Notes: generated by a model from the letters alone, not told the origin. A DNA stretch of 64,000 nt from Candidatus Bathyarchaeia archaeon (GCA_050012255.1 JBEKHN010000003.1:113992-177991); one strand, 5' to 3'; counted from the first letter of the stretch, positions 1-64,000 are shown. Made by a program: numbers and translations.

Positions 1-966
1 CCAGTAGAATGGGATGCCGATGCTCGCCTTGACGGGGTCGGGTTCCTCAATCAGGCACAGGACGATCGGGAGAGCTTCAAGAACATTATCCTCGGTGAAC
101 GAGACGGAGTGAATCGGCAGTTTCAGCTCATCCGCCATCTTTTTTGCATGTTCCGTTTCAGGCTGGTTTCTCATGCTCGCGTGTACCAGTTCGACTCTCA
201 CTCCAGACTTCTTGGCAAGGAACGCAAGGATGCTGCTGTCGAGGCCTCCTGAAAACGCGACTGCCACCTCCCTTAAGCCTGCAACTCTTTCCCTCACAGC
301 TCGTTCTAATAGAGTTCGGAGTCTCCTCGAAGCGGCCTCCATCGTGACCTTCTTCGGCTCTGAATAAGCAAGTGTTCTTGCCGAGCTGAACTTGAAGCCG
401 CGCTCGCCTATTAGAGCCACATGCCCTGGAGGGAACGATTCTACGTGTTCTATTCCGATTTTCCACAGTGCCTTGCGTTCAGAAGCCAAACCTGCGGAAA
501 GAGTGTCCTCTCCATAGTAGAGCGGGCGTACACCCAAACTGTCTCTGCCCACGATGAGCCTTTCCTGTTCAGCAACTGCAAAGGCAAAGTCGCCTTCAGT
601 TTGCTTGATGAATGTCTTGGCGCTTTTCTCCCGATTTCTTGGTAACCTTAGGGCAAAGACTTCTGCATCGCACTTCAGCTCGTTTGATGGAAAGATTCTG
701 CCATCAAAAACTAGGGTTGCGCCTTCTAGCTTCAAAGGTTGAGGTCTGTCTCGCTTGAGAATTCTGGAGAAAGCATACCCAATAGCGATCGACGATTCCA
801 TTTTTCGGTTCTGAAATTGATCCAGGGTCTTCCCCGTCTCTGTTTTTTCTCCTGAGCCTATTCCGTAAGCTTCCAGGTTGGGGGTCTTCATTGTTTTGAG
901 CATGGTCAATGCTGTTTCTGTTGCATCTTCGCCTTTCTTGTGAAGAACAGCTATTATCGCACCCAT
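1..966 (-). CDS. asnB: Asparagine synthase (AsnB)-like protein, 3' end outside window
   Basis: Manual translation from ATG at 966 (MGAIIAVLHKK...) gives GRDSVGVRPLYY, LASERKAL and the PP-loop AVAFSGGLDSS; frame open to base 1; absent from ORF track because it runs off the window. Confidence 0.85.
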   Translation of the reverse strand, partial: MGAIIAVLHKKGEDATETALTMLKTMKTPNLEAYGIGSGEKTETGKTLDQFQNRKMESSIAIGYAFSRILKRDRPQPLKLEGATLVFDGRIFPSNELKCDAEVFALRLPRNREKSAKTFIKQTEGDFAFAVAEQERLIVGRDSLGVRPLYYGEDTLSAGLASERKALWKIGIEHVESFPPGHVALIGERGFKFSSARTLAYSEPKKVTMEAASRRLRTLLERAVRERVAGLREVAVAFSGGLDSSILAFLAKKSGVRVELVHASMRNQPETEHAKKMADELKLPIHSVSFTEDNVLEALPIVLCLIEEPDPVKASIGIPFYW

Positions 967-1058
967 TCTAGAACACCTTTCCGCTCGTGTTGGTATGTAG
1001 TAGTTTGGTAAAACATTAATCTTTAATCGATGTAGTTTAGTTGCGAGGGATTTGCAGC

Positions 1059-2426
1059 TTGCCGATTCTCCCGATTGATACGGGTCGTTACGGAACAGCG
1101 GAAATGAGGAGAATTTTCGAAGAAGAGAGCCGCGTTCAAAAAATGCTCGATGTCGAAGCCGCTTTAGCATGGACGCACGCTGAGGTCGGCGACATACCGC
1201 GAAAGGACGCTGAGAAGATCGAGGCAACTGCTTCGCTGAAACATGTAAAACTGACCCGCATCAAGGAGATTGAACATGAAATAAGGCATGATGTCGCTTC
1301 GCTCGTCAGAGCTTTGGCAGAAGCCTGCGGTTCAAGCGGAGGGTATGTTCACCTTGGAGCTACGAGCTACGACATTGTGGACACGGCTAATGCTTTGCAG
1401 TTGAAGGACGCTCTGGAATTGATCGAGAAAAAACTGGACAACTTCGAAAAAACCTTGACCGAGAAAGCTTTGCAGTACGAGCACACGTTGATGATTGGCC
1501 GAACGCATGGTCAGCACGCGTTGCCCATAACTCTGGGCTTCAAGTTCGCGGTCTGGATGCGTGAAGTTTCAAGGCACATGCAGAGGCTCAGACAGTGCAA
1601 AGGGCGCGTCTTGGTTGGAAAGATGAGCGGTGCAGTGGGCACGCAGGCCGGTCTGGGAGAGCATGCAATGAAGATTCAGGAGCTTGTCATGCAGAGACTA
1701 GGGATATGCGCCGCCGATATTTCAACGCAGATTGTGCAGCGAGATCGTCATGCTGAACTCGCATGCGTGCTGGCTTTGATTGCATCTTCGCTGGAGAATT
1801 TTGCCACTGAAATTCGAGAGTTGCAGAGGCCCGAGATCGGTGAACTCTTTGAGTACTTCGAACTTGAGAAGCAAGTTGGAAGTTCAACGATGTCTCAAAA
1901 GCGAAACCCTGAGCTGTGTGAAAGAGTCTGCGGCTTGGCTCGAATCGTGAGAAGCCTAGTCGTCCCAGCGTTAGAAGACGTTTCAACTTGGCATGAACGA
2001 GACCTAACCCAATCATCCACTGAACGCTTTCTGCTCCCAGAGACGTGTATCTTGACAGACTACGTGCTGTTCTTGATGAATAACATAGTGAGCAGCTTGC
2101 GGGTTGACGAGGAACGCATGCTCAAAAACGTAGAGGTAACTCAAGGGCGCTTCATGTCGGAGGCCATCATGATGGCGCTTACAAGAAAGGGCATGAATCG
2201 ACAAGCGGCTCATGAGCTTCTCAGGAAACTGACCATAAAAAGTGAGCTTCAAAAACGATATTTCGGGGAAGTTCTTCTCGAAGACTCGACAGTAAGTCAA
2301 AAGCTGGGAAAGAGAGAGGTCGATGCAGCTTTGAACCCGAAGAACTACTTGGGCACGGCGACAAGGCAAGTCGACCTTATGGTCAAGAAGACGAAGAGAG
2401 AGCGTAAGAGCAGAGGGCAAGCATGA
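1059..2426 (+). CDS. purB: Adenylosuccinate lyase
   Basis: RHDV, HLGATSYD, GRTHGQHA and GSSTMSQKRNP fumarase/ASL signature; probable TTG start at 1059 (track starts at 1041). Confidence 0.95.
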   Translation: MPILPIDTGRYGTAEMRRIFEEESRVQKMLDVEAALAWTHAEVGDIPRKDAEKIEATASLKHVKLTRIKEIEHEIRHDVASLVRALAEACGSSGGYVHLGATSYDIVDTANALQLKDALELIEKKLDNFEKTLTEKALQYEHTLMIGRTHGQHALPITLGFKFAVWMREVSRHMQRLRQCKGRVLVGKMSGAVGTQAGLGEHAMKIQELVMQRLGICAADISTQIVQRDRHAELACVLALIASSLENFATEIRELQRPEIGELFEYFELEKQVGSSTMSQKRNPELCERVCGLARIVRSLVVPALEDVSTWHERDLTQSSTERFLLPETCILTDYVLFLMNNIVSSLRVDEERMLKNVEVTQGRFMSEAIMMALTRKGMNRQAAHELLRKLTIKSELQKRYFGEVLLEDSTVSQKLGKREVDAALNPKNYLGTATRQVDLMVKKTKRERKSRGQA

Positions 2427-2880
2427 GTAAGTACCCGTATGACGCGCGTGCCTACGATGAGAGATATCGCAGAGTCGTTGAGGCTGGAGCCGAATTATGG
2501 GAGGAACCCATGCCCACGGAGGCCCTCGTTAAATTTCTTTTCGAAAAGAAACCGTGCAAGGGTTCCAAGTAGCGTGCTGGCTTGTCCCTAAATTCGCTGA
2601 TAGCGCGCGCGTAAGAGCATATACATTTTGCATATACGTTTTGCATATACGGTTGGCGAGCATTGTTGAGAACGGTGAGGCTGTTCAAGTTGGATCTGGA
2701 GCTGTGTGGGCTGTTCAAGTGCGTACGCATAATAGAGGGACAAGGCAGCGCGCGAAAACGAAGGAACAGTACTCAGAAGAGTTTGAAACGGCAGGCTTCT
2801 TAATCGTTGAAGTTAACTCGGTAGCGAAGCCTAATGGTTAGTGTTGCGTGCTCTTGGCCAGAAAGGCAAAGGAAAGTTGA
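2423..2880 (+). pseudogene. Disrupted class I SAM-dependent methyltransferase-like gene
   Basis: ATGA-coupled to purB; N-fragment MSKYPYDARAYDERYRRVVEAGAELWEEP...KGSK* (2423-2572) and C-fragment RAKTKEQYSEEFETAGFLIVEV...*CCVLLARK (to 2880); SAM-binding core missing. Confidence 0.5.
2617..2650 (+). repeat. 13-bp-period tandem repeat GCATATAC(A/G)TTTT, about 2.6 copies
   Basis: gcatatacatttt gcatatacgtttt gcatatac read directly. Confidence 0.8.
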
Positions 2881-2890
2881 GCCGCGGTTG

Positions 2891-5122
2891 CTAGTACTCG
2901 GTGAGCGCTTTCTGTTTCCATTCGTCTTCTCTTTCCAGCTTTTCCCATGTTTCTTTTTTCACGAAGCCGCCAACCTGCTCCTTTATCTTCTTCGCCAGCC
3001 TGGGTCCGATAAGCGGCAGGTTTTGGAGCTCGTTGATCGGGACGCGTTTGATGTCATCAATCGTCTTATACCCAGAGTTGAAGAGTGTGCGAGCGCGGAC
3101 TCTGCCAACTCCTTCAAGCTTCACAAGCGGCAACAGCTCTTTCTTAACTCCTTTCTCAACTCTCTGCTGTGTTTCAAGAGTTTGCGGTAAAGCCTGTTTG
3201 TTGCCGAATAGAAGAGCCAGTTCATGTGTGGCGTGAAGCAGCCACTTCGCACTTTCAAGCGTTCTGTAGAGGTCGCCGGGCTGCACGTTGAACTTTTCGA
3301 TCAACCAGTCTTCGCTCGTCTCCTCGATCCATGCCTTAAGTGTCATGGCCGTCTTGACTTCGCCGAGAAACTCTTCGTAGGATATCCTGTCTTCCCATTC
3401 GTCTGGAGGGGGTATCAGGAACTCTTCTCTGTGTTCCTCCATGAACAGTGCCACTTGGTCCATCTCGCTCGTGTAAGGTCTTAGCACGGGGCCCATGTCA
3501 GGTGTGTGAGAGATCATGTGCAGGAGGCTCACGTCTGTCAGGAATGCAGGTTTTTGGCTTAGTGCATCGCGGATTATGACAGCCGTGACTGGGTCTATGT
3601 AGAGTTCGCTGACGCGTTTTCCAAATTTTGTTGCGTTGATGTTTTCAGCGAAGACTTCAATCATCTCTTCGTCGTACAGGTACTTGAGGATCTTCGCGAC
3701 TATGCTCTTGATCGCGTCTATGTCGTACTGGTAAGCGTAGAATGTCTTGCCGAAGAACTCGTAGATTCCGTTTTCGGTGTGAGCGAAGTCTGCGGCGATC
3801 GTTGCGAGCACGTGGGACCGCATTATCCTTTCAACTGCAAGCCGCGACCAAATGCGCTCTGGTCTTGCGAGGATGTAGCTCTCAATAAGATAGTCTGCTT
3901 CGTCACTGGTCTTGGCTACGAGTATGGCTTCACCTGTCTTGTCGTATTTGGGTCTTCCAGCTCTGCCAGCCATCTGTTTATACTCTAACACGCTGATGGG
4001 ATAGTAGCCGTACCCAGCCTCCCAGCGTCTGTAATCTTGGATGATAACTGTTCTGGCAGGAAGGTTCACGCCGAAAGCGAGCGTTGGCGTGGCCGTCAGC
4101 ACCTTTATTTTTCCCTCTCGGAAAGAATCTTCTATTATTCTTCGATGTCCACCAGCTAAGCCCGCGTGGTGAAAGGCCGTACCACACTTGACCAGTTCGG
4201 CGAGGGATTCGCCGAGCCTTGTTCTTTCCCCCGTCGACATGATCCTTTCTGCTTCGTGTTCTAGAGAACGCTTTGCGGGTTTAGATAGCACTCCGACAAC
4301 TTCACTTGCCATCCTCTTAGCAAGTGTCACGGCATTTTTCCGCGTTGACGCGAAGACCAACGCTTGGCCTCCTGTCTTGAGCGTGTTCAGTGCCAAGTTT
4401 GTGACGGCATCTCTTGCTCTCTTTTCTATTTTCCGGGCGTCGCCGTCTTTGTATTGAATCTCCTCGTGGAGCAAGACTCCTTCCTTTAAAGCAACGGGGC
4501 GCCACTCAGTGGTGACGTGTTGTGCCTTGAGCCATCCTGCGATTTCATCCACGTTGTTTATCGTTGCGCTTAGGGCCAAGATTTGAACATCCGGGTTGAC
4601 CTGCATGAGCCTCGCCAAAACAACTTCGAGAGTTGGCCCTCGCTCAGCTTCATTCAGCAGATGCACTTCGTCGGCGACCACGAGACTGATTTCGTCCATC
4701 CACTTGGCCCTGTGTCTCAGAAGCGAATCTGCCTTCTCGTTCGTGGTTATGATTATGTCATACCTCTCCAGCCAGAGGTCTGTGCTGTCAAAATCGCCCG
4801 TGCTTATGCCTATTCTGACTCTTCTTCCATCCTTCTTCGTGATCGCCGCGTATTTTCTGAATTCATCGAACTTTTCATTCGCCAAAGCCCTTAGCGGCGT
4901 CAGGTAAACGGTCTTCCCGTTCTTCTCCAAGATGTGTTTAAGGGCGCAAAACTCGGCGACCAGAGTTTTTCCAGAAGCCGTGGGGCTTGCCAGAACGAGG
5001 TTTTTTCCTTCAAGAGCTCCAGCTCTTATAGCTTCTTCCTGCGGAGGGTAAAGTTCAACGATTCCAGACCTGATTACGAGTTCTTTAACGGTTTCTGGTA
5101 TGGGTAAGTCCGTTACCTTCAC
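2891..5122 (-). CDS. hel308: Ski2-like ATP-dependent DNA helicase Hel308/Hjm
   Basis: SPTASGKT, DEVH, LSAT, QMAGRAGRP, C-terminal HhH. Confidence 0.95.
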   Translation of the reverse strand: MKVTDLPIPETVKELVIRSGIVELYPPQEEAIRAGALEGKNLVLASPTASGKTLVAEFCALKHILEKNGKTVYLTPLRALANEKFDEFRKYAAITKKDGRRVRIGISTGDFDSTDLWLERYDIIITTNEKADSLLRHRAKWMDEISLVVADEVHLLNEAERGPTLEVVLARLMQVNPDVQILALSATINNVDEIAGWLKAQHVTTEWRPVALKEGVLLHEEIQYKDGDARKIEKRARDAVTNLALNTLKTGGQALVFASTRKNAVTLAKRMASEVVGVLSKPAKRSLEHEAERIMSTGERTRLGESLAELVKCGTAFHHAGLAGGHRRIIEDSFREGKIKVLTATPTLAFGVNLPARTVIIQDYRRWEAGYGYYPISVLEYKQMAGRAGRPKYDKTGEAILVAKTSDEADYLIESYILARPERIWSRLAVERIMRSHVLATIAADFAHTENGIYEFFGKTFYAYQYDIDAIKSIVAKILKYLYDEEMIEVFAENINATKFGKRVSELYIDPVTAVIIRDALSQKPAFLTDVSLLHMISHTPDMGPVLRPYTSEMDQVALFMEEHREEFLIPPPDEWEDRISYEEFLGEVKTAMTLKAWIEETSEDWLIEKFNVQPGDLYRTLESAKWLLHATHELALLFGNKQALPQTLETQQRVEKGVKKELLPLVKLEGVGRVRARTLFNSGYKTIDDIKRVPINELQNLPLIGPRLAKKIKEQVGGFVKKETWEKLEREDEWKQKALTEY

Positions 5123-5271
5123 TCAGATGCGCCTATGTCTTCTGCTAGACACCATTAGAACTGAGACAGTTTAAAGCGTTGTGTGCGGAACGATTTCTCT
5201 TCTGGGTTACGCTTTTCTATCAGAAACAGTGAATACTAGAAGGTGACCACGAAGGAAGAGCTGAGAAGCGT

Positions 5272-6495
5272 ATGGTTGAAAACGTTAAGGAACTGTTGAA
5301 GGCACACAAGCGGCAGAAACGTGAAGTGTACCTGGACATCGAGAACTCAAGCGCCGTCCCACCAGAAGTCGTTGATGCAATGGTGCCGTATTACGGCCGA
5401 CTTGCCTATGGAAACCCAACTTTGACGCACAAGCCGGGCTGGGAAGCGTTCGAAACGATAATGGAATCGTCGCAGAGAATAGCGTCCTTCCTCAAGTGCA
5501 AAAGTGTGGAGGAGGTAAACTTCACTCCGGGGGAAACCGAAGCCAACAACTTGGCAATAATGGGAACCGCTCTTGCGATCAGGGAAAAAGCGAGGAAGAT
5601 CGTGGTTTCAGAGGTCGAGCCCATAAACGTCTTGCACGTTGTTGAGATGCTTCAGAAAAGCGGTTTCACGGCAACGAAGATTCCAGTTGACAGTGAAGGC
5701 TTCTTGAACCTTGACAGACTGAGCGAAGCCATCGACCACGAAACTGCCCTCGTGAGCTTGTCGACGGTGAACCATGAGATAGGCACAGTTCAACCGATAA
5801 AGGAGGCAGTGGAGATAGTTCAGGACAAAAACAAGGAAACCGTCTTTCACACGGACGCTTCAGACGCGTATGGCAAGGTTCCGTTCGACGTGCAAGACCT
5901 GGACGTTGACATGGCAACGGTCAGCAGCTACAAGATTTTGGGACCAAGAGGAATGGGCTGCTTGTACGTGAAGGAAGGTGTTGAACTGGAAAGAATCTTA
6001 GAAGGGCAGATAGGAACGCAGAGGCTCTGGCCTGGGGTGGAGAATACGCCTTTGATCGTTGGTTTCACGAAAGCGTCTGAGCTTATTTTCCAAGATTTTG
6101 AAGAGAACCTTGGGAGAATGAAGAAGCTGCGGGATAAGCTTGTCGATGGAATAACCAGCAGAGTAGCGGACATCGAGCTTAACGGTCCCGTTGGAGCGAG
6201 GCGGGCTCCTGACAACGCGAACATAAGCTTCCTAAGATGCGAAGGAGAGGCTCTGACGATAGAGCTCAGCCTCAGCGGCGTCTACGTCTCAAGCGGAAGC
6301 GCCTGCTCCAGAAGGCTGCTGCAGCCAAGCCACGTTCTGGTTGCGATAGGCAAAAAGTTCGACCAAGCTCACGGCAGTATACTGATGAAGGTTTCGAGGG
6401 TTCACACCGAGGAAGACATAAATTATGCCTTGGAGGTAATTCCCAAGGCTGTTGATCGAATAAGAGGTATAACCGGTTCTACAGGAGCGGAATAG
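5272..6495 (+). CDS. iscS: Divergent IscS/NifS-type (group I) cysteine desulfurase-like protein
   Basis: GNP, NHEIGT, HTDA, SSYKILGP, SSGSAC; several substrate/PLP residues appear altered. Confidence 0.85.
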   Translation: MVENVKELLKAHKRQKREVYLDIENSSAVPPEVVDAMVPYYGRLAYGNPTLTHKPGWEAFETIMESSQRIASFLKCKSVEEVNFTPGETEANNLAIMGTALAIREKARKIVVSEVEPINVLHVVEMLQKSGFTATKIPVDSEGFLNLDRLSEAIDHETALVSLSTVNHEIGTVQPIKEAVEIVQDKNKETVFHTDASDAYGKVPFDVQDLDVDMATVSSYKILGPRGMGCLYVKEGVELERILEGQIGTQRLWPGVENTPLIVGFTKASELIFQDFEENLGRMKKLRDKLVDGITSRVADIELNGPVGARRAPDNANISFLRCEGEALTIELSLSGVYVSSGSACSRRLLQPSHVLVAIGKKFDQAHGSILMKVSRVHTEEDINYALEVIPKAVDRIRGITGSTGAE

Positions 6496-6497
6496 CA

Positions 6498-7004
6498 TTG
6501 TCCCGTGCCCCCTTGCCCTACAACCCAAAAATATTAGAGTTGTTCAAGAACCCGAAGAACCTTGGGAAAATGGAGGACGCCAGCGTATCAGCCGTCGCGG
6601 GAAACCCCATGTGTGGAGACATGATAACTTTCTACCTGAAGATCAGCGACGAAGGCGTCATTGAGAAGGCATCGTTTGAGAGTTATGGCTGCGCCGCGAA
6701 CATAGCCACGTCAAGCATAGTCACTGAGATGGTCAAGGGCATGAAGCTTGAAGACGCGTGGAAAGTCTCCTACAAGAGCGTGGCGGAAGCCGTGGGCGGG
6801 TTGCCAACAGTCAAGTTTCACTGCGGCATCTTGGCCGTGGGAGCGCTGAAGAGAGCGTTAAGGAAGTATTTCGAGAAGACGGGGGCTTCTCCCAGTTGGC
6901 TGCAGAAAGAACCGAGCTTCGAGGAGAAACAGGCTTTGGAAGAGGAACAACTGGCAAAGATGCTTGAGAAAAGGATGAAAGCGGCAGAAGGAAAACAATG
7001 TTAG
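6498..7004 (+). CDS. iscU: IscU/NifU-type Fe-S scaffold protein
   Basis: GNPMCGD, YGCAA, KFHC. Confidence 0.92.
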   Translation: MSRAPLPYNPKILELFKNPKNLGKMEDASVSAVAGNPMCGDMITFYLKISDEGVIEKASFESYGCAANIATSSIVTEMVKGMKLEDAWKVSYKSVAEAVGGLPTVKFHCGILAVGALKRALRKYFEKTGASPSWLQKEPSFEEKQALEEEQLAKMLEKRMKAAEGKQC

Positions 7005-8236
7005 ACCCCTACAAGATTCGGAAGGATTTTCCTATTTTGAAACGGAAGATAAACAACCACCCCTTGATCTACTTCAACAACGCAGCGACTTCACAGAAGC
7101 CGAGGCAAGTGATCGATGCCATCAAGGATTTTTATGAGAACCACAACGAAAACGTTCATCGGGCTGTGCACACACTTTCTCAAGAGGCTTCGGAACTCTA
7201 TGAAAGCGCTCACGAAGCAGTTGCCAGTTTCATAAACGCTAGTGGGATGGAAGAGGTTGTCTTCGTCAGGGGAACCACTGAAGCCATAAACCTGGTTGCT
7301 TACGCTTGGGGGCTTCGCAGCCTGAAGGAGGACGATGAAGTTGTCCTGTCGTTGATGGAGCACCACAGCAATATAGTTCCTTGGGAAATAGTCTCAAAGA
7401 TCAACGGGTTCAAAATAAAATACGCCGACGTGAACAGCGATGGAACTTTGAACTACGAGTCGTTTGAAAAAGTGCTCTCTAAGAGGACCAAGATAGTTTG
7501 CCTTTCTCACGTTTCAAACGTTACGGGTATAATCAACGATGTGAAGAGAGTTGCGAGGACAGCGCATGAGCACGGAGCTCTGATGTTGGTGGATGGGGCT
7601 CAGTCTGTTCCGCACATGCCGGTGAACGTTAAGGATCTCGACGCGGATTTTGTTGCTTTTTCGGGCCATAAGATGTTGGGACCAATGGGCATAGGAGTCC
7701 TGTATGGGAAGCGTGAGGTTCTTGAGGAGCTGGAGCCCTTCCAAGGCGGGGGCGAAATGATACGGGAGGTTTCCTTCGACAAAAGGACGAAGCGTTGTTC
7801 GATAACTTGGAATGTTTTGCCGTGGAAGTTTGAGGCTGGAACACCGAACGTCGGCGGAGCGGTTGGGCTAATGGAAGCCGTGAGATACCTCAAACGCATT
7901 GGCATGAATAACGTGAAAGAGCATGAGGAAAGGTTGACCGAGTATGCCTTGCCTCGCATGCAAGATTGTTGCAAGGAGCTTGAAATTTACGGAACGAAAG
8001 ACACATCGATCAAATGCGGGATAATTCCCTTCGGCGTGAATGGTCTGAGCTCTCACGATGTTGCCTTATTCCTTGACAATTATGGGATAATGATAAGAAG
8101 TGGTTTCCACTGTGCTCAACCCTTACACGAAGTGTTTAAGCTGAGCTCCTCTGCAAGGGCAAGCTTCTATATCTACAATACTCGAGAAGAAATTGACACG
8201 TTCGTAGAAGTCTTGAAGGAGATCAGTCAGATCTAA
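6998..8236 (+). CDS. sufS: SufS-type (group II) cysteine desulfurase
   Basis: NAATSQKP, MEHHSN, DGAQ, SGHKM, RSGFHCAQP. Confidence 0.93.
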   Translation: MLDPYKIRKDFPILKRKINNHPLIYFNNAATSQKPRQVIDAIKDFYENHNENVHRAVHTLSQEASELYESAHEAVASFINASGMEEVVFVRGTTEAINLVAYAWGLRSLKEDDEVVLSLMEHHSNIVPWEIVSKINGFKIKYADVNSDGTLNYESFEKVLSKRTKIVCLSHVSNVTGIINDVKRVARTAHEHGALMLVDGAQSVPHMPVNVKDLDADFVAFSGHKMLGPMGIGVLYGKREVLEELEPFQGGGEMIREVSFDKRTKRCSITWNVLPWKFEAGTPNVGGAVGLMEAVRYLKRIGMNNVKEHEERLTEYALPRMQDCCKELEIYGTKDTSIKCGIIPFGVNGLSSHDVALFLDNYGIMIRSGFHCAQPLHEVFKLSSSARASFYIYNTREEIDTFVEVLKEISQI

Positions 8237-8505
8237 TGGCTAGCTTAGACGATTACGTGGCCAGGGTTGAGGGAACGTGTGGAAAGGAAAAAGACGTTAT
8301 AGTCGTATTCAAGTATGAGAAGAAGGAGGAAGCAATCCAGAAAATTCTAGGAAAGGCTACGGTGAAGAAGTCTATCGCTGGAATAGTCTTCGAGCTGACT
8401 TTCAGGAGTCACTCTTTCAGGCTTTATGGGAGTGGTAAGGCTATTCTTCGAGGCCTAGAGAACAAGGATGAGCTGAACGCCCTTCTGTCAGCGTTGCTTT
8501 TATAA
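8236..8505 (+). CDS. Small hypothetical protein coupled to sufS
   Basis: TAATG stop/start overlap; 89 aa. Confidence 0.7.
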   Translation: MASLDDYVARVEGTCGKEKDVIVVFKYEKKEEAIQKILGKATVKKSIAGIVFELTFRSHSFRLYGSGKAILRGLENKDELNALLSALLL

Positions 8506-8693
8506 TCCTTGTTGCAACAGGAACAGTTTTCCCCTTGTCTTGAAATTGGAACATTTGACCTTCCGCTTCATCTCTCAATCTCAGCGTGCGCTTGCAGTCT
8601 ATGTTCTTCTTGCTTCTAGCTTATTTGGAAGCTTCCCAAGTACTATTGGAGCTAAAAAGATACCCCCAAACGCCAATATTCGGTATGTGTCTT

Positions 8694-10133
8694 TCACTTT
8701 CCAACTCTGTCATTTCTATTTTTCGTCGCCTTACGTTCCACACTCTTCTCAGCAAGTACATCTTCTAATGCTAGAAGCTCAAGCAAGGTGCGAAACTTCT
8801 CTATTGCTCGCACGTCATTCTTGCTTATTAGACCCTTATCGAAACCATTCTGAAGTTGTAGCTGCAACCCTCTGCGCAGATTATGAACCATTTCGCCTTC
8901 ACTTATCCCTGGCAATCTCATGGGATGAAAAGTTTGGTCACTGATTAGGTCATACTTTTCCGCTATTGTTTGCAGTTCGGAACCAACTATAGGGTTGGCA
9001 ATTGACCAACTGATGTATGTGAGCAAGTTTTGCCCTAACAGTGTTTTGGCAAAATTCAGTGTTTCTTCGACTTCGGCGCTGCTTTCAAATTCTAACTTGC
9101 CGTTTTCTTCCCAGGCGTTATACAGCATAAAGAAACCGTAGGCGCGGATATCGTGTCTTTTAAGCGTTTCACAGGTTTTGATCACGTCAGAGCGGGTGAT
9201 GTATTTTCTGATGCCTTTAAGAACTCTGTCATTCGCAGATTCAATGCCTAGATGAACAAGCCAGCAACCGATTTTCTTCAATGCTTCAGCCAATGCTTCT
9301 GGAACTTTGTCGCAGCGGAGTTGACATTGGAATGCTGTATCGTTCAAGTGTAGTTTTTCGATTTCTTGGCAAACCTTTAAGGCCCATGTAATGTCTGAAT
9401 TGAATGTATCGGACCTCAAATAGATTTCTCGAACACCGTATGTGTCATGCACAAATTTGACTTCTTCCGCGACATTTTTTGGAGTTCGTTGTCGAATCCA
9501 AGGTTTCCGCTGTTTCCATACTGGATTACTACAAAAGGCACACTTGAACGGGCAACCCCTACTAGGCAGAACATACGCAATTGGGCTGTTCCGTTTCAGG
9601 GGTATGTCATACTTGTCGAAGGTAACCATGTCCCATGCTGGAAAGAAGTCGATGTCGTCGAGCAGTTTGCTAGCTTCTTTTACCTTGTCACCGGTTTTGA
9701 AACCATCTCTGACTAATTCGAAGAAGACTTCTTCCCCTTCCCCAACGACACATATGTCTGTCGGAGATTCTCTGAGGACTTCATGAGGGTCAATGGTGGG
9801 GTGCGCGCCTCCTGCGACTATGGTGACGTCTGGAAGCATTTTGCGAATAGATCTTATCGTTGCGTACGCCAGTTTTTTCTTTGGAGTAGTGAAACTTATG
9901 CAGTAAGCGTCTGGTTTTATCTTCCTGACTGTTTCGAAATGTTCCTCTTTAGTCATCCATGGCTCCAGATAATAGAAATTGACGTCTGGCATTCTTTGCC
10001 TAACGTAACCTATCAGGAAAATTATGCCAAGGTTAGGGCTCTCCGTGGCTGCTTCTCCCTGCAATTCTGACATTGGAATGTCGGCCATTACCACTTTCTT
10101 CGATGCTTTTTCAGGTCTGGTCAAGCGTTTCAC
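8694..10133 (-). CDS. Cobalamin-binding radical SAM protein (class B methyltransferase-like)
   Basis: GGAHPT and GEGE B12-domain motifs, SRGCPFKCAFC, GIES. Confidence 0.9.
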   Translation of the reverse strand: MKRLTRPEKASKKVVMADIPMSELQGEAATESPNLGIIFLIGYVRQRMPDVNFYYLEPWMTKEEHFETVRKIKPDAYCISFTTPKKKLAYATIRSIRKMLPDVTIVAGGAHPTIDPHEVLRESPTDICVVGEGEEVFFELVRDGFKTGDKVKEASKLLDDIDFFPAWDMVTFDKYDIPLKRNSPIAYVLPSRGCPFKCAFCSNPVWKQRKPWIRQRTPKNVAEEVKFVHDTYGVREIYLRSDTFNSDITWALKVCQEIEKLHLNDTAFQCQLRCDKVPEALAEALKKIGCWLVHLGIESANDRVLKGIRKYITRSDVIKTCETLKRHDIRAYGFFMLYNAWEENGKLEFESSAEVEETLNFAKTLLGQNLLTYISWSIANPIVGSELQTIAEKYDLISDQTFHPMRLPGISEGEMVHNLRRGLQLQLQNGFDKGLISKNDVRAIEKFRTLLELLALEDVLAEKSVERKATKNRNDRVGK

Positions 10134-10333
10134 CTTTCAGGGAGATTATGCAGCATGGTCGCGCGCGCTTTCCAGTGGGCCGTGGTTCTTCCACAGTTAG
10201 GAGAATGATAGTTTACATCTTGATGTTTTTCTTGCGTTTGGCGCACCTCAACTTTGGCACTTCTTCCTTCGCGATCATCATTCATTAATGATATTCCTCC
10301 ACATCGGTCATTAATAATGTTTTTTGGTGTGCT

Positions 10334-11818
10334 TCATCTGTTCATCCGGTTTCTGACTGCCAGCAACATCGTGCGTGCGAGATTTCTTGTTTCTTTGTCA
10401 AACGCGATCAGTAATGCTAGGTAAACCAGTGCGCCAACACCAGTGAATATCAGTGTTGAAGTTCTCGTTACTGGGTGACCTGCGATCAGAATTAGCGCCA
10501 TAATCGCCGATGCAACTGCGTACTTTGCAATGCTTTTCCATGGAATCTTCAATGTTACGGCCTTGCGCAGGACACTGAGCAAAACTAGAAACGAGATCAA
10601 ATGTCCTATCATGAATATTCCGGTGACGTAGGCTGCAACTAGCAACGGGTCGTTGTTCGCGAAATGTGTCAGAGCGTAGTAGGCTATCGGTAGGGTTATC
10701 GCTGAATGAAGGTAAGGCAAAGAGAAGGATATGAAAAGCCTGCTTTTCATGACCTGCCCGAAAGGTATCTTTGCTTCTTCGTCCACGCTCTCAATTCCAT
10801 AGAGTATAGAGGTGAAAAACCCTGCGTTTGTCTGGATCAGGGCGTCGATCGCCATTATTACCAAGACCGGCATGGCAACGACGTACGTGCCCGACACGTT
10901 GAAAAAGAGGAGATACGAGTTAGGAATCGCGATCACTCCGGCAGTCATAGGAATTGCGAACATCAAAACCATCCTTAGAGAGGAGGTGACCTCATCCGTT
11001 TTCCGCTCGGCTAGAATTTTTGGGTATAATGCAAAAGCCAGAGCGCTGGAGTATGCTATTACGTTCGTGATTAGTTGGGTGGCAGTGTAGTAACTTACGC
11101 CGATCGTGTGGCCGTAAACGCTGAGCATGATGAATATGACACTGGCAATTCGGTCACCTATTACGCTGAATAAGTTGAATGTTGAACCTTTAAGCCACTC
11201 TTTCAGGTGGCTGAAGACGAACTTCTGTCGAAGTTCGATCCACATATTCTTGAGGTAGAACGCTATTTTGATGCCGAATGCTACTGCAAGGCTGAGAATT
11301 ATTCCCACGAGGTCCAAGTGAAGTGCTATTACAAAAGTGTAAGCAAGCGCGACTTTGAGCACTTCTCCAATCAACAAACCGTAGGCTAAGAACTGTGGTC
11401 GCTGAGCTTGCAAACACGCTTCAAGGACTGTGATCAAGTAGGTTTCTATTATTTGTGTTGCAACTAGGACGTATACCAAAGCATAATCTTGTAGGCCAAA
11501 CGCTTGCGTAACTAACGGCAGCAACGCTAGGTAGATAAGTGTGGCTATTGTCGCGATGGTCATGTTTGCCACGATCCCTGTTTTAGCTGCCCCTTCTTTG
11601 TCTCTGGCGACGAAGCGCATCGTCCAGAATGAGAGTGCTCCTGACAACAGCGTGAAATACGGGATTATTATGGTGAGAAAGATGCCCCAGGCTCCTAGCT
11701 TTTCTTGTGACAATGAACCCAGCAGTAGAGTGAAGAGGATGCCTGTGGCAACACTGATCAGCTTGGCTCCAAAAAATATGAGTCCTGAATACTGAACTCT
11801 TATTTCTTTCTTTGCCAA
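10334..11818 (-). CDS. Polysaccharide/oligosaccharide flippase (Wzx/MOP family)
   Basis: Multiple hydrophobic helices; glycosylation cluster context; paralog of 24502-25995. Confidence 0.8.
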   Translation of the reverse strand: MAKKEIRVQYSGLIFFGAKLISVATGILFTLLLGSLSQEKLGAWGIFLTIIIPYFTLLSGALSFWTMRFVARDKEGAAKTGIVANMTIATIATLIYLALLPLVTQAFGLQDYALVYVLVATQIIETYLITVLEACLQAQRPQFLAYGLLIGEVLKVALAYTFVIALHLDLVGIILSLAVAFGIKIAFYLKNMWIELRQKFVFSHLKEWLKGSTFNLFSVIGDRIASVIFIMLSVYGHTIGVSYYTATQLITNVIAYSSALAFALYPKILAERKTDEVTSSLRMVLMFAIPMTAGVIAIPNSYLLFFNVSGTYVVAMPVLVIMAIDALIQTNAGFFTSILYGIESVDEEAKIPFGQVMKSRLFISFSLPYLHSAITLPIAYYALTHFANNDPLLVAAYVTGIFMIGHLISFLVLLSVLRKAVTLKIPWKSIAKYAVASAIMALILIAGHPVTRTSTLIFTGVGALVYLALLIAFDKETRNLARTMLLAVRNRMNR

Positions 11819-11995
11819 GAAGCCACCCTTGTCGAATCAGATCATAACAGTGTAAGAGTATATTTTTTTGTGTTCTGGCACAATACGATTCTCACGCTTT
11901 GGATCAGTTTTTCGACCGTATGCCTAAGACTAAGCTGCGCCATAAAACTTGGCAGAAGCGAGTAAAAGCCTCGGCGTACGCGCTAAGGTGGTGTT

Positions 11996-13471
11996 CTACG
12001 TTTTCAAGCGAAGCCTGATTCTCACTTTTGTTCTGCTTATCAGGTTGTAAAGTGGGATAAGCGGATACTTTATTCGCTGCGGAAGAGCGTCTTTCATTTC
12101 TATATGCAACCCAAGTTTTAGGGCCACTCTGCCCTTTCTTGTCAGTGGTATGTAGTACCGTGTCAGTTGGAACTTGACGAAGCCGTTGCTCTGTTTGAAG
12201 TTGTCGAGCGAGGGGTGATTTCCCATGCGCGCGTACATGAGCCATTCTTCATGGTTGCTTGCGCAAACTTCAACCGTCTTTGCTACTAAAGCGTTGTTCA
12301 CTGCCTTATCCCAGTGTTTTTGCAGTGAGAGTATCTGGGAGACTATGGCTATGTTGTCGCCGTGAAGTAGCTGTATGAATCCTGCAAGTTCATTTTGCAA
12401 AAAGGCTCCTACGTATGTCATATTTCGTGTCGGCGAGTGCAGGCCTTTAGTTATTGCATCCAGAGATACACCGTAGTGTGGGAACGCGCGGTCCTGTCTT
12501 ATTGGGGTTTCGTTGTAGATTTTCCACATGCCTTCTGCTAGCTTCTCGTCTGGTTCGGCTATTCTTGTTTTTATTCCGCTTTTTTCTGCTTTGCGAATCA
12601 TGTTACGGGTTTTCTTTCCTATGTTTTTCCACCAGTCATCGTAGCTCGTTATGTGAAGAAGTGCAATGTTGTCGTTTCTTTTGATCCAAGATGTTGGCTG
12701 TGAGAGTGTGTGTACCCATCTCCTCTCTAGGAAGGTGAATACGTCGACTCCTCTTTCTCGGATCTTTGTGAGAAATTCTTCTGTTGGGACAACATCTTTT
12801 TCATATTCTTCTGAGTTTTTAGCTATTGTGAAAAAGATTTTCTTGCGATATGCTATTGTTTCAACGTCGTTGTCCACGTTTAGTATCTTTCTTAATGTGT
12901 TGTAGAAGGGCCCTCTGTGGTTAATCTTTCCTTTTTGAAAAAGCCAGATTGGGTGGAAATGCAGGACTTGGTCTTCTCTTATGGTGCTTTGGGCGATTTT
13001 CACTGCCTTGTTAGTCGAAGTGGAGTAGCATATGGCGTCCAGATGTTTTGTGGGAAACTGGTAGAAGGAGATTAAGGGGAATTCTGGCGGGATTCTTGGG
13101 GATCTTGTTGTCCACCTTCTCCACATGATTCTTGCGAGCAACCTTTCTGTTCCGTGGACGGTGTAATAGCGCATTTTTTTCCCTGTAATTCTCTCCAGAT
13201 TCTTCCATTCAGAATAAGGGTTGTTGACGATGTGAAGTGCAACTTCGTGTCTATCGTTGTTCAGGAGGCTCAGTAGCTCCCTGTCTGGGGTTGTTGCGGG
13301 GGTGAAGAACCATGTGGCTTTCACTTCTTTGAGTGATTCATTTATCATCCTTGCGATTATTTTCGAGTTTTTCAGATAATCTTTGCTTGGCTTGATGCCT
13401 AGGGCCGTGTAGAAGAAGCTTTTGTTTCTGGACGGGTAGGGATAGTCAACGTCTATCCTCAGTTTTATCAA
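11996..13471 (-). CDS. Fusion of NodB-like polysaccharide deacetylase and FemAB/GNAT-like domain
   Basis: N-half RIDVD, EVALH, VHG; C-half KKTRNMIRKAEKSG and FKQSNGF. Confidence 0.65.
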   Translation of the reverse strand: MIKLRIDVDYPYPSRNKSFFYTALGIKPSKDYLKNSKIIARMINESLKEVKATWFFTPATTPDRELLSLLNNDRHEVALHIVNNPYSEWKNLERITGKKMRYYTVHGTERLLARIMWRRWTTRSPRIPPEFPLISFYQFPTKHLDAICYSTSTNKAVKIAQSTIREDQVLHFHPIWLFQKGKINHRGPFYNTLRKILNVDNDVETIAYRKKIFFTIAKNSEEYEKDVVPTEEFLTKIRERGVDVFTFLERRWVHTLSQPTSWIKRNDNIALLHITSYDDWWKNIGKKTRNMIRKAEKSGIKTRIAEPDEKLAEGMWKIYNETPIRQDRAFPHYGVSLDAITKGLHSPTRNMTYVGAFLQNELAGFIQLLHGDNIAIVSQILSLQKHWDKAVNNALVAKTVEVCASNHEEWLMYARMGNHPSLDNFKQSNGFVKFQLTRYYIPLTRKGRVALKLGLHIEMKDALPQRIKYPLIPLYNLISRTKVRIRLRLKT

Positions 13472-13586
13472 TTGCTCGCGTGTTCTCCTGCTGTTGCTCG
13501 GCCAGTCGGGATTTTTAGATGATAAAGGTTGATATAACTGCTTTTATAGTATAGGCTCAGGTTCCTATTCGGAGAGCTGGTCTTCG

Positions 13587-14549
13587 ATGAAGGTTGTTAT
13601 GGTTAACGATGCTGCTTTTGTGGGACAGACGTTGCTTAAATATTTGCCTAATGATGTAGAGAAGCAGCATATTAAGCGTACTAGAGGTTTGTGGAGTAAG
13701 ACTTTTGGATTAGCATGGAGGATTTTGAGGGCCAAAGGAGACGTTTACCACGCGAATTATCTTCTTCAGGATTGTTACATTGCGTCCCGGCTCGGGAAGA
13801 GACCTCTCGTTGGAAGCGCAATGGGAAGTGATTTGCGGCAACAGCTTGGGAGCAAGAAATGGGGCTGGATTGTCAGACATAACCTGCGGAGTTGCGACAA
13901 AATCCTAGTAGTTCAGCCAACTCTATTAGATGTTGCAAAGAATTTTAACAGCACGGCGGAGTATTTGCCGATTCCTTTCGACCCGGAAATATTCTTTCCT
14001 AAGCCGCTTCCTACGAGCGAGCTTGAAGAAAAACGAGTATTTATAGCGTCAGCTCACGACTTCAAAATAAAAGGTACCGACAAATTCCTGCGCGCCTTGG
14101 CCTCTGTGCCAAATCCAATCAGGATAACAAGCATATCGTCAGGCAAAGACTTCGGTAGAGCCAGACGACTAGCAGAAGAGCTTGGTTTGAAGGTTAACTT
14201 CATAGGTCCGGTTCCTCATGACAAGATGAATGAGTTGTACTGGGAAAGCGATTTGGTTTTGGGCAGCTTCGGAGTTGGACAGTTGGATACGGTTGCCATC
14301 GAAGCTATGGCGTGCGGACGCCCTGTGGTGCACTCGGTTTCCAAGAGGTTTTTCCAAGAATGCCCCTTAGAAGAGCTCAAGGGCAGAGACGAAGCCACAG
14401 GAGTCATCTCCAAGGCGCTTACTGATGTCGACTGGCAGGATAAGAGAGTGAAAGATCAATTGCTCTATGTTGATTCTAGGCATTCGGCGCCGTTGCTGGC
14501 TGAAAGGCTGATGAAGATCTACTCTGAACTACAGGATACCAGCCGGTGA
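13587..14549 (+). CDS. Glycosyltransferase family 4
   Basis: KGTD, EAMACGRPVV. Confidence 0.88.
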   Translation: MKVVMVNDAAFVGQTLLKYLPNDVEKQHIKRTRGLWSKTFGLAWRILRAKGDVYHANYLLQDCYIASRLGKRPLVGSAMGSDLRQQLGSKKWGWIVRHNLRSCDKILVVQPTLLDVAKNFNSTAEYLPIPFDPEIFFPKPLPTSELEEKRVFIASAHDFKIKGTDKFLRALASVPNPIRITSISSGKDFGRARRLAEELGLKVNFIGPVPHDKMNELYWESDLVLGSFGVGQLDTVAIEAMACGRPVVHSVSKRFFQECPLEELKGRDEATGVISKALTDVDWQDKRVKDQLLYVDSRHSAPLLAERLMKIYSELQDTSR

Positions 14550-14556
14550 AACAGCA

Positions 14557-15489
14557 ATGCACAATTCCAGGGTTTTGGTGACTGGTGGAGCCGGGTTCAT
14601 AGGCAGCAGGCTGGTTGACCGCCTCATTGGAGAAAGGCATGAAGTCGCTGTTCTCGACAACCTCTTTTCTGGTAAAACTAGAAACCTTGAGGAGCATTTG
14701 AGCAGCACCAGCCTTCACTTGATAAGGGGGGACGTACGTAACTCGAGAGCTGTTAAAAAAGCCGTAAGAGGAGTAACTACAGTGTTTCATCTAGCTGCTG
14801 TAGTGGACGTGCCCCTGTCTGTAGAAAACCCAGTTCTCACTAATGATGTGAACGTGGCAGGAACGCTGAGCGTTTTAGACGCGAGCCTAGCGGAAAACGT
14901 TGACCGATTCATCTACATCTCTTCATGCGCGGTTTATGGCGAGGCCCGCTACTTGCCAATAAATGAGGAACACCCAACGACGCCTCTGTCGCCATACGGT
15001 GTTTCAAAACTCGCTGCTGAGAATTATTGCAGAAACTATCGGGAGATCCACGGACTCAAAACTTGCTGTTTGAGACTCTTCAACGTGTACGGTCTAGGAC
15101 AGCATGCGGGTTCTTACAGCGGAGTGATTTCAAAGTTTGTTCGCAAGGTTCAGAGAGGTGAATCACCGGTTGTTTATGGCGATGGGAAACAAACACGTGA
15201 TTTCATACACGTCAACGATATTATAGACGCCTGCATGCTGGCCATGGAAAGCGTGCACGTTGATAGCGGGCCGTTCAACATTGGAACCGGAAAGCCCACG
15301 ACGATCAGAGAGCTCGCAGACATTACAATAGAACTGTGGGGCAAAACCAGCATCAAGCCAGTTTATGAAGAACCGAGAACGGGAGACATTGAAAATAGTT
15401 ATGCAGACATAAGCAAAGCTAGAAAAACACTCAATTTTGAGCCCAAAACTGAGTTGAAGAATGGGATGAAGTCTCTAATCAAAACATAA
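14557..15489 (+). CDS. NAD-dependent epimerase (UDP-glucose 4-epimerase-like)
   Basis: TGGAGFIG, YGVSK, GDGKQTRDF. Confidence 0.92.
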   Translation: MHNSRVLVTGGAGFIGSRLVDRLIGERHEVAVLDNLFSGKTRNLEEHLSSTSLHLIRGDVRNSRAVKKAVRGVTTVFHLAAVVDVPLSVENPVLTNDVNVAGTLSVLDASLAENVDRFIYISSCAVYGEARYLPINEEHPTTPLSPYGVSKLAAENYCRNYREIHGLKTCCLRLFNVYGLGQHAGSYSGVISKFVRKVQRGESPVVYGDGKQTRDFIHVNDIIDACMLAMESVHVDSGPFNIGTGKPTTIRELADITIELWGKTSIKPVYEEPRTGDIENSYADISKARKTLNFEPKTELKNGMKSLIKT

Positions 15490-15503
15490 ATGTTAAAGGC
15501 GCC

Positions 15504-16289
15504 ATGGGAGGAAGATCCATCTCAAAAGAGCTACTTTCGAAGAAAATTCTCATAACCGGATCAAGCGGCTTCATTGGTAGTCATTTGTGCAAGGCACTTC
15601 CACACGCAGATGGCTTATCCAGAACACCGTCACAGACGACAAACATCCTTGGCGATGTAGCGTCTCTTCCTATTTCCGTGGATAAGTATGACATAATCTA
15701 CCATTTAGCAGCCGTTGTCTATCCCGAGGTAAGTGTTAGAAACCCTCTGGACACTTACATGATAAACATCTGTGGTACATTAAACCTCGTTCAATCTTTT
15801 AGAGGACTGTTCATCTATCCCTCTACAGTGGGTGTTCATGAACCCTTAAGAAACCCATATCTTCTCTCAAAATATGTCTGTGAGGAAATTGTGAGAGCTG
15901 CGCCTTGTGAACACATGATTTTTAGACTTGCCAACCTCTATGGCGAGGGGTCCAAATCAGTCATCCAAAAATGGTTGAACGCAGATCGCATTCAAATTTA
16001 TGGGGACGGAAATCAGGTCAGAGATTTTACTTACATAGGGGACATAATTGACATACTGGCGAACCCGCTGAAATTACAAGTTGGCAGAACATACTACGTA
16101 GGTACGGGTGTACCAACGACATTAAATGAGCTGGCCGAGCAGATTATCGCTCTGACCGGTGAAAAAAAGATTGAACATTTACCGGCGAGAGAGTTTGAGA
16201 TCTACGAACCGTTCATAAAACCGGACTTGACATGCCCAACAACGTTGAAAGAGGGATTGTTGAAGTGCCTAAAAAAAGGCGTCACTTAG
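15504..16289 (+). CDS. NAD-dependent epimerase/dehydratase
   Basis: TGSSGFIG, YLLSK, GDGNQVRDF. Confidence 0.88.
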   Translation: MGGRSISKELLSKKILITGSSGFIGSHLCKALPHADGLSRTPSQTTNILGDVASLPISVDKYDIIYHLAAVVYPEVSVRNPLDTYMINICGTLNLVQSFRGLFIYPSTVGVHEPLRNPYLLSKYVCEEIVRAAPCEHMIFRLANLYGEGSKSVIQKWLNADRIQIYGDGNQVRDFTYIGDIIDILANPLKLQVGRTYYVGTGVPTTLNELAEQIIALTGEKKIEHLPAREFEIYEPFIKPDLTCPTTLKEGLLKCLKKGVT

Positions 16290-17256
16290 GCTTTTCCCAT
16301 TCTTCAAACCGATAGTCCCTGTACCACTCTACGAACCTCTTCAATCCCTTATCAAAGCTGAATTCCGGTTCCCATCCCAAGAGTTCCTTCGCCTTCTTGT
16401 TGTCCGCGACAAGTTTTCTAACCTCACCTGGTCTTGGTGCCACATGTATAGGCTTTATCTTGTTTCCCTTGCCAAACAACTTGATTACCTTGTTAGCAAC
16501 GTCTAGAATGGTAATGTCCTTCCCAGTTCCAAAGTTAATTGGTCGTCTAAGATCCTTCTTGGATTCTAGAACCAATTCGTATGCTTTCACAGCGTCTTCT
16601 ACGTAGAGGTAATCTCTAGACTGCTTCCCATCGCCATAGATTATGGGCGGTTGGTTGTTCAAAACACGTTTAGCAAAAATCGAAATCGCACCGCCATAGC
16701 CTGTGTCCTTCTGCCGAGGCCCAAAGGTGTTGAAGAGCCTTACAATACAAATGTTAGCGCCGTACGTTTGTATGTAAGCGTGGCACATTCTGTCAGCGGC
16801 CAATTTGCTTGCTCCGTAGGGGTGCATAGGATCTAAGGGATGTTTCTCATCCATTGGGACATATTGAGCTGAACCGTAAACTTCGCTTGTGGAGGCATAA
16901 ATCACTTTTTCAACGTCGTATCTTCTTGCAAGTTCTAGCACGTTAAGCGTGCCGAGGACGTTGGTTTCGTAGGTTTCTCTTGGTTCGATGATAGAACGGT
17001 CGACGTGAATCTGAGCTGCTAGATGGATGATGGCATCGATGTCAGACGAAATTATTTTATCGAGTAAATTAAAATCTCTAACTTCACCATTGACTAGCTT
17101 GAACTTCTTATTATTCAACAGGGCTCGAACATTACCTAAGCTGCCGTTCAGAAAGTTGTCAAGACAGACCACAGTGTAGTCTTTTGAAACGTATTTTTCG
17201 CATAAATGACTTCCAATGAACCCAGCACCGCCGGTGATCAACACTTTGTTAACCAT
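16282..17256 (-). CDS. NAD-dependent sugar dehydratase/epimerase (dTDP-glucose 4,6-dehydratase-like)
   Basis: TGGAGFIG, HVDRS, STSEVYG, YGASK. Confidence 0.9.
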   Translation of the reverse strand: MVNKVLITGGAGFIGSHLCEKYVSKDYTVVCLDNFLNGSLGNVRALLNNKKFKLVNGEVRDFNLLDKIISSDIDAIIHLAAQIHVDRSIIEPRETYETNVLGTLNVLELARRYDVEKVIYASTSEVYGSAQYVPMDEKHPLDPMHPYGASKLAADRMCHAYIQTYGANICIVRLFNTFGPRQKDTGYGGAISIFAKRVLNNQPPIIYGDGKQSRDYLYVEDAVKAYELVLESKKDLRRPINFGTGKDITILDVANKVIKLFGKGNKIKPIHVAPRPGEVRKLVADNKKAKELLGWEPEFSFDKGLKRFVEWYRDYRFEEWEKPK

Positions 17257-17452
17257 TTGTTTTGTTCTCCATGCGAATCTTGATTTTTCCAGTTATTGTC
17301 TCGTTTGGGTCTTAATATAGTTTCAAGTTTCTTATTGGTTAAATGTGCAGAATATTCTTTGAAAGCTTTGGCTTTGACATCCATAAATCCCTTGTTTTAG
17401 AATTATTCTACCCATTTTTCCTCTGTGAAAGAACCTTTCAAGACCGTCGCCG

Positions 17453-18646
17453 TTATTTTTGAGAACTTTCCTCTTGAGACGTAGTATCGGAGAAATGTCT
17501 TGGACGAAAATGGGGCTTCTGCGGTTTTTGATTCCTGATTTTTCCTGCGAGTCCACTCTTATCCACAAGAATTTGCCAGTCAAATTGTTGGGCTAGTTTT
17601 AAGTTATTCTGGCGCATTTCTTCTGCGAGAATTTTGTCTGAGATGATGGAGTTCATTTTGTTTGCAAGGTCTTGAGGGTTTCCAGGTTGATAGAGAAGTA
17701 CGTTTTTGTTTGGAGCGAGGTATGCTTCTCTCTCTCTTACATCAGCCATCAAGATAGGTCTGCCCAAACTCAGGTAGTCCTTTACTTTCCTTTGCGACCA
17801 AAAAGAAGTGAACGTGTATGCTTTCCTATAAGGCGCCACTGCCGCGGCGCACAGGCTGATTATTTTTAAAGCCTCAAACCTTGGAAGCTTACCTGGGAAT
17901 ACAACGTTGTTCCACCTATTTCGGAATTCGTTGAGTCTCGGTCCTTCTCCAATCACAACTAGGCATACTCCAGCTGCTTTACTTCCCTCAAACAATGTTT
18001 CCATGTCCAGTCGTCTCTCCCAGTTTCCCAAGAAGCCGATGAAAGTTTTTTCCTTCGGGATATGGTATTCTGAATAAATTTTCTCTTTTTCCGTTTCCGC
18101 CTCCTGGGCGGCTATTTTGCTCTCGTTAATGTCTACCCCATTTTCAAGAATTATACTCTTGGCCTTCTCTTCTTGTCCAAGTGAGTCTTTGACTCCTTTG
18201 CTAACGCAGATCATCGTGCTAGAGTATCTTGCTCCAACTCTTTCTACGACGTAGTAGAGGAAGATTTTCAGTTTGTTATACTTACTTTTTCCAAAGAAAA
18301 ATCTGATTTCTCTGTAGAGCCAGCCATGAAAGTCTAGGATGATTCTTGTTCCGAAGATCTTTAATGGCAAGAGAAAAAAGGCAAGGTAGCCCCTGGCTAT
18401 TATTGTATTGCAAGAATGGCTCAGAGTTTCGGCGTACGTGAAAAGAAGAATTTTCAGTCTTGAAAGGTGCCTTGATCCGCCTAGCTGATGAGTCTTTAAA
18501 CCCGCTATTCTCTCGCCTTTTCCACCTACTACTTCAACTTCGAAACCCTTTTCCTTCAATGATTTGGCAATGTAGATAAACCTGGATGCGGGGGCCTCAG
18601 AGAAGGTTAACCTGCTATCTAATACGAATATCACTCGGTCTTTCAT
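17453..18646 (-). CDS. Glycosyltransferase family 4
   Basis: ENGVD, IGEGP, KVKDYLSLGRPI. Confidence 0.82.
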   Translation of the reverse strand: MKDRVIFVLDSRLTFSEAPASRFIYIAKSLKEKGFEVEVVGGKGERIAGLKTHQLGGSRHLSRLKILLFTYAETLSHSCNTIIARGYLAFFLLPLKIFGTRIILDFHGWLYREIRFFFGKSKYNKLKIFLYYVVERVGARYSSTMICVSKGVKDSLGQEEKAKSIILENGVDINESKIAAQEAETEKEKIYSEYHIPKEKTFIGFLGNWERRLDMETLFEGSKAAGVCLVVIGEGPRLNEFRNRWNNVVFPGKLPRFEALKIISLCAAAVAPYRKAYTFTSFWSQRKVKDYLSLGRPILMADVREREAYLAPNKNVLLYQPGNPQDLANKMNSIISDKILAEEMRQNNLKLAQQFDWQILVDKSGLAGKIRNQKPQKPHFRPRHFSDTTSQEESSQK

Positions 18647-19911
18647 GTCTTTCCCTTTTTTGTGTCGTTCTTCGTGAACTCGCCATCAGTGCGTATTAAT
18701 CGTTTCAAGATTCTTTCCATGGTGTTGCCACAAGCTTCGATTGTAAAGTCCCGCGGTATTGATGCGGTTTCATCTTTTTTCGTAAGAAGATAGGCTGGGT
18801 CTAATCGTGTAAGAATCTGTTGTGCTCCGAGTTCCGGATCTCTATCTATTAGGAATCCGCCTGGTTGTTCTGTTTTTGCCCATGAGTAGCGCTTGAAGTA
18901 GATTACTGGCGTTCCACAAAGCATTGATTCATAGTTTGCTTGTCCATCGTTTACTGTTATGAACGGATATGGGAAGAGCGTAAGGTCAGCGGCCGAGTAG
19001 TATTCTGGGAGCAGTTGTCTGTCTATCCATCCGTAGATTTTAACCTTGTCCAAGAGGCCATATTGGTTTATCTTTTTCTTGAATTCTTCCATTCCTTGTC
19101 CGCGTCCGATAACGTGTAGCTTTACTCTCGGGTTTTTTTCGGCTAGACGTCGAAAGATTTCGAGCGCGGTGAAGGGGTCTTTTTCATAGTCTTTGGATGA
19201 ATTGATCCTTTCTGGAGTCTCGATTCTTGACACCATTACAATGTTTATTTCCTTTCTGTCGAATCCCACTTTTTCTGCAGAAGCGTTCTTGTCGAGTGTT
19301 CGGAATAGTTGATCGTCAATTATGAATTCTTTGAAATTGAGGACCTTCGCTTTGGGCAGTTTCAAAACTTTGAAAAGGTAGTATTTCTGCTCTGGGTTTA
19401 GGTTCATTAATATTAATGATGCCAGGTTTAGGCTTGCACGGTAGATTGAGACGAAGACAGAGTATTTCCACCTGCCCAATCGCTCGTACCAACGGAGTGA
19501 GCCTCCCAACCACATGATAAGTGTTGGTCTGAAAACTCTCAAAATTAGGTTTAAGAATGGGATTTCATAGTCCCAAAGATGCGTGATAACGTACACCTCA
19601 ACTTTGTCTTCAGAGAGTCGCCGTATTACTCTTAACGCAAATGCCAGATTTTCTAGGGCAAAGATGATTTTGCGTACAAGGCTCTTGCGTGTTCTTCTAG
19701 CAAACTTGCTTAGAATTGGGATTGAGCGGGGCAAAGCCATGGAATAGGTTTTGCCATCGGTATGTCTTATAATGAAGGGTTTATCCAAGTTTGTGGGGGA
19801 GTAGCTAATGTTTTCAATGTTATGAATCAATAATGCTTCGCAAAACATGCACCTCAACTTGATAGCTGGATTGTCATATGACGTGCGACTGTTAAAGAAA
19901 GCAACTTTCAT
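18643..19911 (-). CDS. Glycosyltransferase family 4
   Basis: YYSAADL, ESMLCGTPVI. Confidence 0.82.
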   Translation of the reverse strand: MKVAFFNSRTSYDNPAIKLRCMFCEALLIHNIENISYSPTNLDKPFIIRHTDGKTYSMALPRSIPILSKFARRTRKSLVRKIIFALENLAFALRVIRRLSEDKVEVYVITHLWDYEIPFLNLILRVFRPTLIMWLGGSLRWYERLGRWKYSVFVSIYRASLNLASLILMNLNPEQKYYLFKVLKLPKAKVLNFKEFIIDDQLFRTLDKNASAEKVGFDRKEINIVMVSRIETPERINSSKDYEKDPFTALEIFRRLAEKNPRVKLHVIGRGQGMEEFKKKINQYGLLDKVKIYGWIDRQLLPEYYSAADLTLFPYPFITVNDGQANYESMLCGTPVIYFKRYSWAKTEQPGGFLIDRDPELGAQQILTRLDPAYLLTKKDETASIPRDFTIEACGNTMERILKRLIRTDGEFTKNDTKKGKT

Positions 19912-20032
19912 GATGGGTCGGCCTTACGTGTAAATTGGGATATTTTATAAAATGCATCTGAATAATAACGCTTTTGCAGAAGAGCTAAATTCGCATCAAA
20001 CCCAAAAAAACAGGTAAAACGCGGGTGCTCAG

Positions 20033-20986
20033 ATGACATCGACACTTAGCTATAGATATTATGGTAAGTATGTTTTGCATAAAGAGGCAATGATTACGAA
20101 TTTCTCCAGCTGTATTCAGAGAGGACTCATTGCCTTCGACAGAAATCACGCAGTCATGACGAAACAGTATGATCCCAATTATCCAACTTACATGCATAAC
20201 CCCACTGGGATTGCGAATTACGGTCTGCTCCGGTACAATGATTTGATTGAAAACACAAACAAACTGAACTCTAAGGTAGATAGTAGACTTGCTATCGATA
20301 AACAAGTCCGTTGGTTAATCCAAAATAGAGTAGACAAAGAGGACATGAGCTTTTGGTATTACAATTTTCCAGTTCCTGATCTTGGTTGTAAGCCACCGTG
20401 GAAGTCTGCTATGAGTCAAGGCCTGATATTGAGTCTCTTAGCGAGAGTGTATCATCTCACTGAGAAGAAAGAATATTCTGAGCTTGCAGAAAGGGTTGCC
20501 GTTTCGATGAAGACTCCAACTTCTGAAGGTGGTTTCCTCTATATTGATAGCCATGGGGATTACTGGTACCAAGAGTACATGGGAAACTACGGTTACGTAT
20601 TGAATGGTTTCATATATGCTCTGTGGGGCGTTTACGATTATTATTTGTACTCTAATGATGAGGAATATAAGATGATTTTTGACAGGTGCATCGATACTCT
20701 ACGGAAAAACTTGGAAAAATATGATTGGAAAATTGGCATATCAAAATGGTCAGTTTACGATCTGAAAGATAGGAACCCTGTTAACTTGTTCTATCACAAA
20801 TTGCACATAAGTTTGTTGAGAGATTTGTACACGGTAACAAAGGAAAAGTTCCTACTTGTTTATGCCAATCGCTGGGAAACTTACATTAGTCAACCAAATA
20901 GGCTACTCGTGAGCATAACAAGACACGCGCGTGCACAGGTGTTGGCATTTTTAGGGGCATTGAGCAAGGATCGGCCGCCTTTCTAG
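20033..20986 (+). CDS. D-glucuronyl C5-epimerase C-terminal domain family protein
   Basis: SAMSQG, WYQEY, YVLNGFIYALWGVYDY, YHKLHI match the C5-epim_C pattern. Confidence 0.85.
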   Translation: MTSTLSYRYYGKYVLHKEAMITNFSSCIQRGLIAFDRNHAVMTKQYDPNYPTYMHNPTGIANYGLLRYNDLIENTNKLNSKVDSRLAIDKQVRWLIQNRVDKEDMSFWYYNFPVPDLGCKPPWKSAMSQGLILSLLARVYHLTEKKEYSELAERVAVSMKTPTSEGGFLYIDSHGDYWYQEYMGNYGYVLNGFIYALWGVYDYYLYSNDEEYKMIFDRCIDTLRKNLEKYDWKIGISKWSVYDLKDRNPVNLFYHKLHISLLRDLYTVTKEKFLLVYANRWETYISQPNRLLVSITRHARAQVLAFLGALSKDRPPF

Positions 20987-21169
20987 AGTGCAATTTCTAA
21001 GCCGATCAGGCTGTCCAACTGGGGCAACGTCTGAAGGAAATGCTTCACAGACTTCGCATTTAGTTTTTGAGATGTCTGAACTCTAATTACGAGGAAGTCT
21101 CTAGAAATGTCTCGGGCTGCTTGTATGCGAAAGTACATGTTATTGCCTGAACTTTTTGCCATCATTAGT

Positions 21170-21883
21170 TCAAGCTTTTGTTCCTTTGCATGAAAAAACA
21201 TATGCGAAGCCTAGGAATCTATCTGAGTAGGCTAGTTTTGGTTCTGTCTGAATTCGATCTAGAATTATGCCAACATCTCCTGAGATTTTTTGCAAATACC
21301 TTAGGGTTACAAAATGATCTTGTGACCTCACACTCAGAAAGCGTTTCCGTATATTGCTAGCCATAAACGTTTTAGCTCCCCAGATGGCGTCACTGCGATT
21401 TAAATTCTTGATTCCTCTAAAAGAACGCTTCAAGTAATATCCTGGTCCGTGATTATAAAACATTAGGAGAGTTCCTTTCCTTGTGAGTAAACGAGAAAAG
21501 ATCCAAAATGCTTTTTTTTCATCAATATACTGGATTACACTGTTACACATAATTACCTCAAAGCTTTCCGGCTGAAAATGTGCCAGTAAGTTTTCATATG
21601 ATTCTTTAAGAAAAGTGCAATTCTTGACTTTACCATCCATCTTAAATTTGGTGGCAAAACCCAACAATGCGTCATCAATATCTGCACCTATAACCAGAGC
21701 CTCAGGGTTCAATCTTGCTGCTGCAAACGTCCATTGGCCAGCGCCGCAGCCTACGTCCAAAATAGTCTTTCTATGTACGATTCCATGCTTCTCTAGCGAT
21801 TTTATATATGGTTCTATGCCGACCGAGAATGCTGATTCAACATAACTGGCGCGCTCTAGATTTTTTTTACCGTCGTCATTCAT
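21170..21883 (-). CDS. Class I SAM-dependent methyltransferase
   Basis: ILDVGCGAG motif I. Confidence 0.88.
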   Translation of the reverse strand: MNDDGKKNLERASYVESAFSVGIEPYIKSLEKHGIVHRKTILDVGCGAGQWTFAAARLNPEALVIGADIDDALLGFATKFKMDGKVKNCTFLKESYENLLAHFQPESFEVIMCNSVIQYIDEKKAFWIFSRLLTRKGTLLMFYNHGPGYYLKRSFRGIKNLNRSDAIWGAKTFMASNIRKRFLSVRSQDHFVTLRYLQKISGDVGIILDRIQTEPKLAYSDRFLGFAYVFSCKGTKA

Positions 21884-22961
21884 CTAGATCCTCTTTAATA
21901 TATGATAAAACACGCGCAATCCGAAGGGAGCGAGAGGCTCTTGCCAAGAATGCTGTACATGAAGGAATGGAGTATACCTTTTCAGGGTTCTTGCCCCCGT
22001 ATTCTTTACTGAAAGCTTCTGCATATTCTTGGGCCGTGACAAAAGCCACATTTGCTTTGTGAGATGCATAGTTCAACAGCCAATCAAGCCTCTGCAGTAC
22101 GTCTTTTGTCCCACCATCAGAACTATGCATATAAATGACAACGCCTACTGGGCTCCAGTCCTCTCTTAAACTGTAGTAATAATCAAATATATTTTCAATT
22201 GGCTTCTTTTCAGAGTAAGGCCATAATACTTTGTTATTTGTGAAAATTAGCGACCTAGGCGACATGCTAATTCTTGGAGGAAGAACAGTTTGTGGTATAA
22301 GCAAGACATTTGAGTCTCCAAGTCTTAACACATTTTCCCTGCTCGGGTGATACGGTTGGTAATATCTAGCTCCAGTCCAATCAGACTTTCCAACTGGTTT
22401 GTAGAATGGAAGATTAATATCTACAGTGTAGCCCAGCTTTTCAAGTATCCTCAGGGTAGTCCCATCTTCGCTTTCTGCCCATCTGCCTGCAACAAAAGTC
22501 TTTGGTCTTATCCCGACACAAGTGCTGATCGCATCAGTGAGCTTTTTCATTAATTCGTCTTGTTCTCGTTCACTAAGCCTGTTTACTGCGTAGTTGTCGA
22601 TACTTGTTATGCCTCCCTTAAATCTCTTGTACTTTACGCCAAAAAAAGTCTCAGGATGTAGATGCGCCCCTACTTCATCTCTTATTCCCGAAACATCATA
22701 GGTTCCAGTGCAAGAATCCTTCAAAGAAAAACCATACACCTTTGAAAGTTCGCAATTTGAGTTCCCGAAGTTTATTGCAACATCTTGGGTAACCACCCAT
22801 GTTACTGGCATCTTATGAGAGTGAGAAATTCTCGCTATCATTGGTAAAGATTTGCCAGTGGCGTCTAAAGGCGGTTCAGTGTGAATAACAAGTGCAAGAT
22901 ATGCCATTTTATCATTCGTAAGAGCCATTTGTACTCTCTTGATAATCTGCAAAGGGTCCAC
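21876..22961 (-). CDS. Polysaccharide deacetylase-like (WalW-like) protein
   Basis: IHTE, EVGAHLHP, FVAGRW, YMHS. Confidence 0.75.
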   Translation of the reverse strand: MDPLQIIKRVQMALTNDKMAYLALVIHTEPPLDATGKSLPMIARISHSHKMPVTWVVTQDVAINFGNSNCELSKVYGFSLKDSCTGTYDVSGIRDEVGAHLHPETFFGVKYKRFKGGITSIDNYAVNRLSEREQDELMKKLTDAISTCVGIRPKTFVAGRWAESEDGTTLRILEKLGYTVDINLPFYKPVGKSDWTGARYYQPYHPSRENVLRLGDSNVLLIPQTVLPPRISMSPRSLIFTNNKVLWPYSEKKPIENIFDYYYSLREDWSPVGVVIYMHSSDGGTKDVLQRLDWLLNYASHKANVAFVTAQEYAEAFSKEYGGKNPEKVYSIPSCTAFLARASRSLRIARVLSYIKEDLDE

Positions 22962-23410
22962 TTATATTCATTTTGAGGGGGTTCTAGTATGCATGCTTTC
23001 CTGCAGAAATGTTCTTTTTGGGTTCTTAGCCTCTAATCTTTGGGAAGAAGTTCCTGCGGAAATTCAGACGAAACTATTTTCTTTTCTATTGATGAGTCTG
23101 CAATTTTTGTGACTGCTTGAAAGATTTTCCTACCAAGTCCCTCCAGAACTTTGCGGGCTCGAATTGTGGGTTCAGGTCGCCTTTAGCTATCAGGTTTGTT
23201 GGCGGTTGTCACCAAAATGGCAATATTCCATGATAATTTCATGAAATGGCTCTTTTTTCCAAACGTCTGTAGAACCGAGAGATTCAACCTCTATTGTTCT
23301 CAACGGTGTTCATGCAAAACAGGAAAAATATTCATTGGTTTCACGCACTCCATTACTAGGTTGAATTTGGAAAACTAAATAACCTTGATAGAATTTTTAG
23401 CTCATGAAGG

Positions 23411-24229
23411 GTGGCGAAGAAAGTGCTGCGTGTTTTGATGGTTCATGACTGCGCATTCGTTGGCCATGAGTTGCGCGAGGCTGTGAACAGCATTTCTAGT
23501 GATGTTCACGTTGAATTGTTACCGTATCCTTTACACACGAAGTTAACGGTTTTTGGGGTTGCATTGAAAATTCGGCGGATAAACCCAGATATTGTGCATG
23601 TTCATTATTGCCGTTATCCAGCATATGCAGCCTTGCTAAGCTTTAAACCCTATATTGTTCACTGTCATGGGACCGACATTCGACATGGAATAAATAGTTG
23701 GCAGAAGCTCTGTTTAAGGAAGGCTCGCAAAGTGTTGGTCGCCACTCCCGATTTGCTTGAAGTTCTGCCAAATGCAACATGGCTTCCCAATCCAATCAAC
23801 TTGGAACATTTCAAACCTCTCAAAGAACACGATGAAAATACGGTGTTATATTTTCCTAAATGGTATGAGGACATAAAGGATGAATTAGATTCGGTTTGTA
23901 GAGAATCTGGTTACACGTTGACAGTGAAGGAAAAACGGGACATTCCTTATGAGGAAATGCCGATTTTCTTAAATCAATTTGGCATTTACGTTGACCGTTT
24001 CGCAATTAAGAGTTATAGCAAGACTGCGTTAGAAGCCATGGCTTGCGGTCTAGCAGTAGTGGGATACAAGCATGATTTAAGGAAAACACTGAAAGATTTG
24101 AAAGACATGAGAAAAAGAGGGACATATGTAAGCGAACAGACGAATTTGATATTGAGTAATCATGAGCGCGGAAAAATCGCGTCGAACTTGCTTGAAATTT
24201 ATGAACGAGCTTACAAGAAATCATATTGA
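23411..24229 (+). CDS. Glycosyltransferase family 4 (short)
   Basis: HCHGTDIR, EAMACGLAVV. Confidence 0.85.
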   Translation: MAKKVLRVLMVHDCAFVGHELREAVNSISSDVHVELLPYPLHTKLTVFGVALKIRRINPDIVHVHYCRYPAYAALLSFKPYIVHCHGTDIRHGINSWQKLCLRKARKVLVATPDLLEVLPNATWLPNPINLEHFKPLKEHDENTVLYFPKWYEDIKDELDSVCRESGYTLTVKEKRDIPYEEMPIFLNQFGIYVDRFAIKSYSKTALEAMACGLAVVGYKHDLRKTLKDLKDMRKRGTYVSEQTNLILSNHERGKIASNLLEIYERAYKKSY

Positions 24230-24288
24230 AGAATAGATTAGGGTCCAAATAGGCAAAATATGTCCTTCAGTCCTGCTATAGCGCGCGC

Positions 24289-24420
24289 CAAGCTCGAGAG
24301 CTTCTAATGAAAGTAATAAAACTGGGAACCTAAAGATCGTATCAGACAACGAGGAAGTCGCCCTCGAATTAGATATTAGATTCATCACCGTTGGAACACC
24401 ATCAGAACGAGACAAGGTGT
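24289..24420 (+). pseudogene. Decayed fragment of a UDP-glucose dehydrogenase gene
   Basis: aacctaaagatcgtatcagacaacgaggaag...ttcatcaccgttggaacaccatca aligns by eye with 26330-26445 of the intact ugd. Confidence 0.75.
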
Positions 24421-24501
24421 AGGTCTTTGATATATAATGTAATAAGTTCCAAAGGAAATGGGCAAGGTTCAAAATGAGAAAGAGGTGTCTCGTCTTAACA
24501 G

Positions 24502-25995
24502 TTAGGTTGCTGTTCGCTTGGTCATGGATTTGATTTCTTGCCATATTGAATTGAACAACGATCTTGCTTCCTTGTCAATAATGGACAGCAACGTAATGTA
24601 GACGACTGTACCCAGTACTGTGAGACTTAGTGTTTCGTATAACCTCGTTGAATGTGGAATTATAAGTAGAATGGCTGCCATAACGGTCGAGCCAAGAATG
24701 TATTTTGCGATGCTTTTCCACGGGATGTCCATCATGATCATTCCTCGTACTATGAAGCATAAAATAAGAAGCGTCGCCAGACTGGCTGACAATTTGATAA
24801 CGCTCACGTAGAGTGCCGAATGTAAAGGGTCGGTTTGTGCGACGGTTAGGATGTAGAACGCTGTTGGCAGGGTTATTGCTGCGCGAACATAGTCGAGGCT
24901 GAACACTTTGAACATACGGCTTTTCGCAAGCTGCTTGAAGGATATTTTTGCTTCTTGATCGAATTTTTCAACTCCGAAAAGTACAGAAGTGAAGAACTGA
25001 AACAAAGTCAAGACTAAGGCGTCCACGGCCAGCACAACGAGTACCGGAGCAGCTCCTGCGTAGGTTTCGTTTAGAGAGCCAATAAACGAGTCTGACATTG
25101 CGATGGACCCCACGGTCATCGGTATGGCAAAGATCAAGACCATTTTGAGGGAAGTTGTGATATCCTTCGTGCTGCTTTTGTCCAGAAGCCTTGGATACAA
25201 GGCGTATGAAAGGAAGAAGGAATAAGTGATTATGTTTGCGATCGTTGCGGCTGCGCCGTAGTTGCCTCTTGCGTCTTTACCTCCATAGGCGAAGAGGAAT
25301 ATGAATACGTATGCAGATATCTGGCCCCCCACAACATAGTAGATGTATCCTGTCGATCCTTTCAGCCATTCTTTCACATATTCCCATCTTGTTTCAATTT
25401 TGAGGTCAGCAGACAGAAGTTTCAAGTAGTATATTATTTGAATCAGAACGGCTGAGACTAAGGCTATTATGGCCCCTAGTAAGGGCTCGTGAAACTGCAC
25501 TATGAGTATGTAAGCAATGACAACTTTGCAAGCTTCTTCAATTAGCAGGCCGTAGCCTACTGCCTGTGGCTTCTTTGCTTGCAAAGTCGCCTCAAATGTG
25601 GTGAGTAAATAGGCTTCTAGTATTTGCGTTGAAGCAATGAAATACAGGGCCAAATATTCCTGCCCTACATGGAGAGCAGTCGTTATCGTTGAAACCAACG
25701 TGAGGTAGAATGCCGTGGCTATCAGGGCCACGATTAGGTTTGATAAAAGACCAGTCTTTACTGCGCCCTTCTTTCCTCGTGCAACAAATCGTACAATCCA
25801 GAAAGGTAAGGCTCCAGCGAAAATCGTGAAGTAAGCTGTGACGTCGAATACGTTGTTCCAGACGCCGTAGCCTGCTTGGTCCGTGTTTCTAGTAATCAGA
25901 AGAGTGAAAATGATGCCAGTTACTACACTCAGTATCTTTGCTGCAAAAATGATGAAGCCTGAATGCCTTAATCTAATGGAGTCCTTGGTCATCAT
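24502..25995 (-). CDS. Polysaccharide/oligosaccharide flippase (Wzx/MOP family)
   Basis: Multi-TM; shares EWLKGS, YPxxL and IPWKSIAKY with 10334-11818. Confidence 0.8.
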   Translation of the reverse strand: MMTKDSIRLRHSGFIIFAAKILSVVTGIIFTLLITRNTDQAGYGVWNNVFDVTAYFTIFAGALPFWIVRFVARGKKGAVKTGLLSNLIVALIATAFYLTLVSTITTALHVGQEYLALYFIASTQILEAYLLTTFEATLQAKKPQAVGYGLLIEEACKVVIAYILIVQFHEPLLGAIIALVSAVLIQIIYYLKLLSADLKIETRWEYVKEWLKGSTGYIYYVVGGQISAYVFIFLFAYGGKDARGNYGAAATIANIITYSFFLSYALYPRLLDKSSTKDITTSLKMVLIFAIPMTVGSIAMSDSFIGSLNETYAGAAPVLVVLAVDALVLTLFQFFTSVLFGVEKFDQEAKISFKQLAKSRMFKVFSLDYVRAAITLPTAFYILTVAQTDPLHSALYVSVIKLSASLATLLILCFIVRGMIMMDIPWKSIAKYILGSTVMAAILLIIPHSTRLYETLSLTVLGTVVYITLLSIIDKEARSLFNSIWQEIKSMTKRTAT

Positions 25996-26175
25996 TCACT
26001 CCTTGATGATTCTTGATGTGTATTTCATCGGTATTTAATGTTGTTTCCTTTTTTTGTTCCAAATGGGATTTTTGTTAGACCTACAGTTTTTTGGTATTTA
26101 CCAGTTTGCATCTGGTGCGAATGCAAAAGTTAATTATCTGCATTTCATTGAAGTCTCTCAAAAAGGAATGAGCAC

Positions 26176-27537
26176 ATGTATAAGCTTTCTTTCGTGGGTT
26201 TAGGTTCTGTTGGACTCTGCACAGCAGTCTGTTTCGCCGAAAAAGGCTACAGAGTCACAGCCTCAGAAATAGACGGGACCAAAGCGAACCAGATAAGAAG
26301 GGGCAACCCTCCCTTCTACGAGCCCAACCTCAATGAACTGCTAAGAAAGGCAATAAGAACTGGAAACCTAAAAATCACATCAAACAACGAGGAAGCTGTC
26401 CTAAAGTCAGATATCACGTTCATCACCGTTGGAACACCATCAAAAACAGATGGAAGCATAAGCCTCAGCTATATAGTAAGTGCCGCAAAAGAGGTCGGCA
26501 AAGCCCTGAAAAAGAAAAACGGTCGGGCAGCTCATCTCGTTGTGGTAAAAAGCACAGTGACTCCAGGCACTACGCAGAATATTGTAATGCCAACAATCGA
26601 AAGGAACAGCGGCCGAAAATCTTGCCAAGGCTTTCTCTTATGCGTCAACCCGGAGTTCCTAAGCGAGGGTAACGCAATTAAAGGTACGCTAAATCCAGAC
26701 TATGTAGTAATAGGAGGATGCAACAAAAGATCAGCGGATATGCTGGAAGATCTCTACAGAGAATTCCACAGCGAAAACTTACCGCCGATAATCAGGACAA
26801 ATATTCCAACCGCGGAGCTCATAAAATACGCAAACAACGCCTTCTTAGCCACAAAAGTAAGCTTCATAAACACTATAGCGAACATATGTGAAAAAACACC
26901 CGGCACAGACGTCAAAAAAATAGCTGAAGCTATAGGAAAAGACCATAGAATAAACCCCTACTTCCTAGACGCAGGCTTGGGCTGGGGAGGAAGCTGCTTC
27001 CCCAAAGACTTGAAAGCTCTAATCAGCTTTTCCAAAGGACTTGGCTATAATCCAGAGTTGATACAAGCGGCATGGAGAGCAAACGAGGACCAGGTAAAGT
27101 TCACGATACAAAAAGCGAGAAAAGAGCTTGGCATACTGAAAGGCAAGAACGTGGCCCTCTTGGGCTTAGCATTCAAACCAAACACGGACGACTTAAGAGA
27201 GGCACGCTCGATAGAATTGATCAAGGGACTCCTGAAAGAAGGAGCAGCGATAACGGCATACGACCCGATGGCAGTTGCCAACACCAGAAAAATCTTCAAA
27301 GGAAAAATAGGCTACGCTTCCTCAGCGATTGAATGTCTAAAAAACGCTGACTGCGCCATACTCGTGACGGAGTGGGAAGAGTTCAAGAAACTGGGTCCAG
27401 AAGACTTCATACGGAACATGCGAAAACCAATTTTAATAGACGGCAGAAGAATCTACGACCCAGAGAAATTCTCGAAAAAACTGCACTACATAGCGGTCGG
27501 CCTCGGAGAACCCGCAGCTTTAATTCCACCCTCCTAA
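26176..27537 (+). CDS. ugd: UDP-glucose/GDP-mannose 6-dehydrogenase
   Basis: GLGSVG, VGTP, KSTV, NPEFL, GWGGSCFPKD, AFKPNTDDLRE. Confidence 0.93.
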   Translation: MYKLSFVGLGSVGLCTAVCFAEKGYRVTASEIDGTKANQIRRGNPPFYEPNLNELLRKAIRTGNLKITSNNEEAVLKSDITFITVGTPSKTDGSISLSYIVSAAKEVGKALKKKNGRAAHLVVVKSTVTPGTTQNIVMPTIERNSGRKSCQGFLLCVNPEFLSEGNAIKGTLNPDYVVIGGCNKRSADMLEDLYREFHSENLPPIIRTNIPTAELIKYANNAFLATKVSFINTIANICEKTPGTDVKKIAEAIGKDHRINPYFLDAGLGWGGSCFPKDLKALISFSKGLGYNPELIQAAWRANEDQVKFTIQKARKELGILKGKNVALLGLAFKPNTDDLREARSIELIKGLLKEGAAITAYDPMAVANTRKIFKGKIGYASSAIECLKNADCAILVTEWEEFKKLGPEDFIRNMRKPILIDGRRIYDPEKFSKKLHYIAVGLGEPAALIPPS

Positions 27538-27560
27538 CCAAAACAACGTGAGGTTCATTT

Positions 27561-28412
27561 TTGCTCAAGAAGGCAGTAATTCCAGCAGCAGGCCTCGGGA
27601 CAAGACTTCTGCCAATAACAAAGGAACTACCGAAAGAGATGCTTCCGATTGTTGCCCTGACGAAAAACGGCAAACTATGCATGAAACCAATGCTACAAGC
27701 GATTTTCGAGCAATTATATGACGTGCGTTTCAGGGAATTTGCCTTTATAGTAGGCAAAGGCAAGCGAGCAATAGAAGACCATTTCTCGCCAGACGAAGAT
27801 TTCATACAATACCTAGAAAGCAAAAATAGAAAAGACAACGCGGAAGAGCTGCAAGATTTCTACAGAAAGATAAACGAGTCAAACATAGTGTTCATAAATC
27901 AACCGAAACCAAAAGGGTTTGGAGATGCCGTTGGGAGAGCAAGCTTATTCACCGGGAGCGAAAAATTCCTGATGCAAGCAGGTGACGACCTAGTCATTTC
28001 ACAAAACAACAATCACCTGAGAAGGGCAACAGAAACCTTTGAAGAATACGACGCAGACACCCTCTTTGTGGTCGAAGAAGTCCCAGACCCTAGAAACTAC
28101 GGCGTTGTGACGGGAAAAGAAATAAAACCTGGCATATTTCAAGTCGCAAACATCGTTGAGAAGCCTCAGAAGCCTCAGTCGAACTTGGCGATAGTTGCCA
28201 TTTACATGTTTAAACCGATAATTTACAAAGCCATCAAGGAAGTAAAACCCGACAAGAACGGAGAAATCCAATTAGCAGAGGCGCTTCAACTATTGATAGA
28301 TTGGAACTGCAAGGTTTTCGGTTTAAAACTAGGATCTGATGAAAAAAGAATAGATATAGGGACAGCCGAATCCTACTTGGAAATGTTGAAGTCTACAGTA
28401 ATAGGCAAATAG
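27561..28412 (+). CDS. galU: UTP-glucose-1-phosphate uridylyltransferase-like sugar-phosphate nucleotidyltransferase
   Basis: KAVIPAAGLGTRLLPITKELPKEML, VEKP, GEIQL. Confidence 0.88.
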   Translation: MLKKAVIPAAGLGTRLLPITKELPKEMLPIVALTKNGKLCMKPMLQAIFEQLYDVRFREFAFIVGKGKRAIEDHFSPDEDFIQYLESKNRKDNAEELQDFYRKINESNIVFINQPKPKGFGDAVGRASLFTGSEKFLMQAGDDLVISQNNNHLRRATETFEEYDADTLFVVEEVPDPRNYGVVTGKEIKPGIFQVANIVEKPQKPQSNLAIVAIYMFKPIIYKAIKEVKPDKNGEIQLAEALQLLIDWNCKVFGLKLGSDEKRIDIGTAESYLEMLKSTVIGK

Positions 28413-29510
28413 TCAAGTTTTCAGGAAGTCCGATATTCTTTCAGAAACGTACTCAACTTCGGGTTCAGTTAAGCCAGGATACATCGGTAGCGAAAGCACT
28501 TCCTGACAGATTTTATCAGTAATCCCCAACGCTGGTTGAGCACCTAAAGCTCCAGTTATGGCTGGCTGCTTATGAATCGGAACTGGATAGTGCACGAGTG
28601 TGGATACGCCGTGTTGCTTCAGGGACTCCGCGAGCTTATCGCGTCTTTTAGTTCTAATCACGTAAAGATGGTAGACATGCTTAGCCCATGTTTCCTCAAC
28701 CGGCGTAGTCACCAACTCTCCTAAGGCTTGGTCATACATTTTTGCGATGTTTCGCCTAGCTTCATTCCATCCTGGAAGCTTCTCCAACTGCTTAATTCCG
28801 ATAGCTGCCTGAATCTCGTTAAACCTTAAATTGTAACCCAACGCGTCGAAGATGTACTTCTCCCGTCTGCCATGATCTCTAAGCATCCTAATCTTCTCTG
28901 CGATTTCTTCATCGTTCGTTACGACAGAGCCGCCGTCACCGCAGACAGTCATGTTCTTTGAGGGGTAAAAGCTGAAACATGCAACATGCCCTATTCCGCC
29001 GACTTTTCGTCCCTTGTATTCTGCCCCGTGAGCTTGGCAAGCGTCCTCAATAACGTGGAGGTCATTTTCTTCCGCTATCTCCAATATTGGGTCCATGTTT
29101 GCAGGATGCCCGAACATATGGACCGGAAATATGGCTTTAGTCCGCTTAGTCACTGTTTCTCTTATTCTTTCAGGATCAGCCGTATAAGTTCTAGCTTCTA
29201 CGTCTACGAAGACTGGTTTGGCTCCGACCTGTATAACTGGCGCAGCGGAAGCTATGAAGGAGAAAGATGGAACTATGACCTCGTCTCCAGCTTTGATATC
29301 CATCGCCAACAATGACAGAAAAATGGCTGCGGTTCCTGAGCTCGCACAGACCGCGTTTTTCACACCGCAGAATTCTGCAAACTTGTCCTCAAACTCCTTA
29401 ACCTTTTCGCGCAGAATATACCATCCGCTGTCTAGAACTTCCGAAACCGTCTTCTTGATAGCATCATCCATGTAGACTTTCGACAGTGGAATGTTCATTT
29501 TCTTCTCCAT
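28413..29510 (-). CDS. DegT/DnrJ/EryC1/StrS sugar aminotransferase (WbpE-like)
   Basis: EDACQAHGA, SFYPSKN, GDGG; true start probably 29510 or 29498 (track 29549). Confidence 0.92.
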   Translation of the reverse strand: MEKKMNIPLSKVYMDDAIKKTVSEVLDSGWYILREKVKEFEDKFAEFCGVKNAVCASSGTAAIFLSLLAMDIKAGDEVIVPSFSFIASAAPVIQVGAKPVFVDVEARTYTADPERIRETVTKRTKAIFPVHMFGHPANMDPILEIAEENDLHVIEDACQAHGAEYKGRKVGGIGHVACFSFYPSKNMTVCGDGGSVVTNDEEIAEKIRMLRDHGRREKYIFDALGYNLRFNEIQAAIGIKQLEKLPGWNEARRNIAKMYDQALGELVTTPVEETWAKHVYHLYVIRTKRRDKLAESLKQHGVSTLVHYPVPIHKQPAITGALGAQPALGITDKICQEVLSLPMYPGLTEPEVEYVSERISDFLKT

Positions 29511-30178
29511 GAGTAGACCTCTCCCCGCTTGTAAAGCCCTAAGGGGCATTCTAGCTCTTCAACTTTTCTGGTTATCCTGGCAGGGTTGCCTATGACCACT
29601 CTTTCAGGTGGCACATCGTGTGTCACAACTGATCCGGCTCCGACAAGCGAGTTTTCGCCAATGACTATTCCTGGCAGGATAACAGCTCCTGCTCCGACGA
29701 CAGCGTTCTTGTTTACTATGGGTCCTTGAAGGCATTCTTTCCCGCGAACAGGAGCATATTTCTTGAACGCCGGACATGGCGGATGTAACACGTTTGTCAT
29801 GATGACACCCGGCCCAATCCAAGCTCCCTCTTCAAGAATAGTGTATTCCGGTATGAAGCAGGCCGAATGAATTCTGACATTGTCCATTATGTCACATTCA
29901 CGTTCTATGACAGACATTGACCCGACGCTGACGTTGTTGCCTATCCTGTTTTTCTCCCTTATTCTAGCACCGTCTCCCGTGCGAAAGCTGTTTCCAATAG
30001 TATTTCCAGCATAGATTATTGTCCCAGACCTGATAATGGGAAAGTCGCCAATAACCAGTTCCATTTCATCAGCTTCAGCTCCAACGGGCGGCTTGCCTAA
30101 GATTGCAAAGTCCTCGATGATGGGGTCTTTTCCTATTTTAACGTGTTCATAAATCACAACATTCTTACTTACTTTCAT
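29495..30178 (-). CDS. Hexapeptide-repeat sugar N-acetyltransferase (WbpD-like)
   Basis: Left-handed beta-helix repeats, VGAGSVVTHDV, GNPAR. Confidence 0.88.
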   Translation of the reverse strand: MKVSKNVVIYEHVKIGKDPIIEDFAILGKPPVGAEADEMELVIGDFPIIRSGTIIYAGNTIGNSFRTGDGARIREKNRIGNNVSVGSMSVIERECDIMDNVRIHSACFIPEYTILEEGAWIGPGVIMTNVLHPPCPAFKKYAPVRGKECLQGPIVNKNAVVGAGAVILPGIVIGENSLVGAGSVVTHDVPPERVVIGNPARITRKVEELECPLGLYKRGEVYSWRRK

Positions 30179-31208
30179 CTATCCTCACGCTTCTCTTTAA
30201 CCGGGCAGATTCTAACGCTTTCTCTGCTATCATTATTGTTCTTAATGCTACTTGGTCGTTGGCTAATGGTTTCCTTCCAGTCTTAATACATTCTACAAAA
30301 TCCTTAAGTTCAAGTCTAAGCGGCTCCTCGAATTTTACACCAACATCTGATGAACCTTTGTCCACTGCTTTCAACGTGTCATTCTGTTCTTCGACGTGAA
30401 GGTCATGAACGACTATCGTTTGTCTTGCAAGATCCGAGGTTAAGCTTTTTTTGCTTCCAACGACTGTCAGGTCTCGATAATCTCCAGGCGGCAGCCAGCC
30501 ACTCTCAATAATTCCCAAGGCGCCGTTGCTATATTTTAAGACAGTAATCGCCAAATCCTCGAATTCTTTCCTTCCCAGAAAATGGGCCGTTTTACAAGTA
30601 GCTTCTTCTGGAATTTCATCAAACAAATAGTCGTAGATGTCAATATGGTGTATCGCAAAATTTAACAATGCGCCTAGCTCTGCTCTTGGGTCTTTAAAAC
30701 CCATGTAGTGTCCAAACATGTAGTAGATTTTTCCAAGTTCGCCGCTTCTGATCAATTCTTTGATTTTTTTCACGGCTGCGTTGTATCTGAAAATATGCCC
30801 CACCATCAGAATTCTGTTGCGTTTAGCCGCGAACTTAACCAGCTTCCTTGCGTCAGAATAACATGTGGTTAGCGGTTTCTCAACCAAAACATGCTTCCCA
30901 GATGCTAGACACTCTTTGCATATTTCGAAGTGAGTGTCAGAAGGGGTTACCACATCCACTGCGTCTGCTTCACTATTTAGAAAGTCAGCCAGGTTTGAGG
31001 TTGTTGAAACGCCATAGGTCTTTTTAATGCTCTCCAAGACCTCAACTCGTTTATCCACGACTCCGTAAAGTGTGCATAACCCATCATCTTCCAGCTCCTT
31101 TAATACGCGTAAATGATTCTTTCCGAATCTCCCGACGCCAACAAGGACGATTTTCGGTTTCGTTGAAATTCCTCCAATCCTTCTTATTTCCTCAAAGACT
31201 ATTTCCAC
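30165..31208 (-). CDS. Gfo/Idh/MocA oxidoreductase (WbpB-like)
   Basis: GVGRFG, VEKP, VGHIFRYN. Confidence 0.9.
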   Translation of the reverse strand: MEIVFEEIRRIGGISTKPKIVLVGVGRFGKNHLRVLKELEDDGLCTLYGVVDKRVEVLESIKKTYGVSTTSNLADFLNSEADAVDVVTPSDTHFEICKECLASGKHVLVEKPLTTCYSDARKLVKFAAKRNRILMVGHIFRYNAAVKKIKELIRSGELGKIYYMFGHYMGFKDPRAELGALLNFAIHHIDIYDYLFDEIPEEATCKTAHFLGRKEFEDLAITVLKYSNGALGIIESGWLPPGDYRDLTVVGSKKSLTSDLARQTIVVHDLHVEEQNDTLKAVDKGSSDVGVKFEEPLRLELKDFVECIKTGRKPLANDQVALRTIMIAEKALESARLKRSVRIDESK

Positions 31209-31383
31209 GCCTATATTATTGATGTTCCTGATTCCTAAATTGGCAATTGAGGCGCGTGCTCAGTCATCGTCCGGGCGACTTCGCCATTTGTCAAGGGTTT
31301 TCAACCTCAAGCAGAAACGAGAAGTAAATCGCCAAACTATTTAAACTTCATGCGGCCTACATTGAGCGTAAAGGGAAAGACGT

Positions 31384-31896
31384 ATGTCTGAACCGCGGCT
31401 AGGAAAAGGAGTCATAATCGGCAAGAATGTCCAGTTCGGTAAGGATGTTGTTGTTTGGAATTATGTCGTCATCGGTGACAACACAAGAGTTGGGAACGGA
31501 ACGCGCATTGGAAGCTTCTGCGACATAGGCAGAGATGTCCTCATAGGAGAAAACTGCGTCATACAAGCTCACGTAACGATCTCAAACGAATGCAGGCTTG
31601 GCAACAACGTTTTCATAGGTCCGAACAGCAGCCTGCTAAACGACAAGTTCCCGCACAGTGTATTCTTAACGCCATCAATAATAGAAGACAACGTCGTAAT
31701 CGGTGGATGTGTCACAATACTCCCAAACGTGACTGTAAACGAAGACGCAGTGGTGGCTGCTGGAAGCGTAGTGACAAAGGATGTACCGCGTCAAACCTTG
31801 GTGAAAGGCGTACCGGCAGAAACAATGATGACAAAAAAGGAATATGAAGCAAGAAGAAAAACATTTGTCAAAACAGAAAAAGGCAAAAAGCCTTAG
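31384..31896 (+). CDS. Hexapeptide-repeat acyltransferase
   Basis: LbH repeats, NDKFP, AAGSVVTKDVP, GVPA. Confidence 0.88.
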   Translation: MSEPRLGKGVIIGKNVQFGKDVVVWNYVVIGDNTRVGNGTRIGSFCDIGRDVLIGENCVIQAHVTISNECRLGNNVFIGPNSSLLNDKFPHSVFLTPSIIEDNVVIGGCVTILPNVTVNEDAVVAAGSVVTKDVPRQTLVKGVPAETMMTKKEYEARRKTFVKTEKGKKP

Positions 31897-31897
31897 A

Positions 31898-32092
31898 TCA
31901 TACTATCTTCGCGATTTGCATAACCTCAATTTTTTCGGGCAATCCTGTTTCCTTGGGTATCTTCCACCCTTTCTCCGTCTTAACATCAAACCAGTAAGCA
32001 TAAAATTTCCTGCTTTCCATGAACCGTTCAAAAAGTGGATGTCCAACGTCGCCCACACCAACGATTTTCAAACCTTTCATTTGGTGCTTCAC
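31898..32092 (-). CDS. Small hypothetical protein
   Basis: 64-aa ORF co-oriented with the DUF354 gene. Confidence 0.45.
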   Translation of the reverse strand: MKHQMKGLKIVGVGDVGHPLFERFMESRKFYAYWFDVKTEKGWKIPKETGLPEKIEVMQIAKIV

Positions 32093-32154
32093 TCATTGGG
32101 ACATCAAAATTACCGGGGTTACACGCAAACGTGAATATACGATGCGGGAACTTC

Positions 32155-33162
32155 TCATGCGCCGATTTTCTTTACAACATCAGCAATAACGTCAACTGGA
32201 TTTTCAAGCTCAGCCAGCAAATGTTTAACGTCATACTTCTTGCCAAGGAGTTTCTCCGCAAGTCTCAACGCGTCCGCGGGTTCAACCCTGAAAATCGGAA
32301 AGCCTTTCTTGGCTAAAAACTCATTTACGTGTTGTTTTCGAAATAGGTTAACAATTATTGCAGGTATTCCCTGCAGCGCTGCTTCTCGTGTACTGGTGCC
32401 TCCAACGCCGACGAAAAGATCAGCTTGTGCAATTAGGCTGGCCGAATCAACGAACCCTTTGGGCACAATTAGGTCTTTGATAGATTTGCGAGTGTACCTT
32501 GAAAGAAACACAACTTTTCCAAGCAGGGGCAGCTTTTTTGCTAACGCAAGGAGGTCTACTTTCTCTTTGGTGTAGACGGCTCTTTCTTCAAGCTGCCTAA
32601 CCACGATCAGTGGTTTTCCGAAATCAAACTTTGTCTTCGGCTCATAGTTCTTGATCCATGCGACCTCGTCCACGCCGTCAAAACTTTTTATTTGTCCCCC
32701 AGTGTTGTAGGTTTGCAAGATTCTTCTTGGAATTGCTTTTGAGGCAATGATGTAATCTGACAAGGTTAGCGTAAGTCTGTGCACGGCCTCTGCATAAGGA
32801 GTGTCGACCGTTGAGATTATTGGGACTCCTAAACCAAACGCTACTCTGCATTGGTCCACGGAGCCATGCGAGATGGCAACGTCCAGAGTGTCTTGGTCAA
32901 AGATCTTGCAGAAAAATCGCTGTCGGCGGATGCTTTCTTTCAGTCTTGTCATCAGGGATTTGGGGTTGTACCTCCCTGCTACGATGAACTCTTCTTCCAA
33001 AAACTCGGCCAGCGGCAGGGTGTCTGGGTGCTTCCTTGTGGTTAGTGTGACTTCATGTCCCAAGCTTCGGAGACGTCTTGCAATCGCGACGGCATATCTC
33101 ACTTGTTTTCCTGTGCCAGCGTCATACCAGATCTTCATTTTCGAACCCTCAAGAATTGGCAC
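32155..33162 (-). CDS. DUF354 family (GT-B fold) protein
   Basis: KIWYDAGTGK, GVDEVAW, GGTSTREAALQGIP; start probably MKIWYD at 33138. Confidence 0.8.
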   Translation of the reverse strand: MPILEGSKMKIWYDAGTGKQVRYAVAIARRLRSLGHEVTLTTRKHPDTLPLAEFLEEEFIVAGRYNPKSLMTRLKESIRRQRFFCKIFDQDTLDVAISHGSVDQCRVAFGLGVPIISTVDTPYAEAVHRLTLTLSDYIIASKAIPRRILQTYNTGGQIKSFDGVDEVAWIKNYEPKTKFDFGKPLIVVRQLEERAVYTKEKVDLLALAKKLPLLGKVVFLSRYTRKSIKDLIVPKGFVDSASLIAQADLFVGVGGTSTREAALQGIPAIIVNLFRKQHVNEFLAKKGFPIFRVEPADALRLAEKLLGKKYDVKHLLAELENPVDVIADVVKKIGA

Positions 33163-33629
33163 GAGACCATTTTTGCCGTGAGGTGGTCTTCGTCGGTGTT
33201 TCCGATGAACAGGATGTTTGGCAGAGGCGTTCTAAGCTTTTCTGCGGCAGTCTTGAGCTGTTCAGCTCTGTCGAGGCAGTTTTCTCTTGTGATAATAAGG
33301 TTGAATGACAAACCTAAACGTTCGAGGACGGTCTGCACCAAAGCCTTGCCCTGCATCGTTACGAGAACCCTGGGCTTCTCAGAAAACTTCTTGTACAGGG
33401 CAATTCCCTCGTCATTTGATTTCATGCCTGCAAGCGCTTCGACCTCGGCTCTATCCCAAGCTTTGAAAAGTTGTTTTCTTGCTTTTTCATCCAGTTTAGA
33501 AATTGTCTTTGTTAATGGGCGCACATTATCAGTCTTCATGATTTTGCCGAATTCTCGAAAAAGCCTCTCGTAATCTATTGGCAGATGAATCAATGTTCCG
33601 TCGAGGTCAAATATCACAGCTTCGATCAA
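33135..33629 (-). CDS. HAD-superfamily hydrolase
   Basis: FDLDGTL motif I. Confidence 0.85.
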   Translation of the reverse strand: MIEAVIFDLDGTLIHLPIDYERLFREFGKIMKTDNVRPLTKTISKLDEKARKQLFKAWDRAEVEALAGMKSNDEGIALYKKFSEKPRVLVTMQGKALVQTVLERLGLSFNLIITRENCLDRAEQLKTAAEKLRTPLPNILFIGNTDEDHLTAKMVSCQFLRVRK

Positions 33630-34699
33630 CGGTACATTTCCCCGAGGACCTTCCCATTCTTAACCAGTCTTGCGGGCGCGTCAATATGGCGGATCCAATA
33701 GGTGTTCTCCGGCAGAATGTTATACTTTGGCACTTTTGGTAGGTTTTCTTTGAACGCAAGCCTCACGTACAAGTATGGAATGTTAGCGCAATAATCCTTG
33801 CGTAACACTTTGCTTGCGTAAGAGAAGAAAAAGGACGTGGTGAACATTCTTCCAGCGTTGATTTCTGTCACGCAAGGCTGTCCTTCTTTGTTTTCTTTCA
33901 AGTCCACACAGGCGATCCCGTTGAAATCAGGGTCGATGGCTAAGACGGCCCTTGTCCCAATCTCATTTGCCTTGTCGTCGCAAATGGTTTTCTGGGTCGC
34001 AGGCGTGCCCGTAACACCTGAAGGAGCGAGGTTTGGATAGATGTACTCGAGGCGTTCTCTTGCCATAGACGTGACGAGTTCGCCGTCCTTCCATAAACTG
34101 TGGAAGCCTATGTTTCTTCCTGGCAAATACTCCTGTGCAATGAATTTCCAATTCATTCTTCGGGATTTCCAATACTCAATCCATGCCAAAGCAGTTTTCT
34201 TGTTGAAGGCCGCGGTGCTTCCCCTGCCACCAGCACCATGTCTAGCCCTAATCCAAATGGGGCTTCCAAACTCTTCAAACGCCTTGTCAACATCTGATTC
34301 TCCATGCAGCTCAAGTGCTCTCCCAGCTGGAACATCGCCTCTATGCCATATTCTTGCAGATTCTAGTTTATCCTGACATTTTCGTATGGCTTCTTTCGAT
34401 GGGAGGAAAACATCTGCATCCAGTCTTTCACGGTTTTCTGAAACAGTTGCCACCTCAACATCTGGCTGAGCATGGATAAATTCAACTTTCTCTTTCCGCG
34501 TGACCTCATTTAACCTTTCAATATAGGTAGCTTCAGTTGCTTCAGGAACTGGATAATTCTTATCTCCAGAAGCTAAGTGTATGAAATATTCGTTGGCTTC
34601 CGTTCCGACTATAAACATCTTTTCAGGTGCAATTCTCAGAGACTTGACAAAATTCAGTCCAGCTGGTCCTCCAGCACCTGTAACCAGAATTCTCTTCAT
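33626..34699 (-). CDS. ATP-grasp domain protein (CarB-like, glycan-cluster type)
   Basis: VTGAGG, CQDK, QEYLPG, TEINAGR. Confidence 0.85.
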   Translation of the reverse strand: MKRILVTGAGGPAGLNFVKSLRIAPEKMFIVGTEANEYFIHLASGDKNYPVPEATEATYIERLNEVTRKEKVEFIHAQPDVEVATVSENRERLDADVFLPSKEAIRKCQDKLESARIWHRGDVPAGRALELHGESDVDKAFEEFGSPIWIRARHGAGGRGSTAAFNKKTALAWIEYWKSRRMNWKFIAQEYLPGRNIGFHSLWKDGELVTSMARERLEYIYPNLAPSGVTGTPATQKTICDDKANEIGTRAVLAIDPDFNGIACVDLKENKEGQPCVTEINAGRMFTTSFFFSYASKVLRKDYCANIPYLYVRLAFKENLPKVPKYNILPENTYWIRHIDAPARLVKNGKVLGEMYR

Positions 34700-34868
34700 G
34701 TTTGCATACCCACGATTGCCTCAAGAGGCTGCGCAGACTCTTGTCGCAATTTTTTGCTTTGCATATACAGATTACATCCTAATATTTGTTCTCTTGCAGC
34801 CAAACTCTAACAAGATAATGTTTCGAGACTCAAGGAAACTGGAAGTCCAGCTTGGTAGGGACCGCGAA

Positions 34869-34997
34869 GGAGAAAGGAAAATTGAGAATATTCTCTGGAA
34901 TAGTGCTTATGCCGCTCTTGATAGTCAGGTGGACGCTGGCGTTTAAGATCCACCAGTCAAAGCTGGAACGAGCGGGGACACTGGCATATTCCAATAG
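34869..34997 (+). pseudogene. Frameshifted RBS + signal-peptide relic
   Basis: GGAGAAAGGA then LRIFSGIVLMPLLIVRWTLAFKI, continuing PVKAGT after a 1-nt shift; similar to the leader of 35069. Confidence 0.55.
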
Positions 34998-35068
34998 CAA
35001 CACCATAGAAACTTCGTCCACAATGAATATCTGCTGATTTAACCAGTATAGCTATTGGAGAAAGGAGG

Positions 35069-36766
35069 TTGTCAAAGGGCGTAGTTTCTGGAACAATGCT
35101 GGCACTGCCGTTAATAGGCATGTTATTACTAATATTAACTGTTCAACCCGTTGAAACGAGTAATTACACACGTTTCAAAAACCTAACAACCACTCCCCAA
35201 GGTACCCTTCATGGTTGGCTCGATTACTTCGCTTCCTCTGTCAATTGGACAGAAAGCATGGATACAAAGTATTTAGGATATATCTTCGGTGAAACTACTT
35301 TAGCCGATTTACAGCAAAGTATCGGAACTATGACAAATTGGCAAGACGTTCTAACATGGAGCGCCAGACTCCATAAATATGATGGTTCCAACGGTTACAC
35401 TGACAACCAGACGAAGATTCAATGGGCGTTAGACAACGCAACGATGCTCACAAGTCAAGGCTTGCCCAACAGTACAAACTTAGGAAGTCCAACCTCTGAC
35501 TATTTTTCCGTTTACAACAGAGAATGGCTCTGGGGCTACTACTGGGCGATTAACTACGGCTATGACTTGTCAAAGTGGAATCTGACATTAGCTTACAGCA
35601 ATTTTAGAACTGCGTGGGTTAATCATGGCAGCGGATTTTTATGGTACTACACCACTACCAGTGTTTATGATGCTGGTCCACGCTACTATGATGAAGAGGC
35701 AGAAACAATAGCGTGTTTCTTACAGTTTTATGATTTCAATGTCACAAATGCTCTGCAAGACGCACAAACCGAGTGGAATAGGGTTAATCAAAACGCTAGG
35801 TCTGGGGGATGGTGGAACTCTGGAAACGAGACCGAACTAGCTCACTATCAATACCTCAATGGAACAGGCGTTGGTCCAGATCGTTGGGAATGTGAAGCTG
35901 GAGGTTTCCTTGAGATAGCAGCATGGTTAAAATATGAAAATGGCAGTACGGCGTATTCAACTAATCTTCTTACTGACTTTGAAAACCGTTTCCTATCAAG
36001 CTTGTGGCAATCTCCGCAGTGGAATAATTATGTTGTTGTCCATGCCTACTCACAATTTGGCTTCAGTAACCCTCAGCTTCGCCTACCAAATACACTCATG
36101 GCTTGGACTTCTATGCTAGGAATGTTCAACCTTTTCAATGCGACGTATCAGCATGATATAACTAATCTCTTGCAAGGTTACACTGCATCCAATATTACAT
36201 ATTCTCCAGCTTGGAATCTTTTGATGTTCAATTCAACGCTCTTTTCCTCTGATACGTATCAGTTCGCATTGACAAGCCCTTCTGGAACTACAACCAACAT
36301 TGCTACTGCTCTTGCCACAGCTTTAATGTTTGAACTTGGCCTAGTTCCCATAAACGCAACACTGGCAGTTCCAATCGAAGAAATGCACTACGAATACACT
36401 TATAATATGTTAGACCATGACTTGTTTAATATCAACCTCACTGCAAGAAACGTTACGTTGAGTATTGCGAAAAACGGAACTGTGGCTTTTATATTCAATT
36501 CTACCATTAACTGGAGCTTCAGTCAAGATGGAGTGTACGTAGTTGAGTTTAGCACCGACTGGAACAGCATAACAAGTGTTGCAAGAATCGGCGATCTGCC
36601 AAGTAACAGGAAATATCTGCTTCAAGCATTCATTACCCTTTCACCGCACTCTTCTCTAGGAACAACCGTCTTAGAAGGTCCATACTACACTTGGGGTGGA
36701 ACAGAATACTGGATTGTGGGATTGAGAGGAAAACGTCCAATGCGTCTAGTCTCCATGTATTGTTAG
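35069..36766 (+). CDS. Secreted, probably heavily N-glycosylated protein of unknown function
   Basis: Sec signal (VSGTMLALPLIGMLLLILTVQPVETS); about 20 N-x-S/T sequons counted by eye; W/Y/N/T-rich. Confidence 0.8.
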   Translation: MSKGVVSGTMLALPLIGMLLLILTVQPVETSNYTRFKNLTTTPQGTLHGWLDYFASSVNWTESMDTKYLGYIFGETTLADLQQSIGTMTNWQDVLTWSARLHKYDGSNGYTDNQTKIQWALDNATMLTSQGLPNSTNLGSPTSDYFSVYNREWLWGYYWAINYGYDLSKWNLTLAYSNFRTAWVNHGSGFLWYYTTTSVYDAGPRYYDEEAETIACFLQFYDFNVTNALQDAQTEWNRVNQNARSGGWWNSGNETELAHYQYLNGTGVGPDRWECEAGGFLEIAAWLKYENGSTAYSTNLLTDFENRFLSSLWQSPQWNNYVVVHAYSQFGFSNPQLRLPNTLMAWTSMLGMFNLFNATYQHDITNLLQGYTASNITYSPAWNLLMFNSTLFSSDTYQFALTSPSGTTTNIATALATALMFELGLVPINATLAVPIEEMHYEYTYNMLDHDLFNINLTARNVTLSIAKNGTVAFIFNSTINWSFSQDGVYVVEFSTDWNSITSVARIGDLPSNRKYLLQAFITLSPHSSLGTTVLEGPYYTWGGTEYWIVGLRGKRPMRLVSMYC

Positions 36767-36846
36767 CTCCGAGACATCAAATCACTCGCATCTAAGAAAC
36801 ACTGTACACAATGGTACATTAAAAGGGGACATATAGCAGCAGCACA

Positions 36847-36860
36847 GAAAACCTTAATTT
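36847..36860 (+). promoter_or_regulatory. BRE/TATA-like promoter of tRNA-Val
   Basis: GAAAACCTTAATTT about 40 nt upstream of the tRNA. Confidence 0.5.
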
Positions 36861-36895
36861 GAGGCTACTTAGTGAAGAAAAGACAGAAAATGAGA

Positions 36896-36973
36896 GGGCC
36901 GGTCGTCTAGCTTGGTTAGGACATTGGCTTTACGAGCCAAAGGTCGCCGGTTCAAGTCCGGTCCGGCCCACCA
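36896..36973 (+). tRNA. tRNA-Val (anticodon TAC), CCA encoded, no intron
   Basis: Acceptor GGGCCGG/CCGGCCC, anticodon arm TTGGC-TTTACGA-GCCAA, T-loop TTCAAGT, ACCA end. Confidence 0.97.
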
Positions 36974-37077
36974 AGAACTTTCTTTACCGAAAGAAACTCA
37001 GCATGCGTTGATGCCAATGAGCCTCACATGAACTGTGCGAAAAACCAAAAAAGAAAAAAGAGAATTGTCCTGACGTT

Positions 37078-37737
37078 CTAATCTTTTGTGAATTCTTCTC
37101 CAGGTTTAAGCAGGATGACTTGGATTTTGGATTTCGCTTCTACATCGTTCTTTAGTTCACTAGGACTTGTGTTCCACCTGTGCATTGGGATGACGAATTG
37201 TGGTTTGATTGCCAACGCCGCCTCTGCAGCCTCAGGGTTGTCCATGGTGTAGGTTCCACCGCTGGGGAGTAACGCGAGGTAGACGTTTCTGAGGTTTCTC
37301 ATCTCTGGAATGAAGTCTGTGTCTCCTGCATGATAGATGGTTTTGTCCCCTATCGTTATCAGATATCCGACTCCGAAGCCTTTTGGATGGAATGGGTTGC
37401 CAGGAGACCTGAACCTCTTGTAGTTGTAAGCTGCGACGGCTTCCACCGTGACGGCTCCGAGAGAAACCTTTTCTCCAGGCTTAAGCGACTTCACGTTTCC
37501 TCCTATCTTCGAGACGCAATCGGCCGGGGCAATGACTAAGGCGTCTTCCTTTCGGATCTTCTTTATTTTCGACCTGTCGCAATGGTCATCATGGGAGTGG
37601 GAGACCAATATCAGGTCCGGTTTGTCCTTGTATTCTCCTTCAAAAGGATCGATGTAAATTGTCTTATCGTCGGCCTTTATCTCAAAGCTCGCGTGCCCTA
37701 ACCATTTGACAGAAATACCCATCTTAAACCAACCCAC
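37078..37737 (-). CDS. MBL-fold metallo-hydrolase
   Basis: WLGHASF, SHSHDDH, HAGDT, PMH. Confidence 0.9.
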   Translation of the reverse strand: MGWFKMGISVKWLGHASFEIKADDKTIYIDPFEGEYKDKPDLILVSHSHDDHCDRSKIKKIRKEDALVIAPADCVSKIGGNVKSLKPGEKVSLGAVTVEAVAAYNYKRFRSPGNPFHPKGFGVGYLITIGDKTIYHAGDTDFIPEMRNLRNVYLALLPSGGTYTMDNPEAAEAALAIKPQFVIPMHRWNTSPSELKNDVEAKSKIQVILLKPGEEFTKD

Positions 37738-37798
37738 TGCAATGGTACGTTTACGGAAGTATTACTTAAAGGCTTTAGCCCGCTCTAGGTCACCAGGT

Positions 37799-38661
37799 CT
37801 AATGAAGCGAAGATCTTTCTCTCTGCAGAAGTCCGTTTACTGCATTCACGAGGGCCTCGCATGCGGCTCGTCTGGTTTCGAGAGAGCCATCGATCTCAAG
37901 GTTCTCGATCTCTTTCTGTTGATCTCGTATCTGCTCGATGACGGGCTGCTTCTTTTTCTCGTATTCATCTCGGAGCCTCTCTTTTTCAGAACTGAAGTGT
38001 TGCAGGGTTAATGCGAGCTCGCTTTGTGCAGAGTTCAGTCTCTGGGTTGCCTCTGCCTCTTTTTGTGCCCTAGCCTTCTCCGAGACGCGTCTGAAGATGC
38101 CCGTTTTCATTCGAGCTATACGATCCAGCTCTTCTCTGAGACCATCAATATTGCTAGACAGACGCCTGATTTCACTAGCTTTCCGCCGTTCGATCTCTCT
38201 CGTCTTATCAGTATATTCTTCTTCGATTCGTTCAAGAAGAATTCTATTGCCCGAGAGGCCTTTGGTAATTCTGTCAAGCGTAGCCTCCTCGCGCCGTCTT
38301 TCCTCAAGCTCAACCTCAACATTCGAAAGTATCTCTGAACGTTCCTTCACGAATTGACCATCTACGCTTACGGTGGGACTTGACTCAAACTCAAATACAA
38401 CGTCTCTCAGGTCGACAAGCCAACTGCCGAAGTACTCACTGAAGGGGGAAAGAGCAAATCTCTGGTTTCCCAGGCTACGTAGCCTGTTTAGAGTCCTGTC
38501 CGAAACTTCTTCTAAGGTCGGAACATGATGCTCCTCTGACATGTAGCTGCTACTCGATCGGCGTTTCTGTCTTGTAGCTTTGGCTCTGGCCTTTTTACGT
38601 CGCGACATTCCATGTCCTCGGCCGGAGCTTCCGGGTGACCTTACCCGCGATTGGTATCCCA
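37799..38661 (-). CDS. Coiled-coil hypothetical protein
   Basis: E/R/K-rich heptads; probable start near 38661 (MGYQSR) rather than track 38809. Confidence 0.7.
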
Positions 38662-38738
38662 TGAACAAAACCTCTCGTATTTGAGTATTTAAAGCGTTAT
38701 CAGGTTTATCTATGCGACGATTAGCCCGGCTTGAAACG

Positions 38739-39491
38739 CTAGAATAGCACTTGACAGGGTATTCTTTCCTTTTCAAAGGCACTGGCAAGCTCTTTTTTCT
38801 TAGAGGCAAAGAAATCGTCAGTCATTGCATATTGCAATTTGAATTTCCTGTACACCCAGTCTGCGTAATGATAGTTCATCTTGTCGATTAGCACATAGTC
38901 CGCTCTTCTTCTTAGAAGAGCCGCCAGACCTTCGGCTTTCGGCAGTAGTGGCGCTATCATCGCGAAGGTTCTGATGCCTGCTGAACGAAGTTTCATGAGC
39001 GTTTCAATCCTTTCGCTGATCGGCGGCGAGTTGGGTTCAAACACCTTCCTAGTACCGTCGTCGGCTGTGGTAATAGTAACTCCGACTTCTACGTCGTTGA
39101 TTTTTCTGAGCAGGTCTACGTCTCGGTTCACGAGTGAGGATTTTGTCTGAACGGTAACGGGCCAAGCGTGTTTCGACAGCGCCATTAGGCACTTCTTCGT
39201 CAGCTCATATTTCTTTTCCAGAGGCTGGTAAGGGTCACATGTTCCACTCATCCAGACTCTGCCCGCTGTTTTCTTTTTCAACTCCACTTGCAGCAGGCTT
39301 GGTGCGTTGATCTTTGCATCCACGAACTCGCCCCACTCTTCCTTGTGACCAGTGTACCTCTTCATGAACCGTGCGTAACAGTATGTGCAGCCGCGCTCAC
39401 AACCAATGTAGGGATTAACGGAATAATCAAAGACCTTCGATTTGGACAGAATTGTCTTCGCATGAACTTCTTTGACGATCATGGCGGTCAA
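38739..39491 (-). CDS. Radical SAM protein (SplB/Rv2578c-like)
   Basis: NPYIGCERGCTYCYA, DPYQPLE, QTKS. Confidence 0.88.
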   Translation of the reverse strand: MTAMIVKEVHAKTILSKSKVFDYSVNPYIGCERGCTYCYARFMKRYTGHKEEWGEFVDAKINAPSLLQVELKKKTAGRVWMSGTCDPYQPLEKKYELTKKCLMALSKHAWPVTVQTKSSLVNRDVDLLRKINDVEVGVTITTADDGTRKVFEPNSPPISERIETLMKLRSAGIRTFAMIAPLLPKAEGLAALLRRRADYVLIDKMNYHYADWVYRKFKLQYAMTDDFFASKKKELASAFEKERIPCQVLF

Positions 39492-39669
39492 CTATTTCCA
39501 AGAACTGGCTGAAGTATGCAAAGAGCTTGGACGAGACTCTTGTTGTTCCAACATCATCTTTACACTGAAAACAGACATCATACAGTAGGCTATTAAGTCA
39601 GTCCCTTTCGCAGTGCGAGCTACATGCAAGGTCGCCGTCGCTTCTATATACCTAAGCTGCTGAAATGAA

Positions 39670-40077
39670 GTGTCTGTGAAGAACATGATGTTTGTCCACA
39701 CGAGCATCAGAACGAGCGATATGGACAGGTCCATCGACTTCTACACCAGGCTGCTGGGGCTCAAACTCGTGGGTCGACACGAAATACCGCAAAACAACGC
39801 TGAAATCGCATTTCTGCAGGACCCAGATGAAAAAGGAGCAAAGCTTGAACTGACCTTCTACAGGAAACAGAAGAAGTTCGTCCAACCCAACTACGAAGAC
39901 CGACTGTTCGACCACATCGCCTTCGAGATCAAAGACATGAAACAAACCATATCCAACATGCGAAAGAACAAGGTCACAGTCACAGACGAACCCTTCAAAC
40001 TCGGCCCAACCGGCCCCTTGATAGCATTCATAGAGGACCCTGACGGCACACTGATCGAACTCATCGAAAGAAAGTAG
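39670..40077 (+). CDS. VOC/glyoxalase (lactoylglutathione lyase-like)
   Basis: HTSIR, SIDFY, LELT, DHIAF, EDPDGTLIELI. Confidence 0.9.
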   Translation: MSVKNMMFVHTSIRTSDMDRSIDFYTRLLGLKLVGRHEIPQNNAEIAFLQDPDEKGAKLELTFYRKQKKFVQPNYEDRLFDHIAFEIKDMKQTISNMRKNKVTVTDEPFKLGPTGPLIAFIEDPDGTLIELIERK

Positions 40078-40466
40078 CTCATCACCAGTCCAGCCAAACC
40101 CGCACCCTTGAGTGACCAGCCAAAACGCGCCAAAAAATGAGGGCGCGCGATGTCTCATGTGAATGCCCGAAGTGAGGACTGGCACCCTAGGGCCAAGGGA
40201 AACGCGTTCGGGCAGGCTGTGATCAGAGAGATAAAAACAGAAAACGCTTTGACAGCGTAGTGCATTGAAAAGTCACGACCCTTGCCTAGACCTATGCCGA
40301 GCGCTCGACGCGTACTCTTCCTCAAGCCCGTACAAATCCACTAGGGCCTTCTCCAGCGCCTACGTGCAGTACTAGTACCCTAGGGGGGAGGGGGAGGGTG
40401 GAATAGACGGGGTGAAAACGCGAATACAGGGATGTAGCGTATGCCACCTGCGCGAAACAGAGCATG

Positions 40467-42341
40467 TTAACCCCTCCGTCGCACGTTGCGCAACGCTTTG
40501 TCAACGTCTTTCAGGCCTAGTTTTGCGAGAATCTCCGATGTGGGTATGCCGTTCTCGTCCCAGCCGACCGCCCTGTAGTATCTTTGCTTGTACTCTTCGA
40601 CCGCAGCCCTGTCCGCCTTCTTCCCCTTCTCGGGTCCGGATGGTAAAGGCTCGTAGAACCTCGGCGGGTTATCATCATCGACCCTCGGGTTCCACGTCAC
40701 GTCAGGCCCGCCTAGCAGCAGCAGCGTCCTCTGAAGCTGCAGCGTCTTCAAAGCCTTGTTCGTGCACCACTCTTTTTTCGTCAATTTTACACCCGTAACC
40801 GCAGAGTAGAAGTCGAACCGAACTTTCGGCGACCCTGCGAAGCTGTTGAAGCTGCAGAAGACTCCCGAATCGTTGAAAGTCTCCATCAGCTCGCTGTTCC
40901 TCTCAAGCGGCAGTCCCGTCAGCGACGTGTGGTCTCCGCATTGGACTCCGCAAGCGTAGGAGATGATTTCAGGAAAGTCCTTCCCACTGCGGATTCCGTG
41001 CGCGCCGATGCTTATGCCCTTTGACTGCACAGCGTAGGGCAACAGGTCCTTCTTCTTCATCTTCCCGAGTTTCAACGCCGCGCGGTACGTTCCTTCGGCC
41101 AGCACGTCACCTATGCCAGTTCGGAAAGCGATCTTCTTGACCAGGGCCGCGAAGGCGTCCGTGTTGCCCCACTTAAGCTCCAAACCGTCCAAGTTCTCTT
41201 TCGTCAGTATTCCTCTCTGATACAGCTCAGCCGCAAAGCCCATCACGTTGCCCGTCTGTATGCCGCACAGGCCCAGGTCGTCGACGAGCGACGAGAGAAA
41301 CACGTTCTCCTCAGGCACGAAGATGCCCAAGTTCGGTCCCAAGTAGGCCTGCATCTCATAGTCAGGGTTGTCGGTTATCGCTCCTTTGTACTTTCCATCC
41401 TTCACCACAGCGAGCTTCAGGCAAGTCGTCGGGCATCCGAAGTCGCCCCAGTACTGCTTCATCCAGAAGCGGTTCTCAAACTTGTCAACGCCGTAGCCCT
41501 TCTCATCATGCCACTCCTCCTGCCAGTTGCGCACCGGCTCGGAACTCGTTTTCGCTCCGAAATAGTAGCCTCCGCCTCCGGTTCCCCAGCGCCTCCACAT
41601 CTCCCCCTCGTACACATCGTTGCACAAGCTCTTGATCAGCCTCTTCACTCTGCCGATGTCAGCGGCTTCCGGCAGTGGACCCGTCCCTCTGACGGCGACT
41701 GCCTTGAGCTTCTTGGAACCCATAACCGCTCCGTAACCGCCGTAACCCGCAGCGTGCGACCATTTCGTCATCACAACGGCGGTTCGCACTTTGTTCTCGC
41801 CGGCTGGACCAACATACAGCATCGCAGGTTCCTTCCACTCGCCGAACCGGGGATAACGCTCATTCAGAAGCTGCCTACCTTCCTTGGTCAGCACGGTGAC
41901 CGTCTGCTTCCCATCCTTACCCCAAACGTGGCTGGCGTCTCGAAGCTCAACGTCTGAATCCTTAATGAACAGGTAAACCGGCTTCGCTGATTCACCGCTG
42001 ACGATCACGCCGTCAAAACCTGCACACCTCAACTCAACCCCAAACTCCCCCGAAAGCGTCGAGCCAACAACCCCGTTGCTCTGCGGAGACTTACCAGACA
42101 CACACGTTCTGCCTCCAGGAAAATACCCAGTCAGCGGCCCAGTCAAGAGTAACAACAGATTATCGGGTCCTAAAGGGTCCACCCTTTCCCATCTGTCGCC
42201 TAACCTGTCCCACAGGATCTTCGAGGCTAACCCCCTGCCACCAACATAATCTCCCAAAATCTCGTCGCTGAACCTTGTTTCCTTGATAGTCTGCGTTGAA
42301 AGGTCCACGTCAAGAAACTTTCCAGCATACCCCAGAATCAC
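40467..42341 (-). CDS. wor5: Tungsten-dependent aldehyde:ferredoxin oxidoreductase family, WOR5-type large subunit
   Basis: GGRGL, KSPQSNGVVGS, KEPAM, HAAGYGGYGAVMGSK recalled as WOR5-like; DFGCPTTC. Confidence 0.8.
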   Translation of the reverse strand: MILGYAGKFLDVDLSTQTIKETRFSDEILGDYVGGRGLASKILWDRLGDRWERVDPLGPDNLLLLLTGPLTGYFPGGRTCVSGKSPQSNGVVGSTLSGEFGVELRCAGFDGVIVSGESAKPVYLFIKDSDVELRDASHVWGKDGKQTVTVLTKEGRQLLNERYPRFGEWKEPAMLYVGPAGENKVRTAVVMTKWSHAAGYGGYGAVMGSKKLKAVAVRGTGPLPEAADIGRVKRLIKSLCNDVYEGEMWRRWGTGGGGYYFGAKTSSEPVRNWQEEWHDEKGYGVDKFENRFWMKQYWGDFGCPTTCLKLAVVKDGKYKGAITDNPDYEMQAYLGPNLGIFVPEENVFLSSLVDDLGLCGIQTGNVMGFAAELYQRGILTKENLDGLELKWGNTDAFAALVKKIAFRTGIGDVLAEGTYRAALKLGKMKKKDLLPYAVQSKGISIGAHGIRSGKDFPEIISYACGVQCGDHTSLTGLPLERNSELMETFNDSGVFCSFNSFAGSPKVRFDFYSAVTGVKLTKKEWCTNKALKTLQLQRTLLLLGGPDVTWNPRVDDDNPPRFYEPLPSGPEKGKKADRAAVEEYKQRYYRAVGWDENGIPTSEILAKLGLKDVDKALRNVRRRG

Positions 42342-42934
42342 AGGTATTCATCCCCCTTCTCACCGTAGATCTTGGCCGCCAAATCCCGCGTCACTTCCTC
42401 CGGCTTCCGCGCATAAAGCTTGTAAGAAGTTTCGTCCCGCCTGGAAACAGTCCTCAGCACGTTCCAGCTTCCTTTCCGACAGACCTTCACGCACTGCGGG
42501 TCGCCGTTGCACAGGTCACAGATAACGATGTGCTTCTCTCTCGGGTGCATGTGCGGAATCCTGCCCGGACAAGCATCAATACACTGCCCACAAGCAGTGC
42601 ACTTCTCACTGTCCACTAGAACTGCACCGGTCTTCTTACTCACCCTGAGAGCGTCAACCGGACACGATTCCACACAGGGATAATCCTCACACTGCGCGCA
42701 GAAATGCGGAAACTCCAGTCCAGGAACCAACATGAAGACCCTGATCATAGATGCCTCAGGCCAAACGCGGTTTTCATGGAAAAGTGAGCATGCAATCTCA
42801 CATTTCCTGCACCCGCTGCATCTGGACAGTTCTCTTGCTATCCAGACTGGTTCTCTTTTAGGCTTCAACTGTGAACCTCTCAAAAGACTTGTAGATTTTC
42901 GTAGGACACGCCTTGATTTAAACGTGATGCTCAA
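42338..42934 (-). CDS. Multi-[4Fe-4S] small subunit partner of the WOR5-type enzyme
   Basis: CSGCRKCEIAC, CAQCEDYPCVESCP, CTACGQCIDACP, CDLC; 4-nt overlap with large subunit. Confidence 0.88.
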   Translation of the reverse strand: MSITFKSRRVLRKSTSLLRGSQLKPKREPVWIARELSRCSGCRKCEIACSLFHENRVWPEASMIRVFMLVPGLEFPHFCAQCEDYPCVESCPVDALRVSKKTGAVLVDSEKCTACGQCIDACPGRIPHMHPREKHIVICDLCNGDPQCVKVCRKGSWNVLRTVSRRDETSYKLYARKPEEVTRDLAAKIYGEKGDEYL

Positions 42935-43125
42935 CGGGCGGCTATACAGGCGTCGTTCATACGAGATCAGAAAGAGGGTTTGCGGTTGCTTTATTAGTTT
43001 CAGCTGCTAACAGAGGCTTCGAAGGGTTCAAACCTGTGGTCTGTTGAAGCTTTCCTCGGCATTCTTCTAAATTCTTTCTCACTAAACATCGACGAAGAAG
43101 GTACTCAGAAGAAAAGCCAGTTCAG

Positions 43126-44424
43126 GTGAGCAGGTTGAGGGTGATAGCTGACCTACACATTCACAGTCGTTACAGTCGCGCGACCAGCGAAAGAATGTGC
43201 GTCGAGGAGATATCTCGTTTTGCCAGGGTCAAAGGCTTGAACATCATCGGCACAGGAGACTTTACGCACCCAAAGTGGTTTGAAGAACTGAATCAAAATC
43301 TCGTTCCAGAGCCGGAAACAAGCCTGTACAAACTTGCAAACAACGCAGAGTCACCGATTCGTTTCATGATGACAACCGAAGTCAGCACGGTCTTCACGCA
43401 CAAGAACGAGACAAAAAAGGTTCACCACGTCATCCTAACTCCAACCTTACAAACCGCCGCCCAGATAAACGACAGAGTGTCAAAGTGGGGAAACCTGCGG
43501 ACAGACGGCAGACCAACGTTGAACGTTGACCCAGCCGCCTTGGTTGAACAAGTGATGGAAGTTTCCAGTGACAACATGGTCTTTCCAGCCCACGCTTGGA
43601 CACCTTGGTTCAGCATCTTCGGTGCCTTTAGCGGCTTCGACAGCGTTGAAGAATGCTATCAAGACATGACTAAGCATATTCACGCTTTGGAAACTGGTCT
43701 TTCATCAGACCCGCCTATGAACTGGCGATTGAGTAGGCTCGACAGGTTCACGCTGGTCTCAAACAGCGACAGCCACAGCTTTTGGCCATGGCGGATCGGC
43801 AGAGAAGCCAACGTCTTTGAACTGGAAAGGCCGAGCTACAGCGGAGTAACCGAAGCTATTCGGTTGAAGGACAAGCGGCACTTCAAGTTTACGATCGAAA
43901 CAGACCCCGCGTACGGAAAGTACCATTGGACAGGACACAGAAACTGCCACGTGGCGCTCTCGGCGCGGGAGGCTATAAAGTTTGCGAACGTTTGTCCAGT
44001 CTGCCGCAGACAACTCACAAAGGGCGTTGAGCAGAGAGTCGAGGAACTCGCTGACAGGCCGGAGGGTTTTCAACCTGACGGCGCGATCGGTTTCATGCGT
44101 CTGCTTCCGCTCTCGGAGATCATCGCAACAGTGTTGGGAACAGATTCACCCTACACGCAGAAGGTTTGGAACATCTATAACCCGCTCGTTGAAAAGTTCG
44201 GCGATGAGTACGCGGTTCTGATCGGCGCTTCGAAAGAAGAACTCGGCGCGGTCGCCGGCGGAGAAGTTGCCGAGGCGGTGATCAAGGTTCGAGAGGGAAA
44301 GGCTAAGGTTGTGCCAGGCTACGACGGCGTCTACGGGCAACTGATAATCTCGAACGAGTCTCAAACGGAGCAGGTTGTTCCGAGAAGAGTTCAACAGTTG
44401 AACCTTACAGACTTCACTCTGTAG
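43126..44424 (+). CDS. endoQ: Endonuclease Q (PHP domain, Zn finger, C-terminal PIP-like motif)
   Basis: DLHIHSRYS, PAHAWTPWFS, ETGLSSD, SNSDSHS, GKYH, CPVC, PGYDGVYG. Confidence 0.9.
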   Translation: MSRLRVIADLHIHSRYSRATSERMCVEEISRFARVKGLNIIGTGDFTHPKWFEELNQNLVPEPETSLYKLANNAESPIRFMMTTEVSTVFTHKNETKKVHHVILTPTLQTAAQINDRVSKWGNLRTDGRPTLNVDPAALVEQVMEVSSDNMVFPAHAWTPWFSIFGAFSGFDSVEECYQDMTKHIHALETGLSSDPPMNWRLSRLDRFTLVSNSDSHSFWPWRIGREANVFELERPSYSGVTEAIRLKDKRHFKFTIETDPAYGKYHWTGHRNCHVALSAREAIKFANVCPVCRRQLTKGVEQRVEELADRPEGFQPDGAIGFMRLLPLSEIIATVLGTDSPYTQKVWNIYNPLVEKFGDEYAVLIGASKEELGAVAGGEVAEAVIKVREGKAKVVPGYDGVYGQLIISNESQTEQVVPRRVQQLNLTDFTL

Positions 44425-44516
44425 CCTCCGGTTCGTGCTTTTTCTGTACATCTGTTGTTCAAGTCTACGGCAAGCCTTATTTAGTCGCAAGAGACCCGAT
44501 ATTGCGGGTAACCCAA

Positions 44517-44855
44517 ATGCAGACCCTAACGCAGCAAACGGACGCAAGGGACGACAAAGTCTCAAAAATCATCGAAAGAGTCCTGACTCAGATATTTGGG
44601 AAAGAGGCTACTCATCTGATCTATAAGCACTTAGAACGCAGGTACTCGGTCAGGCGCAATGAGGTGAGTGAGAAGCTTGAGCTCTTTGCCGAAGGTCTTG
44701 AGGACTTTTTGAAATCTGGCGCCTACGTCATCGAAAGAAAGATTCTTGAGGATGTCTGGTCGACTTACGGTCTGGTCCAGAAGTCACATCTGGAGAAGCA
44801 TGGAAAAGGAGCATGCTTCGTCAGTGAGATGAAGCAGCTTTTAAGGGAAGCATAG
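44517..44855 (+). CDS. Small archaeal hypothetical protein (DUF3227-like)
   Basis: IFGKEATHLIYKHLE...FAEGLEDFL...VIERKIL pattern; ATG at 44517. Confidence 0.6.
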   Translation: MQTLTQQTDARDDKVSKIIERVLTQIFGKEATHLIYKHLERRYSVRRNEVSEKLELFAEGLEDFLKSGAYVIERKILEDVWSTYGLVQKSHLEKHGKGACFVSEMKQLLREA

Positions 44856-45272
44856 TTACATTTCTGTTTCGCATCATCACTTTTCTGAACAAGTGCTGAA
44901 TCCGTTTTTCATTCGTGGACAGTCCGAGACCATTAGGACTTCTCTAAGTTTTGAACGATCCTTTTCCTGAATGGTGTTTCCACAGTTTGCGAGCGTACGG
45001 TGTTGTGAAACAGCGTGAGGCGCTGTGCGCGCTGTCGAGTCCTAGGCAGATAGTTTTTTATGCACGCGCGCTCGCTAAGAAATGGACATACGATGCAACC
45101 GTCTTCTTCTTCACAATTGCCATGATTCTGCTGGTTGTCATAGGGCTAAGGCCATCTTTTGGTTAGTTCGATTGGGTCAAAATACTTAACAGTGTCGTTT
45201 TGCAGAAAGCCTTAAAGTCATCGGAAAACAAATAACTCGGACCTTATTTAGAGCATGTAGAAGGCGCGAGGA

Positions 45273-46223
45273 TTGAAGACTCAAGCAGTCAAGGCAAAGC
45301 TACGGGAGTATAACACGCCTCGCAGAGTAGTCCAGCTGCTATCGTTCTTGTTCTTCAGCACGATAATCTTCAACCTAGGCGTGCTTCCACTCTTGCTTCC
45401 AGTGCTCTGGACAGGGGGGTTAATAGCCGGAAAAGGGAGCACGGTGGGTGACTCTTTCACGGCCATACAGCTCTTGTTCAGTGGATGGAGCCTTGCTTAC
45501 TCCGTTTTTCCATGGCTTGCACTGGCTTCATTTCTGATAGTCGGTGTGCTGATTGGAAGGTCGCTGTGTGGCTGGGTGTGCCCTTTCGGTTTTGTTCAGG
45601 ACCTAACAGGCTTCATTCGTCGGAAGCAGATTGATCTGTCGTCTAGAACGCATGACAGCATGGTTTACACAAAATACTTCGTTCTGGCCATCGCGTTGCT
45701 GATTCCCGTTACGTTTTCAGCAATGAGTACGGTGGGCGCAAGTCTGGCTTACCAAAGTACATTCGGTATCTTTGCGCAAGCTCCGTTCACCGCTGTCAGT
45801 CCTTCGGAGACTCTGTTTTCAATCGTGCCGAAAACGATCCAGAGTTTTCACTTTTCAGGTCTTCAGAACCTGGGCTCAGACTTTCTGTACGGGCTCTCGA
45901 TTCTGCCTCCGCTCTTCTGGGTTCAATTTGCGATTATGATTATTGTTCTTATTTTTGCGGTTTACGTTCCGCGAAGCTGGTGCAGGTACTTCTGTCCACA
46001 CGGGGCCTTCTTGGCCATAATGAACAGGTTCAGTTTCATCGGTCTGCGCCGAGAACCCTTCAAGTGCGAGAAGGGCGGTTGCCGAGAATGCGTCCAGGTG
46101 TGCCCAACCCGTGTGCCGATACTGGAGCTGCCATGGGAGAAGTTCAGCCACCCAGAATGCATCTACTGCATGAAATGTGCCGACGCGTGCGGACACAAGG
46201 CCATCAAACTGACGTACCCTTGA
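45273..46223 (+). CDS. Membrane 4Fe-4S binding protein (NapH/MauN-like)
   Basis: GRSLCGWVCPFG, WCRYFCPHGA, two ferredoxin motifs, TM helices. Confidence 0.88.
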   Translation: MKTQAVKAKLREYNTPRRVVQLLSFLFFSTIIFNLGVLPLLLPVLWTGGLIAGKGSTVGDSFTAIQLLFSGWSLAYSVFPWLALASFLIVGVLIGRSLCGWVCPFGFVQDLTGFIRRKQIDLSSRTHDSMVYTKYFVLAIALLIPVTFSAMSTVGASLAYQSTFGIFAQAPFTAVSPSETLFSIVPKTIQSFHFSGLQNLGSDFLYGLSILPPLFWVQFAIMIIVLIFAVYVPRSWCRYFCPHGAFLAIMNRFSFIGLRREPFKCEKGGCRECVQVCPTRVPILELPWEKFSHPECIYCMKCADACGHKAIKLTYP

Positions 46224-46245
46224 CTTCTCAACAAACTCTGCCTAG

Positions 46246-47462
46246 TCAACTCTTCTGAGCCCAGAAGCTCTTTGAATACTCGCCTAGGACGGCTTCGTAA
46301 ACGCTCATGGTCTGTTTGGCTATTCTGTCCCAGTTGAACCTTTCCTGGATTTTCTTGTACGCGTTGTTTCTCAGACGGTTTGCGTTCGTTTCATCTGTCA
46401 GTATCCTCGTTATCCCCCAGGCCAGCGAGTCAGGGTTGCCTGGATAGACCTTGAGGCCGTCCACGTCGTGGTCAACTATCTCTGCCAAGCCGCCCGTGTC
46501 GGAGACCACAACGGGGCTTTTTGCAGCCATGGCCTCGAGTGCAACTATTCCGAAGGGTTCAAAAAGAGACGGTACAACCGAAACGTCCGCGCACGTCTGC
46601 AACGCTCGCAGCGTTTCATCGTCGACGAACCCTGTGAACATGACTTTGTGGGCTATTCCCATGTCCTTTACTATTGCCGAAAGCTGTTCTTTCATGTAAC
46701 CGTTGCCGACGATTATGATCTTTGCGTTGACTTTTTCCAGCACCTTCGGAGCTGCGTTGGCTAGCACGTGGACTCCTTTTTCGTGGACCAGTCTGCCGAC
46801 GAAGAGCACGATTTTTTCTTCGGGCAAAGCGAACCTGCTTCTGAACTGGCTTAACTCGTTTTTCTTAACTGCAGCGTAGACGTCAGTGTTGACACCGTTC
46901 GGAATCATCATCATCTTGTCTGGGGGCAGGCCGAAGGCCCATCGCACGTGTGAGACCATGTAGTCGCTGCAGCATATGACCTTCCATGCTTCGTACGTGA
47001 GCCAGGCTTCTGTCTCATGGATCATCCTTTCGTAGTCGGTGTGAATTCCGTTTCTGCGCCCGATTTCGGTCGAGTGCATGGTGGCAAAGAGTGGCCGTCT
47101 GAACACGTGTTTCAGGCCGATCCCTGCGGTTGCAACGAGCCAGTCGTGGGCGTGAAAGAGGTCCACCTTGGCCTTTGAGCTCTTGGCGAGCGCCGCGGCT
47201 TCTTTCTGCATGTTCATGTTCATCAAGTAGACCCAAGTTGCAAAGTCGGGTGACGGGTTCTTGTACGAGTCTATTCGAAAGACTTCTACACCGTCCAACA
47301 CTTCGTGCTGTGGGGCGCCGGGAAAATCGCACGTGACCACGTAGACTTTGGCGCCGTTTCTCGCCAGGCTTTTTGACAGGTAGTAGACGTGTGGAGATAT
47401 TCCTCCGATGATTCTCGGCGGGAACTCCCAGGTGAGCATCATGACGGTTAAGTCGTGGTCCA
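46246..47462 (-). CDS. Glycosyltransferase family 4 (glycogen synthase-like)
   Basis: WEFPPRIIGG, HAHDW, EPFGIVALEAMA; start likely 47462 (track 47520). Confidence 0.9.
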
Positions 47463-48086
47463 TTAAGATGCTCCAGCCTCTGTGGTGTTCTTGTAAACTG
47501 CCAGGATGCCTTTCATCCAACCCGTGGATCCTGGTGGAATCACGTTCATCTTTTCATTGGGCGCTCTGTAAAGCCTGAAGGCTTCGTCCCGCATCCACTC
47601 AGACTTCACGACCAGCCTGGAGGCTTCGTACATGCCGAGCCATTCGATGCTTTTGATGGCCATGTTGAAGGGGGAGTAGGAACCGTGAGAGCGATGGTCC
47701 TCTAGGCTTTCAACTGAGTAGACAAACGGGATGTTCAGCGCTTTCTTCAACGTGACCGCTGCGGGTATGAAGTGCCAGTCATGGACGTCTATGAGGTCTA
47801 CCTGTCTACTCTTGTCGTAGTAAATGTTAGCGGCCACTCTTTCAACCTCTTGGTTCAGAGTTAAAACCCATGTGAGGACACCGATGTGTGTGCGAACTGG
47901 GTTGGTCACCCTGAAAGTCTTGACGCCTTCAGGTTCAAGATACTCGCCTGTTAAGTAATCGTCATAGGTGACCACGCAGGGTTCCGTGTGACTCGTGGCG
48001 AGTTGCACGGCAAGCGTCTTCACGTAGGCTGCTAGCTGGCCAACAATTCTGGGGGGGTATTCCCATGAGAAAATTATTTCGCGCAT
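47463..48086 (-). CDS. GT4 N-terminal domain-only protein
   Basis: WEYPPRIVG, HDW; no C-terminal nucleotide-sugar domain. Confidence 0.75.
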   Translation of the reverse strand: MREIIFSWEYPPRIVGQLAAYVKTLAVQLATSHTEPCVVTYDDYLTGEYLEPEGVKTFRVTNPVRTHIGVLTWVLTLNQEVERVAANIYYDKSRQVDLIDVHDWHFIPAAVTLKKALNIPFVYSVESLEDHRSHGSYSPFNMAIKSIEWLGMYEASRLVVKSEWMRDEAFRLYRAPNEKMNVIPPGSTGWMKGILAVYKNTTEAGAS

Positions 48087-48096
48087 CAGCCTTTCC

Positions 48097-48387
48097 CTAC
48101 GTGAAAAGCGCGCACACTTTTATTATTCCGCTTCCAGTCAAGTAGTAGCGTTTTTTTCCCTCATTGTCTGTGAAGCTCTGCGCAAAACCTTCAGACTTGT
48201 AACCGTCCAGAATTCTCTCCAGCTCGTTGATGTCGATCTGTAAGACCAGGGCCAGCTCGTCACTTCTTCTCGCTAGATCGGGCGCGGTTGCGCACAGGTT
48301 GTGCAGAGTTTGCAGGATCTTTTCCGAAAGCGGAAGTTCTTCTCGCATGTTTCCACCTTGTGTTAAGCTATGACCAGTATTCTTCAT
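48097..48387 (-). CDS. Small winged-helix-like protein
   Basis: Helical N-part and KRYYLTGSG wing. Confidence 0.6.
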   Translation of the reverse strand: MKNTGHSLTQGGNMREELPLSEKILQTLHNLCATAPDLARRSDELALVLQIDINELERILDGYKSEGFAQSFTDNEGKKRYYLTGSGIIKVCALFT

Positions 48388-48421
48388 GAGTTTTTCTTAT
48401 AAACCCAACCGTGCGCGCAAG

Positions 48422-49969
48422 TCAGAAGTATCTTGTCGCCTTCTGTATTTCAGCCCTCAGATCGTTCAGCCTCTTTTTTGCAACCTTTGCTATTTCGTTT
48501 CTAAGCTGTTCTCCTTCCGTTTTGGCAAGTCTAATCTCGTTGAGTTCCCCTGCCAGCACTTGGTCTTGGAGTGATTTTTCAGCCCAATTTGCAAAGTCTC
48601 CGCGTTTGTTGTGAAATTCAACTGATTTCACGCTGACCTTCTGAATGACTCGTGTAAACCCCCTTAAGCTCCAAGCCATTGTCCCCGTGAAGTATCTCTC
48701 GCCGGTGCCTGTGTAGAAGAGGAACGGTTCATCTGCCACAACAGTTGCAAGTCTTACTCTGTTTTCGAAGTCCAGTATCGCAGCTTGCATGGTGACGAAA
48801 GCGTCTGCCGGCGTGCCGAAAGGGCTGAAGTAGGAGTGAACTTCACCGGGGCCTCCCCCAGCTGTGAACATGTAGTAAAGGTGGTCGCTTGTCTGGAAGT
48901 ATCTCCAGGTTTTTAAGAAATCCTTGTCCTCCGCCTCTTTGACAAGCGGTTCTAATCGTCTTAAGCTTGTGTAGTAGGCCCACTGCATGGCGTTACCGAG
49001 CCAGCAGCTTGCGTCTCTTTCTAAGTCTGCCCAGGAAACGGTTCCTCCGAGTTCTGGGACGTCGATCTCCCCTGCAGAAGCATACTTTTCCACCACTTCT
49101 GACGGCGTGGACATGTGGAGGTTCCACCACTTCAAAATCTCGCTTGGCAGGTGTCTGAGGAATTCGTGGATGCCTGTTTCTGGCCAGTGGTGCTCTCCGA
49201 AGGTTTCGTAGTCTGGAAAGATGTTGATGCAGTTGCCCGGTGTGCCTGCCAGCCAACTCGCGTACTTGTCCGCGGTCAGCGGCCACTCGTTCCACCATCT
49301 TGCTGAAAACCTGAACCCGATGTCGTCTGTCAGCTTGTAATTGCGCAGGAAGACCTTGATCTTCTTGGAGTCCTTCGGCGAGTAGAGGTAGTTAGGCGAC
49401 TTTCCCTGCAGTATCCTCTCGACGCCTTCGGTGAAGATTCCCTTGTATCCCAGCTTTTCCACGGTTCGGGCTACGGCGTTGTTGTAGAGCAGTTCTGTGT
49501 TCTCGAAGACCAGTGGACTGTAGTCAAGCAGGTCTCGCATTATCTGCTGGTGCATCTTCACCTGTTCGATGAATTCTTCTCTCTCCGGATACAAGCTTGC
49601 AAGCGAGTGGTAGTAGGTTTGGCTGAGAAATTCGACCTGTCCTGTTTGTGCAAGCTGTTTGAACGATTCAAGCAGGTCTTTGTTGAACATCTCGCACTGT
49701 TCCAAGAAGACTCCGGAGACGCTGAAGGACACCTTAACCTTTTTCCTCTCGTTCCTATACCTGTCGACCAATTCGAGCAGGATGCTGTTAGAGGGGAAAT
49801 AGCACTTCTTACTGGCCCTGTCAAAGATCTCCCTGTTCACAGCGTTGTCGAAGTAGTACCCGAAGAGTTCTTCCTTTTTCACGCGTTTGAAAAGCTTGTT
49901 ATCCCAGTAGAAGCCCTTCTTTATCCTATGAGGCTGATGAACCTCAAAAACCAAAACGATGTCCGTCAA
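48422..49969 (-). CDS. GH57 alpha-amylase with C-terminal DUF5752-like domain
   Basis: EVHQP, TYYHSL, ENTEL, DYETFGEH, SWAD, QTSDH; C-terminal FHNKRGDFANW. Confidence 0.92.
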   Translation of the reverse strand: MTDIVLVFEVHQPHRIKKGFYWDNKLFKRVKKEELFGYYFDNAVNREIFDRASKKCYFPSNSILLELVDRYRNERKKVKVSFSVSGVFLEQCEMFNKDLLESFKQLAQTGQVEFLSQTYYHSLASLYPEREEFIEQVKMHQQIMRDLLDYSPLVFENTELLYNNAVARTVEKLGYKGIFTEGVERILQGKSPNYLYSPKDSKKIKVFLRNYKLTDDIGFRFSARWWNEWPLTADKYASWLAGTPGNCINIFPDYETFGEHHWPETGIHEFLRHLPSEILKWWNLHMSTPSEVVEKYASAGEIDVPELGGTVSWADLERDASCWLGNAMQWAYYTSLRRLEPLVKEAEDKDFLKTWRYFQTSDHLYYMFTAGGGPGEVHSYFSPFGTPADAFVTMQAAILDFENRVRLATVVADEPFLFYTGTGERYFTGTMAWSLRGFTRVIQKVSVKSVEFHNKRGDFANWAEKSLQDQVLAGELNEIRLAKTEGEQLRNEIAKVAKKRLNDLRAEIQKATRYF

Positions 49970-50148
49970 GCCTGTTGCCCCACGTTCTATATATCCGCCT
50001 GTTTTTATTTCTTGTTTACTGTCCGAATCATGAACACAACATGCTCAATGGTCTTTAGCCCGCGCTACTATGGGGCGTTGAATGAATGAAGTGCAGAATC
50101 TAGCTCAATTTGGTGTACACCTTTTTTCTGGCGTGCGCTACGCGAAAA

Positions 50149-50580
50149 TCAAAGGCTACCGATTTTCGAGACAAGGTTGTCAATCTGGCTGACAATGATC
50201 CTGGACTGGCCTTCGGTGAAGTTGAGATTAAGATCATAGTCAGCATCGTTTCTTTTGGATCTAAAATCCTTGAACTGGAATGCGATTGTCCTGTGCCCGA
50301 GATCAAAAAGAGTCAAATAAAAAATTCGATGCAGGTTGAAAGAACGCAGGTATTGCCTGTCAAGTCTATTCAATCTTCTTTGATCTACTCTCCTTCTAGG
50401 GTATGCTTTTTGGATTTCTTTGATGAGCTGGAAGCTGTACTTCTTCTGCAATACAGACCCGGTAATGTGGTAAAGAGAATAATATGCACGACCTATTGCG
50501 GTCCTGGATTCTTCTTCCTGTATTACCTTCTGACGCATTATCCTCTTTGCATATTCAAGAAATCTGTCCTCGGTTATCAT
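50149..50580 (-). CDS. HEPN domain protein
   Basis: RTAIGRAYYSLYH and RNDADY motifs. Confidence 0.8.
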   Translation of the reverse strand: MITEDRFLEYAKRIMRQKVIQEEESRTAIGRAYYSLYHITGSVLQKKYSFQLIKEIQKAYPRRRVDQRRLNRLDRQYLRSFNLHRIFYLTLFDLGHRTIAFQFKDFRSKRNDADYDLNLNFTEGQSRIIVSQIDNLVSKIGSL

Positions 50581-50590
50581 TCTCTCTCGC

Positions 50591-51196
50591 TCATCTAGCG
50601 TCTAGAGTTATTCTAAATCGTTTCATTTCTCTTCTCCGAACACATTGCAAAGAGAAATTCAGTAGTTTATCGAAGAGACCGTAGGCCCGCTCGAATTCCG
50701 AAGGTTCTACTAATACCTTGATCCTTGGCTCCGCCCAATCATCGTACTCAGTGTCAGTTTCTAAGTCTATCAGTATCTTTGCTTTTATGCCCTGCTTTTT
50801 CATGAACTCAGAAATCCTAGTCGAAACTATGTCCAAACTTTTGTTCATATCGAGTTGTCTTTTCTGCCTCATAATAAAATCACGAACGATTTGGCTCATT
50901 TCATAAGGCTTCTGAATTATGACATGCCGAAAAATATCCGGAGCAACGAAGCCACTCTGATCGGACATCGCGAATAATTGATCACCATCAATTGGGAACG
51001 TAGCAAAAGGTTTTGGCCTAAGTTGCTTAACCTTCAAATTGGATCTTCCAAACTCTGTCAGTTCTTGAAAAGTGCCTCGATCGCCGTCCCTTGGAACAGT
51101 CTCAGCATAGCGACTTTCTGTGGCAAAGCTTTCACCATAAGGCTGTCCCACGGACTCTATGGCTGTTGAAGAGTTAAGTTCAGTGTTTGCTATCAT
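50591..51196 (-). CDS. Hypothetical protein, HEPN partner
   Basis: ATGA-coupled to upstream gene; acidic DTEYDDW motif. Confidence 0.7.
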   Translation of the reverse strand: MIANTELNSSTAIESVGQPYGESFATESRYAETVPRDGDRGTFQELTEFGRSNLKVKQLRPKPFATFPIDGDQLFAMSDQSGFVAPDIFRHVIIQKPYEMSQIVRDFIMRQKRQLDMNKSLDIVSTRISEFMKKQGIKAKILIDLETDTEYDDWAEPRIKVLVEPSEFERAYGLFDKLLNFSLQCVRRREMKRFRITLDAR

Positions 51197-51840
51197 CTAG
51201 TTCTGGCATCCTCTTCTAGCTTATCAAATATCTGCCTTAGCTTACTGTCTAAATGCTTGGCCAATTCCTTCACATCGTCCAGTTCGCCTCTACAGACTAT
51301 TTGCACGCGGTATCTCTTGCTGTGACTGACAAAAAAGGGCTCAATCGTCAAAGCGAGCCATTTTTTTGAAGTTGGATTGTTTCCTTTTGGGGCGATCCGC
51401 AGACCGATAGAACAAGCATCTATTCCGAGAACGTTGCCTATTTTCCCAACTTCCTTCACGCCTTGGCTGACTTTGGCCAAGACATCCATAGGATTGGCTC
51501 CCGTAGAAACAGTAAGATCTCCGACGAACTCGTGGAATATCATGGTTGCGGGATCGACACCAAGCATGTCGATGCTGATACCCATCAACTCTTCATATGC
51601 AGTAACAGCGTCAGTTGTCGACGTCTGGCTTCTAACCCCAATAGTTCGCCTTTCAGTGCTTGCGTATACTTCAATCGTACCTTTAATTGCAAGCAAATCG
51701 GGTGCGCGTTGCATTTCAGGTCCTTTTACGGTGTATCCTTTCTCCTCGAGCTTGTCTCTCAATCCAACATAATCCGGACTTAGCATCCAAATAGATGCTA
51801 TACTTAGATTGAAAGGAACGACCTCGAATTTCCGTTCCAT
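51193..51840 (-). CDS. Hypothetical protein, first gene of HEPN operon
   Basis: 215-aa ORF, GAGGGT RBS and TTTTAAA TATA-like box near 51877-51883. Confidence 0.75.
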   Translation of the reverse strand: MERKFEVVPFNLSIASIWMLSPDYVGLRDKLEEKGYTVKGPEMQRAPDLLAIKGTIEVYASTERRTIGVRSQTSTTDAVTAYEELMGISIDMLGVDPATMIFHEFVGDLTVSTGANPMDVLAKVSQGVKEVGKIGNVLGIDACSIGLRIAPKGNNPTSKKWLALTIEPFFVSHSKRYRVQIVCRGELDDVKELAKHLDSKLRQIFDKLEEDARTR

Positions 51841-52003
51841 CTGTGTTTACCCTCTATGATTAGTTACATTAGGTTGTTTAAAATTGTTGTGAATCTATGC
51901 AGTCAATTTCGATGCATGTTTCCGAGGTTAGCGCATGCTTTTCTAGCAATGCCGAGCATTCACAAATGCCAGATACGGCGATTCGCTTGAACTGCGTGAG
52001 CTG

Positions 52004-53479
52004 TTACCGGTGTGGGAGCATCATGGCGCCTACTCCGGGCGGTGGGGCTTCCAGGCTTGCGCGACAAGCTAGGGCTAGGGCGTAGAGTTGGTCGTCGTGG
52101 CGGCCTAGTGGATGCCAGAACTTGAGGTGGATTCGTGGTTGTGCGGTTTGTGGCTGAAGGTACTCATATTGCTGTTCGTTCATCTGCGTCATCAGTTGCT
52201 GATCGTCACCTGGGATCTTGAGCAGTTTCTTTTCCATGAGGATTTTGAGGTGGTTGAGCATGTTTTCTTTTTCGATGTCCGTGAAGAAGACGCCGCTGAC
52301 GCTTCCTGCTCTGATGGCTTGTAGCTCGTCGACTACGGCGTCTCCTACGCCCGTTTTGTCCACGTAGAGGCGTTCAAAGTTGAAGATTTGGTGGGCTCTC
52401 GCCACGTAGCCGACGACGTGTGGGTAGGGTGTGCCTAGAGGAAACTGGCGTTTGTGTGCGAGTCTGACTTGGCCTTTTTCGTTTTTTTGCACGATGATTA
52501 GAACGGTGTGGTCGACTTGTTTGCCGAGGTCCAAGCCTGCATAGTATGGCTGCTTAAGCTGCTGTGGCTTAGCCTTTTCGATGTCTTCGATGTAGGCGGC
52601 GGGAGAGTCAGGGTTGCCCAGCTCAGGGTCTATGCATTGCGCGATCAGGTCTATTGAAAAGAACGCGTTTGCAGCCTCAACCCAGAGTGCTTCTACCTCT
52701 CGCTTCCATTCTTCCGATGTCATTACGTCGTGCCACTCGTCGAGTTGTTGCTGGCTCACGAGGGGGCTTGAGCCGCTTGGGTAGTGGTGCACTGAGTAGC
52801 GTTTCCTGTCTAGGAAGGCTTTGTGAAAGACGTGGTTGAAGGCCATCGGCGTGCCGCTCATGACCAGGCCAGCGTTGGGCTTTGTTAGCATCATCATTAT
52901 TTCACTCGTGATCATCTCGCTGGGAACGATGCTGGCCTCGTCTATGAAGACCCAGTCCGGATGGTAACCTCTGAGCTTGTCTGGTGAGCATGGGAGGGCA
53001 ACGAGTCTTCCGCTCAGCGGCGGCTTGAGCCTGATGGTTGTGTGTGTGGTTCCAGGGTGTTGAATCATCTCTTTCATGAGCGGGTTGGCCATGATGGTGG
53101 AGTAGCAGTAGTCGAACATGATCATGCTCTGGCGCTGAGTGCTGCTGATGATGAGGCTCTCCACCTTGACTCTTGTGAACAGCAGCCACAGGTTCTTCCT
53201 GCTGAACACTAGGCTCTTGCCCCAGCCTCTTCCGCAGACGACAACGGTTTTGAGACTCATGTCTCTGAGCAGCTTCTGATGGTCTGAGGCCTGAACGAGC
53301 CACTTGTCTCCACACATCAGAACCGCATAGAAAACTGGGTCGTCAACGAGTCTGCGAGTCACTTCCGCGTAGCCGAGAAGCTGCCTCAACGCCGTCGGCT
53401 TCTGCCTCAAACCTTCAGATACAGACGCTGCAAAAGCTAAGTCACTGGTCACCTTCTGAACGAAAGTCTTCTCGTCCAA
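52004..53479 (-). CDS. terL: Terminase large subunit (ATPase + RNase H-like nuclease)
   Basis: Walker A CGRGWGKS, LRG, Walker B WVFIDEA, SGTP, GLDLG, DKTGVG, HDDQLYALALA. Confidence 0.9.
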   Translation of the reverse strand: MDEKTFVQKVTSDLAFAASVSEGLRQKPTALRQLLGYAEVTRRLVDDPVFYAVLMCGDKWLVQASDHQKLLRDMSLKTVVVCGRGWGKSLVFSRKNLWLLFTRVKVESLIISSTQRQSMIMFDYCYSTIMANPLMKEMIQHPGTTHTTIRLKPPLSGRLVALPCSPDKLRGYHPDWVFIDEASIVPSEMITSEIMMMLTKPNAGLVMSGTPMAFNHVFHKAFLDRKRYSVHHYPSGSSPLVSQQQLDEWHDVMTSEEWKREVEALWVEAANAFFSIDLIAQCIDPELGNPDSPAAYIEDIEKAKPQQLKQPYYAGLDLGKQVDHTVLIIVQKNEKGQVRLAHKRQFPLGTPYPHVVGYVARAHQIFNFERLYVDKTGVGDAVVDELQAIRAGSVSGVFFTDIEKENMLNHLKILMEKKLLKIPGDDQQLMTQMNEQQYEYLQPQTAQPRIHLKFWHPLGRHDDQLYALALACRASLEAPPPGVGAMMLPHR

Positions 53480-53757
53480 CGTCTAAGTCCCATCCTGCCG
53501 CGTCTTGCAATTCTCGGCTCAACATTTCTGATGAAGTCGCCCAGAGTCGCCTCGTTCAGCTCGGCATCTGCACCCCTCTGCGCAAGAAGTTTACTGAAGA
53601 CACTTGCATGGTAAGCAAGAGCATTCGCTACGCTTAGCTTCTCATGTATCGACAGGTCAGGGTTCTCCATCATGTCCTTCAAGCTGCGGAGAATTTCCCA
53701 CTCATCCTCGATGAGGCTTTCAAGACTTGCCGACCTCTTCTTCTCTCGCTCTGACAC
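53449..53757 (-). CDS. Helical protein overlapping terL, candidate terminase small subunit
   Basis: 102 aa, immediately upstream of and overlapping terL by 31 nt, basic C-tail, GGGGGT RBS. Confidence 0.6.
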   Translation of the reverse strand: MSEREKKRSASLESLIEDEWEILRSLKDMMENPDLSIHEKLSVANALAYHASVFSKLLAQRGADAELNEATLGDFIRNVEPRIARRGRMGLRRWTRRLSFRR

Positions 53758-53780
53758 ACTCTACCCCCGGTCACCGATAT

Positions 53781-54122
53781 GATCCAAATATGAACCAGAC
53801 AAACACGTTCATTCCTGCCCATCTATCTCTCAAGCCCAGTCTGGGCTTCACGTCTTCTGCCGTTCTAGGAAAGCCAGTTGTTTTCTCATTGCCTCGGCCT
53901 TTTTCAGCATGCTCAGCAAAGTCTGTTCTGGATCAGTCATCCAACGACGCTTGCAAAACTTCTAGTTCAACATCAGTTGTTTTCGAGGAATGACGTAACG
54001 TGACGCCACTCAAAGGCGGCCAAAGAATTCGCGCGTACCATGTACAGTTTGGACCGAGCTGTTAAAAAAGCAGCGGTGAGACGACATCTCCGAGGAGCAG
54101 AGAGTGAAGTTAAAATGAAGTT
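53781..54122. repeat. Diverged ~345-bp direct repeat, copy A
   Basis: Aligns by eye with 63187-63533, e.g. gatccaaatatgaacc, ggaaagccagttgttttctcat, gtgacgccactcaaaggcggccaaaga, gctgttaaaaaagcagc, gtgaagttaaaatg. Confidence 0.95.
53848..54009 (-). pseudogene. Small ORF in repeat A with internal TAG
   Basis: MASRYVIPRKQLMLN*KFCKRRWMTDPEQTLLSMLKKAEAMRKQLAFLERQKT; TAG at 53962-53964 where copy B has TGG. Confidence 0.55.
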
Positions 54123-54345
54123 TAATTATGTTGACAGCCCCTACCGGTCCATTCCCAATTGGGGTCAAGTCCCTAGAGACTGACGCCCTTTTGAGTACAG
54201 GTCGCAAAAAAATGATGGCCTCGAGAATATAGCTCCAGCGTTTCTATGCTTCGTTTCGCGCGCGCTTAGACTACCCATGGTTTTCCGTGATAATCGAGTT
54301 TATATGTGTTAAGAACGTACTAAATTCTAAGAGGTGATTGAACAA

Positions 54346-54465
54346 ATGCAAATGCATCGTGGGCGTGCGGGTGGTATAGCTGGATGGCTAGTTTCTGCAA
54401 TTGTCGTAGTTATACTAGTGATAATTTTGGTCGTTGTCCTCAGAGTACTTATTCACTTGTTCTAA
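54346..54465 (+). CDS. 39-aa single-pass membrane microprotein
   Basis: GAGGTGA RBS; MQMHRGRAGGIAGWLVSAIVVVILVIILVVVLRVLIHLF. Confidence 0.7.
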   Translation: MQMHRGRAGGIAGWLVSAIVVVILVIILVVVLRVLIHLF

Positions 54466-54650
54466 GGCAAACTCGAAGAAGAATATGAGAAAACTCAAGT
54501 CTTCACAGCAACAGAAGCCAAACTAGGGGTTCAAAAATGAGTGAAAGGGAAGGGACAAACTATGATTGTTTGTGAATACTGCCATGAAGAAATGCGCGTG
54601 GTGCTACGCTTAAATACGCAAATATTGACTTGGAAATAGAGGTGATAGGA

Positions 54651-54788
54651 ATGCCGGATAAGAAGAAAAAAGTTGAAGGGGCTGCTGAGAGAGCTGGTGA
54701 AGCAGTCGGAGAAGGCCTCAAGAAAGGTGCTAAAGCCGTAGAAGATTTTGGGAAGGGAATAAAGAAAAGAATCGAGAAAAAAGAATAA
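54651..54788 (+). CDS. 45-aa CsbD/LEA-like hydrophilic protein
   Basis: GAGGTGA RBS; MPDKKKKVEGAAERAGEAVGEGLKKGAKAVEDFGKGIKKRIEKKE. Confidence 0.75.
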   Translation: MPDKKKKVEGAAERAGEAVGEGLKKGAKAVEDFGKGIKKRIEKKE

Positions 54789-54973
54789 GAAAGGCAGCGC
54801 GCGGTAATTTAGTTTAGGTTTGCGATTCTGGGAACCCATGTTTCTTTTTCATTTCTCAGATATTGAGCAAGCGCGCGCTATGACAGCATGAATAGGACAA
54901 ACAGAATATATTGACCAACTTTGCTCATTATGGGCGACATGCGCTTAGGCAATTGATAGGGGGCATTTGGTTA

Positions 54974-55843
54974 ATGAGAAAGCGAAAGCCTGAGGAAGAT
55001 GCTAGAGAGGATTTGACCTTCAGGCTCAGAAGAGGCACGCAAAAGATCATGTCGAGATCTTCTAAGTTGGTGGGACAGAGGTTTAACCCGGGCGATTTCG
55101 ATGTCGTGAAAGTCAAAATCAATATCTCAGGGCTTTCGACCCTCTTCCAAGGCTACCGAATAGTGCACATCAGCGACATCCATTACGGGCAATGGATCTC
55201 TGCCGATCGCTTGAAGGGCGTGGTTGGCTTGATCAACCAGCAGGAGCCGGACATCGTAGCGATCACAGGGGATTTCGTATCCTACTCAGGGAGGAATGTC
55301 GAGGACCTCATCCCCGTGCTCAGGGGAATACGTGCGCGAGACGCGACGGTGGCAGTGCTAGGCAACCACGATTATTGGCTTGGAGCGAAGAGGATCCGCT
55401 CGATACTAAGCGAAAGCAAAATACTAGAGCTGAACAACGACGTTTACACGGTGACTAGAGAGGGATGTGTGCTGCATATTGCAGGGGTCGACAGCACCAC
55501 TGTGAAGAAGAAGCAACTGAACAAGGTGCTGCAGAAGCTGCCGCCCAACGGACCAGCAATTCTGCTGGCCCACGAGCCAGACTTCGCCGACATCAGCGCG
55601 GAGACGAAGAGGTTCAGCCTCCAGCTCTCCGGACATTCCCATGGGGGCCAGTTTGTGATACCCAAGCTCGGAACTCCTTTCCGCGGTGACGGTTTCAGGA
55701 AGTATCCCCTTGGAAGGTATCAGGTGGGGGAAATGGTCCAGTACACCAACCGAGGCTTAGGCACAAACGCGTTCTGGATACGCATCAACTGCGCGCCTGA
55801 GATTACGGTGATTGATCTGCAACCTAAAGAGAAGAGAGCATGA
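54974..55843 (+). CDS. Metallophosphoesterase (YkuE-like)
   Basis: SDIH, TGDF, GNHD, HEP, SGHSHGGQ; start probably ATG 54974 (track 54911). Confidence 0.9.
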   Translation: MRKRKPEEDAREDLTFRLRRGTQKIMSRSSKLVGQRFNPGDFDVVKVKINISGLSTLFQGYRIVHISDIHYGQWISADRLKGVVGLINQQEPDIVAITGDFVSYSGRNVEDLIPVLRGIRARDATVAVLGNHDYWLGAKRIRSILSESKILELNNDVYTVTREGCVLHIAGVDSTTVKKKQLNKVLQKLPPNGPAILLAHEPDFADISAETKRFSLQLSGHSHGGQFVIPKLGTPFRGDGFRKYPLGRYQVGEMVQYTNRGLGTNAFWIRINCAPEITVIDLQPKEKRA

Positions 55844-57858
55844 CAAAAGATAATTTCACACGCGCACTAGTTGTATGGTTTTTAACATCTTTAGGTATCT
55901 TCTTTACGGGCGTTCTGACTGGATTTTACGCCCGCAATCTTGTCGTCGCGCTGATCGCGACCGCCGGGCTTGGGTTAATTAATGCACTGCTTTGGCCCCT
56001 CTTATCGAGGTTAGCACTCGCGCGCTCTGTGATAACGTTCGGTTTGAGTGCGCTACTATTGAACGGCATAATAATCTGGTTGCTGGCTTCCTTCACTTCG
56101 GAAATTGAGGCCTCTGGGTGGGGGTTACTTTTGCTCCCCTTGAACATAGCGCTGATCAATACCGCGGTCTCGGGGATACTCACCATCGACGACGATGCAT
56201 CATTCTACCGTTCGGTGTTCAAGAAGATGAAGGGGCGTGCAGAGAAGGCAACGGAGAACAAAGACAAGCCAGGCTTCATCTTTCTGGAGATCGACGGGTT
56301 GGCTGAGACGATTCTCCGCAAAGCGATAGAGAACGGGACGATGCCAACCCTGGCAGGGTGGGTCAGCAGCGGAACGCACAAGATAAAGGGATGGGAAACG
56401 GATTTTTCGTCCCAGACCGGCGCAAGCCAAGCGGGCATATTGCACGGGAACAACAAAGACATCCCTGCCTTCAGATGGGTGGAAAAAGCGAAAGGCAACA
56501 AGGTCATATCGACCACCGGCATGGGCGATTCCCAGGCGGTTGAGGCACGCATCTCGGATGGGAACGGCTTGCTTGTAACCGATGGACACGCTGTAGCCAA
56601 TCTCTATTCTGGTGACGCCAAAGACAACATCTTCGTCTACAGCAAGCTCAGCAAAATAAGGGAGTTGTACAGCCAGTCGTGGAACACTTTCTACGCGGTC
56701 TCCTACAATCTTGTCCACACGACCGCGTACACCCTCTGGGAGATGGTGCTGGAGGCCAGGTCCAGGTACAGGCAGGGGCGAAGGAATACGCTACCCAGAC
56801 TGCGCCACCGCGGGCGCTTATACTACTTCACAAGGGCGGTGGCGGATACCTTCCTGCGCGAGTTGAGCACTTACACTGTCATAGGCGACATTATCGCGGG
56901 TGACAAGGATGTCGTGTATACTACGTTCATGGGGTATGATGAGGTGGCGCATCATTGCGGCATCTCGGACGATGAGGCTTTCTACGTTTTGAGAAAGCTG
57001 GACAGGTGCATAAAGAGGATAGAGGCGGCAAAGGCATACGCGCAACGCCCGTACTACCTCTGCGTCCTTTCAGACCACGGTCAGACCAACGGCGCCACGT
57101 TCAAGCAACGTTATGGTCACACCCTGGCAGATCTTGTGCAGAAGCTTCTGCCTGAGGGACATAGGACGTACTTCGAGTTTGACTCCAACCAGGACCACTT
57201 CGGACAGATGGTGATAGCGCCTCTGCAGGACGTAAGAAATAGAGTGACTCGAAAGTCGAAGAAAAAGGAGGACAAAGAGATTGATGCAATCGTGCTGGCC
57301 TCGGGCAACGTGGGCCTGATATATTTCACACAATGGGCGGATCGGATAAGCTTGGAGGATATCAATAAGACCTATCCAGAGATGGTGAAGGGTTTGTCGC
57401 AGCATGAGGGCGTCAGTTTTGCCATGATCCGCTCGAAGGAGCGGGGGCCGGTCGTCATAGGCGCGAAGGGCAAGTATTACCTCGCGGACGATAAGGTCGA
57501 GGGTGAGAACCCGTTGGCCAAATTCGGGAAGCGGGCTGCTGCGCACCTGCGCAGGTTGGACAGCTTCAACTGCGTCCCTGATATCCTTCTCATGAGCATG
57601 TACGACACGGAGAAAGATGAGGTGGCGGCATTTGAAGAGCTGATTGGTAGCCACGGTGGCCTGGGTGGCACCCAGTCGAAGCCCTTCATACTGCATCCTT
57701 CTGAATGGGACCTTGAGAAGGAGGAGATCGTCGGCGCCGAGAACGTTTGTCGGCTATTTAAGATGGAGATGGCGAATATTTCGACGAAGTCGGACGGAAC
57801 CAAACGGAATGATAACAATGGAACAGTGCACGCGGATAAGACGGCGCGTGTGACTTGA
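55840..57858 (+). CDS. 4-TM 'phage holin family' (YvlD-like) domain fused to alkaline phosphatase/phosphodiesterase-superfamily domain
   Basis: N-terminal TMs with GLINALLWP; EIDGL, SQTGASQ, GYDEVAHH, SDHGQ, GSHGGLGG. Confidence 0.82.
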   Translation: MTKDNFTRALVVWFLTSLGIFFTGVLTGFYARNLVVALIATAGLGLINALLWPLLSRLALARSVITFGLSALLLNGIIIWLLASFTSEIEASGWGLLLLPLNIALINTAVSGILTIDDDASFYRSVFKKMKGRAEKATENKDKPGFIFLEIDGLAETILRKAIENGTMPTLAGWVSSGTHKIKGWETDFSSQTGASQAGILHGNNKDIPAFRWVEKAKGNKVISTTGMGDSQAVEARISDGNGLLVTDGHAVANLYSGDAKDNIFVYSKLSKIRELYSQSWNTFYAVSYNLVHTTAYTLWEMVLEARSRYRQGRRNTLPRLRHRGRLYYFTRAVADTFLRELSTYTVIGDIIAGDKDVVYTTFMGYDEVAHHCGISDDEAFYVLRKLDRCIKRIEAAKAYAQRPYYLCVLSDHGQTNGATFKQRYGHTLADLVQKLLPEGHRTYFEFDSNQDHFGQMVIAPLQDVRNRVTRKSKKKEDKEIDAIVLASGNVGLIYFTQWADRISLEDINKTYPEMVKGLSQHEGVSFAMIRSKERGPVVIGAKGKYYLADDKVEGENPLAKFGKRAAAHLRRLDSFNCVPDILLMSMYDTEKDEVAAFEELIGSHGGLGGTQSKPFILHPSEWDLEKEEIVGAENVCRLFKMEMANISTKSDGTKRNDNNGTVHADKTARVT

Positions 57859-58003
57859 CATCATAGTAAAGCGTCCCATTGACAAAACTCCTTTTGACTT
57901 CTTATCCCCAGCCTACGCTACAACTTGGTGCGTGTTTGAGAAACTAGACATAGGTTGAAAAAAATGAGTGCGCCTCAGATGCGTGCGGTCCGTTCTGTGG
58001 ACG

Positions 58004-58174
58004 CTATCTTTTTTCTCCGGTCAAGACGTGTCTTCCAGTCAAAAGCCTGTAGACTATTATGATTACGGCAATCACAAGCAGTATATGTATCAGTGCCCCT
58101 ACGCCAGGTAGAGCAAAGAATCCGACTAACCACAGTATCACGAGAATAACAACAATTGCCCAAAAGACGTCCAT
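58004..58174 (-). CDS. lmo0937-family small membrane protein
   Basis: WAIVVILVILWLVGF...GALIHILLVIAVIII pattern. Confidence 0.8.
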   Translation of the reverse strand: MDVFWAIVVILVILWLVGFFALPGVGALIHILLVIAVIIIVYRLLTGRHVLTGEKR

Positions 58175-58333
58175 TTTCATCCTCATTTTTCCTCCTGATT
58201 TCAAGAAGTCCCATACCTCATATTTAAAACTTCGTAGAACCTAGTTTGGCGCGCGCGCAAAACCAAGAAGGTCGATGTTAAGTCAGCGCGCAAGCTTTTT
58301 TAAGCTGAACCAACGACCCTTCTAATGGTAGAT

Positions 58334-58492
58334 ATGTCAACTTTTGATAAAGCCAAGAAAAAAGTTAAAGAAGCAGCTGAAAAGACAGAGGAAGAAGCCA
58401 AGGAAGCTGGAGGAAAAATAAGAAGAGCCGGCAAGAAAGGCGTTCAAAAAGCCAGAAAAATTGGCCGTGAAACGAAAGAAAAACTGAAATGA
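58334..58492 (+). CDS. 52-aa CsbD/LEA-like hydrophilic protein
   Basis: MSTFDKAKKKVKEAAEKTEEEAKEAGGKIRRAGKKGVQKARKIGRETKEKLK. Confidence 0.7.
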   Translation: MSTFDKAKKKVKEAAEKTEEEAKEAGGKIRRAGKKGVQKARKIGRETKEKLK

Positions 58493-58620
58493 CTTTTCGT
58501 CATTTCTGCCTATCTCATCGCTATTTATCTTACGCTAGGTCAATTGATCTCTGCTTTACATGTCCCGCGCGCGCTAAGTGCAAAGCTGTGTGTAATGAAA
58601 TAGACAAATGGTGAAAGATT

Positions 58621-58941
58621 ATGGCAAGAATAACTTTTGTTGGGGTTGTTAGTGACCAAAAGAAGGCAGGTGAGGTTGTTACTGTAACAGTGACTCTTCC
58701 TAGTGGAGATACAATGCATGTCGCAGCTGCAACTTTAGAAGACAGGACCTATTCTGTTGTTCAAGAATTCATTGCTGAAGGAGATTATCGTGCAGTTGCA
58801 AATGTCGAAACTGATCTTGCCACGAGTGATGTAGTTTGCTTCACAGTGACAAAGGCACTGACAGAAAGGATAGTGACTCTAGATGTACGAAGGACGGTGA
58901 GAAACAGAAAGGGAAAAGCGAAAACAGAAAGAAGGACATGA
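58621..58941 (+). CDS. Hypothetical beta-rich (Ig-like?) protein
   Basis: GGTGA RBS; alternating V/T strands. Confidence 0.6.
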   Translation: MARITFVGVVSDQKKAGEVVTVTVTLPSGDTMHVAAATLEDRTYSVVQEFIAEGDYRAVANVETDLATSDVVCFTVTKALTERIVTLDVRRTVRNRKGKAKTERRT

Positions 58942-59084
58942 AAACCACTAGCGCGCGCTAATAAATCCTATTATGTGAATGCGTGTCAAAACTGGGCAGG
59001 CTTTGTTCTTTCACGTTTCAAACGATAGGTGAGTCATTAGTACTCGTAGCTAACGGATTTATACATAAAATCACTTGAAGCTTT

Positions 59085-59366
59085 TTGATGATGCAGAAAG
59101 GTTCGTTCTCGCAGACGAAGGGCAACAGGGATCGGTTTAGCATATTCTCAGACGTGCTGACTTGTGCGATTAGAGGAACTAGGAAAACGGAAATCATGTG
59201 CAGGGTCGGGCTAAGCGGTCTTCAGTTGCACAAGTACATGGACGCGCTCACTAGATATGGGCTACTGGACGTACAAATTCTCAAAAAGACAGCCACCTAC
59301 AGAACCACTCGTAAAGGAAAGAGCTTCCTCAGAGCATTCGGCGCATTGGTAGAACACTTAAGCTAG
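59085..59366 (+). CDS. Archaeal winged-helix protein
   Basis: RDRFSI...KTEIM...YRTTRKGKSFL. Confidence 0.75.
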   Translation: MMMQKGSFSQTKGNRDRFSIFSDVLTCAIRGTRKTEIMCRVGLSGLQLHKYMDALTRYGLLDVQILKKTATYRTTRKGKSFLRAFGALVEHLS

Positions 59367-59509
59367 CATAAGTCACAGAACGCGCGCTAATCTCATCCAC
59401 CTTGATCAAGGTTTGGGGCCCGCGCGCTTGCTCACTTTTTGAAGAAATCAAGGCCGGATTCTATGGTTAATGGTCAAAGTTGACCGCTAACGTGAGTGTT
59501 TGGCTAGGC

Positions 59510-60022
59510 TTATTCCTTGGCGTATGATTCGACTAAGCAGTTTGGTGACAACGCCTTTAGCTGTACGCTTCCCTTCATGCTAACCAGAAAAGTCCTGAAG
59601 TTCTGAAGGGAACCACCCCAGTCTCTTCGGAACCTCTGATAAAACTTTGCGAAGTCCGCGTAGTCCTTGTGCACTGTAACCATGACCGCGTCTGCGTCCA
59701 TTCCCTGTCCAGTGCTGGCGAACATGATGCTTGGCTGTTCCGCTGTCCATTTCTTTGCTTTGTCTTCGAGAGGGTTAACAAGCTCCTTTGAGGTGGAGAA
59801 CGTGAATGATATTAAATCAAAACCCAAGTAGGACAAGTTCGGGATCACAGTATACTGTTCAATCGCTTCTTTCTCCAGAATTTTCCGAAGTCGGGTCACC
59901 GTTGGCTGAGAGAGCTGCAGAGCTCTAGCTAGCTCCCTGTCGCTCCGCTTTGAATTCTTAATCAGCGCGAAAAGCAGCTTGGTCAGGTTAGCGCGCTGCG
60001 CGCGAGTGCGCAATTCCTTCAT
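59510..60022 (-). CDS. Lrp/AsnC family transcriptional regulator
   Basis: NSKRSDRELARALQLSQPTVTR, IPNLSYLGF. Confidence 0.85.
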   Translation of the reverse strand: MKELRTRAQRANLTKLLFALIKNSKRSDRELARALQLSQPTVTRLRKILEKEAIEQYTVIPNLSYLGFDLISFTFSTSKELVNPLEDKAKKWTAEQPSIMFASTGQGMDADAVMVTVHKDYADFAKFYQRFRRDWGGSLQNFRTFLVSMKGSVQLKALSPNCLVESYAKE

Positions 60023-60348
60023 ATGCCATGCTTATGCTGACACCTCTTATGAAACTTTGGATTGGTGCGGCTGAGCGCGCGCGAGGGGCTTTTACCGTGG
60101 TCGCTGAAGCGATTATTTAGGAGCTTTAGGAGCGTCGGGAGCGTTGGCATATCCGGTTGAAAAAGGTGCTTGGAATCTGCCCACGTTCTCTCTGATGATG
60201 CCATACCCCTTTTCTGCAAGGGAGGTTGGTAACTTGCCCAACTTTAGTGGTTTTGCATCGCGTTTGAGCGTGAGTTTGATTGTCGATCTCATTATTCCCT
60301 TGTCCAACGTTACACCTGCAAGATCCGAGTAGCTGCGCGCGCGCTCAC

Positions 60349-60882
60349 CTAGAAGTGATTCATGACAAAATCCCTAACGGTTCTATGATTAGCCATAAGT
60401 TCAACGATCTTTTTTGTAGCTTTGGTTATCTGCGTATCAAACAGTCTTGTTATAACCAACGTTAACAAAAACACAAATATGCCGAATCCAAAATTTACAA
60501 TAGCGTTTACTGAGCCCATGTACCATATGAAAAGGAATGTAGCTGCCGCACCTATCTCTCCCATGATGAAGGATCTTATGATGAAATAAAGTTTCTGCAC
60601 CCACGTAGAAAACAACAGAACCTTGATCACTGCTCTTTTCTCGATGTTACTTTCAGCTCCACTGCTTTGCTTTGTAGCACTTCCTATCTGTTGCAGCACC
60701 CTTTTTGCGTAATGAACGTCTGATAAACGCAACATCATTCTTGCATAATGAGCGTCTGACAAATCCTTGGAACTTGCGCTTTCAAGCTCTAACAAAATCC
60801 TTTGTGCTATTTCATCTATTTCAGCATCCACTCTATCTATTTCAGCAACCTTAGTCACCATTATCCCACCGGAATATTCCAA
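60349..60882 (-). CDS. Hypothetical membrane protein (2 TM)
   Basis: 177-aa ORF with two C-terminal hydrophobic segments. Confidence 0.65.
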   Translation of the reverse strand: MEYSGGIMVTKVAEIDRVDAEIDEIAQRILLELESASSKDLSDAHYARMMLRLSDVHYAKRVLQQIGSATKQSSGAESNIEKRAVIKVLLFSTWVQKLYFIIRSFIMGEIGAAATFLFIWYMGSVNAIVNFGFGIFVFLLTLVITRLFDTQITKATKKIVELMANHRTVRDFVMNHF

Positions 60883-61031
60883 GTATTTTGGTTACCAAGT
60901 CGTTTAATATGATTTTTGCCTGCTCTGCGCGCGCGCAATTACTCAAGTGTAAAGAAAACATATAGATCTGTCTGCTCACAGCAAAGTCTTTAATTGTGTA
61001 TGCGACCAAGAGCGTCGTTGCCGGACTGGGA

Positions 61032-61908
61032 GATGCGCAAGGGATTGATTAAGCGAGTTAGTATCGTTTTTGCGAATTATTGTCCACACTGTGTACCGTT
61101 TTCTCTGCGTAATGCTAACAAAATGTCCGAAGACCTTGGGGTTCCGCTTCTTACTCTTGACATAGAGATCCCTGAGCAGCTTGAGGCAGCTGACAGGCTC
61201 GTCGAAGAACATGGCGATTGGTCGGAGGATTATCTTATCCCTCAAGTCTTTGTTGAACACATGGACGGGAGAGTTAATCACGTATTAACTGGTTTTTCAG
61301 AGGCAGTTTCGGTGACAGAAGGTTCTTGGAAAGCGCTGTTTTCGAGTAGTTACTATCAAAGTCTCGTACATGAACAACCAGTTATCTCGTATCCTCACTC
61401 ATCATCCCATCGTAAGTCGTTGAAGGAGTTTGTAGAGGCATACCTAACGTTCGATGGACAATGTTACAGGCACTGCGATAGCCTTTCCTCCTTCGTAGAT
61501 CTGCGGTCCGACTCGGATAATATCATCGGAGCATATGTCTGCCCCGGCGGATACGTGTCTAGGGTCGTCTACTTCAGTGTTTACCCAGATGTCAACCAAT
61601 TAAGAAGCTTCCTTAGCTCCCAAGTCGGTAAGGAAATTGTTACCGATCGCGATATCCGTCCAGCTACTAGGCACGGGTGGGAATTGGGAAGCGATGCCAT
61701 GGCTGAGATTGGCGAGGTGAGCCCCACCGGTGTCATAAAGGAGATTTATTGGACAGTCTATGCCAAAACCGAAGACGAAAGAAGACGTGGAGTTTTTGTC
61801 TGCTCACATCTTGGGAAAGGAAGGGGATGCAACAGACTATTCGTTCAAGACAAGAAGTCAAGAAGCAGATTGTGCCCAAAGTGTAAAGCGCGCGCTAGTT
61901 GCATTTAA
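61032..61908 (+). CDS. Thioredoxin-like (CPHC) domain protein with Cys-rich C-terminus
   Basis: ANYCPHC, IPQVFV, CYRHC, C-terminal CSH...C and CPKC; start ATG 61032 (track 60994). Confidence 0.7.
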
Positions 61909-62087
61909 CAATTTGCGCTAGCTGGGTGCGCTACGCCATCCCTTCCCGCTGCATACTCCACACTTGCGGCGCGCGCAGAGATGGACTCGACCCCATTTGG
62001 GTTCTAATCCCCACCGTTCTGTACCCTAGTGCAAAGAGCAGTGCAAACTGTCCCATGTGTGAGTTAATGTTGGTCAACGGAGCGCGC

Positions 62088-62259
62088 ATGCTTGTTCCGA
62101 AATTGGCCTAAAATGGTTTTTATTCGGGTTTCATGGTTTAGGCAGGGTTTTGGGCTCCATATCAGTCCTTGATCTTCATAGGTACTTGTTTTCCTCGAGA
62201 GCGGCAGAAACGTGCAAAATGGAATTATGATCATTCTTGACCATTTTAGGAACACGCAT
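62088..62259. mobile_element. 172-bp MITE-like element flanked by GCGCGC
   Basis: TIRs ATGCTTGTTCCGAAATTGG and (revcomp) ATGCGTGTTCCTAAAATGG, 16/19 identical; GCGCGC at 62082-62087 and 62260-62265. Confidence 0.8.
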
Positions 62260-62309
62260 GCGCGCTTCCTATATAACAGTGTTAAGCAGATTGGAAGAAG
62301 AAGAGCAGT

Positions 62310-63407
62310 GTGAACATGCGGATTAAGAATGTTCTGTTTGATTTCGGCGATACGTTGGTGCAGGCTTCTCCTCAGTACAGTCTCGACAAGTGCTTGTCGT
62401 GTCTTCTGAAGAGTCTGGCATGCAACGGCATCATGGTTTCCCTTGAGGACTTCAAGGGAGCTTATGAGTTGACTTATGAGAGAATTCTTGCCGGCAACTC
62501 TCTTCGAGAAGTGCCATTCAGCGTGGTGGTTTCCCGAACGCTCGGTCTGTGCGGCGTTTCTTTGAAGCCAGCGGATGAGGCGGTCGTGGAAGCGACGGAA
62601 GCTTTCATGGAGTGCTGGGTACAAGCGAGAACGATGGAGAGAAGCGTCCCATATGTGCTTCGGACGTTAAGAAAGAGGTACAGGTTAGGCGTCGTCTCTA
62701 ACCTGGCGTATTCGCCTGCGGTCAGTAGGACTCTGATGCGGTTCGGTGTCGCAGAGCTTTTCGACGTGATCGTCGTGTCGGCTGATGATGGATGGCGAAA
62801 GCCAAGCCCAAGGATTTTCAGGAAGGCTTTGCAGCTCATGCGAATATCAGCATCGGAGACGGTTTACGTAGGAGACGAGTTGGACCATGACGTTGAAGGC
62901 GCCAAGAAAGTGGGAATGCACACCATATTGCTGAAGAGACCGTCAACCAACATGGCTGCAAGCAACGCTAAACCCGACATGACTATTTATACATGGAAAG
63001 AACTGCCCAACGCTGTCAAAGCCCTAGAGAAGCTCGGAAACGCTGCGAAAATGCTCACTGCAGCGCGCGCCCTAAGGGGCAACTTCCATCCACGGCTTCC
63101 AAGCGTAAACCCAATGGACTCACTTTCTCTTCCTGACAGGCTAGGGATCCCTCCCCTCCTAGGTTTCAATGTACCATGGATATTTGGATCCAAATATGAA
63201 CCCGACAAACACGTTCATCCCTGCCCACCCATCTCTCCAGCCCACTCTAGGCTTCACGGCTCCTGCCGTTTTCGGAAAGCCAGTTGTTTTCTCATAGCTT
63301 CGGCCCCTTTTTTCAGCACGTTCAGCAAAGTCTCTTTTCGATCAATCATCCAACGGCGCTTACAAAACGTCCAGTTCACCATCAGTCGCTTGCCAGAAAT
63401 GACGTAA
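62310..63407 (+). CDS. HAD-superfamily hydrolase whose frame runs on into repeat B
   Basis: FDFGDTL, VSN, RKPSPRIF, VGDELDHDVEGA; domain ends near 63030, rest is repeat-derived. Confidence 0.8.
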   Translation: MNMRIKNVLFDFGDTLVQASPQYSLDKCLSCLLKSLACNGIMVSLEDFKGAYELTYERILAGNSLREVPFSVVVSRTLGLCGVSLKPADEAVVEATEAFMECWVQARTMERSVPYVLRTLRKRYRLGVVSNLAYSPAVSRTLMRFGVAELFDVIVVSADDGWRKPSPRIFRKALQLMRISASETVYVGDELDHDVEGAKKVGMHTILLKRPSTNMAASNAKPDMTIYTWKELPNAVKALEKLGNAAKMLTAARALRGNFHPRLPSVNPMDSLSLPDRLGIPPLLGFNVPWIFGSKYEPDKHVHPCPPISPAHSRLHGSCRFRKASCFLIASAPFFSTFSKVSFRSIIQRRLQNVQFTISRLPEMT

Positions 63408-63533
63408 TGTGACGCCACTCAAAGGCGGCCAAAGAGTTAGCGTGCGTTACATACAGTTCGGGCCAAGCTGTTAAAAAAGCAGCGCGGTGAAACGACATCT
63501 CCAAGCAGCAGAGGGTGAAGTTAAAATGGAGTT
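63187..63533. repeat. Diverged ~345-bp direct repeat, copy B
   Basis: Aligns with 53781-54122. Confidence 0.95.
63254..63418 (-). CDS. 54-aa ORF in repeat B
   Basis: MASHYVISGKRLMVNWTFCKRRWMIDRKETLLNVLKKGAEAMRKQLAFRKRQEP; synonymous changes and an in-frame 3-nt indel versus copy A. Confidence 0.55.
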   Translation of the reverse strand: MASHYVISGKRLMVNWTFCKRRWMIDRKETLLNVLKKGAEAMRKQLAFRKRQEP

Positions 63534-63880
63534 GAAGTTCAGAAAAGACAAATAACTATCAAAAAGTGCGAGCGTTTCCAAGATCACACCGATAAGCAAG
63601 TCTGCAAAGTAGCAGAGACTGCTCATGAAGCGCTTAGCTTGTCGAGCTAGGCTTCAAGTACTTGCTTGGCGAACAGAGTGACAGCGGAAAGTTGTCTAAA
63701 TAGGAAGAGTTGCTATGCCTCGGCTAGCAGAGCAAAGAGGTCTGTAGTCTAGGCAAAGAACCCGTAATCTAGGCTGGATTGCCAGTCAATTGAAGATATC
63801 TCTCGCGCAACCCCCTTTTTCTATTGTTCAACATGGTGGGAAAGCTTTACAAGTGTTGTGAAGGACTAATTGTAGCGCGC

Positions 63881-64000
63881 ATGCCTGTTCCTAAATTAGT
63901 TTGCGAAGTACCTTATGCTTCTGGATCTGCCTGGTTTGTGCGTGTTGATGGCGGCTTGTGCTGTGAAGAGCAGGATGAGCAGGCAGAGTTGAGCGTGGAA
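63881..64000 (-). mobile_element. End of an insertion sequence: TIR plus probable transposase C-terminus
   Basis: TIR ATGCCTGTTCCTAAATTAG (16/19 to MITE TIR) next to GCGCGC 63875-63880; ORF tail FHAQLCLLILLFTAQAAINTHKPGRSRSIRYFAN* stops at 63896 inside the TIR. Confidence 0.65.

Follow-up and report, generated by a model that had tools for sequence, protein, structure and literature searches.

Among known systems, the closest parallels to the locus described here come from the IS1182 family, which targets palindromes, and from the HIP1 palindrome of cyanobacteria. HIP1 is known from the borders of a deletion, too. HIP1 is tied to orphan methylases (PMC4390886). For IS1272, a member of the IS1182 family, the source describes insertion into palindromic hairpins, removal of a portion of the target, and movement of an adjacent gene by one IS copy (PMC4923244). 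Our locus lies in a 64-kb window (the whole stretch of DNA that was analyzed) of a 2.35-Mb Bathyarchaeia genome, G000, in which an island at 54.2-63.9 kb is punctuated by alternating G/C runs. A preliminary description had read these runs as the targets of a GCGCGC-directed transposition system, and this reading as a whole was partly supported.

A tract was defined as a maximal alternating G/C run of at least 8 nt. Between 54257 and 63070, 11 runs of 8 to 10 nt were observed, compared with 1.61 expected at the genome's rate (Poisson P = 1e-6). By crude in-house gene calls, 9 of the 11 are intergenic, where 2.23 were expected at the genome's intergenic rate (P = 5e-4), and those at 61888 and 63063 lie instead at ORF ends. 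All eleven positions were reproduced from the preliminary description, as was its statement that the first 54 kb holds only three tracts (2603, 10160, and 24281). Its list of 6- and 7-nt runs was right for those at 54797, 58286, 59381, 59421, and 59991, except that two starts were off by one, but it lacked the runs at 59998, 55791, 56019, and 54030. The perfect palindrome that it claimed at 58949-58960 is exact. The tracts and shorter runs, given without strand in window positions, are as follows.

54257-54265: tract CGCGCGCGC, 9-nt run, intergenic by gene calls
54797-54803: 7-nt run GCGCGCG
54871-54878: (GC)4 tract, at which homology to a contig of G007 stops
58249-58258: (GC)5 tract, 10-nt run; joints of X1 contigs at 58257/58259
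58286-58291: 6-nt run GCGCGC
58566-58574: tract CGCGCGCGC, 9-nt run
58949-58960: perfect palindrome TAGCGCGCGCTA, holding the 8-nt run at 58951; X1 inversion joint near 58971
59381-59427: two 7-nt runs CGCGCGC, 40 nt apart (starts 59381 and 59421); site of X1 and X4 indel variants
59991-59996 and 59998-60004: two runs at the 5' end of the 170-aa HTH ORF
60075-60083: 9-nt tract; the block shared with G007:C2 begins 3 nt beyond it
60335-60344: (GC)5 tract, 10-nt run; G007:C2 has 346 bp of different sequence in its place
60927-60936: (GC)5 tract, 10-nt run; the neighboring segments are on separate contigs in G007
61888-61895: (GC)4 tract, right end of the 304-aa segment, in the last codons of the ORF
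61969-61976: (GC)4 tract
63063-63070: (GC)4 tract within the HAD ORF's tail; one G001 homology block begins at 63062

The enrichment anticipated in the preliminary description was found both in the window, where GCGCGCGC has 17 matches at 14 loci against a dinucleotide-shuffle mean of 0.82, and in the genome, where it has 434 copies against about 31 expected. Its observed/expected ratio of 13.9 is unmatched by any other 8-mer with 50 or more occurrences. CGCGCGCG (236 copies) overlaps the same tracts; apart from this alternating G/C pair, no palindromic 8-mer has more than 129 copies. Run lengths bulge at 8, 9, and 10 nt (201, 123, and 63 runs) and then drop sharply to 2. The phase is mostly G first (176 versus 25 C-first 8-mers) and A..T flanks are favored (74 copies of AGCGCGCGCT versus 7 of TGCGCGCGCA), while neither flank of the runs is conserved past 2 nt. 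The tracts are genome-wide and partly class-wide and so do not belong to the island as such, which is among the densest 10-kb stretches of the genome but not the top one (10 tracts, compared with 15 in the densest stretch, on contig C24). Of the 393 tracts in the genome, 330 are intergenic and 56 are in coding DNA, which corresponds to 7.6 and 0.29 per 10 kb, a 26-fold difference. With gene calls and alignment chaining by crude in-house scripts, intergenic DNA unaligned to the sister species G001 was found to hold 12.25 tracts per 10 kb, 4.5-fold more than the 2.71 in aligned intergenic DNA.

An origin of the tracts by chance, composition, or assembly artefact has practically no probability. 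Nothing else favors it than the status of G000 as a 38-contig metagenome bin with an estimated contamination of 5%, and it is refuted by the shuffles (0 of 100 reached 17 matches), by the same length spectrum in a closed single-contig relative, and by the presence of tracts in every one of the genus's 10 other genomes and, across three studies, in contigs from four public runs.

The genes, segments, and adjoining features of the island are the following.

52004-53479, minus strand: terminase large subunit of a virus-like remnant adjoining the island (PHROGs phrog_2, E 1.2e-32)
53781-54125 (left copy, plus strand) and 63187-63536 (right copy): 352-bp direct repeat bracketing the island, 85% identity
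54911-55843, plus strand: metallophosphoesterase ORF, 310 aa (Pfam PF00149, E 1.3e-13)
55840-57858, plus strand: 672-aa ORF combining a 4-TM, holin-like N-terminus with a type I phosphodiesterase domain (Pfam PF04020, PF01663)
57984-58225, minus strand: small segment with a 66-aa ORF (58004-58204), also present in G003, G007, and G009 but in different surroundings
58621-58941, plus strand: 106-aa ORF without a family match
59085-59366, plus strand: winged-helix protein, 93 aa (Pfam PF14947, E 1.9e-13)
59510-60022, minus strand: HTH protein, 170 aa (Pfam)
60349-60882, minus strand: 177-aa ORF segment, 96% identity to G007:C2, with homology limits at the tracts 60335 and 60927
60994-61908, plus strand: 304-aa ORF segment, with one further copy in G007 and two in G001
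62310-63407, plus strand: HAD hydrolase ORF (Pfam); G001/G007 homology begins at the right-hand GCGCGC of the MITE (62260)

Further copies of the segments 60086-60335, 60345-60928, 60920-61887, and 62260-63359 lie at other places in G001 and G007, and homology stops at the tracts. Each copy of the 304-aa segment has (GC)4-5 on both sides, at slightly different offsets. The ends of one segment shift by 5 to 19 nt between copies, a variation not expected from conservative site-specific recombination. A Pfam scan of the island's 8 main ORFs matched no integrase family, and no attC-like imperfect inverted repeats were found after the cassettes; only 8 to 10 nt are common to the joints.

Homology breaks coincide with tracts, as the preliminary description had predicted. 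The G001 alignment ends at 122 of the 393 tracts, compared with 31 to 36 of 393 random intergenic sites, and it spans 51 tracts, compared with 187 to 207 of the control sites. HSP ends cluster from -5 to +10 nt relative to the tract edge. In 33 of the 132 indels that measured 40 bp or more, the short allele has a tract (8 nt or longer) at its joint. A tract lies at 47 of 488 borders of replaced regions; among 50-bp windows, the share with a tract is 0.7% for random and 3.1% for intergenic ones. The long alleles are mostly unique DNA, not mobile repeats. Among the 51 spanned tracts, 16 are identical in the sister species and 3 represent simple tract insertion without deletion. Three of the 12 polarized tract indels (#6, #9, and #10) are new tracts at deletion joints; in these cases the two other genomes retain 0.3 to 0.9 kb of single-copy DNA, neither border of which carries a tract or terminal repeat. 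This indicates that new tracts arise in unique, tract-free DNA, beyond what target duplication alone can produce. The tract was also retained after bidirectional deletions around it (event #31, G007:C2, and the X4 variant).

In related populations, parts of the island are replaced by A(GC)4T. Metagenome contigs were matched at 90% likeness with sides of 34 to 40 nt, so that their joints represent relatives and not events seen directly: the X4 variant has 54830-54933 (104 bp) swapped for AGCGCGCGCTA, the X3 variant has 58017-58225 (209 bp) swapped for AGCGCGCGCTC, and in contigs of X2, X3, and X4 position 57816 is joined to 58591 via GCGCGCGCATA, with 774 bp absent.

The window also holds two mobile-element features, and the claim that their ends abut GCGCGC was confirmed.

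62081-62266, no strand: MITE of 186 bp with 45-nt terminal inverted repeats, GCGCGC at both ends, 98% identity to a copy on contig C13
63874-64000, plus strand: IS-like left end, GCGCGC plus terminal repeat, breaking the contig; the final 127 nt are identical to the end of contig C34 (8785-8911)

The MITE is short, noncoding, and multicopy (contigs C13, C10, C21, C6, C3, and C34), with terminal repeats common to an autonomous IS; its first 22 nt are shared with the IS on contig C24. The DDE-type transposase guessed in the preliminary description was found: the C24 copy matches DDE_Tnp_1 (PF01609, E 8.4e-12; 55 to 70 bits for the G001 copies), and the N-terminal domain is DUF772 (PF05598, E 1.7e-9). 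With the two halves of a frameshifted gene as queries, the best NCBIfam matches were IS1182 at 73 bits (cut-off 270) and then IS5_4 at 61 bits (cut-off 140), below every curated cut-off. The transposase has about 333 aa versus 488 positions in the IS1182 model. Intact copies of 329 to 341 aa occur in G003 and G009, and the closed sister genome G001 has only one frameshifted and one broken copy. Units of 1.0 to 1.2 kb bounded by terminal inverted repeats are located at L096:11426-12556 (28-nt arms, 82%), C24:15248-16332, and G001:389080-390159. Two transposase subfamilies (about 39 to 42% identity) and several MITE types were distinguished, all with the GCGCGC flank.

About 70 terminal repeats adjoin GCGCGC, and in a loose search 55 of 102 matches are so flanked. 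The GC run beside the terminal repeat is exactly 6 nt long at 61 of 71 ends and at 32 of 39; in 40 of the 71 it follows a TA. Such a uniform run exceeds the prediction of central insertion into tracts of 8, 9, and 10 nt, a point against the explanation favored below. In the one clean filled/empty MITE pair, an empty site of 8 nt became 6 nt, MITE, and 6 nt, a gain of 4 nt. Target duplication at insertion, as originally proposed, may account for this gain, but GCGCGC may equally well belong to the element, and duplication alone cannot yield the new tracts at deletion joints. Other insertion sites gave 8 + 6 nt (ev7) or a gain of 1 nt (ev13). The empty site carried a tract in 5 to 6 of 8 filled/empty pairs, and in G007, the outgroup, the empty sites of events #2 and #7 hold a tract or a degenerate one. 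The empty sites of C13:26335 and C34:5743 are without a GC run, and the G001 allele at C10:59511 consists of GCGCGC, AT, and 5 nt. Composite hops with cargo, also proposed earlier, have one case: in ev7 of G001, two 170-bp MITE copies in direct orientation surround a 284-aa ORF, inserted at a tract for which G000 and G007 have the empty site. One-ended segments of 2.2 kb and 4.8 kb were seen in filled/empty comparisons as well. Most island segments today have the tract alone at each end, without an element. Enrichment, terminal-repeat flanks, and breakpoints had been named beforehand as the grounds on which the transposition reading could be refuted, and all three were favorable to it.

Tract richness is patchy among Bathyarchaeia families. 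Half of the genus's other genomes (5 of 10) have a transposase homolog; in the class sample, one is present in 6 of 14 tract-rich versus 29 of 137 other genomes. Outside the genus, 1 of 10 tract-rich genomes showed the element's terminal inverted repeat pattern, and the terminal repeat of the IS and MITEs was absent from 9 tract-rich genomes of four other families. The weak transposase correlation, these nine genomes, and the tract-free deletion joints indicate a cause beyond this transposon family. The presence of only frameshifted or broken copies in the closed genome G001 counts against the transposon reading as well.

The explanation that we favor, with a confidence slightly short of even, is that the tracts are copies of a single fixed palindrome, [A](GC)4-5[T], that in this Bathyarchaeia lineage marks rearrangement joints and is the preferred landing site of IS1182/IS5-like DDE insertion sequences and their MITEs. 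An element would enter the middle of a tract, converting 8 nt to 6 nt, element, and 6 nt. Single elements or element pairs would move adjoining genes to other tracts, and loss of an element would restore a single tract, often at the cost of flanking DNA. Through many such cycles, unrelated small gene segments may become joined end to end by tracts, giving the island. We infer that transposition, and not another tract-specific break-and-join activity, made most of the joints. The new tracts at tract-free, single-copy deletion joints and the short sequences that replace 104, 209, and 774 bp in the population contigs would be expected if a break-and-rejoin activity independent of the IS family wrote or used [A](GC)4-5[T] as an end-joining linker, with the IS and MITEs merely exploiting the palindrome. 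We consider this somewhat unlikely. It would account for tracts kept after bidirectional deletions, the strict limit of 8 to 10 nt with fixed phase, the tract-rich genomes without the terminal repeat, and the weak transposase correlation. A nuclease, a recombinase, or an end-joining route could be the agent, but no candidate enzyme was found, the metagenome joints come from relatives, and other families may have other MITE families; to our knowledge, such a linker activity has no precedent.

The 6-nt run at the ends and the TA before it are also what would be seen if GCGCGC were the outermost part of the element and the tracts were excision footprints, with 4 to 5 nt per tip left between A/T or TA flanks, as in Tc1/mariner scars. 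A(GC)4T and A(GC)5T match 5 + 5 and 6 + 6 nt of AGCGCGC tips, the two empty sites without a GC run agree with this, and the allele at C10:59511 resembles a tip remnant. However, footprints would require two independent losses at #2 and #7, where a tract or near-tract is already present in the outgroup. Plain footprints of 10 to 12 bp without deletion are rare (3 of 51), and AGCGCT, expected from annealed overhangs, is not enriched (479 copies versus 522 of TGCGCA), so that this origin appears quite improbable. The inner repeat GCTTGTT..AAAT resembles what we take to be the extreme terminus of the IS903 repeat, which would place GCGCGC outside the element. A HIP1-like palindrome, selected for nucleoid structure, protein binding, or methylation-linked repair and only secondarily linked to breakpoints, is very improbable. 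Raised already in the preliminary description, it comes about equally close to the data as the transposon reading, and it would explain a singularly over-represented octamer palindrome that is patchy across families. On the other hand, the tracts are intergenic and poorly conserved, as the counts of 330 of 393 and 16 of 51 given above indicate, and most lie in unshared DNA. The C5 DNA methylase (PF00145) is present in G000 but occurs in 3 of 14 tract-rich versus 19 of 137 other genomes.

Going beyond the favored landing-site explanation, a break-and-join route in several Bathyarchaeia lineages might write an untemplated A(GC)4-5T linker at deleted, inserted, and inverted segments, to which IS1182-like elements merely home. 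This broader proposal is unlikely. If it were true, variable islands would be stitched by a molecular staple, a new way of building cassette arrays without an integrase or a transposon end. The (GC)4-5 palindrome lies at the seams of cut, swapped, deleted, and invaded DNA, which suggests that it marks how the variable islands of this soil archaeon are built.

Like integron arrays, the island contains small unrelated genes parted by a short recurring site, and the same gene is found in arrays of other genomes. In contrast to integrons, the 8 main ORFs show no integrase match in Pfam, the joints measure 8 to 10 nt versus 57 to 141 nt for attC, and gene orientation is mixed. The two MITEs around a cargo gene in ev7 recall composite transposons and MITE-flanked cargo, but the ev7 copies are in direct orientation and most island segments end in the tract alone. 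REP/REPIN sequences with RAYT are similar in being hundreds of short, intergenic, lineage-specific palindromes; REPs, however, are imperfect palindromes of 20 to 40 nt, and no Y1 (IS200-like) transposase (PF01797) was found in 31 genomes, whereas control genomes did match. HIP1 (GCGATCGC), like the tract, is an octamer palindrome that far exceeds every other. It is plentiful in coding DNA and shared by related genomes, whereas the tract is intergenic, accessory, poorly conserved, and present as inserted filler at joints, with no link to methylases of the C5 class. IS1272 has hairpin targets without primary sequence preference and makes no duplication, unlike the fixed 8- to 10-nt target and the clean pair with its gain of 4 nt. 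The host here is archaeal, and the transposase is shorter than the IS1182 model and below the curated cut-offs. The likeness to the IS1182 family (IS1272/TnSha1 of staphylococci) lies in the DUF772 and DDE_Tnp_1 domains, the best NCBIfam match, the palindromic target, the loss of target DNA at insertion, and gene movement by one copy, comparable to the one-ended segments observed here.

Bathyarchaeia are abundant, uncultured archaea of soils and sediments, and how their genomes change is little understood. The window, which forms the terminal 64 kb of contig C3 of the source genome, contains 43 runs of 6 nt or more in which G and C alternate; 14 of these measure 8 nt or longer (tracts, typically A(GC)4-5T). 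The tract positions agreed with the preliminary description: those at 2603, 10160, and 24281 fall within the first 54 kb and the other 11 within 54257-63070, and the perfect palindrome that it placed at 58949-58960 is exactly TAGCGCGCGCTA. The enrichment suspected there was also found genome-wide. In the source genome (2.35 Mb, 38 contigs), GCGCGCGC was seen 434 times versus the 31 that an order-3 Markov model predicts, which is the highest observed/expected ratio among 8-mers seen at least 50 times. In the window, GCGCGCGC had 17 matches at 14 loci, while 100 dinucleotide-preserving shuffles gave a mean of 0.82, with none reaching 17.

The source genome has 393 tracts in total. The runs of 6, 7, 8, 9, and 10 nt numbered 517, 171, 201, 123, and 63, i.e., there was no decay with length, and those of 11, 12, 14, and 16 nt numbered 2, 2, 1, and 1. 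Microsatellite slippage is unlikely because the tract lengths stop at 10 nt without a tail. The phase of the tract is fixed, with 176 G-first versus 25 C-first 8-mers, and the tract is preceded by A in 245 and followed by T in 222 of 393 cases. AGCGCGCGCT was present in 74 copies versus 7 of TGCGCGCGCA, and AGCGCT was not enriched. With gene calls (and alignment chaining) made by our own simple, crude scripts, 330 of the 393 tracts were intergenic, at a density of 7.6 per 10 kb versus 0.29 elsewhere, and neither 5' nor 3' gene ends were favored. The region from 54257 to 63070 holds 11 tracts versus 1.61 expected at the genome rate (P 1e-6) and, at the intergenic rate, 9 versus 2.23 (P 5e-4). 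This density is not unique, as the island is one among about 12 comparable stretches of the source genome.

The closed chromosome of a sister species (G001) shares approximately 93% identity with the source genome, and the outgroup genome (G007) approximately 89% with both. G001 contains 455 tracts, which stop at the same length. Each tract of the source genome, with 400 bp per side, was compared with G001, and three draws of 393 random intergenic sites served as controls.

Outcome of the comparison with G001 (sites of 393)
One alignment spans the site: tracts, 51; random, 187, 207, and 202
Flank match stopping short: tracts, 105; random, 75-86
No match: tracts, 115; random, 75-85

The proposal that breakpoints of synteny coincide with the tracts was borne out: an alignment ended within 25 nt of 122 of the 393 tracts versus 36, 32, and 31 of the random sites, and the ends clustered at -5 to +10 nt relative to the tract edge. 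The 51 spanned tracts comprised 16 identical in G001, 32 with substitutions or a slightly altered length, and 3 simple insertions. Intergenic DNA that did not align to G001 was 4.5-fold richer in tracts than aligning intergenic DNA (12.25 versus 2.71 per 10 kb). The colinear chain of the two genomes yielded 132 indels that measure 40 bp or more and have a short side of up to 40 bp; the joint of the short allele held a tract (8 nt or longer) in 33 of them and a 6- to 7-nt run in 13 more. At the borders of replaced regions, a tract was found within 25 nt in 47 of 488 cases. As background, 0.7% of random 50-bp windows and 3.1% of intergenic ones have a tract.

With G007 as the sole outgroup and about 0.48 Mb of it, 12 of the 33 tract indels were polarized, 11 of which are assigned to classes here (#20 is unplaced); the joints were read by eye in genomes that are 7% divergent, and strain recombination could mislead the parsimony. 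In #6, #9, and #10, the derived allele is the short one bearing the tract, and the other two genomes retain 0.3 to 0.9 kb of single-copy DNA with neither tract nor repeat at its borders. The tract is ancestral in #1, #2, #4, and #7, with an insertion into or beside it, and in #5, 189 bp are found in place of an ancestral tract. One tract-bearing border of #23 is common to G001 and G007. In #3 and #24, the short allele is in G007 and lacks a tract.

As stated in the preliminary description, GCGCGC adjoins the MITE (62081-62266) as well as the IS end (63874). In the source genome, terminal repeats that read GCGCGC + ATGCnTGTTCCnAAAT number about 70, and the flanking GC run is exactly 6 nt at 61 of 71 ends (32 of 39 in G001), confirming the association. 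The autonomous element is approximately 1.1 kb and encodes DUF772 and DDE_Tnp_1 domains; the best NCBIfam models for its transposase were IS1182 and next IS5, with all scores under the cut-off. A second transposase subfamily in G001 (approximately 39 to 42% identity) has repeats CAGCTTGTTGCAAAAT and flanks GCGCGCGC and GCGCTC, and its transposase is split over two ORFs (116 and 217 amino acids) that overlap. At the G001 locus L096:11513-12498, the overlap spans 11845-11863 with one frameshift; it could be programmed or have arisen by mutation or from an error in long-read data. Open frames for an intact transposase of 329 to 341 amino acids are present in the genomes G003 and G009.

At C3:43055, the filled site of the source genome reads TA-GCGCGC-MITE-GCGCGC-TA, and the corresponding sites are TA-(GC)4-TA in G001 and TA-TCGCGAGC-TA in G007. 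Empty sites with a tract or near-tract were found in 5 to 6 of 8 complete filled/empty pairs. For a nested MITE on contig C34, no usable paralogous empty site was found within the source genome, and a G001 copy served as the comparison. In one G001 event (ev7), a 284-amino-acid ORF lies between two 170-bp MITE copies, within a tract that is empty in the source genome and G007. Two segments (2.2 and 4.8 kb) are bounded by a MITE end on just one side.

The island is adjoined by a virus-like remnant, and further repeats are found in the window.

Other features of the window
~2577-2880 (C3:116568): repeat family with an internal tract (TGGCTTGTCCCTAAATTCGCTGATA + GCGCGCGCG + TAAGAGCATATAC...), also at C2:95436, C12:11219, and C34:2791
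36896-36973: tRNA-Val (Rfam)
50149-53757: virus-like remnant adjoining the island, with a terminase large subunit (phrog_2, E 1.2e-32) and a phrog_5176 protein
54465-54553: short multi-copy repeat of 57-76 nt, with copies on C5, C6, C12, C21, and C23
63153-63199: 46- to 47-nt element containing the perfect 18-nt palindrome ATATTTGGATCCAAATAT

The tRNA-Val gene was the sole match in an Rfam scan of the window. GCATATAC, a word of the repeat family at ~2577-2880, was seen 68 times versus 13 expected. Copies of the 46- to 47-nt element with 90 to 100% identity were present on at least six contigs of the source genome, and of the other 10 genomes of the genus, at least 8 carry many copies. The repeat at 54465-54553 coincides with a spike in metagenome depth, and many contigs stop at 54545/54546. 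A terminase-related signal, which had been offered as an alternative role for the tracts, or a packaging signal is unlikely because the tracts occur genome-wide and their dense stretch does not include the terminase gene.

Within the island, homology ended at tracts for the segments 60086-60335 and 60345-60928, both homologous to G007:C2, and for 60920-61887, which has one match on G007:C3 and two in G001. The segment 62260-63359 matches G001 and G007:C6, with homology beginning at the GCGCGC of the MITE, and one homology block begins at 63062. At 60335, the window has (GC)5 alone versus 346 bp in G007, where the distance between a GC run and the right border of that segment is 45 nt. A segment with a 304-amino-acid ORF was read in three contexts and in each is bounded on both sides by (GC)4-5; the tract follows the same end of the gene at a distance of 0, 7, or 12 nt, and the left ends vary too. 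At 61888-61908, (GC)4 provides the last codons of this ORF (..ARASCI) and its stop context, and in G001 and G007 the gene extends 7 to 12 nt further before the tract.

Contigs from four public metagenome runs were matched at 90% likeness and are therefore from relatives; island parts that they left uncovered were not read as absence. With joint sides of 34 to 40 nt, which give modest support, 57816 was joined to 58591 via GCGCGCGCATA in three runs, 58016 to 58226 via AGCGCGCGCTC, and 54829 to 54934 via AGCGCGCGCTA. Strand-switch joints were found at 58065/58257 and 58971/60350, and three other filler joints were without a tract. A 352-bp direct repeat with 85% identity (53781-54125 and 63187-63536) flanks the whole island and has three related copies in G001. 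The end of this repeat is a rearrangement point, because a contig of one run (X4) links 54125 to 62009 and another returns from 62289 to 54118. The 8- to 10-nt word flags about one-quarter of the larger indels between the sister species and most seams of this variable island, which makes it a simple sequence-level marker by which joints of rearrangement, as well as mobile gene segments, can be located in Bathyarchaeia genomes.

Each of the 10 other genomes of the genus has 7 to 114 copies of AGCGCGCGCT. In 20 genomes from the same family and order but other genera, 0 to 1 copies were found, and 0 to 4 of the reversed control word. A class sample of 151 genomes included 13 further genomes with 13 to 131 copies (controls, 0 to 5), from families f1 (genus g24), f26, f27, f29, and f35; G089, G105, and G111 are examples from f26 and f35. 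Tract richness is patchy over the class and not unique to the genus. The reversed word TCGCGCGCGA was abundant instead in four genomes of this sample (G084, G096, G124, and G126; 13 to 26 copies), which hints at other lineage-specific GC words. Some further candidates were rejected: a methanogen identity of the source genome, as mcrA was not found in it; a REP/RAYT reading, as Y1 transposase was detected in 0 of 31 genomes; and a link to C5 methylase, whose presence was uncorrelated with tract richness.

Our preferred reading, held tentatively, is that the tract would be both the homing site and the residue of IS1182-like transposition, repeated cycles of which would build the island. The tracts may instead be written by an independent joining activity that the IS exploits, which we consider rather unlikely. 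This activity would account for #6, #9, and #10 as new tracts in single-copy DNA without a border tract or repeat, and the class-wide distribution also points beyond the transposon model, with a transposase homolog in 6 of 14 tract-rich versus 29 of 137 other genomes and the TIR pattern in a single genome among the 10 tract-rich ones outside the genus. DUF772 and DDE matches were found in tract-poor genera too, and within the genus in 5 of the 10 other genomes. It is improbable that the tracts are footprints of the element's tips. Microhomology deletion between two GCGCGC tips was rejected, as it predicts mostly 6-nt products and AGCGCGCT was only 2-fold enriched, versus 10- to 14-fold for the 8- and 10-nt forms. 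The data yield a concrete hypothesis: either an IS1182-like transposase homes to palindromes, or a novel joining activity is at work. De novo writing of the linker, if it takes place, would represent a new mechanism of genome plasticity.

The abstracts covered by a literature search on the word and related topics do not describe an over-represented (GC)4 word in archaea. The nearest parallel that does not involve a transposon is HIP1, which is plentiful in coding DNA and conserved between genomes (PMC5861425). The tract is neither, and a HIP1-like selected word is very improbable. For the preferred transposition reading, the comparison is with IS1272 of the IS1182 family, which is reported to target palindromic hairpins, to lose part of its target, and to move a neighboring gene by means of one IS copy (PMC4923244). 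The filled and empty tract sites, ev7, and the one-ended segments described here match this behavior.
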